Part shown: one piece after another, positions 1 to 64,000 of the stretch | Position numbering within the stretch: position 1 is the stretch's first letter | Layout: each line of letters opens with the position of its first letter | Assembly (NCBI GenBank): GCA_963692865.2 | Contig: OY843592.1 | Span: 704,001-768,000 of the forward strand | Source: a bacterium | GTDB lineage: Bacteria > UBA8248 | Reading direction: 5' to 3' | Length of the DNA: 64,000 bases | Program-made: the position numbers and the translations under genes | Notes under the pieces: model-generated | Databases searched by the model: none | Told to the model about the DNA's origin: nothing | The model's input: the letters and a program-made list of their open reading frames with translations, nothing else

Positions 1-1133
1 AGCGCGGAGATGAAGAGCGGCTCACGGGCTTCCGGCGCGCGCGCGCCCAAAACCGCGCGGGCGCGCTCTTGCTCTTGAAGCGTGGCCTTGTCCATCTTGT
101 TGAAAACAAACAGGTTTTCGCAGTCAAGCGCGCCCGCCTCCCGCGCCGCCCAACGGATCTCGGCGTCGCCCGCGGTCAGGTCCGTCACCATCAGGCCGAT
201 GTCCGCTCCTTCCGCCGCCTTACGCGCGCGTTCGGCGCCTTCGAGCTCCACCGGATCCCCCGTATCGCGCAGGCCCGCCGTGTCGATGAGACGCACCGGC
301 GCGCCGCCGAAGTCGCAAACTTCTTCCACGGTGTCGCGCGTGGTGCCGGGAATCTCGCTCGTGATGGCGCGATCCGCCCCCAGGAGCGCGTTCAACAACG
401 TGGATTTCCCCGCGTTGGGCCTGCCGAGAATGGCGGCGCGCGCGCCCTCTCTCAGGATTCTGCCGGAGCGGTAGCTTTCGATGAGCCTCCCGAGCGCATT
501 TTCTATCTCCGCGAACAGATCGGCGAGTTCCGCGCTTCCCATCGGCGCGCCCGAAACGGAAGGCCCCGCGCCCGGCTCGAACTCGTCGGGAAAATCAATC
601 GCCGCCTCGATGTGCGCGCCCGCCTCCACGATCTTCCCCCACACCTCCTCCAAGGCCTTGGAGAGGCGTCCTTCCAGGTGATGGAGCGCCGCTTTCGCCG
701 CTTTTTCGGTCTGCGCGCTTACTAGATCGGCCACCGCTTCGGCCTGGAGCAGATCGATCTTCCCCTCCAGGAAGGCGCGGCGGGTGAACTCGCCCTCTGC
801 GGCCGGCCTCGCGCCCATCTCGCGGGCGAGGCGCAGGATGGTCCCCACGATGGCCGGGCCGCCGTGGCAGTGCATCTCGACCACGTCCTCGCCGGTGACC
901 GAATCGGGCGCCTGATGATAGAGCGCGAGACCCTCATCAAACGCCTGGGTCCCATCCATGAAACGCCCCAGCACGGGCCGCCCCCTGGGAAAGGCGCTCC
1001 TCTCTTTTCTCGGCTTGAATATCCCCTCGAGAATCGGGAGAGATTCCGCCCCGCTCAGGCGGACGATAGCGATGGCCCCGCGCCCCGGCGCCGTGGACAG
1101 CGCGACGATGGTTTCCCTCTCAAAATCACTCAT
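1..1133 (-). CDS. mnmE: tRNA modification GTPase MnmE/TrmE, runs off the window edge
   Basis: Not in the ORF track. ATG at 1133 reads MSDFERETIVALSTAPGRGAIAIVRLSG; later SVTGEDVVEMHCHGG, GEFTRRAFLEGKIDL, GRPNAGKSTLLN and PGTTRD...DTAG motifs. Confidence 0.95.
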   Translation of the reverse strand, partial: MSDFERETIVALSTAPGRGAIAIVRLSGAESLPILEGIFKPRKERSAFPRGRPVLGRFMDGTQAFDEGLALYHQAPDSVTGEDVVEMHCHGGPAIVGTILRLAREMGARPAAEGEFTRRAFLEGKIDLLQAEAVADLVSAQTEKAAKAALHHLEGRLSKALEEVWGKIVEAGAHIEAAIDFPDEFEPGAGPSVSGAPMGSAELADLFAEIENALGRLIESYRSGRILREGARAAILGRPNAGKSTLLNALLGADRAITSEIPGTTRDTVEEVCDFGGAPVRLIDTAGLRDTGDPVELEGAERARKAAEGADIGLMVTDLTAGDAEIRWAAREAGALDCENLFVFNKMDKATLQEQERARAVLGARAPEAREPLFISA

Positions 1134-1692
1134 CCGCCTCATTTCTCCATCGTTCGAGGATGCGCCCGCCCGATTGCGCGCCGCGTTCGTCCGTAATGAA
1201 GCGGATTTGCGCCTTCATTGCAAGACCGGGCGGGCGGAGGCGCAAGCTCCTTCCCCGCGAATTCGTTTCGATTCGCGAGGCGGAATCTCGCAGGGGCCGC
1301 TCGCAAACGGTCCTAGCCGAAGGAGGCGGGCGCTTCACGAAGCGCTCCCATGGAGCCATCGCCACCCACGGCTTTGGCGCAGGCGCCTCATATTTGCGGT
1401 ATGCGAGCCGCGGCAGGGGCCCTCCGTCCCCGCGAGACGAGGGGAAAGTCCGTTCCTTCACCCGGAGGGACAGACCTCCGTGCCTGCCCTGATCGTATCC
1501 GCCTGACACAAGGACGACCACGGAGGGCAGGGCGACCCACAAGGGTTGTCCTCTACGATAGACCGCCACCCATCGCCCCTCCTTCCAGGGGGGTTCAAAT
1601 GTCGAGCGCATCATCCCAAAACGAAGCCTCTTCCCACCCTGCGCAGCGGCCTCCCGACTCCCTTCACCCTTCGATACAAACGCTCCCTTCTC

Positions 1693-1874
1693 GGGGCTGT
1701 TGAAAAAGTCGGAGAGAGACCATTTGTTTGTAGGTCAGACATATATGTCTGACATATCAGGCGACCCTGATTTTCGCCTCCACAAGGCGGGCCGCATGAT
1801 ATGCGGCCCCTACAAAAACCTTTCCTCCCCGGTCACGTAAAACACTCGTTCATCAGGTCTTTTTCAACAGCCCC
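1693..1874. mobile_element. MITE-like non-autonomous element, copy 1
   Basis: Perfect 16-bp TIR GGGGCTGTTGAAAAAG (1693-1708) / CTTTTTCAACAGCCCC (1859-1874). TTCTC direct repeat on both flanks (1688-1692, 1875-1879). Internal palindromes. Confidence 0.8.
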
Positions 1875-2149
1875 TTCTCAGTCGCGTTTGACCTTCGGCG
1901 GCTGCTCAGGGCGAAGCGGACAGGAGGGTGCTACCCGGAACGGAGTGGGGTCGCTTGCGGGTCCGCGCCAGCGGCGTCATTTTCGCTCGATGAGAACAGG
2001 GTTCGACGGAATCCGGGCGGCCGAAAAACACATTGAGGAGAGAGACTGTGGATTCCGGCATGCGCCGGCATGGGGAGACAAAACCAATCAGAGAAAAAGG
2101 GTGCCCGTTGCGGGGGTCGTGAATGCGTGGCTAACCTGCGACGCCGCCC

Positions 2150-3178
2150 CTACGCCTTCCCGGTACGATCCGCCAGCCCGCGCAGGAGGGTCTCCCGGGA
2201 GACGGCGCCCACGACGGCGCCCGCATCGTCCACCACCCGCAGCGGCGCGTCGCTCTCGACGCACTTGGGCAGCATGTCCTGAAGCACGGTGTCGCGCGAG
2301 ACGAGGGGTCCGGTCGCGTCGCCGCCCGGCGGCGTCATGATGGCGCCCGCCGTCACCACGCGCCCGCGTTTCACCTCGCGCACGAACTCGCGCACGTAGT
2401 CGGTGGCCGGGTTGAGCAGAATCTCCTCCGGTCCGCCTATCTGATCGACCACGCCGTCTTTCAGAATCGCGACGTGGTCGCCCAGCTTGAGGGCCTCGTC
2501 CAGATCGTGGGTGATGAACACGATGGTCTTCTTGAGGTCGCGCTGGAGCGCGACGAGATGTTCCTGCATCTGTTTGCGGATCAGCGGGTCCAGGGCGCTG
2601 AAGGGCTCGTCCATGAGCAGAATTTCGGGATCCGTGCAAAGCGCGCGCGCCAGGCCCACCCGCTGCTGCATGCCGCCCGAGAGCTGGGCCGGGTAGGCGC
2701 TCTCGTAGCCGAGGAGCCCCACGTCCTCTATCCACCGCATCGCGCGCCGCCGGCGCCGGGGGATATCCACGCCCTGCACCTCGAGGCCGTAGCCCACGTT
2801 CTCCATGACCGTCATGTGGGGAAAGAGCGCGAACCGCTGAAAGACCATGCTCACCATGCCGCGGCGGAACGCGAGCAGTTCCTCGGGCGAGAACTCGAGA
2901 ACGTCCTGGCCGTCGACGAGCACCCGGCCCGCGGTCGGGTCGATCAGCCGGTTGACGTGGCGGATCAGGGTCGATTTGCCCGAACCCGAAAGTCCCATGA
3001 CCACGAACGTCTCGCCGCGCTCGACGGAGAGGCCCACGTCTTTGAGGCCCAGCGTGCATCCGGTCTCGGCCAGCACGTTTTTCTTCTCGACTCCCGCGCG
3101 CGCCAGAGCGAGCGCCGCCTCTTGCGCGCGTCCCGTTCCGAATATCTTGTAGACGTTCCGTATCTCGATCAGCGCCAC
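2150..3178 (-). CDS. proV: glycine betaine/proline ABC transporter ATP-binding subunit (ProV/OpuAA family)
   Basis: Walker A GLSGSGKS, signature LSGGMQQRVGLARAL, DEPFSALDPLIR, C-terminal CBS-like region. Confidence 0.9.
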   Translation of the reverse strand: MALIEIRNVYKIFGTGRAQEAALALARAGVEKKNVLAETGCTLGLKDVGLSVERGETFVVMGLSGSGKSTLIRHVNRLIDPTAGRVLVDGQDVLEFSPEELLAFRRGMVSMVFQRFALFPHMTVMENVGYGLEVQGVDIPRRRRRAMRWIEDVGLLGYESAYPAQLSGGMQQRVGLARALCTDPEILLMDEPFSALDPLIRKQMQEHLVALQRDLKKTIVFITHDLDEALKLGDHVAILKDGVVDQIGGPEEILLNPATDYVREFVREVKRGRVVTAGAIMTPPGGDATGPLVSRDTVLQDMLPKCVESDAPLRVVDDAGAVVGAVSRETLLRGLADRTGKA

Positions 3179-3182
3179 CTGT

Positions 3183-4091
3183 TCAGCGCCTCCCGCCCGC
3201 GCGGATGAACCGCCCGCCGTAGGCCTGGGTCACCCGGTCCATGACGATGGCGAGCAGCACGATCGCCACGCCGGCTTCCAGCGCGCGCCCGACGTTGAGC
3301 TGCTGGAGGCCGATGAGCACTTCGGTGCCGAGCCCCCGGGTTCCGATCATCGAGGCGATCACCACCATCGAGAGCGCCATCATCGTGGTCTGGTTGACCC
3401 CCTGCATGATGTTGGGCAGCGCCATCGGCATCTGCACGCGAAGGAGCTTCTGCCTCCGGCTCGCGCCCATGGCGTCGGAAGCCTCGACCAGGTCTTCATC
3501 CACCAGGCGGATGCCCAAGTCGGTCAGGCGGATCACCGGCGGGATGGCGTAGATCACCGTGGCGAAGACGGCGGGCACGGCGCCCAGGCCGAAGAGCATG
3601 ATCGCCGGAATGAGATAGACGAAACTCGGCATGGTCTGCATGAGGTCGAGCGCGGGCAGCACCATGTCGCGCATCCGGTTGTTTCTCGAAATCACGATGC
3701 CGATCGGGACGCCCAGGCCGATGCAGATGACGGTGGAGACGAGCATCACCGAGAAAGTCATCATCGACAAATCCCATAGCCTGGGATCGGTGAGGCCGAT
3801 GAAGAACATGCAGGCGACCACGAGCGCGGTCAGGCTCCATTTGCGCCCGCCCGCGAAGTAGGTGAGCGCTCCCACGCCCGCGAACACGACGAGCCAGGGG
3901 AGATCGCGCAAGAAGCGCTCGAGGCCGACCAGCAGCACGAGAACCGCGTCCGAGGTGGTCTCGAAAATAACCCCGTAATCGGAGACCAGCCACTCGACGA
4001 AATCGTTGGTCCATTTGTTGAGCGGCAGGTTCAGGCCCTTGGGCCACTCGACCGCCCAGTCGGGGAACAGTCCGCGGATAAACTTCATCAA
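3183..4091 (-). CDS. proW: glycine betaine/proline ABC transporter permease (ProW family)
   Basis: LDLMQTMPSFVYLIP, RLTDLGIR, NQTTMMALSMVVIASMIG; multiple TM segments. Confidence 0.9.
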   Translation of the reverse strand: MMKFIRGLFPDWAVEWPKGLNLPLNKWTNDFVEWLVSDYGVIFETTSDAVLVLLVGLERFLRDLPWLVVFAGVGALTYFAGGRKWSLTALVVACMFFIGLTDPRLWDLSMMTFSVMLVSTVICIGLGVPIGIVISRNNRMRDMVLPALDLMQTMPSFVYLIPAIMLFGLGAVPAVFATVIYAIPPVIRLTDLGIRLVDEDLVEASDAMGASRRQKLLRVQMPMALPNIMQGVNQTTMMALSMVVIASMIGTRGLGTEVLIGLQQLNVGRALEAGVAIVLLAIVMDRVTQAYGGRFIRAGGRR

Positions 4092-4153
4092 CTGCGGCCC
4101 TCCCCGGGATTACGATGCGACTCCATGAGAGAAAAGCATCGCGCGGGCGCGGC

Positions 4154-5188
4154 TTAACTCGATTTGAGCGCCGCCTCGACCTTTTTCGCGACGTCGGCCG
4201 GAACCCACTTCTTCCAGACCTTGTCGGTCTTGAGGAAATGGATCGCGGTGGCCTTCGCGTCTCCGCCGGCTTCTTTCTCCAGATAGGAGAGCGCCTTAGA
4301 GACGACCGCCGAGGGGAGAGTGTACTTCTCGATGAAGGCGACGATTTCGGGATGCTTGGCCGCGAACTTCGCGGTGACCGATTTCGGCAACTCCATCGTG
4401 CGGTAGGCGGTCGCTTTCTTCGGATTCCCCAGGGCCCCCTCGCCGCCCTTTTTGAGCGCGGTCACGGCCTTCATCATCTCGCCCCAGTCGGCCCCGTTCC
4501 ACTTGGGCTCCTCGAGCCGCGCGAGGTCGAGCTGGCCGATGAGCGGCGTCGGCGACCAGTAATAGGCGAGCACCGGCTTTTTCTTGAGATACGCGCCCTT
4601 GATGGCCGCCGCGAGCGCGCCGCCGGAACCCGGCCGGAAGTTGGTGAAGTGCTTCTCCAGCCCGTAGACGCGCAGCTTCACGGTGTTGATGAGCTCGCAC
4701 GACCAGCCGGGGATGCAGTTCACGAACCGCCCCTTGGAGGGCTCTTCGGGATCCTTGAAGAGGTGCTTGTACTTGGGCAGGTCGTAGACCGACTTGAGGC
4801 CGGGGTTCGCCTTCTGGACGAAGCGCGGTATGTACCAGCCCTGCTCGGCGTCCGGCGTGTTGACGCTCAACATCTTGACCTTGCCGCTTTTCATGGCGGC
4901 GTCATACTGGTCCTTGATGTTGTAATACCAGAGCTCCATGACCAGATCGTTCTTTCCCTCGTAGTGGGCCGTCATGATCGGCAGCGTGCCGCCGTAAGTG
5001 AGCCGCACCCGGCAGCCGTAGCCGTGTTGGAGGATGTAGGCGGCCACCTGATCGTGAAAGTTCGCGCTGTCCCAGTTCAGGTCGCCGATGTGGACCCGGC
5101 AGGCGGCATCCGCCCGGACGGGGAGGGAAACGAGCGCCGTTCCTGCAATGGCGATGGTGAAGACGAGGACAAGAAGTTTACGTCCCAT
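4154..5188 (-). CDS. proX: glycine betaine/proline-type ABC substrate-binding protein (ProX family)
   Basis: Signal peptide; LNWDS, ELW, CIPGWSC and YYWSPT motifs; operon context. Confidence 0.85.
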   Translation of the reverse strand: MGRKLLVLVFTIAIAGTALVSLPVRADAACRVHIGDLNWDSANFHDQVAAYILQHGYGCRVRLTYGGTLPIMTAHYEGKNDLVMELWYYNIKDQYDAAMKSGKVKMLSVNTPDAEQGWYIPRFVQKANPGLKSVYDLPKYKHLFKDPEEPSKGRFVNCIPGWSCELINTVKLRVYGLEKHFTNFRPGSGGALAAAIKGAYLKKKPVLAYYWSPTPLIGQLDLARLEEPKWNGADWGEMMKAVTALKKGGEGALGNPKKATAYRTMELPKSVTAKFAAKHPEIVAFIEKYTLPSAVVSKALSYLEKEAGGDAKATAIHFLKTDKVWKKWVPADVAKKVEAALKSS

Positions 5189-5461
5189 GGCGAGCCTCCT
5201 TCGTCGGTTTTGGCGTCAGGCGAAACGGCGATGAATGGATACATCCAACCGCCGCATCGCGGGGATAAGGCGGCTGCGCCACTACCCCGCAAAATCGCTC
5301 GTGGGCAAGGGTTTCGGCGAAAGCCGCCGAGTCTGATTTTCAAGACACTCAAAATTCTAATGCGGATCAGCGCGAAAATGCAACTTAAATTTATCTCCCG
5401 AAAACTGCCTTTCATGCTAACATCGTCTCAATACCGGCATCGTTCGACAAGCGAGGCGCTC

Positions 5462-6520
5462 ATGCCCGAGTTGAGATACGACCCGCATCGAGGGGAATGG
5501 ACGCTCCTTGCGCCGGGCAGGCGCGCGCGTCCCCGGCCCGCGCACTACGCAAACGCCACGCCCGCGCAGGACGACCCGGCATGCCCCTTCTGCCCGGGCA
5601 ACGAGCGCGCGACGCCGCCCGAGGTCGCGGTTCTCAGGGAGGGGGGAGAAGCGAACGCGCCCGGCTGGCGCGCGCGCTGCGTGGCGAACAAATACCCCGC
5701 CGTCGGGAGCGGAGGTCTCGCGCGCGAAGGAGAGGGCGTCTTCTCGTCCCTGCGGGGCGGGGGGCGCCACGAGGTGCTCGTCGATTCGCCCCGCCACACG
5801 AAGGGCCTGGCCGATCTGGGCGAGGCCCATGCGGCCGGCGTCCTGGGCTTGCTGCAGGAGAGGGCGCGGAAGCTCATGGAAGCCCCCGGCGTTCGCTGCG
5901 TCTACGCCTTCAAGAACCACGGCGCACAGGCGGGCGCATCGATTCTCCACTCGCATTTCCAGATACTCGGCCTCCCGGTCGGGGCCGGCGGCATCGAGAA
6001 GAAGCTGGAAAAAGAAGCCGCCTTCTATCGAGAGCGGAAAATCCCGCTTTTGGACTACATGGTCGGGGCGGAGCGCAAGGGCGCAGCGCGGATGGTGGAA
6101 GCGGGCGAAGAGGGCGCCGCCGTGTTTTGTCCCTGGGCCTCGCGATTCCCCTATCTCGCCTGCATCACCCCCTGGCCGACGGAAGGCTCCTTCATCGAGA
6201 GCGCGCCCGATACGATCGCCGCAGCCGGAGCCGCGCTGGCGCGAACCTTGAGGCGCTACAAGGAGCTTCTCCGCGACCCGCCCGTCAATCTTTGGTTTCT
6301 GCTTGCCGCGGCGGGTGTGGAGGAAAATCCGGAGGGGCATCGCTGGCACATCGAGCTCTTCCCGCGCCTCACGCCGCAGGCTGCTCTCGAGACGGGGCTG
6401 GGCGCGCACATCAACGAGGTGGCTCCCGAGCGCGCCGCCGACGAACTGCGAGGCGTCGGCTTGGGGGAATGCGCCGCATCGCCTTCATTGTATTCTTGCA
6501 GAGGATCCGAAAATGAATAA
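5462..6520 (+). CDS. galactose-1-phosphate uridylyltransferase-like protein (GalT/HIT family)
   Basis: True start MPELRYDP inside the longer track ORF; CPFCPGNE, HEVLVDSPRH, FKNHGAQAGASILHSHFQI, WHIELFPR. Confidence 0.85.
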   Translation: MPELRYDPHRGEWTLLAPGRRARPRPAHYANATPAQDDPACPFCPGNERATPPEVAVLREGGEANAPGWRARCVANKYPAVGSGGLAREGEGVFSSLRGGGRHEVLVDSPRHTKGLADLGEAHAAGVLGLLQERARKLMEAPGVRCVYAFKNHGAQAGASILHSHFQILGLPVGAGGIEKKLEKEAAFYRERKIPLLDYMVGAERKGAARMVEAGEEGAAVFCPWASRFPYLACITPWPTEGSFIESAPDTIAAAGAALARTLRRYKELLRDPPVNLWFLLAAAGVEENPEGHRWHIELFPRLTPQAALETGLGAHINEVAPERAADELRGVGLGECAASPSLYSCRGSENE

Positions 6521-7571
6521 TAAAAAGAGCCCGCAAAAATCCGTCTCTTTTCTCACCGGCGGAGATCTGGCGCCCGACAGGGCTTCGGCCAGGGGAATGT
6601 TCGGCCGCCTGGGGAAGCTCTTCCGCGAGGCCGATTTTTCCTTCGCGAACCTGGAGAATGCGCTTTCCACGCGCGGCGAGCTGATGAAGGGAAAGCCGAC
6701 GCGCCACCGGGGGCATCCCTCGCTCGCGGCGGGGCTGGTGGACGCGGGCTTCGATGCCGTGGGAATCGCCAACAACCACGTGCTCGACTTCGGGGTTCCC
6801 TCTTTGGAGGAAACGATGATGACGCTGCGCCGCGCGGGAATTCCCTTCACGGGCGCGGGCATGGGCCTGGACGAAGCGCGCGCGCCCGTCGTGCTCGAAC
6901 GCGGCGGACTTGCAATCGGCCTCCTCGCCTATTCGTCCGTGCTCCCTCAGGGCCATGCGGCGGGCCCGGATGAGCCCGGCGTGAACCCGCTGCGCGTCAA
7001 AACCTCTTACACGCCGCTCAGGAACCTGGATGAATACCCGGCCTCCGAACCCGTCATCCACTCCTGGGCGGAGGCGGGGGACCTTGCGCGGATGAAAGGG
7101 GACATCGAGCGGCTCAGGACCCAAGTCGACCTGGTCTTCGTCTACCAGCACTGGGGAGCGAGCCTGCGCCACGAGGTGCACGAGCATCAAAGGCAAATCG
7201 GACACGCGGCGATCGACGCGGGCGCGTGCGCCGTTTTCGGCGGACACCAGCACGTGCTCTCCGCCGTCGAGTTCTATCATGGCCGGCCCATCGTCCACTG
7301 CACCGGAAATCTGATCTTCGAAGAAATCGAGCCTTTCTTCACCGAGGCGACGAGCCAGACGTTCCTGCTGGGCGGGCGGATGGACAAGGAAGGGGTGAGC
7401 GACCTTCACCTCATCCCCTGCCATTGCGGCGTGGGGCGCGCGCCCCGGCTCCTTTCGCCGAGGCGCGGCGAGGGCCGCGAGATCGTGAACATGATGCAAA
7501 ACCTCTCCGCCCCCTACGGAACGGAGATCGCCGTCAGGGACGGGGAGGTCGCCGTCTCGCCGCTTGCTTAA
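6513..7571 (+). CDS. CapA/PGA_cap family metallophosphoesterase-like protein
   Basis: GD...NLE...ANNHVLDFG...HWG...GGHQHV...GNLIF; start overlaps the upstream stop. Confidence 0.85.
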   Translation: MNNKKSPQKSVSFLTGGDLAPDRASARGMFGRLGKLFREADFSFANLENALSTRGELMKGKPTRHRGHPSLAAGLVDAGFDAVGIANNHVLDFGVPSLEETMMTLRRAGIPFTGAGMGLDEARAPVVLERGGLAIGLLAYSSVLPQGHAAGPDEPGVNPLRVKTSYTPLRNLDEYPASEPVIHSWAEAGDLARMKGDIERLRTQVDLVFVYQHWGASLRHEVHEHQRQIGHAAIDAGACAVFGGHQHVLSAVEFYHGRPIVHCTGNLIFEEIEPFFTEATSQTFLLGGRMDKEGVSDLHLIPCHCGVGRAPRLLSPRRGEGREIVNMMQNLSAPYGTEIAVRDGEVAVSPLA

Positions 7572-7599
7572 AAACGCAAAAGGCCCGCCGCAGCGGGCC
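7570..7599 (-). terminator. probable intrinsic terminator between convergent genes
   Basis: GGCCCGC-4nt-GCGGGCC hairpin (7582-7599) followed on the minus strand by TTTTGCGTTTTT. Confidence 0.55.
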
Positions 7600-7622
7600 C
7601 TCATGCGCCGGGTTGTCCCGCC

Positions 7623-8027
7623 TTAAAGCGCGCGCTCCATGAGGCCTCGGATGCTCGCCAGGTCCACGTCGCCCGTCGAGCGGCCCCTCTCCTGCCCGCC
7701 CTTGAAGGCGATGATCGTCGACTGGAAACGAACCTTGTGTTTCTTGAGAAAGTCTCCCGGCGAGTCGAACTGCACCACGAACGCCGTCGCGTTCTCGAAC
7801 TTCTTCTCCTTCATGAGGGACTGAAGCAGCGGAACCTGCTGCCTGCACGTCCCTCACCAGTCCGCGTGAACGGATACGAAAATCGTCTTTCCGTCCTTCT
7901 GCGCCCGAGCGAACGTCTTGGCGTCGTAGGGCTTCCACCGGCCCTCGGCGAGCGCGCCTTGCGGGAGGATGAGGGCGGCGGCGAGCAAAACCAGGGCGAT
8001 GAGGTATCCGGGGCGTCGCATTTGCAT
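7623..8027 (-). CDS. exported thioredoxin-family selenoprotein (UxxC), 134 aa
   Basis: RBS AGAGGAG then ATG 8027; signal peptide; VSVHADW-TGA(7856-7854)-GTCRQQ in frame with track ORF 7623..7814. TGA occupies the nucleophilic Cys position of WCxxC. Confidence 0.88.
7814..7856 (-). promoter_or_regulatory. candidate bacterial SECIS hairpin
   Basis: UGAGGGAC pairs with GUCCCUCA; upper stem GCAGC/GCUGC; loop AGGUUCC follows a 16-nt spacer after the UGA. Confidence 0.75.
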
Positions 8028-8097
8028 GGCTCCTCTGATGCTCAGGCGGCTTCAAGAGCTTCGCGCCGGAAGATGATATCACGAATCCGCGAGATTG

Positions 8098-8589
8098 GGG
8101 GTTGTTGAAAAACCCCTCTCCGCCTCATCCTGAGTAGCGGCGGAGCCGCGTATCGAAGGTCAATCGCAACCAATGCGGGAGCGATTGCCCTCTCGCCCGG
8201 CGCGAGGCGCTCGACTTCCCTCGCCCTTCGATACGCCGCCTTCGGCGGCTACTCAGGGTGAGGTAAAGAGGCGTTGGCGGTTTGCGGGGGCCGAACCCTC
8301 ATTCCTCGGGGTTGTTGAAAAAGGCCATGTATCCCCTCGGTCGCCGACGTGATGATCCCGTAGGGACAGGTCTCCGTGTCTGTCCTGCTACGCAAAACGC
8401 GATGGCATTGTAGGGGCCGCATATCATGCGGCCCTGATTTTCGCCTCCACAAGGCGGGCCGCATGATATGCGGCCCCTACAAACAAATTGTCTCTCTCCG
8501 GGTTTTTCAACAGCCCCTCCTCAATCGGGTTCGACGCGACCGGGGAGGGAGCGTTCGCTGCCCTTGACGGGGACTTTTTCAACCACCCC
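8098..8589. mobile_element. MITE-like element, copy 2 (outer)
   Basis: TIR GGGGTTGTTGAAAAA (8098-8112) / TTTTTCAACCACCCC (8575-8589); GATTG direct repeat on both flanks (8093-8097, 8590-8594). Confidence 0.8.
8308..8517. mobile_element. MITE-like element, copy 3 (nested in copy 2)
   Basis: TIR 8308-8322 / 8503-8517; TCCTC direct repeat on both flanks. Carries an inverted pair of GTAG-type palindromes (8410-8434, 8456-8480); 8432-8483 is identical to 1765-1816. Confidence 0.8.
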
Positions 8590-8634
8590 GATTGCGGCGG
8601 CTTCGGCGCGCGCCGGCGGAGATTTTCCGGCCCG

Positions 8635-9393
8635 CTAGTGCACGTATTGACCGCCGTTCACGTCGATGGTCGCGCCCGTGACGTAGCCCGAACCGGGGGT
8701 GGAGAAATACCATATCGCGTCGGCGATGTCCTCGGGCTCCCCGCCGAAGCCCACGGGCAGGTTCGCCACTATCTGCGGCACGCGCTCTCCGTGCACGAGG
8801 CGGAACCGCTTGGTGAGCGTCACGCCCGGGGCCACGGCGTTCACCGTGATGCCGTGCGGGGCGAGCTCCACCGCGAGCCTTCTCGTGAATCCCTGCATCG
8901 CGGATTTCGCGGCGCTGTAGACCAGAGACACGTTCGCCAGGGCGTCGCGCGCGGAGATGGAGGAGACGTTCACGATGCGGCCGTAGCCGCGCTCTTTCAT
9001 GGGGGCCGCCGCCGCACGGCTGGCGAGATAGCAGCTCGTGAGGTTCCACTCCACGATCTTCTCCCACTCCGACTCGTCGAGGCCGTCGATGTCCGAGACC
9101 TCCACGAAACCGCCCGCGCAGTTCACGAGAGCGTCGAGACGGCCCCACGTGCCGAGCGTACGGGAGAAAAGAAGGTCGACGTCCTCTTTCCGCGCGGCGT
9201 CGCCCTGGACGTATATTGCGTCGCCGCGCGCGCTCACCTGGGCGAGCGCCGCCGAGCCGCGCCCGGGGTCGCGCCCCATGATGGCCACCTTCGCGCCCTC
9301 GTCCGCGAAGCGCATCGCCGTTGCCAGACCGATGCCGTCGGTCGCGCCGGTGACGATGGCGACGTGGCTCTTGATGGAAGATCGCTCGTGCAC
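8635..9393 (-). CDS. short-chain dehydrogenase/reductase (FabG-like)
   Basis: TGATDGIG, NCAG, YSAAK, VNAVAPG. Confidence 0.9.
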   Translation of the reverse strand: MHERSSIKSHVAIVTGATDGIGLATAMRFADEGAKVAIMGRDPGRGSAALAQVSARGDAIYVQGDAARKEDVDLLFSRTLGTWGRLDALVNCAGGFVEVSDIDGLDESEWEKIVEWNLTSCYLASRAAAAPMKERGYGRIVNVSSISARDALANVSLVYSAAKSAMQGFTRRLAVELAPHGITVNAVAPGVTLTKRFRLVHGERVPQIVANLPVGFGGEPEDIADAIWYFSTPGSGYVTGATIDVNGGQYVH

Positions 9394-9406
9394 GCGAATG
9401 CCCTCT

Positions 9407-10168
9407 CTAGTGGACGTACCTGCCGCCGTTCACGTCGAGCGTCACGCCCGTAACGTAGCGCGCCTCGGGCCTGGCGAGATACCACACGACATCCGCGATA
9501 TCCGCGGCGTCCGCCAGGCGGCCCGCCGGAATCTTCGAGAGTATCTCGGGCAACCTGTCCTTGTGGAGGACGCCCGTCCTCGGGGTGAGCACGACGCCCG
9601 GCGCCACCGTGTTCACCGTGACGCCGTGAGGCGCCGCCTCGACCGCCAGCCGCCTGCAAAAGCCGAACAGGCCCGCCTTGGCCGCGCTGTAGGCGAGACC
9701 CGTCTCGATGACGGCGTCGCGGCCCGACTGGGAGGCGATGTTCACGATGCGGCCGTAACCCGCCTTCTTCATAAAGGGCATGACGGCGCGCGAACACAGG
9801 TAGGCGCTCTTCAGGTTCAGGTCCACGACCCGGCGCCACTGCGCCTCGTCGAGCTCCTCGATGGCGGGGTTCTCCACGAAGCCGCCCGCGCAGTTCACCA
9901 GAATGTCGATGCGGCCCCAGGCGAGGAGCGCCTCCTCCGCGGCCGCCTTGACTTCGTTCGCCGAAGTGGCGTCGGTATCCATGAAGCGGACATCTCCGCC
10001 CCCGTCGCCAATCCGCCGCGCGGTCGCCTCGCCCAGCGCCTCGTCCAGATCCAGCAGCGCGACGCGCGCGCCCTCGTCCGCCAGACGCTCGGCTATCGCC
10101 TCGCCGATGCCCACCGCGCCCGCCGTCACGAGCGCCACGTGCCCTTGAATCGAGGATTTGCCTTCCAT
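9407..10168 (-). CDS. short-chain dehydrogenase/reductase (FabG-like), tandem paralog
   Basis: TAGAVGIG, NCAG, YSAAK; start chosen at MEGKSS after GAGGAGG. Confidence 0.9.
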   Translation of the reverse strand: MEGKSSIQGHVALVTAGAVGIGEAIAERLADEGARVALLDLDEALGEATARRIGDGGGDVRFMDTDATSANEVKAAAEEALLAWGRIDILVNCAGGFVENPAIEELDEAQWRRVVDLNLKSAYLCSRAVMPFMKKAGYGRIVNIASQSGRDAVIETGLAYSAAKAGLFGFCRRLAVEAAPHGVTVNTVAPGVVLTPRTGVLHKDRLPEILSKIPAGRLADAADIADVVWYLARPEARYVTGVTLDVNGGRYVH

Positions 10169-10227
10169 CTCGCTCACCTCCTCCATGGGGGCCGGATTAT
10201 AGCGCATCGCCCCAACCCTGGCAGCCG

Positions 10228-10824
10228 CTAGGGCGCATGCGCGGTGGCGAAATAGGTGTTGCCGTCAAAATCCCGCCAGCCGGCATCTTGAAAGCCCGCC
10301 GCGCGCAATTCGCTCACGAGTTCTTCCGGCTCGAAGCGCGCTTCAAGAGGCGGACCCACGTCCATGGGCTTTTTGTGCCAGTCGATCAGCGTGATGGCGG
10401 CGCCCCCCTTCATCGCGCGGCGCGATTCGGCGAGCAGGGGCCGGGCGTCGGCCAGCGCATGAAGCACGAACGCGATGAGGGCGAAGTCCGCGCTCGCGTC
10501 CGGAAAGGGAATCCGGGAACCCCGGCTTCGCTTCGTGATCAGTTGGGCGCAGCCGCGCGTTTTCGCGGCCGCCCGGAGTTCGGCGATCATCACGGGAGAG
10601 ATGTCGCACGCGAGTACGCGGCCGTATTTCCCCACGACCCCGCAGGCGGGTATCGCGAAATACCCGGGGCCGCAGCCGATGTCCAGGAAGCTCATGCCGC
10701 GCTCGAGGCCCAAAGCGCGCAGCGTCTTGACGGGCGGCATGGCCCGCCGTCTTCCCCTGGTGAGCAGGAGGTGGCGGTTGCGGACGGGAAGCGACCACCG
10801 CCTCCGTGAGGCCGCCTTGCTCAA
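10228..10824 (-). CDS. class I SAM-dependent methyltransferase
   Basis: FLDIGCGPG motif I; LIDWHK...GPP. Start uncertain (TTG overlapping the upstream stop, or ATG 10740). Confidence 0.8.
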   Translation of the reverse strand: MSKAASRRRWSLPVRNRHLLLTRGRRRAMPPVKTLRALGLERGMSFLDIGCGPGYFAIPACGVVGKYGRVLACDISPVMIAELRAAAKTRGCAQLITKRSRGSRIPFPDASADFALIAFVLHALADARPLLAESRRAMKGGAAITLIDWHKKPMDVGPPLEARFEPEELVSELRAAGFQDAGWRDFDGNTYFATAHAP

Positions 10825-11912
10825 GCCTCGTCCTCGAGATAGCCGCCGAGCGCCTCGCGGATGAAGTCCTCGGGGTGTCCCTCCCGGATGAGCATGAAAC
10901 CCTCCGCCAGGCACTCGAGCTTCCGGCGCTCCCTGTCGAGGCGCGTCTGTCCCTTGCGGCTGAGCAGCCTCTCGACGTCTTCCATCGAGGCGCCCTCGAG
11001 CGCCCACTTGAGCCCCGTCTTGAGAAGGGGCTCCTGAACCCGTTCGAGGCGCTCCGCAATCGCGCCGCCCTCGTCGCGGTAGGCGAGGCCCGCGAGCTCC
11101 ACGCACAGGCGGATGATGTCGGCCGCCGCCTGGGCCGAGGGAGAAAACCGGACGCCGGGCAGGCGCTCGTAATCCGCCTCGCCCTCGGGCAAAAAGGCGA
11201 CGAGCCTCGCCCGCGCGCGACCCTCGCTCACGCCCTCGAGAACCGCCAGCGCGCCCTCGATGGCGATCTCCTTGTTCCTCTCCATCGCGCCGAGGAAGGA
11301 CTCGATTTGCCGGGCGAGAATCATCTCGGCCTCGTTCCAGGGCGCCTGATCGACCAGCATCCGAAGGCCGGTGGAGAAAATACCGTCCGGAATCCGCTCC
11401 AGGGCCGGTTCGAGGGAGAGTTGTCCGTGCCGCTCCGCCCGCGCCGCCAGGGCGACGATGAGCGACACGGCGTGTTCGGCCTTGCTGTCCGGGGAATGAA
11501 ACGCGGCGAGCGCCGCTTCGAGCGCCCGGTCCGGCGGAGGAATGGCATCGTCGGCGGGACCCTCGAAGGTAATGTCGCCGTGGTTCTTCATGGCGTAGGC
11601 GGTCTCCATCAGCATCTGGCGCGCCTCGACGCTCCGCTCGCTCTCACCGGAACCCGGGCGCCTGATCTCCTCGCGAATGCGGGCCGCGTTCCTGGAGGAG
11701 ACGTTTCTGAGCACCCGCTCGACAACGCGCGCCTCGGCGTCGCGGAGCGCGAGCGCGAGAATTTCCGGGTCCACCCGCTCGATGACGCGCCTGAGCGCGC
11801 GGCCCGACATCTCCGCGAAGGGCGTCAGGTCGGGGTTCTCGCCCGGGGAGAAAAACCGATGCCCCGGGCCTTCCATTCCGCCGTCGATCCAGCCACCGCC
11901 GTCAAGACTCAT
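10821..11912 (-). CDS. FliG C-terminal-like domain fused to two MotA-cytoplasmic-like repeats, no TM helices
   Basis: RALRRVIERVDPEILALALRDA...VLRNVSSRNAARIREEI is FliG_C-like; ARAERHGQLSLEPALERIPDGIFSTGLRMLVD...IAIEGALAV and a second copy are MotA-like. Confidence 0.7.
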   Translation of the reverse strand: MSLDGGGWIDGGMEGPGHRFFSPGENPDLTPFAEMSGRALRRVIERVDPEILALALRDAEARVVERVLRNVSSRNAARIREEIRRPGSGESERSVEARQMLMETAYAMKNHGDITFEGPADDAIPPPDRALEAALAAFHSPDSKAEHAVSLIVALAARAERHGQLSLEPALERIPDGIFSTGLRMLVDQAPWNEAEMILARQIESFLGAMERNKEIAIEGALAVLEGVSEGRARARLVAFLPEGEADYERLPGVRFSPSAQAAADIIRLCVELAGLAYRDEGGAIAERLERVQEPLLKTGLKWALEGASMEDVERLLSRKGQTRLDRERRKLECLAEGFMLIREGHPEDFIREALGGYLEDEA

Positions 11913-11991
11913 TTCTCATCTCCTGGGCTTTGGGGAGCGCCGCGCCGGGCGGGCCCGATCGTTCCTGGGGGCCGCCCGCGCATTTTCCGCG

Positions 11992-13635
11992 TCAGTTCTC
12001 CTCGGCCAGCTTGGGCGGCTGCACGGAGCGGTTCACGTAGAACTGCTGGGCGATGGAGAGCAGGTTGTTCACCAGCCAGTAGATCACCAGGCCCACGGGC
12101 ACGGGATAGAAGATGAACATGCCCGTGAAGACGACGGGCATGAACATCATCATCTTCGCCTGGGTGGGGTCGCCCGCGGTGGGCGTCATCTTCTGCTGCA
12201 GGAACATCGAGGCGCCCATGAGTATCGTATACACGTGGTAGGGGTCCTGCACCGAGAGGTCCTGCACCCAGCCGAAAAACGGCGCGTTGCGCAGCTCTAT
12301 CGACACCAGAAGCGCCTCGTACAACCCGAAGAAGACGGGAATCTGTATCAGCATGGGCAGGCAGCCCATCATCGGGTTGACCTTGTGCTCCTTGTACAAG
12401 GCCATGGTCTGCTCGTTCAGCCTGTTCTTGTCGTCCTTGTAGATCTCGCGCAGTTGCGTGATGCGCGGCTGGAGTTTCTGCATCTCCTTCATGTTGCGCA
12501 TGCTGACGTGGGTGAGGGGATAGAAGATGATCTTCACCAGGATGGTCAGCAATATGATCGCCACGCCCCAGTTGCCCACGAACCCGTGGAAAAAGCGCAG
12601 TATCGACATGAGCGGCTTCGCGATGAAGGAGAACATCCCGTAGTCCAGGGAATCCTCGAGGCTGACCTTGAGCCTTTCGAGGTGATCCACCGCCTTCGGC
12701 CCCACGTAGACGTCGAAGGCCGCATCCACGTCCTTCCCCCGCGCGAAGGGGACGATGGCGGCGTATTCGCTCAAGTCGTCCGTCTGGGAGAGCAGGCGGA
12801 TCTCCGCGCCGCCCGCGCCGCCCCGGGGGACGAGCGCCGCGATGAAGTGTTTCGACTGGAGCGAGGTCCACTTGAGGCTCTCGCCGTGGTTGACCGGCTT
12901 CGCTTCCTCGGGATAGTCGTATTCGAGCTCCCCTCCCACGAAGCTCATCGGCCCCTCGATGACGCCGCCGTAGGTGTTGCCGTCGCTGCCTCCCACGCGC
13001 GGGCCCCAGACGATTCCCATCGCCTCATCGCCCGTGGGCCTCGTGACGCGAATCCTCGTCTGGATGTTGAATTCGTTGTGGCGGAAAGTGAGCGCCTTCT
13101 CCGCCGAGAGGCCGTCCGCCCCCCGGTAGACGAAGCGGACCGTTCCTTCGGGCCTGTCTTTCGAGAGCGAGAGGTCGCCGCCCTCGACCTGGTAGGAGGC
13201 CTCGTTGAGCCGCTGCGCGGTCTTTCCGCCCCAGAAGAAAAGGGGCCGCACGTCCGGGCGGCCCGGGGGCACGAGCTGGACGAAGTTCTTCTCGCCCTGT
13301 TTGTACTTGAGAAGGCGCGCGGACAAAAAGCCCGCGCCCCGGTTGGTCAGTTCATACACCGCGTCGCCCACGTCCACCCGGATGCGCCGCCCCGGAGCGG
13401 CCTGCGTGGGCGCGGTAGGGGCGGCGGGCGCGGCAGGCTGTCCGGCGACGGAGGGCGGCGCCTTGAGCGGCGCGCTCGCGGCGCTCGTCCGCTCCTCGTT
13501 CCGGGCCGCCGCCCGCGCCTTGGCCGCCTTCTGTTTCTGGGCCTGCTCGTCCTCCATCGGCTTCACGACGAGGTATTGCCAGCCGATCAGTATCGCCATC
13601 GACAAGACGGCGGCGAGAATCGCGTTTCTTTCCAT
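11992..13635 (-). CDS. yidC: membrane protein insertase YidC
   Basis: MERNAILAAVLS TM1; YVGPK, DYG, GNWGVAIILLT, NPMMGCLPMLIQIPVF. Confidence 0.97.
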   Translation of the reverse strand: MERNAILAAVLSMAILIGWQYLVVKPMEDEQAQKQKAAKARAAARNEERTSAASAPLKAPPSVAGQPAAPAAPTAPTQAAPGRRIRVDVGDAVYELTNRGAGFLSARLLKYKQGEKNFVQLVPPGRPDVRPLFFWGGKTAQRLNEASYQVEGGDLSLSKDRPEGTVRFVYRGADGLSAEKALTFRHNEFNIQTRIRVTRPTGDEAMGIVWGPRVGGSDGNTYGGVIEGPMSFVGGELEYDYPEEAKPVNHGESLKWTSLQSKHFIAALVPRGGAGGAEIRLLSQTDDLSEYAAIVPFARGKDVDAAFDVYVGPKAVDHLERLKVSLEDSLDYGMFSFIAKPLMSILRFFHGFVGNWGVAIILLTILVKIIFYPLTHVSMRNMKEMQKLQPRITQLREIYKDDKNRLNEQTMALYKEHKVNPMMGCLPMLIQIPVFFGLYEALLVSIELRNAPFFGWVQDLSVQDPYHVYTILMGASMFLQQKMTPTAGDPTQAKMMMFMPVVFTGMFIFYPVPVGLVIYWLVNNLLSIAQQFYVNRSVQPPKLAEEN

Positions 13636-13661
13636 GGTGTAAAGCGCCTCCGCCGGATCCG

Positions 13662-13949
13662 TCAGGGAACCGGGTCGTTTCCCCCTGGGTGAAATGGATG
13701 GCAGCGCCCGATGCGGCGCACGGCGAGCCACAGGGCCCGCGCGGGCGCATGGCGCCGGAACGCTTCGAGCGCGTATTGAGAACAAGAGGGCGAAAATCGG
13801 CAACTGCCCGGCATCACGGGAGACAGGATGAGCTGATACCCCCGAATCAAAACCGTCGCCAGGACGCACACGGCCCGGGAGATGGGGCCAATCTCTGTTC
13901 TAAGGCTCTTTTTTTCCTGGGAAAGTGTCGCGGAACGCCCTTTCAACAT
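13662..13949 (-). CDS. yidD: membrane protein insertion efficiency factor YidD
   Basis: YQLILSP...CRFSPSCSQY...RCHPFHPGGNDPVP; start uncertain. Confidence 0.92.
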   Translation of the reverse strand: MLKGRSATLSQEKKSLRTEIGPISRAVCVLATVLIRGYQLILSPVMPGSCRFSPSCSQYALEAFRRHAPARALWLAVRRIGRCHPFHPGGNDPVP

Positions 13950-14247
13950 CCTCTAGCCTCGCCTTGGCGATCGGGTTTCTCGCCACGGCCACAAGGTCCA
14001 TCCCCGCAGGGATTCGAGAGCCGGATCGGCGAAACGCTTCGCGGAGAAGCCGCTTGGCGCGATTCCTCTGAACGGCGGCGCCCACGCGCCGCGACGCGAT
14101 GATTCCGAGCCGCGCGCGGTCCCGAGAAGGGTCGGGCAGGATATGCAGCGTGAAATACGGACACCTGCGCTTGCGTCCTTTTCCGAGAACGGCGGCGAAC
14201 TCGCTTCCCTTGCGAATCCGGCGCTCCGGCGGGAAGCTCTCGTCCAC
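13900..14247 (-). CDS. rnpA: ribonuclease P protein component
   Basis: RLGIIASRRVGAAVQRNRAKRLLRE (RNR motif); synteny. Confidence 0.95.
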   Translation of the reverse strand: MDESFPPERRIRKGSEFAAVLGKGRKRRCPYFTLHILPDPSRDRARLGIIASRRVGAAVQRNRAKRLLREAFRRSGSRIPAGMDLVAVARNPIAKARLEDVERAFRDTFPGKKEP

Positions 14248-14288
14248 GCCCGCGCCCTCCCAATCGGGTCGGAGGCCCGGCGCGCCGC

Positions 14289-14429
14289 CTAGGCGGAAAC
14301 GCCGAGCCGCTTGCGGCCCTTGGCCCGGCGGCGCCTTATGATCGCGCGTCCGCCGGTGGTCTTCATCCGGCGGCGAAACCCGTGCGTTTTCGTGCGTTTT
14401 CTTCTGTTCGGCTGATAAGTTCGTTTCAT
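14289..14429 (-). CDS. rpmH: 50S ribosomal protein L34
   Basis: [28 protein letters not shown]. Confidence 0.98.
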
Positions 14430-14678
14430 CAAAGACTCCATCGACGGCCCCGGGGCCGTTCGTTCAACCCGCCATATAGCAACGAAGGGGAGCTTCCCGA
14501 AGAAGCCGAGCGTAAGGTAGCCACCCAAACCCCGATTGTCAAGAACCTCTCGCCGGGGCGCTTCCGAACTCGCCGGACCTGGCCGAGCCGGGGGCTTCTC
14601 GGAGGCCCCTTTGCTTTTCCATCGAAGAAGCCGCGTTACCGCTCAAAAAAGACAAAAAGCGAAGACTTCAAGCCTTTT

Positions 14679-14759
14679 TGTGGAAAAGCGGCTTGCCTTC
14701 GCCGGGCGTTTGTGGAAAAATGCCCGTTCTCTTGCTCTGTTGTACCGCCCTGTGGAAAA
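14679..14759. promoter_or_regulatory. three DnaA boxes upstream of dnaA
   Basis: TGTGGAAAA (= TTTTCCACA, fits TTWTNCACA) at 14679, 14711 and 14751, all in one orientation. Confidence 0.8.
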
Positions 14760-14822
14760 CGCGCCCGTTGAGTGGCCCCGGAAACCCTCTCACCCAACGG
14801 CCCCCGTGGATTGGCTCACAGA

Positions 14823-16184
14823 ATGACGGATCTTTGGCAACGCTGCTCGGAAAAAATCAAACAGGAAGTCTCCCCCCAGACGTTCGATCGTTGGTTCGCG
14901 GGCATCGAGGAACTCGACTCGAGCGAGTCCTCTCTCGCAATCCAGGCGCCCGACCCGTTCACTGCGAACACCTTGCGCTCACGCTACTGGGGAATCGTCG
15001 CCGACATACTCAAACAAGAAGCCGGTCCCGGCGTCGTGCTTAGCCTTTCGGTGAACGATGCGCCGACCAACGGAGCGAGCCCGTCATCCGGGCCGGCCGC
15101 AGCCCCCCCGGCGGAAGGAGTGGAAACGCCCCGGAAGAAGCCCCAGGCCCCTCCCGCGAAACCGGATTTCCTCAACCCCAAGCACCACTTCGAGAATTTC
15201 GTGGTGGGCAACTCCAACCGCTTCGCCCACGCATGCAGCCTCCGCCTGGCGGACGGCAAGGGGGCGGTGCTCTCCCCGCTCTTCATTTACGGCGGCGTCG
15301 GGCTCGGAAAAACCCACCTGATGCACGCCATTGCCCACCACGTTCTCGATCGACAACCGAAGACGCGCATCTTCTACACCTCGTCGGAGAACTTCATCAA
15401 CGAGCTCATCGCCTCGATCAGGCAGAACCAGATGGCCGCCTTCAGAAGCAAATACCGGAAAGTGGACATCCTGATGATAGACGATATCCAGTTCATCGCC
15501 GGGAAGGAGCGCACGCAGGAGGAGTTCTTCTTCACTTTCAACGCCTTGCAGGAAGCGAGAAAACAGATCGTCATCACGGGAGATAAAATGCCCAAGGATA
15601 CGCCGGGGCTGGAGGAGCGCCTCAGATCGCGCTTCGTCTCGGGGATGATAGCGGACATCGGCGCGCCGGATTTCGAGACCAAGGTCGCCATCCTGCAGAA
15701 AAAGGCGGACGAACAAGAGTTCCTTCTCGACAGGGAGGTCGCCCACTACATCGCGGAGAAGGTTCGCTCCAATGTCCGGGAACTCGAGGGCTGCCTCATC
15801 AGGCTCGGCATTCACGCTTCCTTGCACGACATGGAAATCGATCTTCCCGTCGCGCAGGAAGTGCTGCGCGGCATCATTCGCGACCCCTCCCGCAGTTCCT
15901 CGGTGGACAGCATCCAAAAAATCGTCGCCGAACATTTCCAGGTTCGAGTCGGCGACTTGAAATCAAAAAACCGCTCACGCTCTTTCGCCGTCCCCCGCCA
16001 GATCGCCATGTTCCTCGCGCGGAAACTCACGCGCGCCTCGACCACCGAAATCGGCCGGCGCTTCGGCGGCAAGGATCACTCCACGGTGATCCACTCCACC
16101 CAAAAAATCGAGGCCCTGCTCAAAACGGACCAGTCCCTCTCCGCCACCATCCAAGCGCTCGAACAAAAGATAGATCTGCCCTGA
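14823..16184 (+). CDS. dnaA: chromosomal replication initiator DnaA
   Basis: FENFVVGNSN, PLFIYGGVGLGKTHL, DDIQF, RELEG, GGKDHSTVIH. Confidence 0.99.
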   Translation: MTDLWQRCSEKIKQEVSPQTFDRWFAGIEELDSSESSLAIQAPDPFTANTLRSRYWGIVADILKQEAGPGVVLSLSVNDAPTNGASPSSGPAAAPPAEGVETPRKKPQAPPAKPDFLNPKHHFENFVVGNSNRFAHACSLRLADGKGAVLSPLFIYGGVGLGKTHLMHAIAHHVLDRQPKTRIFYTSSENFINELIASIRQNQMAAFRSKYRKVDILMIDDIQFIAGKERTQEEFFFTFNALQEARKQIVITGDKMPKDTPGLEERLRSRFVSGMIADIGAPDFETKVAILQKKADEQEFLLDREVAHYIAEKVRSNVRELEGCLIRLGIHASLHDMEIDLPVAQEVLRGIIRDPSRSSSVDSIQKIVAEHFQVRVGDLKSKNRSRSFAVPRQIAMFLARKLTRASTTEIGRRFGGKDHSTVIHSTQKIEALLKTDQSLSATIQALEQKIDLP

Positions 16185-16189
16185 AAACA

Positions 16190-16400
16190 CCCGTGGAAAG
16201 AGTTGTGGACAACCACACCGAAACCCCCGTTCTCATCACGCGGAAAGAAAAAACGCCCGGCCCCGCACCTTTTCCCACAGACAATTCCACGCCTTGCCTG
16301 TCGGATAAAAGCTTTCCTTTGAGCGCCTTGCGCGGTTGTCCACAATTCCACCGCCCCTTCTACTACTACCAATTAATGTTATATATGGATATGAGAGAAA
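16190..16400. other. predicted oriC unwinding region
   Basis: DnaA boxes at 16204-16212 and 16336-16344 with degenerate boxes at 16271 and 16345; GC clamp, then TTC-TAC-TAC-TAC trios (16358-16369) and an AT-rich tract. Confidence 0.8.
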
Positions 16401-16419
16401 CAGTATCCGGGGATATCCC

Positions 16420-17529
16420 TTGCGCCTCGCCGAACTAACCCTGAAAAACTTCAGAAACTATCCAAGGCTCGAATTCAGGCCTCACCCGGGATTCAACTAC
16501 ATTTTCGGCGATAATGGAGCGGGTAAAACGAACCTGCTGGAAGCTGTTTATTACCTTTCGCACCTGCGCTCTTTTCGCCCGATCTCCAGGGAGAAGATGG
16601 TGCTCCATGGCAGCGAGGGGATGTATGCGTCCGGCGTGTTCGCCGAGGACGGGAGCGGCGGGGAGACGCGGCTCGAGGCCGCGTTTTACGGGTTGGAGCG
16701 AAGGTACAAGAAAAACGGACGGGAACTGCGGGGGCTGATGCCCTACCTCGACAGCTCGCACGTCATCGTTTTTTTTCCCGAGACGCCCCAAATCGTCAGG
16801 GAGGGACCGGGAGCAAGGCGGCGTTTTTTCGATCGGGCGATAGCGGCCGTCGAGCCGGCCCATCTCGATGATTCCAGGGCCTATGCGAAACTGCTCTCGG
16901 AGAGGAATCATCTTTTGAGAAAAGGAGCCGATTCTGCTATGATTCTGGTGTGGCAGGAGCGACTGGTTGAAACGGCCGCCCGCATCATCGTCCGCAGGAA
17001 AAGATATATACATTCATTGAAAAACCGGCTGAATCACCTGGAGAGTCTGTTTGGAGAAACACGGGAATCCAGGATTTCGGTGGCGTATGAAGCCAAAGGA
17101 CTCCCCGGAGGAGACGAAGGAACCGAAGGGGACATACGAGAGGGTTTGCTGGCGACGGCGCGGAGGCTCGCCAAAGAGGAGACGACGAGGAAGACGACGC
17201 TCTGGGGGCCGCAGCTTGATGATTTCCACTTGTCCTGGAAGGAGCGCCGCGCGAAGGACGTCGCTTCCCAGGGCGAACAGCGGCTCATCACGATACTGCT
17301 GGTGTCGGCGAACGCCGAGGAATACAAGAGCAGAAGAAAAGAGACCCCCGTCGTGTTGCTTGATGATTTGGGTTCCGAACTCGACGCGGACAGGGAGAAG
17401 AAGGTCTTGCTGTTCCTCGGCTCCCTGGGAGCGCAGACCTTCATCACGTCGACCGAGGATTCCCGGTTGAGTGAGGTCGAGGGAAAGAAGTTTCTGGTTC
17501 GAGACGCGGCTGTTAAAAGCATGGACTGA
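16420..17529 (+). CDS. recF: DNA replication and repair protein RecF
   Basis: TTG start; LKNFRNY, GDNGAGKTNLLEA, RRRFFD, SQGEQR, LLDDLGSELD. Confidence 0.95.
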   Translation: MRLAELTLKNFRNYPRLEFRPHPGFNYIFGDNGAGKTNLLEAVYYLSHLRSFRPISREKMVLHGSEGMYASGVFAEDGSGGETRLEAAFYGLERRYKKNGRELRGLMPYLDSSHVIVFFPETPQIVREGPGARRRFFDRAIAAVEPAHLDDSRAYAKLLSERNHLLRKGADSAMILVWQERLVETAARIIVRRKRYIHSLKNRLNHLESLFGETRESRISVAYEAKGLPGGDEGTEGDIREGLLATARRLAKEETTRKTTLWGPQLDDFHLSWKERRAKDVASQGEQRLITILLVSANAEEYKSRRKETPVVLLDDLGSELDADREKKVLLFLGSLGAQTFITSTEDSRLSEVEGKKFLVRDAAVKSMD

Positions 17530-20022
<2,493 letters not shown>

Positions 20023-20058
20023 CGCGGGAGGCCCGCTCTGCCCGCAATTTCTCCGAGA

Positions 20059-20517
20059 CTAGAAGCGCGCCTCCTCGTGGCAGCGCACGCAGGCGGCGTG
20101 CACCCCCAAGAGCGCTTTGGCGGCGTCGTCGATTTTCTTGCTCCCCGCCGCTTTGGCGAGGCCCGACGCGGCGCCTTCGAGCCGCCGCGAGAAAGCGAGC
20201 ATCGAGCTGTCCCCCCGGAACTCCTCAGCGCCGGGAAGGATTTTCGCCGTGGCGGCGATGGCCTTCGCATGCTTTTGGATGGTTGCATAGGGCGTCTCGC
20301 TCACGAGCTCCTGAACCGAGGTGACGAGGACGGCCTTTACCAGCGCGCCGAAGTCCGCATCGAGCGCCTCCATCAAAGCCCCCACCTCATGGGAGTGGGC
20401 TCCGTCCTTTCCGCCCTTGTGGCTCTCGACCATTCCCGAGGAAGCGAGGAGCGCCGGCAGAAAGACGATGGCCGCAACGAGGCGAGCGAACGGCTTGAAT
20501 TTCTCGGAAGGCCGCAT
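20059..20517 (-). CDS. cytochrome c' / class II cytochrome c-like exported protein
   Basis: RBS GGAGG; signal peptide; helical, Ala-rich body; C-terminal CVRCH heme-binding motif. Confidence 0.75.
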   Translation of the reverse strand: MRPSEKFKPFARLVAAIVFLPALLASSGMVESHKGGKDGAHSHEVGALMEALDADFGALVKAVLVTSVQELVSETPYATIQKHAKAIAATAKILPGAEEFRGDSSMLAFSRRLEGAASGLAKAAGSKKIDDAAKALLGVHAACVRCHEEARF

Positions 20518-20825
20518 GGTTTTCCTCCGGGGCAAGAGGGAGTAGCCGGGGATTGGTTCGGGTTTTGCGCTCCTATTGTCCACAAACGGAGGCTCTTGGG
20601 CAATCAGGCGGACGAATAAAAGCGCGGACCTTCAAACCTTTGAAACAAGGGGGCTTGCGGCCTCCCCAAAAGCGGCGCAAGTTGTTGTTTTCGTTTTCCA
20701 TCGCAACCGTTTTTATGGTATAAGACGGTGTTTGCGTTTCCCCCCGCCTGGGTCGCCCCTATCCGGTTTTTTGGAGCCATTGAGACGGCCTTTGTTCGCG
20801 CCGTCGGCAGGAGAGTTTCGAGAGC

Positions 20826-23255
<2,430 letters not shown>

Positions 23256-23269
23256 ACACTGGGTGGAAG

Positions 23270-24820
23270 ATGCGGAACAAGAATGAAAGGGCGGGGCGTC
23301 CGGCTCTCCTCTCGGCCCCGGCGTGTTTGCTTGCGCTGGCTTTTTTGTGTTTTGGATGCGGCGGCGCGGAGCCGCCCTCCCGTGAGCCTGCGGCGCCGGA
23401 GCAAAAGACGAGAGAGGCCGTTTCCCTGTCCGCCCGGGTGCTCAAGCGAGCGCCTTCTCCCGCCCGGCCTGCGCCCTCACCGGAATCAGAGACGCCGCCG
23501 GAGGCCGAGCCGTCCCCACCGAGCCGCGCCACGGTTTTGAGCGAAAAAGGAGAGGCGGCTTATCGGCAAGAGGACTACCGGCTTGCCGAAAAGAGGTTTC
23601 GCGAGGCGCTTGTCCATGATCCGGCGCTCCTCCATGCCCTCACGGGCCTCGGCTGGGCCCTTTACGATTCGGAACGCCCCGATGAGGCTTTCCTCTATTT
23701 CGAGCGGGCGAAAAAACTCTACCCGAACAGCGGGAGCGCGCGGCGTGGACTCGCCTACCTGTTGTATCGCTACGGGCGGCTGAAGGAGGCGACGGCGCTT
23801 CTCGGCTCGCTCGACAAGGCGATATGGCCTGAACTCGCCAACATCGAGTATGAACTCAAGGCTCGCTCGATCAAGGGATCGCCCGCCCCTCGGCTCCCGG
23901 GGGGAAAGGACGAGGAGAAGAGCGCTGAGCCGCCAACCGCGGCCGCGTTTCCCGAGCCGACCGAGCCTGCGTTGCAACGAGCGGCCAAGCCGCAATCAGC
24001 GCCGAAAACGGAGCCCGAGAACGAAACCGCGAAACTCGCGCGCGAGGTGTTGAAACCGCCGCGCCCGCCTGCCGAGAACATTGCGCCGCCGCCCGCCCGA
24101 AGGCCTTCTCTCAAGGGGATGGTGAACATTCCCGGCGGGCGCTTCATGATGGGCGTCGAGTTCGCTTATCCGAAAAGGGCGCGCGGCAGACGGCGGCGCA
24201 GGCGCGCGGCCCTGAAAGCAACGGGCGGCAGGCCCGTCGATGTCGCATCCTTTCGACTGGACAAGTTCGAGGTGACGAATTCTCTCTACGCGGATTTCGT
24301 GCGTGCGACGAGGGGGCCGGAGCCCCCCTTTTGGCGCAAAGTCCATTTCGCGGGGCCTCATCTGCCCGTGGTCGGGATTACCTGGGAGGAGGCGCGCGCG
24401 TACTGCGCGTGGGCCGGAAAGCGGTTGCCCACGGAGGCCGAATGGGAGTACGCCGCTCGGGGCGCGGGGAAGGGCAGGCGGTATCCGTGGGGCAACGCGC
24501 GGCGCGACAGGAACGCCGTTTTCGGCTTGAGTCCCGACGCGGGCGGCCCCAAGGCCGTGGGAAGGCGGCCCGATGGCGCCAGCGTTTACGGGGTGGAGGA
24601 TCTGGCCGGAAACGTCTGGGAGTGGGTGGAGGATGAATTCAGGACGAAGCCCGAAGACGCCCGGCCAATTACGCGAAACGGCCGGCCGCTCCGAACGCTC
24701 AAGGGCGGTTCGTGGGTGAACGGGTGGTGGGCGCTTGCCTCCTCCCACAGAACGGGCGACGTCCCCGAGCACAGATTGCCCGCATACGGGTTTCGTTGCG
24801 CGGCGGATGCGCCGAAATGA
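23270..24820 (+). CDS. TPR + formylglycine-generating-enzyme (SUMF1/FGE-sulfatase) domain protein, probable lipoprotein
   Basis: Signal ending in Cys; TPR helices; Pro-rich linker; FEVTN, RLPTEAEWEYAARG, DLAGNVWEW, GFRC. Confidence 0.85.
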   Translation: MRNKNERAGRPALLSAPACLLALAFLCFGCGGAEPPSREPAAPEQKTREAVSLSARVLKRAPSPARPAPSPESETPPEAEPSPPSRATVLSEKGEAAYRQEDYRLAEKRFREALVHDPALLHALTGLGWALYDSERPDEAFLYFERAKKLYPNSGSARRGLAYLLYRYGRLKEATALLGSLDKAIWPELANIEYELKARSIKGSPAPRLPGGKDEEKSAEPPTAAAFPEPTEPALQRAAKPQSAPKTEPENETAKLAREVLKPPRPPAENIAPPPARRPSLKGMVNIPGGRFMMGVEFAYPKRARGRRRRRRAALKATGGRPVDVASFRLDKFEVTNSLYADFVRATRGPEPPFWRKVHFAGPHLPVVGITWEEARAYCAWAGKRLPTEAEWEYAARGAGKGRRYPWGNARRDRNAVFGLSPDAGGPKAVGRRPDGASVYGVEDLAGNVWEWVEDEFRTKPEDARPITRNGRPLRTLKGGSWVNGWWALASSHRTGDVPEHRLPAYGFRCAADAPK

Positions 24821-24897
24821 GATATGCGAGTATAATTTCCCATACGTCTTTAATAAAATAAACGATGGAACACGACTCCCCGGAAAAGGAGAGTATC

Positions 24898-25425
24898 ATG
24901 CGTTCGAGAAATGGACGGTTTCTATTGCTGTTGCCCGCAGTTCTTGGGGCGCTCCTTTGGGCGGCGGGCGCCGAGGCGCAGAGCCTGACGCCGCCGCTGA
25001 CCCCGCCCGAGGCGCAGCCCGTTCCGGGCCAGTCGCCTTCCGCGGCCCCGACCCTCGCGCCGCCTGCGCCGGCGATGCCCCAGCAGGCTCCTCTAACTCC
25101 GGCAGAGCCGCAGCGTCCTCTGGACATCATCGTCACCATCACGCTGGCGACGGGAAGAGCGGAAACTTTCGCGCGCGAGATCGACCGGCTCGAAATCATC
25201 ACCGGAGCCGGCGGCGCGGTCGAGATGATCCATCTGCTTCTGGTCACGGGCGGGGAGCGCAACACGCACGTCTGGTACAACTACGGCCAGGTCGCCAAGC
25301 TGAGTTATCGCTTCGTCACCCCCGAGGGGAAGGCGAAGGTGTACGTGCGCCCGCTGCAGACTTCACCGACGACGAGGGACCTCACGGACAGGCTCGAGCC
25401 GCTCAGCCCCCGCGAGTTCAGGTAG
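24898..25425 (+). CDS. hypothetical exported protein
   Basis: RBS AGGAG, signal peptide ending AEA, Pro-rich linker, small beta-rich domain. Confidence 0.7.
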   Translation: MRSRNGRFLLLLPAVLGALLWAAGAEAQSLTPPLTPPEAQPVPGQSPSAAPTLAPPAPAMPQQAPLTPAEPQRPLDIIVTITLATGRAETFAREIDRLEIITGAGGAVEMIHLLLVTGGERNTHVWYNYGQVAKLSYRFVTPEGKAKVYVRPLQTSPTTRDLTDRLEPLSPREFR

Positions 25426-25437
25426 GGCGTTTCGCCG

Positions 25438-26337
25438 ATGAGCGACAAGGGCTACGCGAACCCGGACCTCGCCTTGACGCCCGCGCGGCTCGCAGAGCGC
25501 ATCGGCGAGCGCAAGGGAGACGACCTCGTCATCATCGACACGCGGCAGGCGCCCGAGTTTTGCGCGGGCCACATCGAGGGCGCCGCGCATCTGGATCTCT
25601 ACGGAATTTCGCTGAACGACACCCGCCCGCAGGCGCTGGCCGCCTTTACCTGGATGCTCGCCTATCTCATGGAGATACGGGGCGTCGACTACGACAAGAC
25701 GGTGGTCTTCTATCAGGAGAACGCGGGCTTTCGTTCGGCGCGCGGGTTCTGGTTCCTGGAGTATCTCGGCCATGAGGACGTCCATGTTCTGGACGGCGGC
25801 ATCGACGCCTGGAAAGCCGCGGGGCTGCCCGTGACGCGCGACGCCTGGCCGATGGCGGGTGGCCCCTACGAGGCGGGCGTCGAGGGCCACAGGCGCATCC
25901 TGAGAACCTCGTTCGCGAGCCGGCTCGAACCGTTCGAGGAGGGCCGCATCGCCACGGCGGACTATATACTGAACCATCTGGGCGATCCGGACGTTGCGAT
26001 TCACGACACGCGCTCGGAGGGCGAGTATTTCGCCGAGAACGTCCGGGCCGCGCGCGGCGGCGCGGTTCCGGGCTCGATCCACCTCGAATGGAGCGAGGCC
26101 GTCGCGGCGGACGGATCGCTCAAGCCCGCCCCCGAATTGAAGGCGCTGCTCGAACCGAGGGGCCTGACGCCCGACAGGGAAATGGCGCCGCTCTGCCAGG
26201 GCGGTTACCGCTCCGCCCACGCCTATCTCGTCTACCGGCTGCTCGGCTACCCGAGGATCAGGAACTATCTCGGCTCCTGGAAAGAGTGGGGCGACAGAAA
26301 AGACCTGCCCATTGAAGTCCCCAGGCGAAGCGCTTAA
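25438..26337 (+). CDS. tandem rhodanese sulfurtransferase (SseA/CysA-like)
   Basis: GHIEGA, VLDGG, active loop CQGGYRS, NYLGSWKEWG. Confidence 0.9.
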   Translation: MSDKGYANPDLALTPARLAERIGERKGDDLVIIDTRQAPEFCAGHIEGAAHLDLYGISLNDTRPQALAAFTWMLAYLMEIRGVDYDKTVVFYQENAGFRSARGFWFLEYLGHEDVHVLDGGIDAWKAAGLPVTRDAWPMAGGPYEAGVEGHRRILRTSFASRLEPFEEGRIATADYILNHLGDPDVAIHDTRSEGEYFAENVRAARGGAVPGSIHLEWSEAVAADGSLKPAPELKALLEPRGLTPDREMAPLCQGGYRSAHAYLVYRLLGYPRIRNYLGSWKEWGDRKDLPIEVPRRSA

Positions 26338-26361
26338 TCACCGGATCGGACTCGGCGCGGC

Positions 26362-26880
26362 TCAGCCGCCCTTCAGGACGCGCACGAGCGTTTGGGCGAC
26401 GACGCCGGCCACGGGCGGAATCCAGAACACGGCCATTACGCGGAACATAAAGAACTCCGATCCGAGGATGGGGATCTCATACGCGAACGCGCGCACCGGG
26501 CCGATCAGGGCCGATGCGGTAAGCATCGTAATCATCGGCCCGAAGCCCGCGCCTCCCTGGATCAGCCCGGCCACGAGCGGGTAGAGCACGAAGGGCGCGC
26601 CCATGGGGAACATGAACCCCGCCAGCCAGCCGATGAAGATGCCGCGCCAGCCGGATCGATCGGAGAGCCAGTTCTGTAGAATCTCCTTCGGCAGGACCTC
26701 GGCCACGAGCGCGCCGATGAACATGCCGAGAATGAGCTTGGGAAGAATGGTCACGATGAGGCTTCCCGCGCGGCCCGCGGGAGCCCAGGGCAATTCGCCT
26801 GATTTCTGATACGCCAGAAACGCCAGGAGCAGCGCGATGCCCGCGAGAAAAAGAGAGGTCTTGTCGAAAATGCCGGACAT
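26362..26880 (-). CDS. small predicted permease (DUF318-like)
   Basis: Hydrophobic; start MSGIFDK; PKEILQNWLS...G, PMGAPFVLYPL. Confidence 0.65.
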   Translation of the reverse strand: MSGIFDKTSLFLAGIALLLAFLAYQKSGELPWAPAGRAGSLIVTILPKLILGMFIGALVAEVLPKEILQNWLSDRSGWRGIFIGWLAGFMFPMGAPFVLYPLVAGLIQGGAGFGPMITMLTASALIGPVRAFAYEIPILGSEFFMFRVMAVFWIPPVAGVVAQTLVRVLKGG

Positions 26881-27037
26881 GTTCGTTCCTCTTGGAAAGG
26901 GAGCCGTAAAAACGCCGGTGGAACCCGTTCGGCGGGAACAGCGAGTATAGCCCCAGGGGGCGCCCCGGGTGAACCGATCCGGCGGATTTTGGCGAGGCGG
27001 GAAAGAGGGCGCTTCATCGGCTTTCAGGGAGAGGAAA

Positions 27038-28306
27038 TTGGCGGGAGCGTATCTCACCGCTTCCCTCGCCGGAACGGGCGGGCGGCTGCGGGCTAGACCA
27101 GAGGATTTCCGGGTGGAGGAGATTCCGCTCGCGCGCCCGAGCGGCGACGGGGAGCATCTCCATTTGTGGGTGGAAAAGCGAGGGGTTTCGACCATCGATG
27201 CGTTTCGGGCCTTGCGCCGGGCGCTGGATGTCCCCGAGGCGGAGGCGGGCTACGCGGGCCTGAAAGACGCCAATGCAGTGACGAGGCAATGGTTTTCTTT
27301 CAGGACGAAAACACGAAAACCTCCCGGCGCCGTCTCGAGGCTGGAGCAAAAGGGAATCCGGGTTCTCGAGGCGACGCGCTCCGGGAACCGCATAAGACAG
27401 GGCTTGCTCGCGGGCAATCGCTTCGAGATATTGGTTCGAGACGTCGGCCCTGAGGCCGGGCAGAAAGCCCGAGAAATTTTGGACTGCCTCGCCGCGCGGG
27501 GGCTGCCCAATGCGTTCGGCGATCAGAGGTTCGGGGTTCACGGCCATACGGCGCGGGTCGGTTTCGAGCTCGCGAGAGGAGACTGGCGTGGCGTGCTGGA
27601 TGTGCTCCTTGGCCTTTCCCGATTTTCCCTTGCGCCGGGACATGTCGACGCCCGCCTTGTGGAAGCCGCGCACAGGTATGAGGCGGGCGGGTTCAGGGGG
27701 GCGAGGGAACTCTATCCCCCTTCCTGGGAAGCGGAGAGGCGCTCGCTCGCCGGCCTGGCGGCAGGGGCCTCGCCCCGGCAGGCGGCGGCTTCGATTCCCT
27801 TGAGGGAGCGGGTCTTGTATGGCGGCGCGCTTCAGGCCGCCGTGTTCAACTCGTGTCTGGCGGGAAGGCTCGAAGCGGGCGCGCACGATCGCATCTGGAC
27901 GGGCGAGGTGATTTTGCACCACGAAACGGGCAAGACCAGGAGGGTGGGCGCGCCGGAGACGGAGGCGCGCTCGCTTGCGCGCTTCGAGATTAGCCCGGCG
28001 GGGCCCCTGATTGGCCGGAAACTCATCGAAGCCCGCGGGGAGGCGGGAAAACTCGAGAGAAGCGTGCTAGAATCCCTCGGCGTCGAGGGGCCGGATATTC
28101 TCGATGGACTCGAAAAGCTGAAACTTTATGGCTCCAGACGCCCGTATCGCGCGCAAATAAAAGAGATGAGCCTGAGGCCGGAAAAAGAAGGCCTGCGCCT
28201 CGGGTTCACCCTGCCGCCGGGGGCGTATGCGAGCGAGGTGTTGCGGGAGTTGACGAAAAACGAACCTCCGGTGGGCGCCGTCACGCGCATCGGGGGCGGG
28301 CGCTGA
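27038..28306 (+). CDS. truD: tRNA pseudouridine(13) synthase TruD
   Basis: PEDFRVEE, AGLKDANAVTRQW, GNRFEI, PNAFGDQRFG, LPPGAYA. Confidence 0.93.
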   Translation: MAGAYLTASLAGTGGRLRARPEDFRVEEIPLARPSGDGEHLHLWVEKRGVSTIDAFRALRRALDVPEAEAGYAGLKDANAVTRQWFSFRTKTRKPPGAVSRLEQKGIRVLEATRSGNRIRQGLLAGNRFEILVRDVGPEAGQKAREILDCLAARGLPNAFGDQRFGVHGHTARVGFELARGDWRGVLDVLLGLSRFSLAPGHVDARLVEAAHRYEAGGFRGARELYPPSWEAERRSLAGLAAGASPRQAAASIPLRERVLYGGALQAAVFNSCLAGRLEAGAHDRIWTGEVILHHETGKTRRVGAPETEARSLARFEISPAGPLIGRKLIEARGEAGKLERSVLESLGVEGPDILDGLEKLKLYGSRRPYRAQIKEMSLRPEKEGLRLGFTLPPGAYASEVLRELTKNEPPVGAVTRIGGGR

Positions 28307-28342
28307 GCGGATCTGGCCGCTTCGTGGGGGAGGTAGTGAATC

Positions 28343-29245
28343 ATGAAGGTTTTTTTGACGGGCGGAACAGGATATGTCGGAGGCGCGCTGCTTTCCCTTC
28401 TGTCGCTGGCGGGCCATGAGATCAGGATGCTCTCACGCGACCCCGAACCGGCGAGGCAGCGCCTCACCTCGACGAGCGGGGCCTTTCCCGTACGCGGTGA
28501 CATCACTGAATACTCGGTCGACCAACTTGCCGAGTTGATGAAGAAACAAGACGCCGTGATCCACCTGGTGGGCATCATCATCGAGAAGGGAACGCCCGGT
28601 TTCGAGGCGGTCCACACCGAGGGCACGCGCCGCATGGTGGCCGCCGCCGAGCAGGCGGGGGTGAAGCGTTTCGTGCACATGAGCGCCCTGGGCACCAGGG
28701 AGAACGCCGTCGCCCGCTATCATAAATCCAAGTTCGCCGCCGAACAGTTCGTCCGCGAGAGCGATCTGGACTGGACGATTTTCCGGCCCTCCATCATCTT
28801 CGGCGAGAACGACGAGTTCCTGAACACCTTCGCGGGCATCGCGCGCATGGCGCCCGCTCTTCCCCTCATCGGCGGAGGAGAGGGAAAGCTCCAGCCCATC
28901 TGGGTGGAGGACGTGTGCCGATGCTTCGCGCAATGCCTCGCCATGCCCGAGACCGTCGGACAGACTTACGACATGGGCGGAGACGCCGCCTATTCGATCA
29001 GGGATATCCTCTCCATGCTGGTGAAGGCGATGGGGAAAAGAAGACTGCTCGTGAACCTGCCCACGCCCATCGCGCGCCTGCAGGCCAGGCTGTTCAACCT
29101 GCTCCCCATGAAGCCCCCCTTTACCGAGGATCAGATAACGATGCTGGGCGAGGACAACGTGTGCGATCCGGCGCCGATGAAAGAGGCTTTCGGCCTCACG
29201 CCTCGGACGCTGGAGAATTATCTGGCCGATCACTTCGGCAGGTAG
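28343..29245 (+). CDS. NAD-dependent epimerase, complex I NDUFA9-like
   Basis: TGGTGYVG, HLVGII, MSALG, YHKSK, FRPSIIFG. Confidence 0.88.
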   Translation: MKVFLTGGTGYVGGALLSLLSLAGHEIRMLSRDPEPARQRLTSTSGAFPVRGDITEYSVDQLAELMKKQDAVIHLVGIIIEKGTPGFEAVHTEGTRRMVAAAEQAGVKRFVHMSALGTRENAVARYHKSKFAAEQFVRESDLDWTIFRPSIIFGENDEFLNTFAGIARMAPALPLIGGGEGKLQPIWVEDVCRCFAQCLAMPETVGQTYDMGGDAAYSIRDILSMLVKAMGKRRLLVNLPTPIARLQARLFNLLPMKPPFTEDQITMLGEDNVCDPAPMKEAFGLTPRTLENYLADHFGR

Positions 29246-29286
29246 GCCCGAGAGGCAGATTAAAAGGCGGGAGACTCGCCCGCGCC

Positions 29287-30438
29287 TCATCGTCCGTTCT
29301 TTTTTCCATCCGTGTTGCAGAGCGCGTTTTTGGCCGCGCGCCATGCGGCCCGCTGGGCGGTGGAGACGGGGAGCGTGCGGAAGTCTTCCTCGGACGCCCA
29401 CAGCAATCCGCTCTGGTTGGCCGCCGGCGCGATCTTCCCGAGATTTTCCCCCAGGTACACGACGAACAGAATCTTCCTGTGAGTGAGCGTTCTCTGGATT
29501 CTGGCGAGTTCGCGTCCTGGCCGCCAGCCCGGCCCGAGGAGTTTTGCGCACTGCGCTCTCAGCCGGCGGGGGTCGGCTCTCTCGCGGTGGCCATCCACCA
29601 TGAAGCCGGGCAACTCCCACATGCCGCCGAAAAGGCCCGTTTTCTCCCTTTGGGTGAGAAGAACCCGCCCGCCCTGTTCCGCCCGGAACTGGAAAACGGT
29701 GACCGGCGCGGGCGGTTTTTTGGCGGTTTTCACCGGGAGGGCGTCCTGGGTTCCGGCTTCGTGTCCCGCGCACAGATCGCGCACGGGACACCCTGCGCAA
29801 CCGGGGTTTTTGGGCAGGCAGACTCGGGATCCCAAGTCCATCAGCGCCTCGTTGAAGTCGCCGGGCCTTGCGCGCGGAACGAGCGCTTGCGTCTCCTCTC
29901 GGATGGCTTTTTGAGCGGGTGGGGAATCAACCGGGAGCGAGAAGTTCATGATGCGGCTCATGACCCGCAGGACGTTCCCGTCTATGGCCGCGCACCGCTC
30001 TCCGAAGGCGATGCTGGCGATCGCCCCCGCCATGTAGGGACCGACCCCCGGCAAAGCCAGCAGCGCGGCGCTCGTTTCGGGCATTGCGCCTCCGCCGTCT
30101 CTCGCCACCTGCTGCGCGGCGCGGTGAAGATTTCTCGCGCGGCCGTAATAGCCGAGACCCTGCCATTCGGCCAGCACGGCGTCCAGGGGCGCGTCGGCCA
30201 GAGAGGCCAGGGTGGGAAACCGCTCGATGAAGGCGGGATAGCGAAGCCGGACGGTCTCCGCCCGGGTTTGCTGGAGCATGGCTTCCGAAACCCAGATCCG
30301 GTAGGGGTCTTTCTCGCCGCGCCAGGGGAATTCTCTTTTCTCCTTCTCGTACCAGCTCAGGATGCGCCTTCTGAACCGCCTCCGCCCGGGGGGAGCGAAC
30401 CGGAGGCTTTTCGGTCTGTTTTTCGCGTTGTTTGACAT
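29287..30438 (-). CDS. mutY: A/G-specific adenine glycosylase
   Basis: WVSEAMLQQT, WQGLGYYGRARNLH, LPGVGPY, DGNV, FCL cysteine cluster. Confidence 0.96.
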   Translation of the reverse strand: MSNNAKNRPKSLRFAPPGRRRFRRRILSWYEKEKREFPWRGEKDPYRIWVSEAMLQQTRAETVRLRYPAFIERFPTLASLADAPLDAVLAEWQGLGYYGRARNLHRAAQQVARDGGGAMPETSAALLALPGVGPYMAGAIASIAFGERCAAIDGNVLRVMSRIMNFSLPVDSPPAQKAIREETQALVPRARPGDFNEALMDLGSRVCLPKNPGCAGCPVRDLCAGHEAGTQDALPVKTAKKPPAPVTVFQFRAEQGGRVLLTQREKTGLFGGMWELPGFMVDGHRERADPRRLRAQCAKLLGPGWRPGRELARIQRTLTHRKILFVVYLGENLGKIAPAANQSGLLWASEEDFRTLPVSTAQRAAWRAAKNALCNTDGKKNGR

Positions 30439-30514
30439 GCGCAGGGCCAGCCGTTATCAAGCGAGTACGTGGTTTCCAGAGACGCCGCTCCAGGTTTCGG
30501 AGTAATGATAGAGC

Positions 30515-31684
30515 ATGAGCGTGGCGATCAAAAACGGATGGCGCATGAAACGGGTGGCGGCGCTGGCGGTTTTTTGTTGCGCCTGCGCCGGCGTTGCGGA
30601 GGCGGTTTCGCCGGGCAGAATCGTCGTCGGGCTGGCGTCGAATCTGTCGAGAGCGGCCGGGACTGCGGGCCGGGAAGCCCGCAACGCGCTTTTGCTTGAA
30701 ATCGAGCGGATCAACCGCAGGGGCGTCGCCGGCGCGCACATGTTCCTTCTCACCCTCGACACCAAAGGAAGCCCCCAAGCGGCCGCCGCCGCCGTCCGCA
30801 GTCTCGCGCGCGAGCACAAAGCCGTCGCCGTGATAGGACCCGCCGAGCATTACGCCGCCATCGCCGCCGCCAAGGCGGCGCAGGAAGAACGGCTGACGCT
30901 TTTCTCCCTGACCGCTCCAGAGGAGATTCTCGTCCCGGCGCGCAAGTGGGTGTTTTCCACCGCGATACCGGCGTCGCTGCCCGTCCGGCTGATACTGGGG
31001 CACCTGAAGAGCAGGGGGATCAAGCGCGCGGCGGTGCTGGGTTCGTCCCTGGGTTACGGCACCGAGGGGCGCGAGCAGATCACCGCGCTGGCGCCCGATT
31101 TCGGCGTATCCATCCTCCTGAACGAATCCTTCAAGCCTGGCGAGCATAATTTCCTGCCCTTCCTGAAGCGCGCGTCTCGGCGCGGCGTCGGGGGTTTCGT
31201 GCACTGGGCGCGCGGGGGGTCGCGCGTGGATCTGGTGCGCGCTCGCGCGGCGCTCGACCTCAAGATGCCGCTCTACGTTTCTCTTGCGTCTCCGGGGCTG
31301 TTTGGCCCCAAGAGCGGGGGCCGGGCCGCCGAGGGCGTGGTGTTTCCCGCCTCGTGGATCGCGGCGACCCGCCTTCTGGACGAATCGCATCCCGCCAGGG
31401 GAGACCTCATGGCGTTCCGGGCCGCATACCGCAAGAAATACAAGAGCGCGCCGGGCGAGACGGCCGCCGCCGCCGCCGACGCGCTGCGCCTTCTGGCTTG
31501 GGCGGCGCGGGGCGTGGGCGCGAACCGGGAGAGAATCCCCGCGGGCGTGGAGGAGGCGCGCTATTTCATTGGACTGAACGGGATCTACGGCTTTTCCCAA
31601 GACAATCACAACGCCCTGGACGCCGCCTCTCTCGCCCTGGTGCGCGTGAGAAAGAGCAAGTGGGAACTGGTGAAGGGGAAGTAG
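30515..31684 (+). CDS. ABC transporter substrate-binding protein, LivK/branched-chain type (orphan)
   Basis: Signal peptide; INRRGVAG...DTKGSP...VIGP; no permease genes adjacent. Confidence 0.75.
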   Translation: MSVAIKNGWRMKRVAALAVFCCACAGVAEAVSPGRIVVGLASNLSRAAGTAGREARNALLLEIERINRRGVAGAHMFLLTLDTKGSPQAAAAAVRSLAREHKAVAVIGPAEHYAAIAAAKAAQEERLTLFSLTAPEEILVPARKWVFSTAIPASLPVRLILGHLKSRGIKRAAVLGSSLGYGTEGREQITALAPDFGVSILLNESFKPGEHNFLPFLKRASRRGVGGFVHWARGGSRVDLVRARAALDLKMPLYVSLASPGLFGPKSGGRAAEGVVFPASWIAATRLLDESHPARGDLMAFRAAYRKKYKSAPGETAAAAADALRLLAWAARGVGANRERIPAGVEEARYFIGLNGIYGFSQDNHNALDAASLALVRVRKSKWELVKGK

Positions 31685-31766
31685 GGGGGAGGTGCGCTGT
31701 GGTTTGCCTGGCCGGAGGGAGCGCATTCGGTGTCGTTTAATAGCGTTGATTTTATGTTCCAAACCC

Positions 31767-31827
31767 TTGACAGAAGCCCGTTTGGGGCGTATATATGCGA
31801 CTGGATGGGTCGGCGACCATTTGGGTC
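31767..31827 (+). promoter_or_regulatory. candidate sigma70 promoter with two IscR type-1-like operator cores
   Basis: TTGACA (31767)-17 nt-TATATA; GAC-N7-GTC at 31799-31811 and 31815-31827. Confidence 0.5.
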
Positions 31828-31911
31828 GCATTTAGTGGGGGAAAGACGCCGTCAGCTTCCAAATGGTCGGATTTGACCGATAATCCTGTATAATTCAAGG
31901 CGGTGTGCGGA

Positions 31912-32337
31912 ATGTTCACGATTGCGAAGCGCACGGATTACGGCCTGATGGCGCTCTCCTTCCTCGCGGAGCAGGAAGAGGACGAGGCGATTACCTCGCG
32001 CGCCATCGCGCAGAGGTTCCACATTCCCGCCGAACTGCTCGCGAAGACAATGCAGCTTCTGGCCAAAAACGGCCTCGTGGAATCGAGAAACGGCCCCAAG
32101 GGCGGCTACGTGCTCTCCCGCAGGCCCGAGAGCATCTCGGTGGCCGAGGTCATCCGGGCCATCGAGGGGCCCATCGCCATGGCGACGTGCCAGATCGGCG
32201 ACGCCGCGGGTTGTGAACAATACGAGAAATGCACGATTTTTTATCCCATGGAGAGGATCCAGAAAAAGGTGACCGACGTGCTTGAGGGAATGACCCTTCA
32301 GGACATGGTGGGTACGCCGGCAGGAGAGATCAGATGA
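31912..32337 (+). CDS. iscR: Rrf2-family regulator, IscR-like
   Basis: wHTH with [14 protein letters not shown]; three C-terminal Cys; heads the isc operon. Confidence 0.85.
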
Positions 32338-33554
32338 GCTTGAAGTTCCCTATTTACATGGATTACCAGGCGACGACGCCCATGGACCCGCGCGTCCTCG
32401 AGGAAATGAATCCCTACTTCGACGACAAGTTCGGCAACGCCGCGAGCCGCAACCACAGCTTCGGCTGGGAGGCGGAAAAGGCCGTGGACGACGCCCGGGA
32501 GAAACTCGCCGCCGTCATAGGCGCAGACCCGCGCGAGATCATCTTCACGAGCGGGGCCACGGAGTCGGACAACATGGCGCTCAAGGGCGTCGCCGAGATG
32601 TACAAGAAAAAGGGCAACCACGTCGTCACCTCGGCGATCGAGCACAAGGCCATCATCGACTCCGCCAAGCGCCTGGAGACGTGGGGCTTCGACGTCACCT
32701 ACATCGAGCCTCCCGAGGACGGCATCACGACGGCGGAGATGGTCGAGAACGCCCTGCGCGACGACACCATACTCGTCTCCATCATGGCGGCGAACAACGA
32801 GGTCGGCGTGCTGAACCCCATCGCCGAAATCGGCGCGCTTTGCCGGGGCCGCGGCATCCTCTTTCACACCGACGCCACGCAGGGCTACGGCAAGATTCCC
32901 ATCGACGTGGACGAGATGAACATCGATCTCCTCTCGGCCACCGCCCACAAGCTCTACGGACCGAAGGGCGTGGGGCTGATATACGTTCGCAGGCGCAGGC
33001 CGCGCGTTCGCCTTTCCGCCATCATTGACGGCGGCGGCCACGAGCGTGGAATGCGCTCGGGCACGCTGAACGTCTCTGGCATCGTCGGCTTCGGCAAGGC
33101 GGCCGAGTTGTGCATGGAGGAGATGGAAGAGGAGAACATCCGCCTGACGAACCTGCGCGACAAGTTCAAGGCCACCATGTTCGAGAGCCTCGAAGAGGTG
33201 TACGTGAACGGCCATGAGACCAAGCGCCTCTCGGGCAACCTGAATTTGAGTTTCCCGTACGTGGAGGGTGAATCGCTCATCATGGGGCTGAGCGACGTGG
33301 CCGTATCTTCGGGTTCGGCCTGCACCTCGGCGAGCTTGGAGCCGAGCTACGTGCTCAAATCCATGGGCCGGGGCGACGAACTGGCGCATTCGTCGATTCG
33401 CTACGGCTTCGGGCGTTTCACCACCGAGGAGGAGATAGACTACGTGGCCGAAAAAACGACGGACATCGTGAACCGGCTTCGCGAGATGAGTCCGCTTTAC
33501 GAGATGGTGAAAGAGGGCGTGGACCTCTCCAAGGTGGAATGGCAGTCGCATTAA
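32334..33554 (+). CDS. iscS: cysteine desulfurase
   Basis: [35 protein letters not shown]. Confidence 0.98.
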
Positions 33555-33638
33555 AGAAGCGTTAAGCTTATTTTGATATAGAGCCTGCGGCTCAGGGCAA
33601 TCTGGAATCGCAGCGATTGGAAAAAGGAGAACGGGAAA

Positions 33639-34049
33639 ATGGCTTACAGCGACAAGGTGGTCGATCACTACAACAACCCGCGCAACGTCGGCTCGCTCGA
33701 CAAGAACGACCAGACGGTGGGCACGGGCATCGTGGGCGCGCCCGAATGCGGCGACGTGATGAAGCTCCAGATCAAGGTGGACGACGGCGGCCTCATCGAG
33801 GATGCGAAGTTCAAGACCTTCGGCTGCGGAAGCGCCATCGCGTCGAGTTCCCTGGCCACCGAGTGGCTCAAGGGCAAGTCGGTGGACGAGGCCGAGGAGA
33901 TCAAGAACACGCAGATCGTCGAGGAGCTGAACCTCCCGCCGGTGAAGATCCACTGCTCGGTGCTGGCCGAAGACGCCATCAAGACCGCGCTGAACGATTT
34001 TCGCGAGAAAAACGGGATGCCGGTCGTCGAGCGCAAGGGCCACCACTAG
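33639..34049 (+). CDS. iscU: Fe-S cluster scaffold
   Basis: GAPECGDVM, FGCGSAIAS, LPPVKIHCS. Confidence 0.98.
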   Translation: MAYSDKVVDHYNNPRNVGSLDKNDQTVGTGIVGAPECGDVMKLQIKVDDGGLIEDAKFKTFGCGSAIASSSLATEWLKGKSVDEAEEIKNTQIVEELNLPPVKIHCSVLAEDAIKTALNDFREKNGMPVVERKGHH

Positions 34050-34080
34050 AAGCGGGCGATTCACCTGTAAGAGGCAGGAT

Positions 34081-34437
34081 ATGGAAACCGCTGCGAAAAG
34101 ACTGAGCATCGAGATTACCGACAAGGCGGTGGAGCACGTGAACCGCTTCATGGAACAAGAAGGAGCGCAGGGCCGCGTTCTCCGCGTCGGCGTGAAGGGG
34201 GGTGGTTGCTCCGGACTTTCCTACGTCCTCCAGTTCGAGGGAGAGGAGCGCATCAATCCGCTCATGGATGAGGTGTTCGAGAAAGAGGGCGTCCGTGTGG
34301 TCGTGGACAAGAAGAGCCTCTTTTTCCTGGCGGGCACGACGCTCGATTTCGAAGACGGGCTGATGGGCAAGGGGTTTGTGTTCAAGAATCCCAACGCGCG
34401 CCAGTCCTGTGGTTGCGGGGAAAGTTTTTCCGCGTAA
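34081..34437 (+). CDS. iscA: A-type Fe-S carrier
   Basis: GGGCSGLSY, NPNARQSCGCGESF. Confidence 0.95.
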   Translation: METAAKRLSIEITDKAVEHVNRFMEQEGAQGRVLRVGVKGGGCSGLSYVLQFEGEERINPLMDEVFEKEGVRVVVDKKSLFFLAGTTLDFEDGLMGKGFVFKNPNARQSCGCGESFSA

Positions 34438-34542
34438 CGGGACCGAACCCGAACGCGCCGCGCCCATACCGCATGGGATAGCGACGCGTTTTTCTTTTGA
34501 GTTCAAATCGCCCGGCGGTTCATGCGGGCCTGGAATCGCGAG

Positions 34543-35184
34543 ATGAGCGAAGCGACGAAAGAAAAGCCTTTTTCCGTTTTCAATGAGGATGGCGAAATTG
34601 AGGCGATTCCCGCCGGGGTGGATCATTTCGCCCTGCTGGGACTGGAGCGCAGGTTCGGCATCGACGCCGGTGCGCTCGAATCGAAATTCTACGAACTGAA
34701 CCGGAAGCTTCACCCCGATTTTTTCATGGATGCGCCCGTCGCGGTGCGGATCAGGAGTCTCGACGCTACCGCGCGCATCAACGAAGCGTACCAGACGCTC
34801 AAGGATCCTGTTGCGCGCGTCGTCTACCTCGTGCAGCTCGAAAGCGGAAGGCTCGAGGAGAACGAGCGGACGCCCCCGCCGGAATTGTTCGAGGAGATAT
34901 TCGAGGCCCAGGAGGCGGCGGAGGAGTTTCAGTGCTGCGCGGACGAGGAAGAAGCCGAGAATCTGCGCGAGCGACTCAACGCGGCCATGGAGTGCTTTTC
35001 GACACTTCGGGACGGACAACTCATGGCACTCGAAATGCTGGGCGCCGACTGGGACGAAGCGATCGAAAAAGACGAACCCGCCCCTTCTGAAGTGATAAGG
35101 AGGATGCGCTCTATTCTCGGACTGAGGAACTACATCGAGAACACCCTCGCGAGCCTCAAGCGCGCCTTGGAGGAGAGCGAATGA
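34543..35184 (+). CDS. hscB: Fe-S co-chaperone
   Basis: J-domain DHFALLG...LHPD...INEAYQTLKDP. Confidence 0.93.
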   Translation: MSEATKEKPFSVFNEDGEIEAIPAGVDHFALLGLERRFGIDAGALESKFYELNRKLHPDFFMDAPVAVRIRSLDATARINEAYQTLKDPVARVVYLVQLESGRLEENERTPPPELFEEIFEAQEAAEEFQCCADEEEAENLRERLNAAMECFSTLRDGQLMALEMLGADWDEAIEKDEPAPSEVIRRMRSILGLRNYIENTLASLKRALEESE

Positions 35185-37016
35185 GCGGGATCGTCGGGAT
35201 CGACCTGGGCACGACGAACAGCCTGGTCGCTTCCGTGTCGGAGGGCGAGCCGGCGATACTCGCGCCCGAGGGCGAGCGCGGCATCGTGCCCTCCGTGGTG
35301 AGCTTTCGCTCCGACCGCGTGCTCACCGGCGATGAGGCGCAGGACGAGCGCGTCTCCAACAGCCGGAACACCATTTTTTCCATCAAGCGATTCATGGGCA
35401 GGGGCTATGAAGACGTGAAGGATGATATGCGCCACCTGCCCTTCGACGCGGACCCCGATGAGCCGGAAGTCGCCCACGTGCTGGCGCAGGGGCGCTCCTA
35501 CAGCGCGCCCGAAGTCAGCGCCCTGGTGCTGAGGCGCCTGAAATCCCGCGCGGAGAAAACGCTCGGCAGGCCCGTTCTCCGGGCGGTGGTGACGGTTCCG
35601 GCGTATTTCAACGACGCGCAGCGCCAGGCGACGAAAGACGCTGGAAAGCTCGCGGGCCTGGAAGTGCTCCGCATCATCAACGAACCCACGGCGGCCTCGC
35701 TCGCCTACGGCCTCCATGAGCGAAACCGCGGCGTCGTCGCGGTCTACGACCTGGGCGGCGGCACGTTCGACATCTCGCTGCTCAGGATCAAGGACGGCGT
35801 GTTCGAGGTGCTCTCCACGGGTGGGGATACCCGCCTGGGCGGAGACGATTTCGATCGGGCGATCTCCCGCCGCATTCAGGAAGAAGTCCTGAAAGAACGC
35901 GGCGTGGATTTGAGCGAAACGCCCGGGGCGCTGGCCGAACTCGCTCTGGTGGCCGAAAACGTCAAGAAGACGCTCTCGGACAGCGAATCTACGGAATATA
36001 TCCTCGAAAACCCCGGCGGCGTCCCGCTCTCTCACAAGGGGAGTCTCACCCGCGAGGAGACGGAAGCGCTCCTCTGGCCCATCGCCCGGCGCACGCTGGC
36101 GCCTTGCAGGCGCGCGCTCTCGGACGCGGGCCTCACGCCCGGGGAAGTGGATGAGGTCGTTCTGGTGGGCGGTTCCACCCGCATGCCCCTCATCCGCCGC
36201 ATGGTGGAGGAGTTGTTCCAGAAAAAGCCGCACGCGGACCTGGACCCCGATGAGGTAGTGGCCCTGGGCGCCGCCGTGCAGGCGGACATCCTCTCGGGCG
36301 GCAGGAAGGACATGCTGCTTCTCGACGTGACGCCGCTTTCTTTGGGCATCGAGACCATGGGCGGCGTGATGGGGTGGATCATTCCGCGCAACACCACCAT
36401 CCCCACGAGCGCCAGGGAGACCTACACCACATTCAAGGACAACCAGACGGGCGTGGACATCCACGTACTCCAGGGCGAGCGTGAACTCGTGAGGGACAAC
36501 CGCTCGCTCGCGCGTTTCCGCCTCGCGGTCGATCCGGCGCCCGCAGGCCTCGCCCGGGTGGAAGTGACGTTTCTGCTCGACGCCAACGGCATCCTGAACG
36601 TTACCGCCCGCGACCTCAGAAGCGGCAAGGCGGCCTCGGTGGAGGTGCAGCCTTCCTACGGGCTGACGGATGAGCAGGTCGAGCGCATGCTCATCGAATC
36701 GTTCGAACACGCCGAGCAGGACATCCGCTCCCGACAGGTTCTGGACGCCAGAACGGAGGCGGAGACCATCCTCATGGCGGCGGCCCGCGCGATGAACGAT
36801 TATGGAGAAGACGTTGTCTCTCCCGAGGAGCGCGCGAAGATTCATGAGGCGGTGAGCGCACTGGAAGAGTCCTGCCGGGGCGAGGACGCAGGCCGGATTC
36901 GCGATATGGTCGACGCACTCAACGAAGTCACGATGCCGCTCGCGGAGCGGATGATGGATAATGTTTTAAAATCTGCCCTGGAGAACAAGAGGGTGAGCGA
37001 AGCCCTCAAAGACTAG
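35181..37016 (+). CDS. hscA: Fe-S chaperone, Hsp70 family
   Basis: [23 protein letters not shown]; operon position. Confidence 0.95.
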
Positions 37017-37055
37017 AAACCGCGGGGCGACTCGAGCGGAGTGCAGGGGAAGAAA

Positions 37056-37412
37056 ATGGCGAAACTTTATTTCAAGGAAGAGAAACAGACGATAGAGATC
37101 CATGAGGGCGAGAACATTCTCGAAGTGGCGCTTGAAAACGGCTTCGACCTGGATCATGCCTGCGGCGGCGTGTGCGCCTGCTCGACGTGCCACGTGAAGA
37201 TCCGGACCGGAGCGGATTGTTTCAACGAATCCACCGAGGATGAGGAAGATCAGCTCGACGACGCGCGCGACGTGGACCTCGACAGCCGCCTGGCCTGCCA
37301 GGCGACGCTGGAGACCGACACGGACGAGGTCATCGAAATCGAGGTGCCGTTCTGGAACGTGAACCTCGTGCAGGAAGGCCCGGACGCCGCCCGGGAGCAG
37401 CACGCCCATTAG
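37056..37412 (+). CDS. fdx: ISC-type [2Fe-2S] ferredoxin
   Basis: HACGGVCACSTCH...SRLACQ. Confidence 0.95.
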   Translation: MAKLYFKEEKQTIEIHEGENILEVALENGFDLDHACGGVCACSTCHVKIRTGADCFNESTEDEEDQLDDARDVDLDSRLACQATLETDTDEVIEIEVPFWNVNLVQEGPDAAREQHAH

Positions 37413-37437
37413 CAAATTCGGTTCAGGAGAAAAACCG

Positions 37438-37656
37438 GTGGACACGTTTGGCTGGGAAGACGCCGAGGACATCGGCATCGCGCTGTATGAGAAATTTCCG
37501 AAGATCGACCCGCTCTCCGTCCGTTTTACCGATCTGCACGAGTGGGTGTGCGGACTCGAGGAGTTCGAAGACGAGCCGATGTCCTCGACGGAGGGCAAGC
37601 TCGAGGCCATCCAGATGGCGTGGCTCGAAGAATACAAGGATGCGCAGGAAGCGTAA
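37438..37656 (+). CDS. iscX: Fe-S assembly protein IscX
   Basis: W.D..DI.IAL...DPLSVRFTDLHEWV...LEAIQMAW. Confidence 0.93.
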   Translation: MDTFGWEDAEDIGIALYEKFPKIDPLSVRFTDLHEWVCGLEEFEDEPMSSTEGKLEAIQMAWLEEYKDAQEA

Positions 37657-37747
37657 GCACATTTCCCTTTTATAGAGCGACGGTGCGATCTTCCGGCTAC
37701 GCCATGAGGCGGGTCGAACCTGTAGAGATTGATTCGGGGCGATTGAC

Positions 37748-38557
37748 GTGAGCGAAGAACGACGCGCGGACGGAAAAATACTGCTCTCCCGCAAGGACGC
37801 GGTGGCGACCATCACCTTCAACGCGCCCGAGCGTCTGAACGCCATCGAGTACGAGATGTGGGTGGAAATCGGAAGCCTCATGCCCGAACTCGATGCGGAC
37901 GATTCGGTGCGCGCCGTCGTCTTCAGGGGCGCCGGCGAGCGCGCCTTCTCGGCCGGGGCGGACATCTCGCGCTTCAAGCAGGAGCGCTACAGTTCAGCGC
38001 AAGCGAAACATTTCTCGGAAACGGGCTTCCTGCGCGGCCTCGATGCCGTCGATGCGTTTTCCAAGCCCGTCATCTGCCTCATTCGCGGCGCCTGCGTGGG
38101 CGGGGGCGTGGAGCTCGCCGCCGCGACGGATCTGCGGGTCGCGGGCGAGAGTTCTCGCTTCGGCATACCGGTGGCCAAACTCGGCCTCGTGGCGGGTTAT
38201 TCCGAACTCAGGCGCTTCGTGTATTCCATCGGCCCCGCGCGCACGCTGGACATGCTGCTCACCGCCAAGCTCTTCACGGCCCGGGAGATGCTCGACGCCG
38301 GTTTTCTGGCGCGCGTCGTGCCGGACGAGGAAGTGGAAGCGGCGGCGTATGAGATGGCGGAGCGCATCGTTTCCCTGGCGCCCCTCGTTCACAAGTGGCA
38401 CAAGGGTTTCGTGAAGAAGGTGCTGCTCGACCCGGGCCTCTCCACGCTCACCGAAGAGGAGAAGGCGCGCGAGTTCGCCTGCTTCGACACCGAAGACTTC
38501 AGAGAGGGCGTGGAAGCGTTTCTGAACAAGCGCGCGCCCGAGTTCCGGGGAAAATAG
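37748..38557 (+). CDS. enoyl-CoA hydratase/isomerase family protein
   Basis: AFSAGADI, GACVGGG, DFREGVEAFLNKRAPEF. Confidence 0.92.
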   Translation: MSEERRADGKILLSRKDAVATITFNAPERLNAIEYEMWVEIGSLMPELDADDSVRAVVFRGAGERAFSAGADISRFKQERYSSAQAKHFSETGFLRGLDAVDAFSKPVICLIRGACVGGGVELAAATDLRVAGESSRFGIPVAKLGLVAGYSELRRFVYSIGPARTLDMLLTAKLFTAREMLDAGFLARVVPDEEVEAAAYEMAERIVSLAPLVHKWHKGFVKKVLLDPGLSTLTEEEKAREFACFDTEDFREGVEAFLNKRAPEFRGK

Positions 38558-38562
38558 AACAG

Positions 38563-39765
38563 ATGAGCCGGAAGACCGGCGGGCCGCTCGAGGGCGTTCG
38601 CGTGCTGGAGGTCTGCCAGGTGATGGCCGGCCCGTTCTGCGGTTGCCTGCTGGCGGATATGGGTGCTGACGTCATCAAGATCGAAAACCCCGACGGCGGC
38701 GACAGCGCGCGTCATCTGGGCCGCTATTTCGAAGGCGGCGAGGCGCACGGCTTCATGAACCTGAACCGCAACAAGCGCAGCGTGGCGGTGAACATGAAAT
38801 CGCCCGAAGGCGCCGCGCTCATGAAAGAACTGGCGCGAGGGGTCGACGTGTTCGTCGAGAACATACGGCCCGGCATCATGACCAGGCTCGGCCTGGGTTA
38901 TGAGGACCTGAAAGAAATCAACCCGGGCCTCGTCTACGCCTCCATCTCGGGCTACGGCGATACGGGGCCATTCGCGGGCAAGGGCGGGTTCGACCTCGTC
39001 TCACAGGGGCTTTCGAGCCTCATGAGCTTCACGGGCGAGCCGGGCGGCGCGCCCGCGAAGATTCCCGTTCCGATCTGCGATCTGAACGCAGGGATGTACA
39101 CGGCGCTCTCGATTCTCTCCGCCTACATCCACAAGCAGCGCACCGGCCAGGGTCAGCGCATCGACATGGCGCTGACCGACGCAGGGCTGGGCTACACCTT
39201 CTGGCAGGCGTCCCAGTTTTTCCCCTCCGGCGAGCCGCCGGAACCCCTAGGCTCCGCGCACGAGATGACGGCGCCCTACCAGGCCTTTCAGTGCAAAGAC
39301 GGCTACATGGCCCTAGGCGCCGCCAACCAGAGGAACTGGGAGCTTTTCTGCGCGACCATCGGGCGAGAAGATTTACTGGAGCGTGAGGAATACGCCACCG
39401 ACGGCTTAAGGCGCGAGAACTATCTCGCGCTCGCGGGGGAGCTCGAAGAGGTGTTCATCGGGAAGACGCGGGATGAATGGGTGGCGCTTCTGGATTCGGG
39501 CGGAATCCCCTGCGGGCCGATTCTCAACATGGCGGAGACCTTCGCGCATCCCCAGATTCAGGCCAGGGAGATGAGCGTCGAGATGGAGCACCCCGCGGCG
39601 GGCCGATTGCGGGTTCTGGGCTTCCCGCCCAAGCTCTCTGCGACGCGCGTCGGCGTGAGGACGCCCGCGCCCCTATTGGGAGAGCATACCGACGAGGTGC
39701 TGCGCGAGTTCGGAACGAGCGAGGATGAAATAAAGAACCTGCGGGCTGCGGGCGTCGTGGCCTGA
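38563..39765 (+). CDS. CoA-transferase family III (CaiB/BaiF)
   Basis: GPLEGVRVLE, GADVIKIE, NRNKRS, VENIRPG, LGEHT. Confidence 0.93.
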   Translation: MSRKTGGPLEGVRVLEVCQVMAGPFCGCLLADMGADVIKIENPDGGDSARHLGRYFEGGEAHGFMNLNRNKRSVAVNMKSPEGAALMKELARGVDVFVENIRPGIMTRLGLGYEDLKEINPGLVYASISGYGDTGPFAGKGGFDLVSQGLSSLMSFTGEPGGAPAKIPVPICDLNAGMYTALSILSAYIHKQRTGQGQRIDMALTDAGLGYTFWQASQFFPSGEPPEPLGSAHEMTAPYQAFQCKDGYMALGAANQRNWELFCATIGREDLLEREEYATDGLRRENYLALAGELEEVFIGKTRDEWVALLDSGGIPCGPILNMAETFAHPQIQAREMSVEMEHPAAGRLRVLGFPPKLSATRVGVRTPAPLLGEHTDEVLREFGTSEDEIKNLRAAGVVA

Positions 39766-39769
39766 GCGC

Positions 39770-40483
39770 ATGGGCAAACCGCCGCCGCCCCTCTCCCCCG
39801 GCGTCTACCTCGTCGCCACGCCGATTGGAAATCTCGAAGACATCACGCAGCGCGCCTTGAGAGTCTTGCGCGAATGCGATCTCATCGCGTGCGAGGACAC
39901 GCGCCACACGGGCAGGCTGCTCTCGCGCTTAGGCATAAAGAAACCGCTCGTTAGCTATCACGAACACAACGAGGCGAGGCGCGCGGGCGAATTGGCCGGG
40001 CGCGCGTTGGGCGGCGAGCGCATCGCCGTCGTGTCGGATGCGGGCACGCCGGGCGTCTCAGACCCCGCATACCGGGTGGTTCGCGCCGCCATCGAGGCGG
40101 GCGTCGCCGTCGTCCCCGTACCGGGGGCGTCTTCGGTTCTGGCCGCGCTCACCGCCTCGGGTCTCCCCACCGACAGCTTCGTCTTCGAGGGGTTCCTTCC
40201 CCCCAAGGGCCGGAAGAGGCTTCAAAAAATCGAGGCGCTGCTCGATGAGGAGCGCACGGTCGTCGTGTTCGAATCGCCCCATAGAACGCCAAGGCTGGTT
40301 GGCGAAATCGCCGACCTGGCGCCCGCGCGGCCCCTGGCCCTTGCGCGCGAGATCACGAAACTCCACGAGGAGATCCTGAGAGGCGCGGCGCGTGAACTGG
40401 GCGAGAAACTCAAAGACAAAAAGATAAAGGGCGAATGCGTCCTGCTCATCGGCCCGAAGCGGATGGAGAAGACGGAGGATTGA
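39770..40483 (+). CDS. rsmI: 16S rRNA (cytidine1402-2'-O)-methyltransferase
   Basis: VATPIGNLEDIT, CEDTR, SDAGTPGVSDP, FESPHR, REITKLHEE. Confidence 0.96.
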   Translation: MGKPPPPLSPGVYLVATPIGNLEDITQRALRVLRECDLIACEDTRHTGRLLSRLGIKKPLVSYHEHNEARRAGELAGRALGGERIAVVSDAGTPGVSDPAYRVVRAAIEAGVAVVPVPGASSVLAALTASGLPTDSFVFEGFLPPKGRKRLQKIEALLDEERTVVVFESPHRTPRLVGEIADLAPARPLALAREITKLHEEILRGAARELGEKLKDKKIKGECVLLIGPKRMEKTED

Positions 40484-40562
40484 TGGGGCAAGGCAGCCCT
40501 GAGCGATTTGATGTATGATCGCCGTTTCCCGAATGACCCGCCACGCCTTCAGGAGACACCTC

Positions 40563-41423
40563 ATGACGCGCCCGCCCATCGCCGCGATCGCCCTCACGAT
40601 TTTTCTTGCTTTCATCGCCGCCGCATTCGCCGCGCCCAAGAGCGGCTCGAAGAAGGCCGGAGAGACCGTCGTCGCGCGTGTCGGAGACATGCCGATAACG
40701 CTCGGGGCATTTAACGCCTTCATCCGCCAGTTGCCCGCCAACATGCAGGCGCAGGCGCAAGCGAACAAGCCGGCGTTCCTGGAAGCCCTCATTCAGCGCA
40801 TGCTCATGCTCCGCCATGCGGATGAGAGCGGTTTCCTCGCCACCGAGCGGGTGAAGATGCAGATCGAGCGCGCGCGGCGCGAGATTCTCATCGGCGAGGC
40901 GCTTCGCAGAATCGAGGAGGGCGCGAAACCCAAGGCGTCCGAGATTCGCGCGGAGTATGAGCAAAACAAGGCGAAATACACGGAAGGGGGCAAGGTAACC
41001 GCGTCGCACATCATGGTGGCGACGGAAAAAGATGCGAAGGATTTGCTTGCGAAGATTGCGAAAGGAGAGGATTTCGCCGAACTCGCGAAGCAGTATTCCC
41101 TGGCGCCCGAACGCGCGCTCGGCGGGAGCCTGGGCGAGATGAGCCGGGGCCACAGCAAGAGGACGGGCCTGCCCGAGATCATCGAGCAGACGGCGTTTTC
41201 GCTGGGGCCGGGCGCGCACAGCGGCGTGGTGCGCAGCGTCTACGGCTGGCACGTCGTGAAAACCTCCAAAAAGGAGGGGGGAAGACAACTCGGCTTCGAC
41301 GACGTCAAAGAGAAAATCACCAAGGAGATGGGCGAGCGGTACAGGCGGGATGCGATGCAGAAGAAGTTTCTGGAACTCACCGGGCGCTACAAGGTGAAGA
41401 GGTATTACGAAAACCTGAAATAA
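40563..41423 (+). CDS. parvulin-type peptidyl-prolyl isomerase (PrsA/PpiC-like), exported
   Basis: ASHIMV, FAELAKQYS, GGSLG, YGWHVV. Confidence 0.9.
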   Translation: MTRPPIAAIALTIFLAFIAAAFAAPKSGSKKAGETVVARVGDMPITLGAFNAFIRQLPANMQAQAQANKPAFLEALIQRMLMLRHADESGFLATERVKMQIERARREILIGEALRRIEEGAKPKASEIRAEYEQNKAKYTEGGKVTASHIMVATEKDAKDLLAKIAKGEDFAELAKQYSLAPERALGGSLGEMSRGHSKRTGLPEIIEQTAFSLGPGAHSGVVRSVYGWHVVKTSKKEGGRQLGFDDVKEKITKEMGERYRRDAMQKKFLELTGRYKVKRYYENLK

Positions 41424-41429
41424 CCCCTC

Positions 41430-42737
41430 CTACCTCGGCTCGAGGCCGTGTTTTTTCATGTAGGCCTGCAGCCAGAGCGCCAGGGCTAACGAGACGAACA
41501 TGAAGGCGATGATCGTCAGGAAGGGAATGAGGTAGCTTTTCGTGTAATCGAACATGAAGCCCGCGAACGGAGCGCCGATGACGCCTCCCAGCCCGTAGCA
41601 GATCTCCATGAAGCCGATGATGACGCCGTAGGTGCGGCCCCCGAAGCAATCCCCCGCCAGGGCGGAATAGCACGCGCTCATGGCGCCGATGCCGATCCCG
41701 TACACGAGCGCAAAGGCGTAGCCCGGCAGGATGCCCCCGCCGAAGTAGGGGATGAGAATGAGGAGCGTCAGGCCCGCCGCCACCACCACGGCTGCGAGCG
41801 CCACCCCGCGCCCGCGCCCGATGATGTCGCCCACCCATCCGCCGCCGATGCTGCCGAACGTCCGGATGAAGCCGACGGAGCCGAAGATGACCGCCGCAAG
41901 GGCGGTGCCGTATCCCACGTCGACGAGATAGAGCTGCAACTGGCTCATGATGGTGTTGTTGTTGAGCCCGATGGCGAAGACCATGAGGATGAGGCACCAG
42001 AAGCGGATGTCGTGCCTCACGACGGAGAAGACTTCCCACACGCCCTTGCCCTCGCCGCCGTGGCCGACGCCCGCTCTCGCCAATTCCTCGGGCGTGCGCG
42101 GCGGACCGCCGTCCGGCCCCTGGCCGACGTCTTCGGGTACGTCGCGCAGGAGCAGAAATGCGGCAGGCGCTACGACGCACAACAAGACCAGGCCGTAAAT
42201 CACGTACGTGTAGCGCCAGCCGACGGACGCGATGAGCCGCTCGATCAGCGGTGCCAGTATGAGAATGCCGATCCCGATGCCGGAGAGCGCGATGCCCGTG
42301 GCGCGGCCTCTCTTCCTCACGAACCAGCGCGGCATGATGGCGCTGTGCGTGGAGAAGCCGCTCAGCGAGAGGCCGTAGCCAGCGAAAAGCCCGAACAGGA
42401 CGTAGAGGTGCCAGAGCGAGGAGACGAAGAAACACGCCATGAACGTGAGGCCGAGTATCACCGAACCCCAGGGCATGATGGCGCGCGGGCCTTTTTTCTC
42501 GAGAAGCGAGCCCGCGAACGGCGCGCCGAAGGCGTAGGTGGCCATCGAGAGCGAGAACGCCCCGCTCAGAAGGCCCCGGCTCCAGCCGAATTCCTCCAGC
42601 AGCGGAACCTGGAAGATGCCGAAGGAAAACCGCGTGACGACGTGAAACGCCAGCGTGGCGAAAGAGAACCAGACGATGAGCCAGCCGTAATAGAATCCGG
42701 GCTTATTGGCGGAGCCGCTTCCTGGGGGTTTGGACAT
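41430..42737 (-). CDS. MFS transporter
   Basis: About 12 TM segments; YYGWLIV, RWFVRKRGRATG, GWVGDIIGR. Confidence 0.9.
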   Translation of the reverse strand: MSKPPGSGSANKPGFYYGWLIVWFSFATLAFHVVTRFSFGIFQVPLLEEFGWSRGLLSGAFSLSMATYAFGAPFAGSLLEKKGPRAIMPWGSVILGLTFMACFFVSSLWHLYVLFGLFAGYGLSLSGFSTHSAIMPRWFVRKRGRATGIALSGIGIGILILAPLIERLIASVGWRYTYVIYGLVLLCVVAPAAFLLLRDVPEDVGQGPDGGPPRTPEELARAGVGHGGEGKGVWEVFSVVRHDIRFWCLILMVFAIGLNNNTIMSQLQLYLVDVGYGTALAAVIFGSVGFIRTFGSIGGGWVGDIIGRGRGVALAAVVVAAGLTLLILIPYFGGGILPGYAFALVYGIGIGAMSACYSALAGDCFGGRTYGVIIGFMEICYGLGGVIGAPFAGFMFDYTKSYLIPFLTIIAFMFVSLALALWLQAYMKKHGLEPR

Positions 42738-42830
42738 GCGCATCCTTGCTCTGATGAATCACGTTCGTGGTCGTATCCCGAAAAACGGGGGGAGTATACA
42801 CGCCGCCCGCGCTTCGGGAGAAGCGATGTC

Positions 42831-43733
42831 TCAAACCTCCCCAAAGCACATCGCCGTCTGGACGTGGATGTCCACGGTGTCCGCGGGGTTCACGGAGTAG
42901 CCCCCGCCGAGCGTTCCCGCGACCGGAATCCCGCGCGCACGGCATTCTGCGAGTATGTAAGCGTCGCGCCGCTTGAGGCCTTCTTTCGAGAGCTTGAGCG
43001 TTCCGAGCTGATCCCCGGCATAGGGGTCCGCCCCCGCCTGGTACATCACCAAGTCGGGCTTGTGTTCATCGAGAACCTTCGGGATGTGCTTTTCGAGATG
43101 CGGCAGGTATTCGTCTTCCGTCGCGAGGTCGTAGAGGCCGATGTCCAGATCGCTTCTTTTCTTTTGCGGGTAGATGTTCTCCTGGTGGATGGAGAACGTG
43201 AACACCGCCTCCTCGCGCCTGAAGATGACGGCGGTGCCGTTTCCCTGGTGCAGGTCGCAGTCGATAATGGCAGCTCGCTCGATGACGCCCTCTTTCATGA
43301 GGACGCGCACGGCGACCGCAAGGTCGTTCACGTAGCAGAACCCCTCGGCCTGATCGGCGAAGGCGTGGTGGAAGCCCCCGGTGAGGTTGAGCGCGCGGCC
43401 CCTTTCGAGCGCCTCGCGCGCGGCGAGAACCGTGCCGCCCGTCGCGAGAAAGCTCGCGTCCACGATCTGCTTGCTGATGGGGAGTTCGCTCGGCGCCGTG
43501 CGCGCGGTATGGACGCCCGAGCGCAGGTCCGCCAGATATTCCTGCGTGTGGACGAGGGCCAGTTCCTCTTCGCCCGCCATGCGCGGCGCGAGAAAGGCGC
43601 TCTCGGGCAGCCCGGCCTCTCTGAGTTTGGCGTGGGTTTTCTGGTATTTCCCGGCCTGCAGGACGTGCCGGCCGATGTAGGCGTAATAGCCTTCGTGAAA
43701 GATGAAAACGCAGTGCTCGGGAGGCGCTCTCAT
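42831..43733 (-). CDS. histone deacetylase family protein (class IV-like)
   Basis: GGFHHA, GFCYVND, DCDLHQGNG, AGADP, GGGY. Confidence 0.93.
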   Translation of the reverse strand: MRAPPEHCVFIFHEGYYAYIGRHVLQAGKYQKTHAKLREAGLPESAFLAPRMAGEEELALVHTQEYLADLRSGVHTARTAPSELPISKQIVDASFLATGGTVLAAREALERGRALNLTGGFHHAFADQAEGFCYVNDLAVAVRVLMKEGVIERAAIIDCDLHQGNGTAVIFRREEAVFTFSIHQENIYPQKKRSDLDIGLYDLATEDEYLPHLEKHIPKVLDEHKPDLVMYQAGADPYAGDQLGTLKLSKEGLKRRDAYILAECRARGIPVAGTLGGGYSVNPADTVDIHVQTAMCFGEV

Positions 43734-43740
43734 CGCGGGG

Positions 43741-44940
43741 CTAGATGACGCCCTTGTCTCTTAAGCCGGCGATGGCCGAGGCGTCGTAGCCGATTCCCTC
43801 CAGCACCTCGTCGGTGTGCTTGCCCATCGGCGGCCCCGCCCAGCGGATCGTGCCCGGCGAGCCGTTCAGCCTGGGGATGACGTTCTGCATCCTGATGGGG
43901 CCGAGCTCCTCATCCTCCACGGTGGTGATGGTCTCGCGCGCCTGCACTTGGGGGTCCGCCATGAACTGGGCCACGTCGTAGATGGGACCCAGCGCGCATT
44001 CGTGCGCCTCGAAGTGGGCGATCGTCTCATCGAGCGTGCGCTCGCCTATCCAGCCCTGGATGGCGTCGTCGAGCTCATTCATGTGCTCCACCCGGCCCGC
44101 CTGGGTGATCATCCGGGGGTCGTCGCCCAGGTCCTCGCGCCCCACGGCGCGCATGACGCGCTTGAAGATGTTCTCCGCACTCGCCGATATCACGACGTAG
44201 CGCCCGTCCTTGCAGCGGTAGGCGTTTCTGGGCGCGGCGAAGGGAATGGCGTTTCCGGTGCGGGTCTGGACGTAGCCGAGCTGGTCGTATTCGAGCGGCT
44301 GGGGGCCCAGCACCATGGTGATGGGCTCGTAGATGGCGATGTCGATCTCCTGGCCGGGCGCGTCGTGCACGTCTCGGTGGTAGAGCGCCATCATCACGGC
44401 GTAGGTGCCGCACAGCGCGCTGATGCCGTCGGCCAGGGCGAAGGGCGGCAGCGTGGGCGGCCCGTCGGGAAAACCCGTGATGTGCGCGAAGCCGCTCATC
44501 GCCTCCGCCAGCGTGCCGAAGCCGGGCCTTTGCGCGTAGGGGCCCTTTTGCCCGAAACCGCTCGTCCGCGCGAGGATGAGCTTGGGGTTCAAGGCATGGA
44601 GGCTCTCCCAGGAAAGGCCCCATCTTTCCATCGTGCCGGGGCGGAAGTTCTCCACCAGGACGTCCGCGCTCTCGCACAGCCTGCGGAGGATATCCTGCCC
44701 CTCGGGCGAGGAGATGTTGCAGGTGATGGACTTCTTGTTGCGGCTCGCGAGCTTCCACCAGAGCGAGACGCCGTCTTTCTGGGAGGCGAAGTTTCTCAAG
44801 GAATCGCCGCGCGGGTGCTCGATCTTGATCACCTCGGCGCCGAAATCCGCCATGTAGGTGGCAATCCAGGGGCCGGCGAAGAGGGTTCCGATGTCGATGA
44901 CCCGCACGCCCTCGAGCGGCATTTTTTTGGTTTCGTTCAT
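43741..44940 (-). CDS. CoA-transferase family III (CaiB/BaiF)
   Basis: PLEGVRVID, GAEVIKIEHP, RNKKS, VENFRPG. Confidence 0.93.
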   Translation of the reverse strand: MNETKKMPLEGVRVIDIGTLFAGPWIATYMADFGAEVIKIEHPRGDSLRNFASQKDGVSLWWKLASRNKKSITCNISSPEGQDILRRLCESADVLVENFRPGTMERWGLSWESLHALNPKLILARTSGFGQKGPYAQRPGFGTLAEAMSGFAHITGFPDGPPTLPPFALADGISALCGTYAVMMALYHRDVHDAPGQEIDIAIYEPITMVLGPQPLEYDQLGYVQTRTGNAIPFAAPRNAYRCKDGRYVVISASAENIFKRVMRAVGREDLGDDPRMITQAGRVEHMNELDDAIQGWIGERTLDETIAHFEAHECALGPIYDVAQFMADPQVQARETITTVEDEELGPIRMQNVIPRLNGSPGTIRWAGPPMGKHTDEVLEGIGYDASAIAGLRDKGVI

Positions 44941-45178
44941 GGAATCGGCGCTTCCTTGGGTTCGGGGGCCGACGCCTTACGGCCCCGGACGGGTTCACGA
45001 AACGCGTTTCGCGGGACGCCCCGATGGTAGCAAAGCGCGGATGCCCCGGCAACGATTTGCGGGGATTCTCATCAACGTCCTTGTCGTTTGTTGGCAATGG
45101 ACTTGGGCTTCCGATATTGGGATAATCGGGAGAGTCGAGAGGCTCCTTTCCGGGCCTTGCCGCATTCGGAGGTTTCGC

Positions 45179-46291
45179 ATGAAGTCTATTCTCATCGCCG
45201 TAATGTTCGCGTTTCTGTTTCTGGCCCCCGCGCACCTCGGCGCGCCCGCGCGCACCTCGGACGGTCTGGTTCTGGCGACACAGGACGCCGAGGCGAGGCG
45301 CTTCGGCGGCTTTCGCTCCTTTGGCTTCCGCGGCTCGCGCGGGTTCGGCAGCTTCGGGCGCAGGGGTTTCTCGAGGCGCTCGTTCGGCGCTCGCCCCCGG
45401 GCGCGCAGCTTCTCACGCAGGCCGCTCCAGAGGTCCTCGTTCCTGGGCGGCGGATTCGGCTCGGGCCTGTTCGCGGGCATCGGCGGGTTCCTGCTGGGCG
45501 GAATGCTGGGGCGCATGATGTTCGGCGGCATGGGCGGGATGGGAATGGGGGGAGGTTTCGGGATTCTCGAGATTCTCCTGATCGGCGGGGTCATCTTCTT
45601 CATCTTCCGGATGATGCGAAACCGCGCCGCCGCCTCCTACCAGGAGCCCCGCTATTCGGGGGACCGCTACGCCGAGGCCGACCCCTACGGCGTGGGGGGC
45701 TACGAGGAGGAGCCGCGCGACACGCACGAAGCGCCCGGCAGACAAGAGAGGTCGGGCGGCGTGTACCGCGGCCCGGACATCGGCGCGGCGGGCGGCGCGA
45801 CCCGTTCGGCAAGCGGCTCCGGCGATAGCCCGCGCCGCGATTCGGCGAGCGATGCCGCGCTGCGGCAGATGGCCGAAGGCGACGCTTCTTTCTCGGAGCA
45901 GGCATTCATCGGTCTGGCGAAGGAGAACTTCATCCGCTTCCAGAACGCCTGGACGGCGCGCGATCTCTCCCCCCTGCGCGACCTGATGGACAAGGAGATT
46001 TACGGCGAGGTCCAGCGCGACATCGAGGGCTTGAGGAGCGAGGGGAAGATCAACAAGCTCGACGACGTGGACGTCAAGAGCGCCGAGATCGTCGAGGCCT
46101 GGAGCGAGGAGGGCTTCGAGTTCATCACCGTGCGCTACGAGGCGAGCCTTTGCGACTACGTGGTGGACGAGCGGAGCGGGGATCTAATCGAGGGCAGCCG
46201 CACGCAGCGCGTGAATTTCGCGGAGCACTGGACGTGGGCGCGGCCCGAGGGGCCGAACCAGTGGTTCCTCTCCGCCATCGAGCAGGCGTGA
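45179..46291 (+). CDS. Tim44-domain protein
   Basis: Signal peptide, ARRFGG Gly/Arg-rich region, GG.LGG TM hairpin, C-terminal FQNAW...EHWTW.R...W.LSAIEQ. Confidence 0.85.
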   Translation: MKSILIAVMFAFLFLAPAHLGAPARTSDGLVLATQDAEARRFGGFRSFGFRGSRGFGSFGRRGFSRRSFGARPRARSFSRRPLQRSSFLGGGFGSGLFAGIGGFLLGGMLGRMMFGGMGGMGMGGGFGILEILLIGGVIFFIFRMMRNRAAASYQEPRYSGDRYAEADPYGVGGYEEEPRDTHEAPGRQERSGGVYRGPDIGAAGGATRSASGSGDSPRRDSASDAALRQMAEGDASFSEQAFIGLAKENFIRFQNAWTARDLSPLRDLMDKEIYGEVQRDIEGLRSEGKINKLDDVDVKSAEIVEAWSEEGFEFITVRYEASLCDYVVDERSGDLIEGSRTQRVNFAEHWTWARPEGPNQWFLSAIEQA

Positions 46292-46304
46292 ATCCGGGAA
46301 AATC

Positions 46305-46667
46305 CTAAGGCGCGGAGACCTCCTCCTCATCGGGGGAGGAAGCTTCTTCCTCCTCCTCGCCGTAGCGCCTCCCGCCTTCCAGATCCTTGAGCGACCACCA
46401 GAAGTAGATGATGCTGCCCATGATGGCCGCCATGACCAAGGCGAAACCCGCCACGAAATACGGGGGCAACAGGGAGCGATAGGTGTAGGGCGGAGCGTTT
46501 GCGCCCGGCGCGGCGGCGGGCGCTTTCGGCGCGGGGGCCTTCGCCTGCGTCATGGCCTGTTCGGCCTGGAACGCCGTGTAGCCCCAATAGATCATCCCGC
46601 CCAGGAGCGCGAGAATCAGGATGGTGCATACGGGCCATTTGAGGCCGGCTTTTTTCGTCTCGCTCAA
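46305..46667 (-). CDS. hypothetical membrane protein (2 TM, acidic tail)
   Basis: Two hydrophobic helices; start overlaps the upstream stop. Confidence 0.65.
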   Translation of the reverse strand: MSETKKAGLKWPVCTILILALLGGMIYWGYTAFQAEQAMTQAKAPAPKAPAAAPGANAPPYTYRSLLPPYFVAGFALVMAAIMGSIIYFWWSLKDLEGGRRYGEEEEEASSPDEEEVSAP

Positions 46668-47614
46668 TTTCTCACCTCGGGTATCACCTCTTCCGCCAGA
46701 AGCGCCATCTGATCCATCTCCTCATCCGCGGGACCCGCGTGCTTGAAGATGAAGTGCGTTGCGCCCGCCTCCTGAAACGCCGCTATCTGCTCCAGGCAGC
46801 GCTCGCGCGGCCCATAGAATAAATACTTTTGGGCGATGCCGTCAAAATCCATGTTGTAGCGCCTCGAGAGATTCCTGATGCCCTCGCGCAGGGCGTGTTC
46901 CTCATCTTCATGAACGTAGATGAACGCGTGGTGCGCGGGCGTCCACGCGCCGCCTTCGATGTCGAGAGGCCTGCCCGCCGCCTCCGCCCATCGTTTCATG
47001 TCTTCCAGCCCCTTGGCGAAGCGCGGCGCCGAGAACATGTAGGAGAGGTAGCCCTCGCACGTGAGCGCCGCTCTTTTGCGGGCGGCGTCGCTGCGGCCCC
47101 CCACCCAGATGGGCGGCCCGCCGGGCGTCAGCGGGGCGGGCGTCTGGCGCGCGTCCTCGAAACGCCAGAAGCGACCCTCGTGGCTCACGGCCTCGCCGCT
47201 CCAGAGTTTTCGCACGATTTCGATGGACTCGTCCGTCCGCGCGCCGCGCTCATTGACGGGCACGCCGCAAAGCTCGAACTCGGTCTTTCCCTCGCCCCCC
47301 ACGCCGACGCCGAAGACGAAGCGCCCGCCGCCCGTCAGATAGTCCACCGTGGCCGCGGTCTTGGCGGCGATGGCGGGGCGTCTCAGCGGCAGGAGGTAGA
47401 CGCCCGTCCCCAGTGTGATGCGGCCGGTGCGGGCCGCGAAGGCGGCCAGCGTGGTGAGGCTCTCGGTGTAGTGGCCGTAGAAGGAGACGTGATCGCCTAT
47501 CCACAGGGAATCATATCCCAGCGCTTCGGCGGATTCGGCGAACGCATACGTTTCCTCGGGCGTGTAGATGCGCTCGGGGTGCATGCCGAAGCTGACGCCG
47601 AATTTCGTCTTCAT
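46664..47614 (-). CDS. LLM-class flavin/F420-dependent oxidoreductase
   Basis: AEALGYDSLWIGDH, LGTGV, GVGVG, GPPIWVGG. Confidence 0.9.
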   Translation of the reverse strand: MKTKFGVSFGMHPERIYTPEETYAFAESAEALGYDSLWIGDHVSFYGHYTESLTTLAAFAARTGRITLGTGVYLLPLRRPAIAAKTAATVDYLTGGGRFVFGVGVGGEGKTEFELCGVPVNERGARTDESIEIVRKLWSGEAVSHEGRFWRFEDARQTPAPLTPGGPPIWVGGRSDAARKRAALTCEGYLSYMFSAPRFAKGLEDMKRWAEAAGRPLDIEGGAWTPAHHAFIYVHEDEEHALREGIRNLSRRYNMDFDGIAQKYLFYGPRERCLEQIAAFQEAGATHFIFKHAGPADEEMDQMALLAEEVIPEVRN

Positions 47615-47832
47615 CCCTGGCTTCCTCGTTCCTGAGATTGATCGCAGCCCATACGGCCCCGTGAATAATGCTGTGGAAACTAGAGCACCCGCCCGCCCCG
47701 GTCAACTCACCCGCCCGAAAAGCCGGAGCGGGAGTGAATATTTAATACGACATCCACCAGTAGGGGGGGGTCGCGAACCGCCACTACTGCTACGGCGACC
47801 AACGTGAGAGCAAGAACCACTTCCCCCTTGAG

Positions 47833-48111
47833 GGGGTTGTTGAAAAAGTTCTCCTCGCTCGGAATTGGCCACCGCCGTCATTCCGGCGAAAGCCGGAATC
47901 CATTTTCAAGCAGAATGACAATGCTCCGGCTTTTCATCTCCCCGTCATTGGTGAGAACCAATTAGAAAAAACAAAGGCAAAGTCAAAATGGATTCCGGCT
48001 TTCGCCGGAATGACGAACAAAACCCCGCCAACTCTTGTAAGGACAGGTCGCGACCTGTCCCTAGAAACCACCTACTTGCAGGCTCCCCTTAAGGGCTTTT
48101 TCAACAACCCC
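47833..48111. mobile_element. MITE-like element, copy 4
   Basis: Same TIR family; inverted repeat extends to a perfect 25 bp (47824-47848 / 48096-48120). Internal inverted pair GTCATTCCGGCGAAAGCCGGAATCCATTT (47877-47905, 47986-48014). No direct-repeat TSD visible. Confidence 0.7.
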
Positions 48112-48247
48112 CTCAAGGGGTGAGTGATTATTTTGCGCTCCGGAAGAGGGGAATGCCGTCTCCTGCCTCCCCGGCAAGCTAACCCGCCCGAATCGCCGAA
48201 ACGCGCGAGCGGGGGCTTCGCAAATTGTTTATTGTTCCGGTTTTGTT

Positions 48248-48276
48248 TTGACAGCCTCGATGCGCGACCTTAATAT
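48248..48276 (+). promoter_or_regulatory. candidate sigma70 promoter
   Basis: TTGACA-17 nt-TAATAT, about 55 nt upstream of the next start codon. Confidence 0.55.
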
Positions 48277-48330
48277 CCCCCTCGCCGCTGTTCTCATCGT
48301 TTCGTGTCGTTTTCCTGAAAGGGGTTTTCC

Positions 48331-49644
48331 GTGGTCGAGGTAAGGGCGTTTCGCGCGCTGAGGTATTCGAACGTCGCACCCGAAGAGATGGGAGAGGTCT
48401 CCTCCCCGCCTTATGACGTCTTTACGCCCGATATGAGACGCGCGTTTTACGAGCGACACCCCCTGAACATCGTGCGGCTGATTCAGGGCGAGATCCTGGA
48501 TGGCGAGGACGGGGACGCGGGCCGCGTGGGCCGCGCGGTCGAGCATCTCGAAAACTGGCGCGCGAGCGGAGCGATGGCGCTGGACGATACGCCCGCGCTC
48601 TACCCCTACCGCCAGCGCTTCTATCTTCCCGATGGAACGCGCCTGGAGCGGAACGCGTTTTTCGCAGTGGTGAAGCTCGAACCCTACGGCGCGGGCGAAA
48701 TCCACCCCCATGAGCAGACCTTCCCCAAGCCCAAGGGCTACCTGTTCGACCTGTGGGGGCGGAGCGGCGCGCACCTGGGGCCGATCTTCGGCTTCTACGA
48801 CGAATCCCGGGAAACGGCGAACAGGGCCCTCAAGAGCGCGGACAAGGGCGCGCCCATCGCCGATTTCGAGGACGACGGCGTGCGCCACACGCTGTGGCGG
48901 TGCGATGACGCGCAAGTCATCGCGCTCGCGCAGGAATCGCTCCAGGACAAGGAGGTGTTCATCGCCGACGGCCACCACCGCTACGAAACCTCCCTGGACT
49001 TGCGGGACGCCGCCCGCTTGGGGGGCGCTCCCGAAGGCGCTGAGGCGGATTACACGCTCATGTGCCTCGCCAACGTCGCGGACCCGGGCATGGTGATTCT
49101 GCCCACCTACAGACTCCTCAAGAAAGTTTCCGCAACGACCGAAGAAGCCCTCGCGGCCCTCGCCGGGAAATACGACATCGTGGAAGAGGCCGCGCCCGAG
49201 GCGGGCGCCGGCAGTCGGGTAGCGGAGCGTCTGGCGGCGTTATCCGGAGAAAACGGGGGAGCAAGCGTGTTTTGTCTCTATGACGGCGGAGCGAGCGTCC
49301 GCTATCTCATCGGCAGGCATAGCGGCGATGCCGCCTCCGTGGATGAGGCTGTCGCGGCGCTCGACGTGAGCCGCTTGCATAAAGATATCGTGGACGGCGC
49401 GTACGGCGCGTCTCACGAGGAAGGAGACATCGCTTTCACGCCCGATCCGGAGTTTGCGCTCTCCTGCGCCAGGAGCGGGGAGTGCGCGGCGGCCATTTTG
49501 CTGAACCCCACGCCCCTCGAATCGGTATGCAATATCGCCAAGGCGGGCGGCAAGATGCCGCACAAGTCCACCTATTTCTATCCCAAGATACGCACCGGCC
49601 TCGTCGTTCACGCATTCGCTCCCCCGGCGGGGGATTCGGCCTGA
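48331..49644 (+). CDS. DUF1015 family protein
   Basis: PPYDV, PHEQT, IADGHHRYET, MPHKSTYFYPK. Confidence 0.9.
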   Translation: MVEVRAFRALRYSNVAPEEMGEVSSPPYDVFTPDMRRAFYERHPLNIVRLIQGEILDGEDGDAGRVGRAVEHLENWRASGAMALDDTPALYPYRQRFYLPDGTRLERNAFFAVVKLEPYGAGEIHPHEQTFPKPKGYLFDLWGRSGAHLGPIFGFYDESRETANRALKSADKGAPIADFEDDGVRHTLWRCDDAQVIALAQESLQDKEVFIADGHHRYETSLDLRDAARLGGAPEGAEADYTLMCLANVADPGMVILPTYRLLKKVSATTEEALAALAGKYDIVEEAAPEAGAGSRVAERLAALSGENGGASVFCLYDGGASVRYLIGRHSGDAASVDEAVAALDVSRLHKDIVDGAYGASHEEGDIAFTPDPEFALSCARSGECAAAILLNPTPLESVCNIAKAGGKMPHKSTYFYPKIRTGLVVHAFAPPAGDSA

Positions 49645-49654
49645 CGCCCGCGGC

Positions 49655-50281
49655 ATGAGAATCCAGAACGCACGGTTCATCAAAAGCGCCGCCGAGCGGG
49701 CGGGCTGGCCGAGGGCGGATCTGCCCGAGGTCGCCTTCGCGGGAAGGAGCAACGTGGGCAAATCCTCGCTCATCAATTTTCTGACCAACCGCAAGAGTCT
49801 CGCCAAAACGAGCGCCACGCCGGGCAAGACGCAACTCGTCAATTTTTTCGGCGTCGATGATCGCTTCAACCTCGTGGACTTGCCGGGCTACGGCTACGCG
49901 CGGGTGCCGCTTGCCGAAAGGGCCCGCTGGCGGCCCATGATCGAGACCTATCTCGAACACCGGGAGACGCTCCAGGGCGTGGTGGTGCTCATCGATTCGC
50001 GCCGGGGGGCGCGGGAGATGGATTTGCACCTGCTCGAATGGCTCGCGGCGGTGAACCTGCCGGCCTGTCTGGCGCTCACGAAGGCGGACAAGCTGAAACA
50101 GAACGAGCGCAGAGGCGTTCTGGACGCGCTCGTCAAAACCATGGTTGACGGGGGAGGGCTGTACGGCCACTGGTCCGGCCCGATTCTTTGCAGCGCGAAC
50201 ACGGGGCTCGGCAAGCGGGAGATTCTTGCCCAGATGGCCGAGTGGCTGAGCGAGCCGCCCCGCGACGCGCCCGCCGCCTGA
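49655..50281 (+). CDS. engB: ribosome biogenesis GTP-binding protein YihA/YsxC
   Basis: GRSNVGKSS, PGKTQ, DLPGYG, TKADK. Confidence 0.96.
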   Translation: MRIQNARFIKSAAERAGWPRADLPEVAFAGRSNVGKSSLINFLTNRKSLAKTSATPGKTQLVNFFGVDDRFNLVDLPGYGYARVPLAERARWRPMIETYLEHRETLQGVVVLIDSRRGAREMDLHLLEWLAAVNLPACLALTKADKLKQNERRGVLDALVKTMVDGGGLYGHWSGPILCSANTGLGKREILAQMAEWLSEPPRDAPAA

Positions 50282-50403
50282 GTTCTGAGGGGAGGTTTCT
50301 CGCAGCATGCGCGCATATCTGCTAGAGTGGGCAATCGACCGCCTGAAAGAGCGTTCCGACAAAAAAACAGCGCCCTTGCGCAACGAATCTAAAGAGGACG
50401 AGC

Positions 50404-51408
50404 GTGCCGGAGAAGAAAAAAGCGGCTCCCAGGGCAACCGCGAAAAAGAAAGCGGCGAAGCCAAAAGCTGACGTGCGCGGCTGGGCGCCGGGGGTTCCGC
50501 AAGAAAAACCGAAGGGCAGGACCTATGACGGCCCCCTGAACGTGAACGCGAAGCCCAGGCGGGCGGACAGGATTTTCTTCGGCACGGGCGGCGTCCCGCA
50601 TTCGGCCAAGCCGCAGACCCACCCGGCGGCGGTGCGCAGGCTTCATGAGTTGGGCCTCGGCGTCTACGAGATGGAGTTCGTCCACGGCGTACGCATCAGG
50701 GAGGAGACCTGCGATGAGGTGAGGGCCGCCCAGGCGGAGACGGGCGTTCAGGTCACCGCGCACGGCCCCTATTACGTGAACCTTTATTCGCTGGAAGAAG
50801 AAAAGGTGGCGGCGAGCCGAAAGCGCGTGCTCGACACCGCGCGCGCCCTGGCGAAATGCGGGGGCGACGGCGCGTGCTTTCACCCGGGTTTTTACCAGAA
50901 ACGAGACCCCAGGGAGGTCTACGACTTCATCTGCAACCAGATAGGAGAACTCGCCGACATCCTGGAGGATGAGGGTTGTCCGGTTCGCCTTGATCCGGAG
51001 ACGACGGGCAAGGGCACCCAGTTCGGTTCGCTCGAGGAAATCGCCGATATGGGCGGCACGCTCAAGGATAAGAACGTCGGCTTCACGATAGATTTTGCGC
51101 ACATCCATGCGCGCTCGGCGGGGGCGCACAACACGTACGATGAGTTCGGCGCGCAATTGGAACTCCTCAAGAACAAGATGGGCGACGACGTTCTCAAGAC
51201 CATGCACATTCACCTCTCGGGCATCGCGTATTCGGACAAGGGCGAGGCGCATCATTTGGAGCTCGACGAGTCGGACATGAATTACAAGGACTTGTTCCGC
51301 GCGCTCATCGATTTCGGCGCCGAAGGCAGGGTGGTGTGCGAGAGTCCGGCGCTCGAATACGACGCGCTCATCATGCAGCGAGCATACAGAAAGCTGAACG
51401 GCGGCTAG
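50404..51408 (+). CDS. nfo: endonuclease IV family TIM-barrel protein (archaeal-type)
   Basis: FGTGGVP, HGPYYVNL, FHPG, ETTGK..QFGS, IDFAH, HIHLSGI, CESP. Confidence 0.8.
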   Translation: MPEKKKAAPRATAKKKAAKPKADVRGWAPGVPQEKPKGRTYDGPLNVNAKPRRADRIFFGTGGVPHSAKPQTHPAAVRRLHELGLGVYEMEFVHGVRIREETCDEVRAAQAETGVQVTAHGPYYVNLYSLEEEKVAASRKRVLDTARALAKCGGDGACFHPGFYQKRDPREVYDFICNQIGELADILEDEGCPVRLDPETTGKGTQFGSLEEIADMGGTLKDKNVGFTIDFAHIHARSAGAHNTYDEFGAQLELLKNKMGDDVLKTMHIHLSGIAYSDKGEAHHLELDESDMNYKDLFRALIDFGAEGRVVCESPALEYDALIMQRAYRKLNGG

Positions 51409-51494
51409 CCCGCGCGCATCCTCTCTCGCGGGGATTCGGTGCATGCCGGGCGAGTGAATTCCCTTACAATCCGGTTCGAAGAAGGAAAGACGAC

Positions 51495-52865
51495 ATGACG
51501 ATTGTGGAGCAAATGGCGGCGTTTGCCGCGAACAGCAGTTTCGATGACCTCACCGACGAGATGCGCACCCAGATGAAGACCCTCATGGTCGACACCATCG
51601 GGTGCGCCATCGGCTCGCTGGGCGAAGGCCCCGTCCGCTACCTGCGCGAGCAGGCGGATGATTTCGGCGGCGCGCCGCATTGCACGCTCATCGGCGGCGG
51701 CAAGAGCGCGCCCGACGCCGCGGCCTTCTACAACACCTCGCTCATCCGCTATCTCGATTTCAACGACGGCTTCATGGGCAAGCTCGCCACCTCGCATCCG
51801 AGTGACAACACGGGCGCCGTGATGGCGGCGGCCGAATACGCCGACGCGAGCGGAGCGGACTTCATGACGGCGCTCGCCCTCTCGTATGAGGTGCAGTGCC
51901 GTCTCTGCGACAGCGCCCCCTATGAGAAAAGAGGCTTCGACCAGCCCATGGCCGGCGCCTACGCCGTGGCGGCGGGCGCCTCGCGCGCCCTGGGGCTGGA
52001 CGCGGAGAAGACGGCCAACGCCGTCGCGATCAGCGGCGTGCGCCAGAACCCCCTGCTCATCACGCGCACGGGCGAGCTCTCCCACTGGAAGGGCTTCGCC
52101 TATGCGGCGGGCTGCCACACCGGGGTGCACTCGACGTTTCTCGCCATGCGCGGGGTGACGGGGCAGCTCCTGCTGATGGAAGGCCCCCTGGGCGTTTTCG
52201 AGTCCGTGACGGGAGAGTTCGAGGTCGACTGGTCGGACACTTCCTTGAGCAAGATGCTCGAGATCAGCGTGAAGCGCTACAACGCGGGCCTTCACTCCCA
52301 GACGGCCATCGAGGGCGTCATCGGCATGAAGCGCGCGCACGGCTTCCGTCCCGAGGAGGTCGAGGACGTCGAGATCGGGATCTACGAGCGCGCCTACTTC
52401 ATCATGGGCGGGGGCAAGGCGGGCGCGCGCGAGCACGTGCTGAACAAGGAGACGGCGGACCACAGCCTCCCCTACGTGCTCGCAGCCGCCATCATCGACG
52501 AGCAGGTGCTGCCCGCCCAGTACGAGGAGGCGAGAATCCGCGCGGACGACGTGCAGGCGCTGCTCAAAAAAGTGCGCACCACCAACTCCGATGAGATGAC
52601 GGCCAGGTATCCCGCCCAATCGCCCGTACTCATCACCATCACGCTCAAGGACGGGAGCGTCCACAAGCTGGACAAGCCCGCCTGGGAGGGGCATTTCTCG
52701 ACCCCGATGAGCTGGGCGACGGTGAACGAGAAGTTCGAGGCATTGAGCGAGGCGCACGCGGACGCCTCGTTGCGCGGGGAGATCGTGGACGCCGTATCGA
52801 GGCTCGATTCGATACGGATCAAGGAGCTGACGGCCCTGCTCGAGCGGGTGAACACGCCGAAGTAG
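51495..52865 (+). CDS. MmgE/PrpD family protein
   Basis: RYLDFND, HPSDN, ELSHWKG, ETADHSLPY. Confidence 0.92.
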   Translation: MTIVEQMAAFAANSSFDDLTDEMRTQMKTLMVDTIGCAIGSLGEGPVRYLREQADDFGGAPHCTLIGGGKSAPDAAAFYNTSLIRYLDFNDGFMGKLATSHPSDNTGAVMAAAEYADASGADFMTALALSYEVQCRLCDSAPYEKRGFDQPMAGAYAVAAGASRALGLDAEKTANAVAISGVRQNPLLITRTGELSHWKGFAYAAGCHTGVHSTFLAMRGVTGQLLLMEGPLGVFESVTGEFEVDWSDTSLSKMLEISVKRYNAGLHSQTAIEGVIGMKRAHGFRPEEVEDVEIGIYERAYFIMGGGKAGAREHVLNKETADHSLPYVLAAAIIDEQVLPAQYEEARIRADDVQALLKKVRTTNSDEMTARYPAQSPVLITITLKDGSVHKLDKPAWEGHFSTPMSWATVNEKFEALSEAHADASLRGEIVDAVSRLDSIRIKELTALLERVNTPK

Positions 52866-53015
52866 GCGGCTGTTGAATAAGTCCTGGTTTCGTGATTTGG
52901 TGTATGCAGGTGGCCGACGAGACAGGAGACGATACTCCCCCTTGAGGGTCGGGCATCCCGAGGGAAATGCTCAGATGAGCAAAAAGCCTTCGAACCTTCC
53001 AAAAGTGGGTGGAAT

Positions 53016-53978
53016 GTGAGCGACAAGAACCTGCAAGCGATATCATCTGCAAGTCGTCAGATTGCGCTTGTCGGGCGTTCCGGACAACCGTCTCCACAAG
53101 TAGGGAACGAATCGCAAGAACCTCATGTTCGAGTTGACTCGTTGAACAGAGCGCCATTCGAGGCTATTTCTCGCCCAATGGTGATTTGTGGCGATGCCAC
53201 GCAAGCTCTGAAGCTTCTCCCTGAAAAGTCCATTCAAACGGTTGTCACGTCACCGCCCTATTGGTCATTGCGCGATTACGGGGTTGAGGAACAGATTGGG
53301 CGGGACGACAGTCTGCGGAGCTATGTCAAGAGCATCGTTTGCACCTTCGAGCAGATAAGGCGCGTCTTGCGCGACGATGGCACTGTTTGGCTGAACGTTG
53401 GTGATTCCTACACATCCGGCAACCGGAGATATCGTGCGCCAGATCGGAAAAACCGTGCACGCGCCATGTCAGTGCGACCGCCTACGCCAGAAGGACTGAA
53501 ACCAAAAGACTTGATAGGTGTTCCTTGGAGATTGGCGTTCGCTCTGCAAGATGCGGGTTGGTGGGTACGAAGTGAAGTCATATGGCACAAGCCGAATGCC
53601 CATCCGGAGTCCGTTCGAGACCGACCGACCAAAGCTCATGAGACGGTTTTCCTCTTGTCAAAGGACAAGGGCTATTACTACGACCACGAAATCGTCAAGG
53701 GGCCGCGCGACCGTCGCCTGCGAACGGTTTGGGAGATTCCCACTGAACCGGTGAAGCGCGTGAATGGGAAAGCAGATGACCATCCCGCGATGATGCCTCT
53801 CACGCTTGCTCGATGCTGTGTAGCCATTACAAGCCGCGATGACAGTATCGTACTCGACCCGTATGCGGGTTCGGGAACAACGCTTCTGGCGGCGCGTGAA
53901 CTCGGGCGAAGGTGGGTTGGGATTGAAATCAAGCCCGCTTTCGTGGACCTGATTGAACGGCGGTTGTGCGTGTCATGA
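53016..53978 (+). CDS. beta-class amino-DNA methyltransferase (probable N4-cytosine, M.SmaI/M.Cfr9I-like)
   Basis: Motif IV TSPPY precedes motif I DPYAGSGTT; KPKDLIGVPWRLAFALQ; visibly lower GC than flanks. Confidence 0.9.
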   Translation: MSDKNLQAISSASRQIALVGRSGQPSPQVGNESQEPHVRVDSLNRAPFEAISRPMVICGDATQALKLLPEKSIQTVVTSPPYWSLRDYGVEEQIGRDDSLRSYVKSIVCTFEQIRRVLRDDGTVWLNVGDSYTSGNRRYRAPDRKNRARAMSVRPPTPEGLKPKDLIGVPWRLAFALQDAGWWVRSEVIWHKPNAHPESVRDRPTKAHETVFLLSKDKGYYYDHEIVKGPRDRRLRTVWEIPTEPVKRVNGKADDHPAMMPLTLARCCVAITSRDDSIVLDPYAGSGTTLLAARELGRRWVGIEIKPAFVDLIERRLCVS

Positions 53979-54730
53979 CGCTCGATGAACTCAAGGCGAC
54001 TCTCGATTCGTTCTCACCGGTCAAGATCGAATTCGTTGCAAGGGTTATGGAATCTTTGGCGAATCCTCCGAGTGCTAACATTCGATCCAGAGGAACATGG
54101 CTGACAAGCGAGCCGGACTGGATTGAATACTTCGGGCTTGCTTTATCGGTTCACCATGGAGCTACTACTGAGCCGCTGGGGCTCTCGTCGTTTGAGGCGG
54201 TGTTCAGAAACGCTTGTGAGCACCTTGGCTGGCCGATTGATCCTCCGGGCTCACGAACCCGGCGATTCGTTGATATGGTCGTTCGGCCTAAGTCAGGCAA
54301 CCGTCGGCGATTGTCTCTAAAGTCCACTGCCGCCAAGAACTTATCCAGGACAACGTTGCATATTTCCAAACTGACGGAGGCAGCATGGGTTCAGGACGCA
54401 CGTACCGCCAGAGATCGACGAGCCCGTACACTTGAGTTATTCAGGGAATACCAGAGGGCCGTTAAGCAGATAGTCATGCTCCGTGCGTTTCGGGAAGACA
54501 TTGGCAAGATACCGTATAAGTATCAGCTCGTTGAGGTTCCAGTCCGCATCTTTGATTCCATTCAGGAGGTACCGCTGAGAGTCTTTGAACGGGATGCGCC
54601 AGTAATCGAATGTACCGTTGGAGATCGCGTGGTGGCAGTTGTGGCCATCGACCGGTCCGATGCAAAGATTACAGTCCGGCGAGTTCAACTTTCTGCCTGC
54701 ACCGTTCATGTGGAATGGGATAGAGCGTAA
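53975..54730 (+). CDS. putative type II restriction endonuclease, SmaI-like
   Basis: ATGA overlap with the MTase. Blocks HH...FE, SRT...D, LKSTAAKNLS...HISK, YQLVEVP and C.VH..WD recall R.SmaI (from memory, not searched). Confidence 0.7.
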   Translation: MTLDELKATLDSFSPVKIEFVARVMESLANPPSANIRSRGTWLTSEPDWIEYFGLALSVHHGATTEPLGLSSFEAVFRNACEHLGWPIDPPGSRTRRFVDMVVRPKSGNRRRLSLKSTAAKNLSRTTLHISKLTEAAWVQDARTARDRRARTLELFREYQRAVKQIVMLRAFREDIGKIPYKYQLVEVPVRIFDSIQEVPLRVFERDAPVIECTVGDRVVAVVAIDRSDAKITVRRVQLSACTVHVEWDRA

Positions 54731-54972
54731 CGGGGGACGTAGTGCCAGTGAAGTCCGCCGGCGCATCGGCGGGGAATGAAACGCCGCCGTTTATTCACCC
54801 GCACCCGCAAATGGATTCCGGCTTTCGCCGGAATGACGGCAGTGGTCGATTCCGACCGATGAGGGGTTTTTCAACAACCCCGGGTAGCGGAGATTCACGC
54901 CCGGAGCGATATTGAAAATGAAGCGCGTCCTGCCGCCGGGCGGTTCTTGTGGTTTTTAAGGGAGATTTGCCG

Positions 54973-55218
54973 ATGTCGGACGCAGAAGTGACGGTCTATT
55001 CGTCCACGTTCTGAGCGCCGTGCAAGGCGGTGAAAGAGTTTCTTTCCCATCACGGCGTGGCGTATACGGAAAAACTCGTTGATCAGGACGAGGAAGCCCT
55101 GGAGGAACTCTTCCGGCGGGCGAACATGCGGGCCACGCCCGTCATATTCATCGGCGAGGAGAAAGTGGTCGGTTTCGACCGGGCGAAGCTCCAGGCGCTT
55201 TTGGGGCTCGCCGCGTGA
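54973..55218 (+). CDS. NrdH/glutaredoxin-like selenoprotein (UxxC), 81 aa
   Basis: RBS AAGGGAG; MSDAEVTVYSSTF-TGA(55012-55014)-APCKAVKEFL...ATPVIFIGEEKVVGFD. The track ORF 55030..55218 lacks the active site. Confidence 0.88.
55012..55058 (+). promoter_or_regulatory. candidate bacterial SECIS hairpin
   Basis: GCGCCGUG (55015-55022) pairs with CACGGCGU (55051-55058); apical stem GAAAG/CUUUC closes loop AGUUU about 22 nt after the UGA. Confidence 0.65.
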
Positions 55219-55514
55219 ACGGGAGGCGGAAGACGCTTCCCTGCCCCGGCTGAGGGCAGCGCATACCCGTCCCGTGGGGCGCGAAGCCGCGCGATCTGAT
55301 CGATTGCGAGAACTGAGCGGGCGTCAGGTTCCGCCTGGGCCGGGCGGAGGGGGCGGAAGCGCTCACCGTCGCGCAGATGGTCTCATGCCCCCTTTGCGGT
55401 GAGTACGTTCCGGTGGATGAGGATACCCCGCCAGGCGCCGTCGTGGAGCACGACGGAAAGAAGCTGCGACTCGAAAAAGAGTTCGGCGCGTTCATCCTCA
55501 CGCCTGCGGAGTAG
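55215..55514 (+). CDS. tandem zinc-ribbon (LysW-like) protein with two in-frame TGA codons read as Sec, 99 aa
   Basis: GTG overlaps the upstream stop (GTGA). MNGRRKTLPCPG-U-GQRIPVPWGAKPRDLIDCEN-U-AGVRFRLGRAEGAEALTVAQMVSCPLCGEYVPVDEDTPPGAVVEHDGKKLRLEKEFGAFILTPAE; TGA at 55251 and 55314; TAG at 55512-55514. Confidence 0.8.
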
Positions 55515-55646
55515 AGGCGGTTTGTGCGGGAACACAAGCGCAGGGCAAGCAATGGGGGTTATTTTCTTCGCAATGGATTCTTTGATAGAGTGTCTTTGCG
55601 CTCGTGGAGAGCGCATTCAGGGCGATGAAGCGCAAGGGAGCAAGCG

Positions 55647-56039
55647 ATGGCTTCTCAACCGCAGGCCGCTGTCCGACCAGCCCGGATTGGCAAATTGAAC
55701 CGGGATTTGCTCGCGCAATTGAAGGAGTTCGAAAATACTCCCGAGGAGGAGCGCTGGCCGGGCGCAACGTGGCCTACGCCTCAGGCGTTTCGGGACGCGG
55801 AGGCGTTCGTTCGTAAGCTGCCGCTGGATTCGGTTCCCATGCCCGATATAGGGCTGGCCGATGACGGAGAAGTCAATTTTCTGTGGAAAAAAGACGGGGT
55901 TCACGTTGATCTGGGATTTTACGGGACGGGCGCCTACTCCTATTTTGCGCGCGGGAAATCGGGGAACAAAATTTATGAAGAGGATGCTCTCGTATCGGAT
56001 GATTTTCCCGGTGAAATTCTAGCATTGTTCAAAAACTGA
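55647..56039 (+). CDS. hypothetical protein
   Basis: RBS AAGGGAG; globular-looking P.P.IG...DGEVNFLW segment; lower GC. Confidence 0.7.
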   Translation: MASQPQAAVRPARIGKLNRDLLAQLKEFENTPEEERWPGATWPTPQAFRDAEAFVRKLPLDSVPMPDIGLADDGEVNFLWKKDGVHVDLGFYGTGAYSYFARGKSGNKIYEEDALVSDDFPGEILALFKN

Positions 56040-56046
56040 CAATACG

Positions 56047-56550
56047 TTGCCGCTCCCAGTATTACACCTCGATGAGTCGAAGAGCGCCGCGCCGGAAATT
56101 TCTCCCGGAATCGTTGAAGACGAAGAACATCTGATTCGCGAAATGTTCAATCCGCAACATATCAACGAAGAAGGGGAAGTAATCGAAAGAGCCATTTCCG
56201 TGAATGAACTGCTTGCAGACGGTTTTTCCGTTCATAGAATACGACATGTTTCGAAGGAATTCGTGGAAAAATCCATACAGGCGAGATTGTCGAGAAAAAG
56301 GAAAGAGCCCTGGACGAGTGAAGGCGTGTCCAGACTAAAGACTCTGGCGGTTCGTCAGATTCTCCTGGACAACGAAAGGGCGTTTGTCGTTATCGATACG
56401 GCCACGGAAGACAATCCCGGACATGCGAGCATCTATTTTGCCGCGCCTCAAAAAGGCAAGGCGTATGCGCGCGATGCGCGTGGTTTCCTTTTGCCGCTTC
56501 TTCAAAACAGGGTCACCCTCGATGAGGCGTATGAGGGCGCAACCGGTTAG
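56047..56550 (+). CDS. hypothetical protein, possible ADP-ribosyltransferase-like fold
   Basis: LIR...GFSVHR...NPGHASI pattern; lower GC; 7 nt after the previous gene. Confidence 0.6.
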   Translation: MPLPVLHLDESKSAAPEISPGIVEDEEHLIREMFNPQHINEEGEVIERAISVNELLADGFSVHRIRHVSKEFVEKSIQARLSRKRKEPWTSEGVSRLKTLAVRQILLDNERAFVVIDTATEDNPGHASIYFAAPQKGKAYARDARGFLLPLLQNRVTLDEAYEGATG

Positions 56551-56604
56551 TCATTCGGAGCAACATTGTATATAATCCCTTTTCCTTAATTTTGGAGATT
56601 CATA

Positions 56605-57561
56605 GTGGCTGAACGCGATTTTGAAATCATCATCATCGGGGCGGGGCCGGCCGGGCTGACGGCGGGGCTGTATACGGCGCGCTCGAAGCTGAACGTGGTC
56701 TGCTATGAAAAACTCGCGCCCGGCGGCGAGATTCTCAACACCGAGCACGTGGAGGACTACCCGGGCTTCGAGCTGGTCGGCGGCCAGGAGCTGGCGGCCA
56801 AATTCGCCGATCACGCCATGAAGTTCGGCCTCAAGATCGAGATGGAGGAAGTCACCGAGGTCAGAAAGGACGGGGACGATTTCATCGTCACGACCGACAT
56901 GGGCGTGCGCCGCTGCGGCGCGGTGATCTACACGCCAGGCGGGCATCCGAAGAAGCTCGGCATTCCGGGCGAGGAGCAATACGCCGGCAAGGGCGTGAGC
57001 TACTGCGCGCTCTGCGACGGCGCGTTCTTCCAGGACGAGGTCATCACCGTAATCGGCGGCGGGAACAGCGCCGTGGAAGAGGGCCAGTTCCTCACGAAGT
57101 ACGGCACGAAGGTCTACATCATCCACCGCCGCGACCAGTTCCGCGCCCATGCGGTCCTGGTGGACAAGATCCGCGAGAACCCGAAAGTCGAGATCATCAC
57201 CGACTACGTGGCCGAAGAAGTCGTCGGCGACGACCGGGAGATGAAGAAACTGCGCATCCGGAACGTCAAGACCGACGAGACGAAAGAGATCGACGCGACG
57301 GGCCTTTTCGTCTTCATCGGTTTTATTCCGAACACGGATTTGATAAAAGATCACGTGGAAAAGGACGATGCCGGTTTCATCCTCACGGACCAGAACATGG
57401 AGACCAACGTTCCGGGCCTGTTCGTGGCCGGTGATTGCAGAAGCCAGTTGATTCGCCAGATCACCAACGCGTCGGGCGACGCGACGACGGCGGCGGTGGC
57501 GGCGGAGAAATATCTCGAAGCCCAGGAAGAGGCCAGGAAACAGGCCGCGGCGGCTTCCTAG
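56605..57561 (+). CDS. trxB: thioredoxin-disulfide reductase
   Basis: GAGPAG, GVSYCALCDG, GGGNSAVEE, HRRDQFRA, VPGLFVAGD. Confidence 0.96.
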   Translation: MAERDFEIIIIGAGPAGLTAGLYTARSKLNVVCYEKLAPGGEILNTEHVEDYPGFELVGGQELAAKFADHAMKFGLKIEMEEVTEVRKDGDDFIVTTDMGVRRCGAVIYTPGGHPKKLGIPGEEQYAGKGVSYCALCDGAFFQDEVITVIGGGNSAVEEGQFLTKYGTKVYIIHRRDQFRAHAVLVDKIRENPKVEIITDYVAEEVVGDDREMKKLRIRNVKTDETKEIDATGLFVFIGFIPNTDLIKDHVEKDDAGFILTDQNMETNVPGLFVAGDCRSQLIRQITNASGDATTAAVAAEKYLEAQEEARKQAAAAS

Positions 57562-57583
57562 CGTTCAAGGCGAGGAGAGGGAA

Positions 57584-58132
57584 ATGGAGTTCACCAGAGG
57601 GATTCAGAAGTTCTTTCTCTGGGACATCGTGAAGGGCATGTCCGCCACGCTGCGGCACATGTTCAAGAAACCCGTCACGCTGCAATACCCGACCGAGCGG
57701 TGGGAGCCGCCCGAGCGCTTCCGCGGATTCTTGGGTCTGACGCGCGACTTCAAGACGGGCGAGGAACTCTGCATCGGCTGCCTGAACTGCGAGAAGGCCT
57801 GCCCGGTCGACTGCATCACCATCGTCACGGCGGGCAAGGGCCGCGAGATGTACGCCAAGGAGTTCTACATCGACTACATGCGCTGCATGTACTGCGGGCT
57901 CTGCACCGAGGCGTGCCCCACGACGCCCAAATCCATCGTTCACACCCACCAGTACGAGACGCCCGGCTATTTCCGCGACGATCTCGTCTACGAGAAAGAG
58001 CGCCTCTACGACGTCTGGGAGAAAGAGGTGAACTACACCGGCCCCAGGCCGTGGGGCAAGCTGTTCGGCCTGAGGAACCAGGAGGCGGACACGCGGCCCG
58101 AAACCCCCGCCGAGACGGCGCCCGCCGAATAG
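57584..58132 (+). CDS. nuoI: NADH-quinone oxidoreductase subunit I-like 2[4Fe-4S] protein (standalone)
   Basis: VTLQYP.E...RFRG; CIGCLNCEKACP and CMYCGLCTEACP. Confidence 0.85.
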   Translation: MEFTRGIQKFFLWDIVKGMSATLRHMFKKPVTLQYPTERWEPPERFRGFLGLTRDFKTGEELCIGCLNCEKACPVDCITIVTAGKGREMYAKEFYIDYMRCMYCGLCTEACPTTPKSIVHTHQYETPGYFRDDLVYEKERLYDVWEKEVNYTGPRPWGKLFGLRNQEADTRPETPAETAPAE

Positions 58133-58155
58133 CGGGCTTCCCTGGCGGAATCCCC

Positions 58156-59328
58156 TTGAATCTTTTTACCGCCGATTTCGACGACATCCGTTCGGGCAAG
58201 GTGGCGGACGTCTACTTCGAGCGCACCCTCAAGATTCTCGAAGCAAAAGGCGTCCGAAAGAACGTGCGCGCGGAATTCGCGGTCAAGTCGCTTCCGTCGG
58301 GCTGGGGCGTGTTCACGGGTCTCGAGGAAATCCTGCGCCTTCTCGAAGGGTTCCCCGTGGACGTTCGCGCCGTTCCCGAGGGAACGGTTTTCCGGTCCTC
58401 CCAGCCCGTTCTGGAAATTTCGGGAACCTACAACGATTTCTGCAGGCTGGAGACCCCCGTCCTGGGGCTGATGTGCCAGGCGAGCGGGGTCGCCACCAAG
58501 GCGGCGCGGTGCCGCATCGCGGCCGAGGGCAGGCAACTCGTGAGCTTCGGCGCGCGCAGGATTCATCCCGCCATCGCGCCGATGGTCGAGCGCGCGGCCT
58601 ACGTCGGCGGCTGCGACGGCGTCGCCCTCGTCAAGGGCGCCGAGCTTCTGGAGATACCGGCGGCGGGCACGATGCCCCACGCGCTGGTGATTCTCATGGG
58701 CGGCCTCGTCCCTGCGGCCAAGGCGTTCGATGAGGTCATCGAGCCGGAAGTGGGCCGCGTCGCGCTTGTGGACACGTTCGCCGATGAGCGGTTCGAGGCG
58801 CTGGAGGCGGCGCGCGCGCTGACGGATCGCCTCTCGGCCGTGCGGGTGGATACGCCTGCGTCCAGGCGGGGGGATATGCGCCAGATTCTCGAGGAAATCC
58901 GCTGGGAGCTCGACCGCGCGGGATTCCCGCACGTGAAGCTCTTCGTGAGCGGGGGGTTGAGCGAGGAGAAGATTCTGGAACTGAACCCCGTGGTGGACGG
59001 CGGCTACGGCGTGGGCACTTCCGTGAGCGCGGCGGCCACGATCGATTTCTCGATGGACATCGTCGAGGTGGACGGCGAGGCAATCGCCAAGCGCGGCAAG
59101 CGCTCCGGCGGCAAGCACCTGCTGCGCTGCCGCGACTGCGGGGCGGAGCGCGTCATCCCGATGGACAAACCCTACGGGGATTGCGCATCCTGCGGCGGCG
59201 TGGTGGAGCAGCTCCTCGCCGAAGTGATGAAAGGCGGCGAGCGCACGGACTCCGCGCCTTCCGCGAAGGAGATCAGAAGCTACGTCTTGCGCCAGATACA
59301 CCGCGTGAGCCTGGATTCATCCGCATGA
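58156..59328 (+). CDS. nicotinate phosphoribosyltransferase (archaeal-type)
   Basis: ADVYFERT, SFGARR.HP, GTMPHA, LVDTF, VRVDTPASRRG, GVGT; TTG start inferred. Confidence 0.88.
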   Translation: MNLFTADFDDIRSGKVADVYFERTLKILEAKGVRKNVRAEFAVKSLPSGWGVFTGLEEILRLLEGFPVDVRAVPEGTVFRSSQPVLEISGTYNDFCRLETPVLGLMCQASGVATKAARCRIAAEGRQLVSFGARRIHPAIAPMVERAAYVGGCDGVALVKGAELLEIPAAGTMPHALVILMGGLVPAAKAFDEVIEPEVGRVALVDTFADERFEALEAARALTDRLSAVRVDTPASRRGDMRQILEEIRWELDRAGFPHVKLFVSGGLSEEKILELNPVVDGGYGVGTSVSAAATIDFSMDIVEVDGEAIAKRGKRSGGKHLLRCRDCGAERVIPMDKPYGDCASCGGVVEQLLAEVMKGGERTDSAPSAKEIRSYVLRQIHRVSLDSSA

Positions 59329-59341
59329 GCAAAGAAACAGC

Positions 59342-60382
59342 ATGAGCGCGGAGACGGAAGAAAGCCCGAGCCGCTTTCAGCCCTTAAGAGATTTCCTCGC
59401 AAAACACCAACGCTTCCTGCTTCTCACCCACATCGGACCCGACGGCGACGGCCTCCTCGCGTGCGTTGCGCTCAGCCGCTACCTCCGCGGGATCGGCAAA
59501 CACGCCACCGTCGTCACCGAGGACAGGGTGCCCGCCTTCGCCGCGCCCTTCGATCCGGAGGGCCTCGTGCGCTCGCGGAAAGATATTCTCGCGCTGGAGG
59601 ACTGGGCGGAGCGCTTCGATGCGTGCCTCATCCTGGACACCGGCAAGGCGAGCCGCCTGGGCAGGCTGGAGGAGCCGCTCAAGGCCGGTGGGCTGCCCCT
59701 GGCCGTGGTGGATCACCACATCCGCGAGGAGGACAACATCGATTGCCCCTCCGTCATCGACCCGAAGGCCGCCGCGGTGGGCGAGATGATCGCGGATTAC
59801 CTGGATGAGGAGGGCCACCCGTTCGATGACTTGCTCATCACCCGCGCGCTCATGGCGTGCCTCGTCTACGACACGGGCCAGTTCCGCTTCACGAACACGA
59901 CCAGGCGCACGCTTGGCTGGGCGTCGCGCTTCGTCGCGCTCGGCGCGAGTCCCGGGGAAGCCTACTCGATCTTCTGGGAATCGAACGGCGCTGGCTCGGT
60001 GAAGCTGCTCGGCGCGCTGATGAGCCGCATGGCGCTCGACTGCGGGGGGCGCCTCGCCTGGTTCACCCTGAGCGCGCAGGAACTGGACCGCTTCGGGGTC
60101 TCGCGCTCCGAGACGGAGGAATACATTTCGGTTCCCCGCTCCATAGAGTCCGTCGAGGTCATCGCCTTTTTGTCCGAACTCGAGAACGGGCGAATCCGCG
60201 TGAGCATGCGCTCGAAGGGCCGGGTGGAGATTCACGACGTGGCGCGCACCTTCGGCGGCGGCGGCCACGCCTTCGCCGCGGGCGCGCGCATGCGGCCCCC
60301 GCTCGAAGAGGCGGCGCGGCTCGTCAGCGCCGCGCTCGCCGAGAAGATACGCGACGTCCTCGGCCCCGACCAGGGCGCCTAG
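59342..60382 (+). CDS. nrnA: DHH/DHHA1 phosphoesterase (NrnA-like nanoRNase/pAp phosphatase)
   Basis: H..PDGD, LD, DHH, DTG.F, SMRS, GGGH..AAG. Confidence 0.9.
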   Translation: MSAETEESPSRFQPLRDFLAKHQRFLLLTHIGPDGDGLLACVALSRYLRGIGKHATVVTEDRVPAFAAPFDPEGLVRSRKDILALEDWAERFDACLILDTGKASRLGRLEEPLKAGGLPLAVVDHHIREEDNIDCPSVIDPKAAAVGEMIADYLDEEGHPFDDLLITRALMACLVYDTGQFRFTNTTRRTLGWASRFVALGASPGEAYSIFWESNGAGSVKLLGALMSRMALDCGGRLAWFTLSAQELDRFGVSRSETEEYISVPRSIESVEVIAFLSELENGRIRVSMRSKGRVEIHDVARTFGGGGHAFAAGARMRPPLEEAARLVSAALAEKIRDVLGPDQGA

Positions 60383-60756
60383 ACGCCGAACTCCTTGAAC
60401 ACGCGAAGCGACTCGTCCGTCGCGCCCACGGCGTTGGGAGCGCCCGCGTAGATCGCGCATATCAGGATGATCTCCTGGATTTCCTCTTTCGTCATGCCGA
60501 TGCGGAGCGCCGCCTTGGCGTGGTAGCCGAATTCCCTGTCCCGGCCCTGGGCGCACAGGACGGAGAGGATCACGGTTTCGCGGGTCTTGTCGTCGATGCC
60601 GTCTCGCGCGTAGAGATCGCCGTACACGGATTCGGTGACGAACTGCGCGAACGCGGGGCTCGCCTCCGCGAACGCCTGGCGCCTCTCCTCGCCTTCTTCG
60701 CCGAAGATTCTCGCGCGGGTTTTCAGTCCTCTCTCGAGGCGTGTTTCTTCACTCAT
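60379..60756 (-). CDS. carboxymuconolactone decarboxylase family protein
   Basis: YGDLYARDGIDDKTRE...H...A...G.T.EEI.E...AIYAGAP. Confidence 0.88.
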   Translation of the reverse strand: MSEETRLERGLKTRARIFGEEGEERRQAFAEASPAFAQFVTESVYGDLYARDGIDDKTRETVILSVLCAQGRDREFGYHAKAALRIGMTKEEIQEIILICAIYAGAPNAVGATDESLRVFKEFGV

Positions 60757-60919
60757 CTAACCGACCTCCTGTCTTGGGACGGGCGAAAAAGCCCATCCGG
60801 AATGAAAACGGGCGGCCCCCCACCGGGGGCTCGCGGGTGGTTTTGCCGGGATGCTTCTGTGGGCTTATATTGAATAGCGTATGTGGATGCGCATTTCCAC
60901 GCCATCAGGGAGATTCGAC

Positions 60920-61171
60920 GTGAAACTGGACGCCGTGAAATTCGGCCTGGCCGCCGGCATCATCTACGGGGCCATGTTTTTTCTCTACGCCCTCTTGGGC
61001 GCGCTGTTCGGCGTGGGCGGAGAGATGCTGAGGGTGATAGGCGATTTCTACCCGGGCGTTTCCCCCACTTATCCGGGCGCGATCATCGGCGCGGCCTGGG
61101 GGTTCGCGATAGGTTTTCTCTTCTTCACGGTTCTGGCGTGGATCTACAACCGCCTGCTGGGGGAGGAGTAG
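60920..61171 (+). CDS. small two-TM membrane protein
   Basis: GTG after AGGGAG; MKLDAVKFGLAAG...YPG...GAIIGAAWGF...AWIYN. Confidence 0.7.
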   Translation: MKLDAVKFGLAAGIIYGAMFFLYALLGALFGVGGEMLRVIGDFYPGVSPTYPGAIIGAAWGFAIGFLFFTVLAWIYNRLLGEE

Positions 61172-61182
61172 CGGATCCTGGC

Positions 61183-61518
61183 GGGGTTGTTGGAAAAGCC
61201 TGACTTCGTGATTCGGCGTATGAAGCCGACCGGTGAGGATGGGTCCGTAGGGGCGGCCCCCTGTGGCCGCCCTGACTCCGTAGAGCGCCAACCAATCACT
61301 CCCGCCTTGAGGGGGAGTCGAAGAGGCCAAGCCCTTGGGCGAAGGCCGATTCGGTGGGGGGTAAAACGCGTTTCATTGCCATTCCGAATTATACCCCCCA
61401 CCGATTCGCTTTCGGGCTTACGCCCTCAGCTCATCGTCGGTCTCCCCCGAGGGAGACCGACCCTCAAGGGGGGAGTGAAAATTAGCACGCTCCTTCTGTG
61501 GGCTTTTTCAATAATCCC
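61183..61518. mobile_element. MITE-like element, degenerate copy
   Basis: TIR GGGGTTGTTGGAAAAGCC / GGCTTTTTCAATAATCCC (3 mismatches); internal GTAG-type palindrome at 61247-61272 and CCTTGAGGG/CCCTCAAGG modules. Confidence 0.6.
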
Positions 61519-61651
61519 GTAGATGCGGCCCATGAAGGGCGACGAAAAAAGCCGGGTCGCATGTATGCGACCCCTACAACAGAAATGGCAATGACGCTGG
61601 AATGTCGTTGGGGGATGAATTCTGAGCGAGCACGACTTTTCTCAACACCCC

Positions 61652-62104
61652 CTACCCCAAAGACTTGGCGAGGGCTTCTCCCTGCGCGCGCATCTCGGGC
61701 GTCATGGACTCGTTGTGGGGCAGGAACGCCATGGCGACGTATATGTTCTCGGTTCCGTCCCCCTTCGAGAGGTTGCGGTAGAGCGGCTGGGGGTAGAAGT
61801 CGTTCATCGGCTCCGCATGGCCGATGCGCTCCTCGTTACTCGCGAAATAATACGCCACCACCGCCCTCGGGGGCACCCACCGCACGCGCTCCTCGCCTTC
61901 CGCGTCCACGTCGCGCACAAAGCCGCCGAAGCCCTTGGTGAACGAATCGCCGTACACGAATTGCGCGTTGGCCGCCTCGTCGCAGGTGTCCATCTCCGCG
62001 AGCTGGATGTAGGGGATTTCGTTCGGATCATCTATTCCATCGAGGGGCAGTTCGGTTATTCCGCATGCAGGGCAGATGAAGAAGACGTTTTGGTTTTCAG
62101 CCAT
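61652..62104 (-). CDS. hypothetical acidic protein with N-terminal CPAC
   Basis: RBS AGGA then MAENQNVFFICPACG; host-like codon usage; no family recognised. Confidence 0.7.
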   Translation of the reverse strand: MAENQNVFFICPACGITELPLDGIDDPNEIPYIQLAEMDTCDEAANAQFVYGDSFTKGFGGFVRDVDAEGEERVRWVPPRAVVAYYFASNEERIGHAEPMNDFYPQPLYRNLSKGDGTENIYVAMAFLPHNESMTPEMRAQGEALAKSLG

Positions 62105-62269
62105 GTCGGTGTTCCTGTGCAAGGGGCGCCCGGAAAATCCTCCGGGCCGGCGCGGTGTCATGTATTTAGAGTATTCCGACGATATCGAATCGTGCCAGAG
62201 GTCAATCTCCGGCGCAAGGATGAAAGCGCATTCCGGCTCGTGAAAGCGTGGACGCAATGTCGGTGGCGC

Positions 62270-63142
62270 TCAGCCCCGCGCCCGGGGGTCGAGCGCGTCG
62301 CGCAGCCCGTCGCCCACGTAGTTGATGCTCAGCACGGTGAGTGAAATCGCGAGGCCGGGCCACAAGACGCGCCCGGGGTATTGCTGGAGGTAGTCGGTCG
62401 AATCGTAGAGCAGCCTCCCCCACGTGGGGAAATCCGGCGGAAAGCCCAGCCCCAGGAACGAGAGCGCGGATTCGGTGATGATGGCGTCGCCCACGCCCAG
62501 CGCCGCCGAGATCATGATGGGCGAGACGACGCCCGGCAGGACGTGGCGGAAGATGATGCGCCCCGTGGGCGCTCCGAGCGCGCCCGAGGCGAGCACGAAC
62601 TCGCGCTCTTTGAGAGCGAGCACCTCTCCGCGCACGATGCGGGCGGTCTTCATCCAGGAGGTCAAGCCGATGACCGAGGCGATGAGGATGAAGATGCCCG
62701 TCTCGGGCCCGAAGGCGGCGCGCAGCGCGTCGCGGAAGAGCGCGATGATCACGAGCAGAAGGGGCAGGAGCGGAAGCGCCAGGAAGAGATCCGTGAGCCG
62801 CATGAGCGGGCCGTCGAGACGCCGGAAGTAGCCCGAAGCCACGCCTACAACTGCGCCCAAAGAGAGGGCCAGGCCCATGGCGGCGCCCGCCACCGCGAGC
62901 GAGACGCGCCCGCCCGCCAGCATGCGCGCCAGGGTGTCGCGGCCCAGGCGGTCGGCGCCGAGCGGATGGGCGAGGCTGATGCCCTGGTTGCGCGCGCGGA
63001 TGTCGATGAGGTGCGGGTCGGTTGTCCAAAGGAGCGGGCCGAACACCACGGCGAGCGCCGCTGCGAGCAGGATCCCCGCCCCTATCACCGCCCCCCGGTG
63101 GGTGCGGAACTGCGCCCATGTCCCGCGCCTAGCGCTGGTCAT
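62270..63142 (-). CDS. peptide/nickel ABC transporter permease (OppC/DppC)
   Basis: HPLGADRLGRD, ARIVRGEVL, ESALSFLGLG, GDGLRDALDP. Confidence 0.92.
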   Translation of the reverse strand: MTSARRGTWAQFRTHRGAVIGAGILLAAALAVVFGPLLWTTDPHLIDIRARNQGISLAHPLGADRLGRDTLARMLAGGRVSLAVAGAAMGLALSLGAVVGVASGYFRRLDGPLMRLTDLFLALPLLPLLLVIIALFRDALRAAFGPETGIFILIASVIGLTSWMKTARIVRGEVLALKEREFVLASGALGAPTGRIIFRHVLPGVVSPIMISAALGVGDAIITESALSFLGLGFPPDFPTWGRLLYDSTDYLQQYPGRVLWPGLAISLTVLSINYVGDGLRDALDPRARG

Positions 63143-64000
63143 AGCGGATGGTGGGGTCCAGAACCCCGTAGAGGATGTCGGCGGCGAGGTTGAACGCCAC
63201 GATCAGCCCCGCGAAGATGAAGGTCAGCGTCTGTACGGTCGGCAAATCTCCCCCCTGGATGGCGACGATGAGCAACTGCCCCAGCCCGTTCACCTTGAAA
63301 ATCTGTTCGGTGATGATCGCGCCGCCGAAAACCTGCGGCGCGCCCAGCGCGATGATGGTGACGACGGGGATCATCGAGTTGCGCAGCACGTGGACGAAGA
63401 GGATCCGCCGTTCGTGGAAGCCCTTGCCCCGGGCTGTGCGCACGTAGTCGTGGCCCAGGTTCTCGAGCATGGAGGCGCGCATGAAGCGGGCGATCTGCGC
63501 CGCGTTGTAGAGGGCGAGGACGAAGACCGGCATGGCCATCTGGCGCGCCTGGACGAGGAAGCTGCTCCAGTCCGTCACGCGGTGCGTGGTGTCGTAGATG
63601 GAGGGGAACCAGCCGAGTCCCACCGAGAACACCACGATCAGCAAAACGCCGGTGAAGAACGTCGGCACCGAAAACCCCACGGTGGAGACGAAGGCGCCGA
63701 TCTGGTCGAACCAGCCGTATTGCCGGTAGGCGGAGAAGATGCCGATGGGTATCGCGATCAGCACGCCGATGACGTAGGAGAGCCCCACGACCCACAGGGT
63801 CTGCGGCAGGCGCTCGACGATGAGGTCCACGACCGGGGAGCGCGTCTGCCAGCTCAGCACGCGGAGCCGCTCCGAATCGCCCGCGTAGCCGAGCAGGGCG
63901 TCGAGCACGTTCAGCGGCTCGTTGATGAAAAACTGCTTGCACCACAGCAGGTAGCGGACGTGGATGGGCTGGCCCAGCCCCAGGGACTCGCGGATTTTCT
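63129..64000 (-). CDS. peptide/nickel ABC transporter permease (OppB/DppB), 5' end outside the window
   Basis: ERLPQT, ARFMRASMLE, DYVRTARGKG, HVLRN, ITEQIF, ADILYGVLDP. Confidence 0.92.
   Translation of the reverse strand, partial: KIRESLGLGQPIHVRYLLWCKQFFINEPLNVLDALLGYAGDSERLRVLSWQTRSPVVDLIVERLPQTLWVVGLSYVIGVLIAIPIGIFSAYRQYGWFDQIGAFVSTVGFSVPTFFTGVLLIVVFSVGLGWFPSIYDTTHRVTDWSSFLVQARQMAMPVFVLALYNAAQIARFMRASMLENLGHDYVRTARGKGFHERRILFVHVLRNSMIPVVTIIALGAPQVFGGAIITEQIFKVNGLGQLLIVAIQGGDLPTVQTLTFIFAGLIVAFNLAADILYGVLDPTIRYDQR

What the first reader, a model, noticed from the sequence alone, without database searches (positions are those of the whole stretch)
55215..55514. Hidden two-selenocysteine zinc-ribbon protein (CxxU...CxxU...CxxC...H)
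Seen: this 300-nt gap has no sensible ORF in the track. Reading from the GTG that overlaps the redoxin stop gives 99 codons with two in-frame TGAs (55251, 55314), each completing a Cxx[C] knuckle: C10-P-G-U13 and C31-E-N-U34. The second half repeats the unit with ordinary Cys (C58-P-L-C61), and His79 falls at the position equivalent to C31 (both 18 residues after the preceding knuckle end). The internal repeat thus acts as its own Sec/Cys alignment. Established: CxxC-x17-CxxC with this hydrophobic pattern is the LysW/zinc-ribbon (rubredoxin-like knuckle) architecture; most known bacterial selenoproteins carry one catalytic Sec. Inference: a metal site with two thiolate and two selenolate ligands, possibly a redox-switchable Zn/Fe sensor or a Se/metal carrier. 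It lacks the LysW C-terminal EDWGE, so it is probably not an amino-group carrier. I do not recognise it as a described selenoprotein family.
Basis: partly seen in the sequence, partly recalled or inferred. Interest (0 to 1): 0.95.

Follow-up and report, generated by a model that had tools for sequence, protein, structure and literature searches.

The report
Two-selenocysteine tandem zinc-ribbon protein
A small gene hidden by two in-frame UGA codons encodes a double zinc-ribbon protein with selenocysteine at two metal-binding positions; it is paired with a selenium-containing glutaredoxin and, in related bacteria, heads mercury-handling operons.

Summary
Window 55215-55514 (+) is a 99-codon gene. 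Its GTG start overlaps the TGA stop of an upstream UxxC glutaredoxin selenoprotein, and it carries in-frame TGAs at 55251 and 55314.

In 26 orthologous loci both columns hold only TGA or TGC/TGT: 9 loci have two TGA, 7 have one, 10 have none. The genome has selA, selB, selD and tRNA-Sec. A hairpin starts 14 nt after each UGA.

The protein is a tandem of two LysW-fold zinc ribbons. The N-terminal ribbon is CxxU...CxxU. The C-terminal ribbon is CxxC...H.

The glutaredoxin partner lies directly upstream in 26 of 26 loci and always carries Sec. In sister genera the pair heads MerR-regulated clusters with MerE/MerT/MerF, a UxxU heavy-metal-binding domain protein (HMA) and TrxB. No canonical MerA was seen. 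The window's own genome keeps only glutaredoxin, ribbon protein and TrxB.

Best reading: a real, unannotated two-Sec selenoprotein (about 0.9). It probably binds or hands off thiophilic metal, most likely Hg(II), with the Sec-glutaredoxin and TrxB servicing it (about 0.5).

I found no description of it in NCBIfam, Pfam or the papers searched.

The parts
55215..55514 (+). Gene for a 99-aa tandem LysW-fold zinc-ribbon selenoprotein (GTG start, TAG stop). The N-terminal ribbon has C10/U13/C31/U34. The C-terminal ribbon has C58/C61/H79.
   Evidence: Translation. LysW profile hits. AlphaFold2 model, pLDDT 86.5, all-beta. Fold matches to LysW. 26 orthologs.
55251..55253 (+). UGA 1, read as selenocysteine 13 (second ligand of the first knuckle, CPGU).
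   Evidence: This column is TGA in 15 and TGC/TGT in 11 of 26 orthologs. It is TGA in 8 of 11 further metagenome loci where the site is covered. An RNA-library contig of a relative has TGT here.
55314..55316 (+). UGA 2, read as selenocysteine 34 (second ligand of the second knuckle, CENU).
   Evidence: This column is TGA in 10 and TGC/TGT in 16 of 26 orthologs.
55267..55283 (+). Candidate SECIS hairpin 1: 5-6 bp stem and CGUG loop, starting 14 nt after UGA 1.
   Evidence: RNAalifold on the 15 Sec-bearing sequences gives a consensus of -4.66 kcal/mol. Two pairs show changes on both sides; one stem pair runs GC 9, GU 4, AU 2. The evidence is weak: the same hairpin is also seen in some Cys forms because it encodes the conserved VPWD.
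55329..55349 (+). Candidate SECIS hairpin 2: 8-9 bp stem and 3-5 nt G-rich loop, starting 14 nt after UGA 2.
   Evidence: RNAalifold on the 10 Sec-bearing sequences gives -16.72 kcal/mol. All 10 keep the stem, with one double compensatory pair. Distant Cys forms encode other residues here and lack this stem.
54973..55218 (+). Partner gene: an 81-aa glutaredoxin-like selenoprotein (U14-A-P-C17). Its TGA stop overlaps the GTG start of the ribbon gene.
   Evidence: Translation. Pfam Glutaredoxin 1.6e-15. TIGR02196 YruB 1.6e-22 and NrdH 1.7e-13. Directly upstream in 26 of 26 loci. UxxC in 26 of 26, and a 4-nt stop/start overlap in 20 of 26.
56605..57561 (+). Thioredoxin-disulfide reductase (TrxB), the likely reductant of the glutaredoxin-like partner.
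   Evidence: TIGR01292 at 362.2 bits, above its 343.45 cut-off. Pfam Pyr_redox_2. Found downstream of the pair in the genus and in other genera of the family.

Best explanation
The interval holds a real, translated gene for a 99-residue selenoprotein made of two LysW-fold zinc ribbons in tandem.

What is shown or strongly supported:
- Both in-frame UGAs are decoded as selenocysteine. Each has a hairpin starting 14 nt downstream, and the genome's SelA/SelB/SelD/tRNA-Sec system is complete.
- Sec occupies the second ligand position of each knuckle of the N-terminal ribbon (C10-x-x-U13 ... C31-x-x-U34).
- The C-terminal ribbon (C58, C61, H79) looks like a structural LysW-type site.
- The gene is translationally coupled to a dedicated UxxC glutaredoxin-like selenoprotein.

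What is inferred from context:
- The Cys2Sec2 site binds a thiophilic metal ion, most likely Hg(II). It would serve as a cytosolic acceptor or holding site, the role that NmerA/MerP-type CxxC domains play in classical mer systems.
- The Sec-glutaredoxin, recycled by the neighbouring TrxB, keeps its selenolates and thiolates reduced or exchanges the metal with it.
- In sister genera the pair is the first two genes of MerR-controlled operons with MerE/MerT/MerF importers and a UxxU HMA protein.
- The window's genus has lost, or never had, those genes and keeps only glutaredoxin, ribbon protein and TrxB.

Confidence that it is a true two-Sec selenoprotein is about 0.9. The figure below is for the whole statement, including the metal-handling role.
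For: Identity as a selenoprotein:
- The two TGA columns hold only TGA or Cys codons in 26 orthologs: 9 with two TGA, 6 with site 1 only, 1 with site 2 only, 10 all-Cys.
- In the phylum sample, 30 of 51 genomes carry the gene: 9 with two TGA, 9 with one, 12 with none.
- C10, C13, C31, C34, C58 and C61 are invariant and H79 is at least 90% conserved.
- The segment between the TGAs varies mostly at third codon positions: 9/5/14 variable sites over 20 codons.
- The Sec machinery is complete.
- Hairpins start 14 nt after both UGAs.
- Public gene calls for relatives are truncated fragments that start after a TGA: 63 or 75 aa, all 11 of 11 hits.

Fold:
- LysW profile at E 1.9e-10 over residues 9-56.
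- Pfam Zn_ribbon_LysW at 26.6 bits against a cut-off of 27.
- AlphaFold2 pLDDT 86.5.
- LysW chain 3vpb_F: Z 8.2, rmsd 1.0 over 47 residues, on residues 53-99.
- Internal repeat at E 2e-6.

Partner:
- The UxxC glutaredoxin lies upstream in 26 of 26 loci, with a 4-nt overlap in 20 of 26.
- It most resembles the YruB and NrdH families. That NrdH is reduced by thioredoxin reductase is established knowledge, recalled here.

Metal context:
- In 12 of 13 enlarged loci outside the genus, genes after the pair match mer-type families. These are MerE (PF05052, above cut-off), MerT, MerF (PF11431, 5.6e-20), the UxxU metal-binding selenoprotein family NF041115, CopZ_Nterm_CC (NF047645, above cut-off) and a MerR-like regulator.
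- The regulator's best hit is TIGR02051 MerR, 1.8e-36. Its Cys spacing is C-35-C-9-C, the Tn21 MerR spacing as I recall it.
- 10 of 12 metagenome loci and 5 of 5 further genome loci also hold mer-type genes.
- One MerT-like neighbour carries a CU motif, a class noted by Haft and Gwadz 2022 (passages read).
Against: - No experiment: Sec insertion, metal content and partner binding are all untested.
- The window's own genome has no MerE, MerT, MerF, HMA-UxxU, CopZ-N or MerR homolog at tblastn E <= 1e-4. In this organism the mercury link therefore rests on relatives only.
- 10 of 22 genomes of the genus lack the pair, so it is accessory.
- Hairpin 1 is short (-4.66 kcal/mol) and is also present in some Cys forms.
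- A best-hairpin energy comparison did not separate Sec from Cys forms at site 1: mean -10.1 against -12.3 kcal/mol. It did so only modestly at site 2: -15.9 against -11.9.
- The flavoprotein in two of the mer-type clusters scores below the MerA cut-off (302 against 454 bits). It has no C-terminal Cys pair, so no canonical mercuric reductase was seen.
- TrxB adjacency was seen only within one taxonomic family and could be inherited synteny.
- The most distant locus, L097, has a transposase and a cytochrome c as neighbours, not mer genes.
- Orthologs are kin, so the counts overstate independent events.
Confidence: 0.5

Rival explanations
1. Redox relay or redox switch rather than metal trafficking. 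The CxxU pairs of the N-terminal ribbon cycle between the selenolate/thiolate form (zinc-bound) and a selenylsulfide or diselenide form. Electrons flow NADPH -> TrxB -> Sec-glutaredoxin -> ribbon protein, which then reduces or regulates an unknown target.
For: - In the window's genus the conserved unit is only glutaredoxin, ribbon protein and TrxB, with no metal transporters in the genome.
- The partner is a UxxC redoxin in 26 of 26 loci.
- In two class-level relatives the genes after the pair are AhpC/TSA-type redoxins.
- The 2026 review states that UxxC and CxxU are redox-related motifs in many selenoproteins (PMC13188914, passages read).
Against: - The Sec residues sit at canonical zinc-ribbon ligand positions of a LysW fold, not in a thioredoxin fold.
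- No target is evident.
- Outside the genus the dominant neighbours are metal-handling genes, not redox enzymes.
- The two readings are not exclusive: Hg(II) handling by thiol or selenol proteins also needs reduction.
Confidence: 0.27
2. A regulatory or accessory zinc-ribbon protein. It would have structural zinc only and act by binding MerR, another regulator or nucleic acid. Sec would be a neutral or stabilising replacement for Cys.
For: - Small zinc ribbons often act as interaction modules (general knowledge, recalled).
- A MerR-like regulator lies in the same operons in sister genera.
- All-Cys forms are common, 10 of 26, so Sec is not essential to the family.
Against: - Sec is costly to insert, yet Sec forms occur at both sites in separate genera. 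Site 1 is also Sec in L097, a locus only 33% identical. This argues for a reactive rather than structural role.
- The obligate, translationally coupled Sec-glutaredoxin points to chemistry at the Cys/Sec site.
- The window's genome has no MerR of that type.
Confidence: 0.1
3. A LysW/ArgW-type amino-group carrier protein for lysine or arginine biosynthesis.
For: The closest sequence and structure matches are LysW. In the window's genus the C-terminal residue is Glu.
Against: - There is no acidic EDWGE-type tail (the motif is recalled from memory).
- The C-terminus is not conserved across orthologs: it ends in E, L, G or I, or in long tails.
- Scores are below both curated cut-offs: 40.6 against 75 bits and 26.6 against 27.
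- The neighbours are a glutaredoxin, TrxB and mer-type genes; no LysX/Z/Y/J/K-like genes appeared in the loci examined.
- The tandem two-ribbon layout differs from single-domain LysW.
Confidence: 0.02
4. Not a gene as read: a pseudogene with two nonsense mutations, an assembly error, or only the 45-aa ORF 55377-55514 is made.
For: Standard gene calling sees only short fragments here, and public calls in relatives are truncated. The first hairpin is weak.
Against: - TGA recurs at exactly these two columns in many genomes, 15 and 10 of 26, with Cys codons otherwise and no other stops or frameshifts.
- The region upstream of the second TGA is conserved as protein and matches LysW.
- The Sec machinery is present.
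- DNA contigs agree with the window.
Confidence: 0.04

Closest known systems
LysW/ArgW amino-group carrier protein (Pfam PF21344, NCBIfam NF041070; PDB 3vpb, 3wwl)
   Same: Same small beta zinc-ribbon fold and knuckle pattern. The C-terminal half superposes on S. tokodaii LysW with Z 8.2, rmsd 1.0 over 47 residues and 36% identity. The CxxC...H ligand pattern aligns with LysW's CPVC...HEC.
   Different: Two ribbons in tandem instead of one. Sec at two ligand positions. No acidic carrier tail. Below both curated cut-offs. Different gene neighbourhood: glutaredoxin, TrxB and mer-type genes.
Predicted zinc-ribbon and metal-site selenoproteins listed in the 2026 review (PMC13188914, Table 1 passages read): FmdB-family putative regulatory protein (TIGR02605, UxxU, 2 Sec), dual-CXXC small protein (NF041197), metal-binding UxxU protein (NF041115)
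   Same: Small proteins in which Sec replaces Cys of CxxC-type metal or redox motifs, some with two Sec. NF041115-type proteins sit in the same operons as this family in sister genera.
   Different: None of these models matched this protein at E <= 1. Here the pattern is CxxU in both knuckles, not UxxU, on a LysW-type tandem ribbon with an obligate Sec-glutaredoxin partner.
NmerA / MerP heavy-metal-associated CxxC domains of classical mer operons
   Same: Proposed role only: a soluble Cys-rich acceptor that takes Hg(II) from MerT/MerE/MerF-type importers. It shares operons with such importers and a MerR-like regulator.
   Different: Unrelated fold (zinc ribbon, not ferredoxin-like HMA). Four ligands, two of them Sec. 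No canonical MerA was seen next to it. No mer genes in the window's own genome.
MerT-family CU selenoproteins and the SAO-system selenoproteins (Haft and Gwadz 2022, bioRxiv 10.1101/2022.07.06.499078; abstract, outline and passages read)
   Same: Sec next to Cys in proteins of mercury or organometal handling. A CU-type MerT-like gene lies just after the ribbon gene in one relative.
   Different: That paper does not contain the words 'ribbon' or 'LysW'. This family and its glutaredoxin partner are not part of the SAO locus described there.
Rubredoxin and zinc-thiolate redox switches such as Hsp33 or RsrA (recalled, not tested)
   Same: A tetrahedral CxxC...CxxC knuckle site. Possible metal release coupled to oxidation of the ligands.
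   Different: No sequence or fold match to these appeared. The best matches are LysW.

Membership tests
Bacterial selenoprotein (UGA-Sec recoding) | In-frame TGA aligned with Cys codons in homologs | tested here: met
   Both columns hold only TGA or TGC/TGT in 26 orthologs: site 1 is 15 TGA and 11 Cys, site 2 is 10 TGA and 16 Cys. Site 1 is TGA in 8 of 11 covered metagenome loci.
Bacterial selenoprotein (UGA-Sec recoding) | Protein-level conservation downstream and between the TGAs | tested here: met
   Alignment A1 has invariant C31, C34, A35, G36, C58 and C61 after the first TGA. Variation between the TGAs is biased to third codon positions. The LysW profile spans both TGAs.
Bacterial selenoprotein (UGA-Sec recoding) | SECIS stem-loop shortly downstream of each UGA | tested here: inconclusive
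   Hairpins start 14 nt after both UGAs. Site 2 is strong: -16.72 kcal/mol, kept in 10 of 10. Site 1 is weak: -4.66 kcal/mol, two compensatory pairs, and also present in Cys forms. Best-hairpin energies do not cleanly separate Sec from Cys forms. The spacing rule used for comparison is recalled, not computed. Rfam found no family at gathering threshold anywhere in the window.
Bacterial selenoprotein (UGA-Sec recoding) | selA, selB, selC and selD present in the genome | tested here: met
   SelA at 505 bits. SelB wing domain at 78.9 bits, next to selA. SelD at 334.6 bits, with its own in-frame TGA. Two tRNA-Sec(tca) genes by ARAGORN.
Bacterial selenoprotein (UGA-Sec recoding) | Selenium shown in the protein (75Se labelling or mass spectrometry) | not testable with these tools
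   This needs an experiment.
LysW/ArgW amino-group carrier | LysW-type zinc-ribbon globular domain | tested here: met
   NF041070 at E 1.9e-10. PF21344 at E 4.6e-6. 3vpb_F at Z 8.2. All sequence scores are below the curated cut-offs.
LysW/ArgW amino-group carrier | Conserved acidic C-terminal tail ending in the loaded Glu (EDWGE-type; motif recalled) | tested here: not met
   The protein ends ...FILTPAE. The C-termini of orthologs are not conserved.
LysW/ArgW amino-group carrier | Clustered with LysX/ArgX, LysZ, LysY, LysJ and LysK genes | tested here: not met
   Neighbours in the window and in 14 enlarged loci are a glutaredoxin, TrxB, mer-type genes, PrpD and NaPRT. The rest of the genome was not searched for LysX.
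mer (mercury resistance) operon component | Co-located with a MerR regulator and MerT/MerE/MerF/MerP-type transport genes | tested here: inconclusive
   Met in relatives: 12 of 13 enlarged loci outside the genus, 10 of 12 metagenome loci and 5 of 5 further genome loci. Not met in the window's own genome: 0 hits for 8 such queries at E <= 1e-4.
mer (mercury resistance) operon component | Mercuric reductase MerA with a C-terminal Cys pair in the operon (feature recalled) | tested here: not met
   The only class-I flavoprotein seen, in 2 loci, scores 302 bits against the MerA cut-off of 454. It ends ...SDIAYML with no Cys pair.
NCBIfam selenoprotein families with metal or zinc-ribbon motifs (NF041115, NF041197, TIGR02605, NF045648) | Match to the family model | tested here: not met
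   None of these is among the 8 NCBIfam matches of the protein at E <= 1.

The most novel reading that the evidence does not exclude
The Sec-glutaredoxin and the two-Sec ribbon protein form the cytosolic core of a selenium-based mercury (or other soft-metal) pathway that works without MerA. Hg(II) would enter through MerE/MerF or CU-type MerT and UxxU HMA proteins and be captured at a Cys2Sec2 site. This would be a bacterial counterpart of the tetraselenolate Hg complexes proposed in animals (recalled from memory). The metal would then be held as an inert selenolate complex or reduced through TrxB and the Sec-glutaredoxin. That would be a new chemical solution to mercury detoxification, and the first selenoprotein with genetically encoded Sec ligands in a zinc-ribbon metal site.
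Probability: 0.25. Interest if true: 0.85.

Novelty: new variant of a known kind. Interest (0 to 1): 0.68.

Why it matters
Most bacterial selenoproteins in the 2026 review's table carry a single Sec, usually in a redox motif (passages read). Here two Sec sit at the ligand positions of a zinc-ribbon metal site. Sec and Cys interchange at each position between orthologs, which gives a natural series for asking what selenium adds to a metal site.

The gene is invisible to standard annotation: all 11 public calls found for relatives are truncated fragments. So a selenoprotein family and its obligate Sec-glutaredoxin partner are being missed.

In sister genera the pair opens operons in which I read in-frame TGA in four kinds of protein: the glutaredoxin, the ribbon protein, a CU-type MerT and a UxxU HMA protein. 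No canonical MerA was seen in them. This makes the question of selenium-assisted mercury handling in bacteria directly testable.

Tried and rejected
- Rfam at gathering thresholds found nothing in the window. I do not know whether Rfam models a bacterial SECIS, so this says little.
- Foldseek against the PDB gave no match at E <= 0.001. The top row was LysW at E 0.014. The VIA-align wide search gave the clearer LysW match.
- A best-single-hairpin energy comparison of Sec and Cys forms did not discriminate at site 1 and did so only modestly at site 2. G+C-rich coding sequence folds anyway, so I rely on position and conservation of the hairpins, not on energy.
- Two weak genome-search hits (L029, L030; E 0.008 and 0.0015) show no conserved pattern when translated. 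I dropped them, leaving 26 loci.
- The promoter/terminator scan was uninformative: 1 promoter-like site against 0.8 expected, and none in front of the pair.
- Apparent extra TGAs at the 3' ends of some orthologs (L016, L021, L023, L024, L025) were considered as a third Sec. I rejected this because they coincide with the start of the next gene or are followed by unconserved sequence.
- A wider alignment (A5) was too divergent for the search for related loci. Alignment A1 was used instead. Its search pattern required Cys at site 2, so the metagenome sample cannot report Sec at site 2.
- Only contigs were laid with read laying. RNA-library contigs of relatives span the glutaredoxin/ribbon junction and UGA 1 and stop near 55310-55321. 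This shows neither transcription nor an RNA end.
- No complex prediction of glutaredoxin with ribbon protein was obtained, so nothing is claimed about direct binding from modelling.
- Supplementary files of the two papers were not opened. The supplements of Haft and Gwadz 2022, and the source papers behind the review's Table 1, might list this family under another name.
- Not-in-print statements rest on searches, and on term searches inside two papers.
Full report
**What is in the sequence.** Reading window 55215-55514 on the + strand with TGA as Sec gives 99 residues. The only two internal stops are TGA at codons 13 and 34 (55251 and 55314), and the frame ends at TAG 55512-55514. The GTG start overlaps the TGA stop of the upstream gene 54973-55218 (GTGA). 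That gene is itself a selenoprotein of the glutaredoxin fold, with U14-A-P-C17. It matches Pfam Glutaredoxin at 1.6e-15 and NCBIfam YruB-type at 1.6e-22 and NrdH at 1.7e-13, all below the curated cut-offs. Standard ORF listing sees only a 45-aa piece (55377-55514) and a 134-aa antisense shadow ORF. In DNA of 61% G+C an open frame alone means little.

**Is it a gene, and are the TGAs Sec codons?** With U read as C, residues 9-56, which span both TGAs, match the LysW profile NF041070 at E 1.9e-10 (40.6 bits, cut-off 75). Residues 56-80 match Pfam Zn_ribbon_LysW at 26.6 bits (cut-off 27).

A six-frame search of 61 genomes, the window's own plus 60 relatives, found 27 with a hit. I dropped two weak hits after translation, which left 26 loci including the window's own. 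In all 26 the frame is intact. The two columns hold only TGA or a Cys codon: 9 loci have TGA at both, 6 at site 1 only, 1 at site 2 only, and 10 have TGC/TGT at both.

A profile search of the 51 genomes held for the phylum found the gene in 30: 9 with two TGA, 9 with one and 12 with none. C10, C13, C31, C34, C58 and C61 are invariant and H79 is at least 90% conserved. Within the genus, the 20 codons between the TGAs vary at 9, 5 and 14 sites by codon position, the pattern expected of coding sequence.

The genome has SelA, SelB next to it, a SelD that has its own in-frame TGA and two tRNA-Sec genes. Assembly error is excluded by the recurrence of TGA across genomes. DNA contigs of two runs also agree with the window, although they may be its own source. 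A relative's contig from an RNA library has TGT at site 1.

**SECIS candidates.** In the 10 sequences with TGA at site 2, an 8-9 bp stem with a short G-rich loop starts 14 nt after the UGA (window 55329-55349). Its consensus is -16.72 kcal/mol, it is kept in 10 of 10, and one pair changes on both sides. Distant Cys forms encode different residues there and lack the stem.

In the 15 sequences with TGA at site 1, a 5-6 bp stem with a CGUG loop also starts 14 nt after the UGA (55267-55283). It is weak at -4.66 kcal/mol. One stem pair runs GC 9, GU 4, AU 2. It encodes the conserved VPWD and is also present in some Cys forms. Energies alone do not separate Sec from Cys forms. I count the SECIS evidence as consistent but not decisive.

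**Fold.** AlphaFold2 on the 26-row alignment gives an all-beta model with mean pLDDT 86.5. Foldseek ranks LysW first (3vpb_E, E 0.014). The search that does not depend on Foldseek gives LysW 3vpb_F at Z 8.2 (rmsd 1.0 over 47 residues, 36% identity) and 3wwl_A at Z 6.2, both on residues 53-99. The next rows are at Z 3.8 or lower.

A profile search of PDB sequences aligns ...VEH-DG... with the VEHECG of S. tokodaii LysW (E 1.6e-5). The two halves of the protein match each other (BLASTP E 2e-6, 31% identity over 48 residues), with C31 opposite H79 and U34 in a three-residue gap.

So the protein is a tandem of two LysW-type ribbons. The N-terminal ribbon has a full four-ligand site in which the second ligand of each knuckle is Sec. 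The C-terminal ribbon has C58, C61 and H79. The fourth ligand of the C-terminal ribbon is unclear. Orthologs have D, C or G after H79. Of the five orthologs in alignment A1 that have G there (L017-L020, L022), all carry a C-terminal tail and four of the five tails hold a Cys. This is an observation only.

**Partner and neighbourhood.** The UxxC glutaredoxin lies directly upstream in 26 of 26 loci. It always has Sec, and in 20 of 26 loci the ribbon gene's start overlaps its stop by 4 nt. In the window the next conserved gene is TrxB (56605-57561; TIGR01292 at 362 bits, above its cut-off). A two-gene insert with no family match (55647-56550) separates them and is present in only 8 loci.

I enlarged 14 loci, called genes with a codon model trained on this genome, and clustered them. 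Outside the genus, 12 of 13 loci carry mer-type genes after the pair:
- MerE (PF05052, above cut-off).
- MerT-like proteins.
- MerF (PF11431, 5.6e-20).
- Fragments of the UxxU metal-binding selenoprotein family NF041115.
- CopZ_Nterm_CC (NF047645, above cut-off).
- A MerR-like regulator whose best match is TIGR02051 MerR (1.8e-36, below cut-off). Its three Cys are spaced C-35-C-9-C, which is the Tn21 MerR spacing as I recall it.

TrxB, a NuoI-like ferredoxin and nicotinate phosphoribosyltransferase follow in one family. Ten of 12 metagenome loci and 5 of 5 further genome loci show the same mer-type neighbours. One MerT-like neighbour has an in-frame TGA in a CU motif.

A class-I flavoprotein in two loci scores below the MerA cut-off (302 against 454 bits) and lacks a C-terminal Cys pair, so no canonical MerA was seen.

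Against the mercury link for this organism, its genome gave no tblastn hit at E <= 1e-4 for MerE, two MerT types, MerF, HMA-UxxU, CopZ-N, MerR or YnfA. In addition, 10 of 22 genomes of the genus lack the pair.

**How it most likely works.**
- Shown: the gene, the Sec/Cys pattern, the fold class, the obligate glutaredoxin partner, and the mer-type context in relatives.
- Inferred: the N-terminal Cys2Sec2 site binds a thiophilic metal. In the full operons it would act as the cytosolic acceptor or sink for Hg(II) brought in by MerE/MerT/MerF. The Sec-glutaredoxin, reduced by TrxB, would keep the site reduced or exchange the metal.
- Main rival: a pure redox relay or zinc-release switch (TrxB -> glutaredoxin -> ribbon protein). 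This fits the stripped-down three-gene unit of the window's genus.
- A LysW-type carrier role fails two defining features, the acidic tail and the neighbouring biosynthetic genes.

**Comparison with what is known.** The protein matched no selenoprotein model in NCBIfam release 20 at E <= 1.

Table 1 of the 2026 review of prokaryotic selenoproteins (PMC13188914; passages read) lists related kinds:
- the FmdB-family zinc-ribbon protein with UxxU;
- a dual-CXXC small protein;
- the UxxU metal-binding protein;
- a putative mercuric transport protein.

It has no LysW-like entry in the passages I saw. In its main text 'zinc' occurs once and 'rubredoxin' never.

Haft and Gwadz 2022 (abstract, outline and passages read) mention MerT-family CU selenoproteins. 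One of their Discussion headings states that Sec is unknown in characterised mercury resistance families. The words 'ribbon' and 'LysW' do not occur in that paper. Full-text searches for LysW with selenocysteine, and for mer operon with glutaredoxin and selenocysteine, found nothing relevant.

The family is small. A profile search of 1.84 billion representatives found 90 proteins at E <= 1e-3 and 39 at E <= 1e-10. Many of them start after residue 24 or 38, as TGA-truncated calls would. Of 10 clusters looked up, the only names given were 'hypothetical protein' and one mis-annotation. All 11 near-length database relatives of the window protein are 63-75-aa fragments. The ESM Atlas places an all-Cys homolog beside unnamed ~94-aa clusters carrying the LysW-like domain.

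**Verdict.** This is a real, unannotated, two-Sec member of an uncharacterised tandem LysW-fold ribbon family. It is tied to a Sec-glutaredoxin and, in relatives, to selenium-rich mer-type operons. It is a new variant within the known kind 'Sec replacing Cys at metal or redox sites'. Its function is inferred, not shown.

Noticed in passing
window 55647-56550: Two + strand ORFs (130 and 167 aa) lie between the ribbon gene and trxB. They have no Pfam match and no significant NCBIfam match (best E 0.0046) and a low codon score. They are present in 8 of 26 orthologous loci and absent from others, where trxB follows directly, so this is a variable insert of unknown function.
   Followed up: partly
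window 53016-54730: A DNA methylase (N6_N4_Mtase, 3.7e-47) and a SmaI-like endonuclease (4e-5, below cut-off) sit between the MmgE/PrpD gene and the glutaredoxin gene. They were found only in the window's genome; in other genomes of the genus PrpD is directly upstream.
   Followed up: partly
L047:7026-7403 (+): A MerT-like gene just after the ribbon gene has an in-frame TGA in an A-C-U-I-G-P motif, that is, a CU pair. Gene calling keeps only its C-terminal 76 aa. This fits the 'small group of MerT family selenoproteins' mentioned by Haft and Gwadz 2022.
   Followed up: partly
L038:5097-5267 and 5647-5784 (-), and homologs in L041, L042, L043, L045: Short ORFs of 45-56 aa match the C-terminal part of NCBIfam NF041115, the 'UxxU metal-binding (seleno)protein'. 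They are presumably truncated at their Sec codons. These operons therefore hold four kinds of protein in which I read in-frame TGA: the glutaredoxin, the ribbon protein, a CU-type MerT and this HMA protein.
   Followed up: partly
G000:C1:65915-66877 (L032): The genome's SelD has one in-frame TGA, so it is itself a selenoprotein.
   Followed up: no
G000 contig C1 around 1207500 and a second contig around 29715: ARAGORN finds two tRNA-Sec(tca) genes on different contigs. The assembly is rated at 6.69% contamination, so one may belong to another organism or be a duplicate.
   Followed up: no
alignment A4 (glutaredoxin partner), residues 23-28 of the window protein: The motif F-L-S-H-H-G follows the UxxC site. 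F23, L24 and S25 are invariant, and H26 and H27 are at least 90% conserved. A conserved His pair beside the active site could be a further metal ligand.
   Followed up: no
L039:8725-10350 (+): In one relative the TrxB-like ORF is 541 aa. An N-terminal extension of about 220 residues has no Pfam match. It may be a fusion or an over-long ORF call.
   Followed up: no
L097:339-1781 and 2616-3227: The most distant Sec-bearing pair (33% identity) lies next to an rve-type transposase. It is followed by a cytochrome-c-domain protein whose N-terminus has repeated NPCAAK motifs. There are no mer genes there.
   Followed up: partly

Follow-up and report, generated by a model that had tools for sequence, protein, structure and literature searches.

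A selenocysteine-containing redoxin and a LysW-like ribbon protein encoded upstream of trxB, and the mer-type gene context of their relatives

Genes at the locus

In the window, the whole stretch of 64,000 nucleotides that was analysed, a gene for a selenocysteine-containing redoxin (Sec-redoxin) is followed by a gene for a tandem zinc-ribbon protein (called the ribbon here), by two ORFs designated orf130 and orf167, and by trxB (Table 1). Downstream lies a gene for a NuoI-like protein, which served as synteny anchor in tblastn searches and is not counted as part of the module. The layout described in the sequence-only reading was confirmed: the redoxin and ribbon ORFs overlap by GTGA at 55215-55218, three in-frame TGA codons (one in the redoxin gene and two in the ribbon gene) occur within 305 nt, and trxB is found on the same strand beyond two ORFs of lower GC content (0.46-0.53, as compared to 0.58-0.67 in redoxin, ribbon and trxB).

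Table 1. Coordinates of the features at the redoxin-ribbon-trxB locus (positions in the window)
Feature	Position	Strand	Description
Sec-redoxin gene	54973..55218	+	81 aa, glutaredoxin fold, active site U14-A-P-C17; ATG start at 54973, stop TGA 55216-55218
Sec codon of redoxin	55012-55014		TGA, in the context SSTF-U-APC
Candidate SECIS hairpin of redoxin	55030..55048	+	covariation
Ribbon gene	55215..55514	+	99 aa, two LysW-like zinc-ribbon halves; start GTG 55215, stop TAG 55512-55514
First Sec codon of ribbon	55251-55253		TGA (CPGU, U13)
Second Sec codon of ribbon	55314-55316		TGA (CENU, U34)
Candidate SECIS hairpin for ribbon U34	55330..55348	+	UCCGCCUG-GGC-CGGGCGGA
orf130	55647..56039	+	lower GC, no assigned function; genus-specific cargo between ribbon and trxB
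orf167	56047..56550	+	lower GC, no assigned function; always accompanies orf130
trxB	56605..57561	+	thioredoxin-disulfide reductase, TIGR01292 above cut-off; likely reductant of redoxin
Gene of NuoI-like 2x[4Fe-4S] protein	57584..58132	+	name by sequence reading alone; conserved trxB neighbour

Both genes are under purifying selection: within the genus, the median pairwise dN/dS is 0.18 in the case of the ribbon and 0.15 in that of the redoxin (55 pairs each). If the ribbon is divided, the N-terminal half, which carries the TGAs, gives 0.27 and the C-terminal half 0.14. The genome encodes tRNA-Sec (76.7 bits), SelA, SelB and SelD, all above curated cut-offs. Redoxin and ribbon are genuine selenoprotein genes, beyond what chance would produce, and comparison of homologous sequences identifies both as Sec-coded. 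Scanning of the window gave nothing at gathering level in Rfam and no tRNA with ARAGORN. A contig from an RNA library spans positions 54985-55310 with 15 differences, running across the UGA of the redoxin, the junction of the two genes and the first UGA of the ribbon; this is a weak hint of expression, since DNA can occur in RNA libraries. Positions 55311-56113 are uncovered by the RNA-library contigs of the four runs, which carries no information on expression.

Properties of the Sec-redoxin and the ribbon

The redoxin scores 57.5 bits with the Pfam Glutaredoxin model (cut-off 22.9) and exceeds no NCBIfam cut-off among the glutaredoxin, NrdH, YruB and Uxx-star models. The best NCBIfam model is that of the YruB family (TIGR02196), where the protein stays below the cut-off of 88.55 with 79.8 bits and a metagenome homolog reaches 84.9. 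NrdH-redoxins are reduced by thioredoxin reductase and not by glutathione, and their hallmarks are a CVQC active site, a WSGFRP motif and an nrdHIEF gene context. Membership of that group is contradicted by the score with TIGR02194 (50.6 bits, cut-off 85.75) and by the motifs UAPC and VVGFD; the neighbours identified at redoxin loci are the ribbon, orf130, orf167, trxB and mer-type genes, with no nrdHIEF context among these. The closest solved relative, PDB 7c10 (E 2.7e-28), is deposited as Glutaredoxin, so the reductant of the redoxin may also be of glutathione type.

The Sec codon of the redoxin is conserved to a high degree. Searches of 61 related genomes gave redoxin matches at E ≤ 1e-10 in 41, with one in-frame TGA in 39 of these, and the codon is TGA in all 113 loci in which it could be aligned. 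The redoxin stays a Sec protein irrespective of whether the partner ribbon has Sec or only Cys. The candidate SECIS hairpin, which begins 18 nt past the U of the UGA, has the stem GUGAAAG / CUUUCCC and the loop AGUUU. Standard pairs were found in 95% of 518 cells (74 unique sequences), and 24 cells show two-sided changes, located at two pairs (CG<->UA 13, AU<->GC 11); none of 500 shuffles matched this and slid controls were 48-71% paired. The Grx (UxxC) of Clostridium sp. OhILAs / C. oremlandii, an experimentally verified selenoprotein (PMC9312934, Table 1), is likewise small, adopts the glutaredoxin fold and begins its UxxC motif with Sec; it shares the idea of a Sec-redoxin acting with a Sec-containing partner. 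That partner is MsrA in the clostridial case and the ribbon here, and the trxB and mer-type context is a further difference.

The predicted fold of the ribbon is LysW-like. Its putative ligand positions are C10-P-G-U13 ... C31-E-N-U34 in the first half and C58-P-L-C61 ... H79-D80 in the second. The protein stays just below the cut-off of the Pfam family Zn_ribbon_LysW (PF21344, 26.6 vs 27) and further below that of the NCBIfam LysW/ArgW model (NF041070, 40.6 vs 75), and its relative P0027 passes the Pfam threshold (40.7 vs 27). An AF2 model of all-beta structure (pLDDT 89.7) gave LysW 3vpb_E as top Foldseek match, with an rmsd of 1.0 over 47 columns, 36% identity, a probability of 1.00 and an E-value of 0.013; against the PDB nothing was found at E ≤ 0.001. 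The globular zinc-ribbon fold, as predicted, and the CPxC...CxxC ligand pattern resemble those of LysW/ArgW (PF21344, NF041070, 3vpb chain E). Unlike these proteins, the ribbon is a tandem of two such units, has Sec as second knuckle ligand in the first unit and Cys2-His(-Asp) or Cys3-4 in the second, and has no lysine or arginine biosynthesis genes among the neighbours identified. LysW carriers end in an acidic tail of the EDWGE type, which is also missing here.

A homologous ribbon frame with TGA or Cys at exactly both codons is present in 26 of the 61 related genomes, and the frame runs uninterrupted across both TGAs in 12 loci of the window's genus. Of 30 unique loci, 17 have TGA and 13 have Cys at site 13; at site 34 the numbers are 10 for TGA and 20 for Cys. 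The residues C10, C31, C58 and C61 are Cys in all 30 and H79 is conserved in 28, so that Sec-to-Cys changes are restricted to the second ligand of each knuckle. The four-ligand site of the first half is Cys2Sec2 in the window's genome and Cys3Sec or Cys4 in relatives. Forms with Sec at both knuckles (UU) number nine, eight of which come from the window's genus. A hairpin following site 34 occurs in all 10 TGA-bearing sequences, one of which is from another genus and shows C-G in place of G-C at pair 24-28. The mean folding energy at this site is -17.3 kcal/mol for the 10 TGA forms vs -12.6 for the 20 Cys forms; as all these sequences share ancestry, the comparison does not count as independent evidence. 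For site 13, RNAalifold on the 17 TGA-bearing sequences gave no meaningful consensus hairpin, and the Cys forms fold at least as well (-14.4 vs -11.4 kcal/mol for the TGA forms).

The ribbon appears to represent a selenoprotein family not described before, in which Sec would take the place of metal-ligand cysteines. A ribbon or LysW selenoprotein is not mentioned in the 2022 review (PMC9312934), a 2026 review, the BSepDB paper or the available part of the SAO preprint discussed below, although the supplements of all these works may list further families; the wider literature on bacterial LysW or zinc-ribbon selenoproteins gave only unrelated papers. The FmdB-family zinc-ribbon selenoprotein (TIGR02605, U/CxxU) and the 'dual CXXC motif small protein' (NF041197), listed in PMC9312934 and the 2026 review, are small proteins with Cys knuckles too, and there as well Sec can stand in for one of the knuckle Cys. 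In contrast to these, the ribbon gave no match to either model at E ≤ 0.1, and P0027 scored 21.5 vs 31.3 on TIGR02605. A tblastn search of 72,556 plasmids with the ribbon relative gave no match.

Gene neighbourhoods in relatives

The linkage of redoxin and ribbon proposed from the single locus was borne out in other genomes. The redoxin gene is located directly upstream of the ribbon gene in all 29 Nitrospinota-type loci. The same holds for 79 of the 80 metagenome loci, and the remaining stretch begins 10 nt ahead of the ribbon. The search for related loci was seeded with a closer subset of the broad alignment. Carriers of the pair are Nitrospinota genomes placed in two families, and at least 460 confirmed metagenome stretches, for which such taxon labels as exist, few in number, indicate Rokubacteria or Methylomirabilota; ribbons of the two groups are about a third identical in sequence. 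Redoxin stop and ribbon start overlap or are separated by no more than some tens of nt, in places only a few, suggesting coupled translation. Among the 61 related genomes the ribbon occurs in 26 and the Sec-redoxin in 39. At least 13 genomes have the redoxin but no ribbon, which means that the redoxin has at least one other substrate and that the ribbon is dispensable. Metagenome runs labelled as sponge or coral reef contain only 16-33% of the sampled words, and no habitat is claimed.

TrxB scores 362 bits with TIGR01292 (cut-off 343) and is the sole gene above this cut-off in the genome, where the best candidates for GshB (77.5, cut-off 299) and glutathione reductase (310, cut-off 480) remain below threshold. 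The expected link of the pair to trxB is strong within the window's family, with trxB downstream of the redoxin at 21 of the 29 ribbon loci and directly behind it at 11 of the 13 loci that have no ribbon, but it is absent from the sister family (0 of 5 ribbon loci) and from the metagenome lineage (0 of 80). An ancestral redoxin-ribbon-trxB arrangement broken by insertion, which had been proposed too, is not well supported: in other genera, mer genes occupy the space from ribbon to trxB. In a tree of TrxB and the NuoI-like protein, the genomes in which ribbon and trxB are direct neighbours are nested among carriers of orf130 and orf167, so the direct adjacency looks derived by deletion and not ancestral; the basal lineages of the window's genus have no ribbon. 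In the genus, orf130 is found at the same place in 11 loci (61-98% identity). It has no match in Pfam, NCBIfam or PADLOC, and orf167 has none in Pfam or PADLOC, two NCBIfam matches far under the cut-off (E 0.0046 and 0.1) and only unnamed clusters in Atlas.

Mer-type genes are the more general partners of the pair. At 16 of the 17 ribbon loci outside the window's genus, genes of MerE, MerT or MerR type are present. Pfam scores in relatives are 41.7 vs 22.8 for MerE and 40.3 vs 32.9 for MerT; for the regulator the best NCBIfam model is MerR (138, cut-off 150.85). All five aligned MerR-type regulators of relatives possess three invariant Cys, ending in CP(I/L), with spacings of 34 and 8 residues in the four Nitrospinota proteins and of 34 and 7 in the single metagenome protein. 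Among the 80 loci of the metagenome lineage, MerT is present in 68-69, MerR in 62, a MerB-like protein in 67 and a MerP-like protein with a UxxU motif in 58. The latter is a selenoprotein as well, and an in-frame TGA is also found in the MerB-like gene of relatives.

MerA is missing from these clusters. It was found at none of the 80 metagenome loci and above cut-off in none of the 26 ribbon genomes, and the three MerA-bearing genomes among the 61 are all without ribbon. One locus (L059) has a glutathione-reductase/MerA-like flavoenzyme that is below all cut-offs. Few detoxification systems of bacteria have been studied as thoroughly as the mer operons, the core of which is taken to be MerA. 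As in a canonical mer operon (MerR-MerT-MerP-MerA ± MerB, MerE), the clusters of relatives combine a three-Cys MerR, MerT, MerE and MerP-like and MerB-like proteins on the strand of the pair; they differ in that MerA is absent, Sec-redoxin and ribbon are present instead and several members are selenoproteins. The window's genome (97.4% complete) has none of the mer genes, as MerT, MerE, MerP and a close MerR were not found. The link to mercury consequently rests on the relatives, and the window's genus has lost the mer genes.

Another Sec-rich cluster around a MerB-like lyase is the SAO locus, which includes the thioredoxin-fold protein SaoT and metal transporters and for which organometallic handling was proposed in the available part of the description (Haft & Gwadz, 10.1101/2022.07.06.499078). 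A redoxin-type (seleno)protein and metal transporters are common to both, as far as that part of the preprint describes the locus. The MerB-like protein of the relatives scores only 54.7 vs 140 on the SaoL model, however, and, compared with the same part of the description, the redoxin has a glutaredoxin fold, the ribbon, MerT, MerE and MerR replace the ABC transporter and SaoE, and the hosts differ from the anaerobes of Firmicutes type that carry SAO.

Possible function and alternatives

We modestly favour the view that the pair serves selenium-based handling of soft metals of the Hg type, that it originates from mer-type operons without MerA, and that in the window's genome it is recycled by TrxB. 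The pair would have arisen within MerR-controlled operons containing MerT, MerE and MerP but no MerA. There, the cytoplasmic ribbon most likely accepts a thiophilic ion of the Hg(II) type on its Cys/Sec site, much as MerP does, or the metal-binding domain at the N-terminus of MerA. The Sec-redoxin may act on the ribbon either by reducing a selenenylsulfide or disulfide or by exchanging ligands with the metal held there, and in the window's family the neighbouring housekeeping TrxB would use NADPH to recycle the oxidised redoxin. In the window's genus, where the mer genes are gone and the pair is retained beside trxB under purifying selection, it probably gives general protection of soft-metal or thiol/selenol type. 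The electron path from NADPH via TrxB and redoxin to the ribbon, as drawn in the sequence-only reading, is supported in part, by the obligate pairing, the trxB linkage, the sole thioredoxin reductase and the absence of GshB and Gor above cut-off; outside the window's genus the conserved partners of the ribbon are mer-type genes and not trxB. In the textbook mer system MerT and MerE are importers, and import of Hg(II) without MerA needs explanation and counts against the mercury reading. A bolder version, which we regard as doubtful, is that the pair with NADPH via TrxB or another reductant would provide MerA-independent disposal of Hg(II) in the mer operons without MerA, either as a two-protein selenium-dependent mercuric reductase or as a selenolate relay that extracts and sequesters Hg(II) delivered by MerT or by a MerB-like lyase with Sec, the ribbon being a new selenoprotein family that has Sec as metal ligand.

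Alternatively, metals may not be the substrate at all, and the chain from NADPH over TrxB and Sec-redoxin to the ribbon could be a pure redox relay in which the ribbon is a selenenylsulfide/diselenide carrier (metal-free or metal-releasing) to a reductase, or a redox switch. We consider this unlikely, yet worth serious attention in view of the position of trxB after the redoxin in the window's family, the single thioredoxin reductase, purifying selection on the pair in a genus without mer genes, and the concentration of UU ribbons in that genus; moreover, in a published case a Sec-glutaredoxin was reportedly used to reduce a Sec-enzyme. It leaves unexplained, however, the metal-handling neighbours at nearly all ribbon loci outside the genus, the complete absence of trxB from the metagenome lineage and the correspondence of the four ligand positions to the LysW zinc site, and no conserved downstream electron acceptor adjoins the pair. 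If the adjacency were purely regulatory, the redoxin would be a general TrxB-dependent disulfide reductase and the ribbon a separate zinc-ribbon adaptor or regulator of mer-type transporters, with no contact between the two. The 13 loci with redoxin and no ribbon, 11 of them still beside trxB, fit this idea, as does the constancy of the redoxin Sec opposite Sec or all-Cys ribbons. That the ribbon never occurs without a redoxin immediately upstream, in two lineages with ribbons of such low identity, makes it rather improbable, as do the overlapping or closely spaced stop and start, which suggest coupled translation, and the confinement of Sec-to-Cys changes to the second ligand of each knuckle.

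Two further identities of the ribbon were rejected. As the best family and fold match is LysW and 12 close homologues have a terminal Glu, the protein could be a LysW/ArgW-like amino-group carrier loaded on its C-terminal glutamate, but the scores below the cut-offs, the tandem build, a C-terminus that is variable outside the genus and the neighbours, with no LysX/ArgX-type or ATP-grasp gene among those identified in the scanned flanks, make this scarcely credible. The possibility that the ribbon of the window's genus is a decaying remnant of a mer operon, with TGAs that are plain stops, would agree with the loss of mer genes and with the disappearance of the ribbon from several genomes of the genus, one of which retains a 14-codon stub. 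It is highly improbable given the dN/dS values of the whole gene and of both halves, the intact frames over both TGAs in 12 loci of the genus and the site-34 hairpin kept in all TGA forms.

The conserved occurrence of the pair in MerA-less clusters of the MerR/MerT type suggests that mercury or soft-metal handling has a branch that depends on selenium and has not been described so far, and the ribbon would be an addition to the selenoprotein families. Nitrospinota have been discussed in connection with marine mercury methylation, and for these bacteria the pair offers a concrete and testable gene set. For annotation, all three UGAs yield truncated or missed gene calls: the database entries for these genes are fragments of 63-75 aa or 'hypothetical protein'.

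Gene layout and protein identities

Re-reading of positions 54400-58200 and translation bore out the sequence-only description of a UAPC redoxin and a ribbon with two selenocysteine (Sec) codons that share a GTGA overlap and are followed by two further open reading frames and trxB.

Features of the redoxin-ribbon locus, in coordinates of the window
Feature	Position	Description
DNA N4/N6-methylase overlapping SmaI-like endonuclease ORF	53016-54730	just upstream of the redoxin; methylase Pfam 161.5 bits
Redoxin ORF	54973-55218	81 codons, ...SSTF-U-APC..., in-frame UGA at 55012 (translation with TGA=U)
Ribbon ORF	55215-55514	99 codons, GTG start within GTGA overlap with redoxin stop (translation with TGA=U)
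Ribbon motifs		CPGU (UGA 55251), CENU (UGA 55314), then CPLC...H79
orf130	55647-56039	no family above cut-off
orf167	56047-56550	no family above cut-off
trxB	56605-57561	TIGR01292, 362 bits vs. cut-off 343
NuoI-like gene		directly after trxB

The redoxin has a glutaredoxin fold (Pfam, 57.5 bits). Among NCBIfam models it scores highest with the YruB family (79.8 vs. a cut-off of 88.55 bits), ahead of NrdH (50.6 vs. 85.75) and Uxx-star (44.5 vs. 66), and it exceeds none of the curated NCBIfam cut-offs tried. The nearest solved relatives are 7c10, a PDB entry named 'Glutaredoxin' (E 2.7e-28), and 3zij, a 78-aa 'thioredoxin'. The ribbon matches LysW-type models only, in two stretches (Pfam 26.6 vs. 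27, NCBIfam 40.6 vs. 75 bits). Its AlphaFold2 model, built on a 20-row alignment, is all-beta with a pLDDT of 89.7, and LysW (3vpb_E) is the top PDB match of this model (rmsd 1.0 over 47 columns, 36% identity, probability 1.00, E 0.013). The two stretches of model similarity together with the fold match indicate that the ribbon is a tandem of two LysW-like zinc ribbons. Each knuckle of the first half can have Sec as its second ligand; for the second half, members of the wider family show CPxC together with C/H and C/D/G positions.

Over orf130 and orf167 the GC content drops to 0.46-0.53, and neither gene has a Pfam or PADLOC match. They form a conserved two-gene cassette (55647-56550) which at that site is restricted to the genus of the window; the only similarity of orf167 is to unnamed Atlas clusters (score 0.96), most of which have the label Pseudomonadota. 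The methylase region upstream of the redoxin also has a lower GC content (0.52-0.56) and, with its weakly matching SmaI-like ORF (23.7 vs. a cut-off of 27.3), is probably an inserted restriction-modification unit.

Selenocysteine at the UGA codons

The genome of the window (G000), a 4.15-Mb assembly of 97.4% completeness, encodes tRNA-Sec, SelA, SelB and a Sec-containing SelD, the last with its own in-frame TGA (G000:C1:65915-66877). Two equal-scoring tRNA-Sec matches lie on separate contigs (G000:C1:1207504-1207596 and G000:C4:29719-29811), and since assembly contamination is estimated at 6.7%, the second may be a duplicate or belong to a second strain.

In all 113 loci where the redoxin Sec codon can be aligned it is TGA. 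Beginning 18 nt past the U of the UGA lies a hairpin (GAAAG-AGUUU-CUUUC and two outer pairs) that is nearly fixed, synonymous positions included. Among 74 unique sequences 95% of 518 cells are paired, and both sides have changed in 24 cells, at two pairs; none of 500 shuffles was as good, and slid controls were 48-71% paired. For the ribbon, 30 unique loci were compared. The U13 codon (site 13) is TGA in 17 and Cys in 13 of these, and the U34 codon (site 34) TGA in 10 and Cys in 20, with TGA at both sites in nine loci, at site 13 only in eight, at site 34 only in one and at neither in 12; the remaining four Cys are invariant. A 9-bp hairpin is found 3' of site 34 in 10/10 TGA forms, one of which, from another genus, has a compensatory swap. 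No consensus RNA structure was found downstream of site 13, where the evidence for Sec consists of the Sec/Cys alternation and the conserved reading frame.

Within the genus the ribbon has a median dN/dS of 0.18 and the redoxin one of 0.15. Gene callers shorten both proteins, whose close relatives appear in a large protein collection only as 63-75-aa fragments. One RNA-library contig extends across the UGA of the redoxin, the junction of the two genes and the first UGA of the ribbon, which weakly hints that they are expressed as one unit.

Gene neighbourhoods in related and distant lineages

The ribbon is present in 26 of 61 related genomes, and the expected linkage held throughout, the redoxin being directly upstream in 29/29 ribbon loci examined. 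The redoxin is more widespread, with matches in 41 of the 61 genomes at E<=1e-10 (one in-frame TGA in 39 of these), and stands without the ribbon in 13 loci. The proposed link of the pair to trxB applies in part: a downstream, same-strand trxB occurs in 21/29 ribbon loci and 11/13 ribbon-less loci, but in none of five loci of a sister family (f4) and none of 80 metagenome loci. Loci with trxB after the redoxin include a small-genome genus with the plain order redoxin-trxB-nuoI, and in three of the eight ribbon loci lacking trxB the sequence ends within about 2 kb downstream. In the window's genome, trxB is the sole TrxR gene above cut-off. A same-genus genome retains the first 14 ribbon codons alone between redoxin and trxB (L073:5243-5284), which is a visible deletion scar, and on a contig titled Candidatus Tectomicrobia the redoxin-ribbon pair is preceded by a second, truncated copy of the ribbon (L046:49-132).

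An ancestral redoxin-ribbon-trxB arrangement interrupted by insertion, as suggested in the sequence-only reading, is not well supported by a tree of TrxB and NuoI, where insert-free genomes are nested as sisters of insert-bearing ones (89/93, 99/98). In this tree other genera of the family have the ribbon and mer genes. Within the genus, both the ribbon and orf130/orf167 are missing from the three basal lineages, the lineage branching next has orf130/orf167 and no ribbon, and all states occur together in a well-supported crown clade (100/99). This pattern, and the identity of only 59-61% for orf167 in distant genus members as compared to 90-94% for TrxB, indicate that the cassette is old in the genus. 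On this tree, whose crown clade has limited resolution, the direct ribbon-trxB adjacency in four genomes is likely a secondary deletion. The slot between ribbon and trxB has held different cargo over time.

Outside the window's genus, MerE, MerT or MerR-type genes lie beside the pair in 16/17 ribbon loci, and three ribbon loci have a MerP-like gene. In trxB-containing loci of family f1 the mer-type genes mostly sit between ribbon and trxB, and several such loci also encode a SHOCT protein. The MerR-type regulators have three invariant Cys, the last within CP(I/L), with spacings of 34 and 8 residues in four Nitrospinota sequences and of 34 and 7 in a metagenome sequence; such spacing is that of Hg-sensing MerR. 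MerA is above cut-off in none of the 26 ribbon genomes, and searches of the window's genome for MerT, MerE and a close MerR found none. A Nitrospinota mer-type cluster encodes a class-I flavoprotein disulfide reductase between MerE and MerR (L059:2696-4015, minus strand), which scores 317 bits with a glutathione reductase model and 302 with MerA, both below cut-off; it may serve the pair as a dedicated reductase.

When 1.84 billion representatives were searched with a profile, no more than 64 proteins reached E<=1e-3, and most of them are all-Cys double ribbons of 94-129 aa. A subset of these served to scan metagenome contigs, which yielded at least 460 confirmed stretches, of which 80 were retained for counts. 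A redoxin homologue (43-54% identity) is directly upstream of the ribbon in 79 of the 80, accompanied by MerT downstream in 68-69, a divergent MerR in 62, a MerB-like gene (Pfam MerB, 104.5 bits) in 67 and a MerP-like UxxU metal-binding selenoprotein (NF041115, 109 vs. 95 bits) in 58; MerA, like trxB, is found in 0/80. The redoxin codon is TGA in 70/70 aligned loci and the ribbon is all-Cys in 80/80. In one cassette the MerB-like lyase (L136:4127-4777) has an in-frame TGA in ...SL-U-TTINFF..., presumably the region of MerB's second catalytic Cys, and the MerP-like protein (L136:5899-6200) reads GMT-U-GT-U; the metagenome clusters thus carry several selenoproteins. Atlas taxon labels, which exist for few members only, point to Rokubacteria or Methylomirabilota, and one NCBI record stems from a Thermodesulfobacteriota MAG. 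Source names of these proteins are 'hypothetical protein' or the mis-assigned 'paraquat-inducible protein A'.

Possible role and relation to known selenoproteins

We lean slightly towards the view that redoxin and ribbon form a selenium-based pair for handling soft metals, recycled by TrxB in the window's family. An Hg(II)-type ion would be accepted in the cytosol by Cys/Sec of the ribbon, the Sec-redoxin would either reduce the ribbon or work through ligand exchange, and in that family the redoxin would be regenerated by TrxB at the expense of NADPH. Reduction of the redoxin by glutathione is possible, its nearest solved homologue being deposited as a glutaredoxin, but the trxB link and the scores of GshB and Gor (glutathione reductase), both below cut-off in the window's genome, favour TrxB as the reductant. 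The interpretation envisaged earlier, with an electron path NADPH-TrxB-redoxin-ribbon, is partly supported: the redoxin-ribbon pairing and, in the window's family, the trxB link hold, and the ancestral gene order is not well supported. That the soft-metal pair would, in operons lacking MerA, be a MerA-independent reductase or a selenolate relay seems rather unlikely. Since the redoxin persists without the ribbon, it has other work too.

Table 1 of the 2022 review PMC9312934 and a 2026 review list as selenoproteins Sec-glutaredoxin (UxxC), MerT, a UxxU metal-binding protein and MerB-like proteins, as well as HgcA, FmdB-type and dual-CxxC small proteins; the SAO preprint (bioRxiv 10.1101/2022.07.06.499078) states that the catalogue of its authors had no mercury-resistance selenoprotein. 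In the main texts of the literature searched, neither a LysW-like or double-ribbon selenoprotein nor a module of redoxin and ribbon within mer operons was found. The redoxin is a known kind of protein; what appears to be new is the ribbon, and its pairing with the redoxin as a module of mer operons.

Near the redoxin, a 27-nt palindromic REP-type element (GGATTCCGGC...GCCGGAATGACGG) is located at 54813-54839 (+), with further copies at 47875-47901 (-) and 47990-48016 (+), three in the window vs. 0 expected by chance. It may be a widespread repeat or a small RNA. Many short RNA-library contigs end within 54801-54901, where summed contig depths reach 444-1260 in four runs as compared to at most about 50 elsewhere on the compared stretch.
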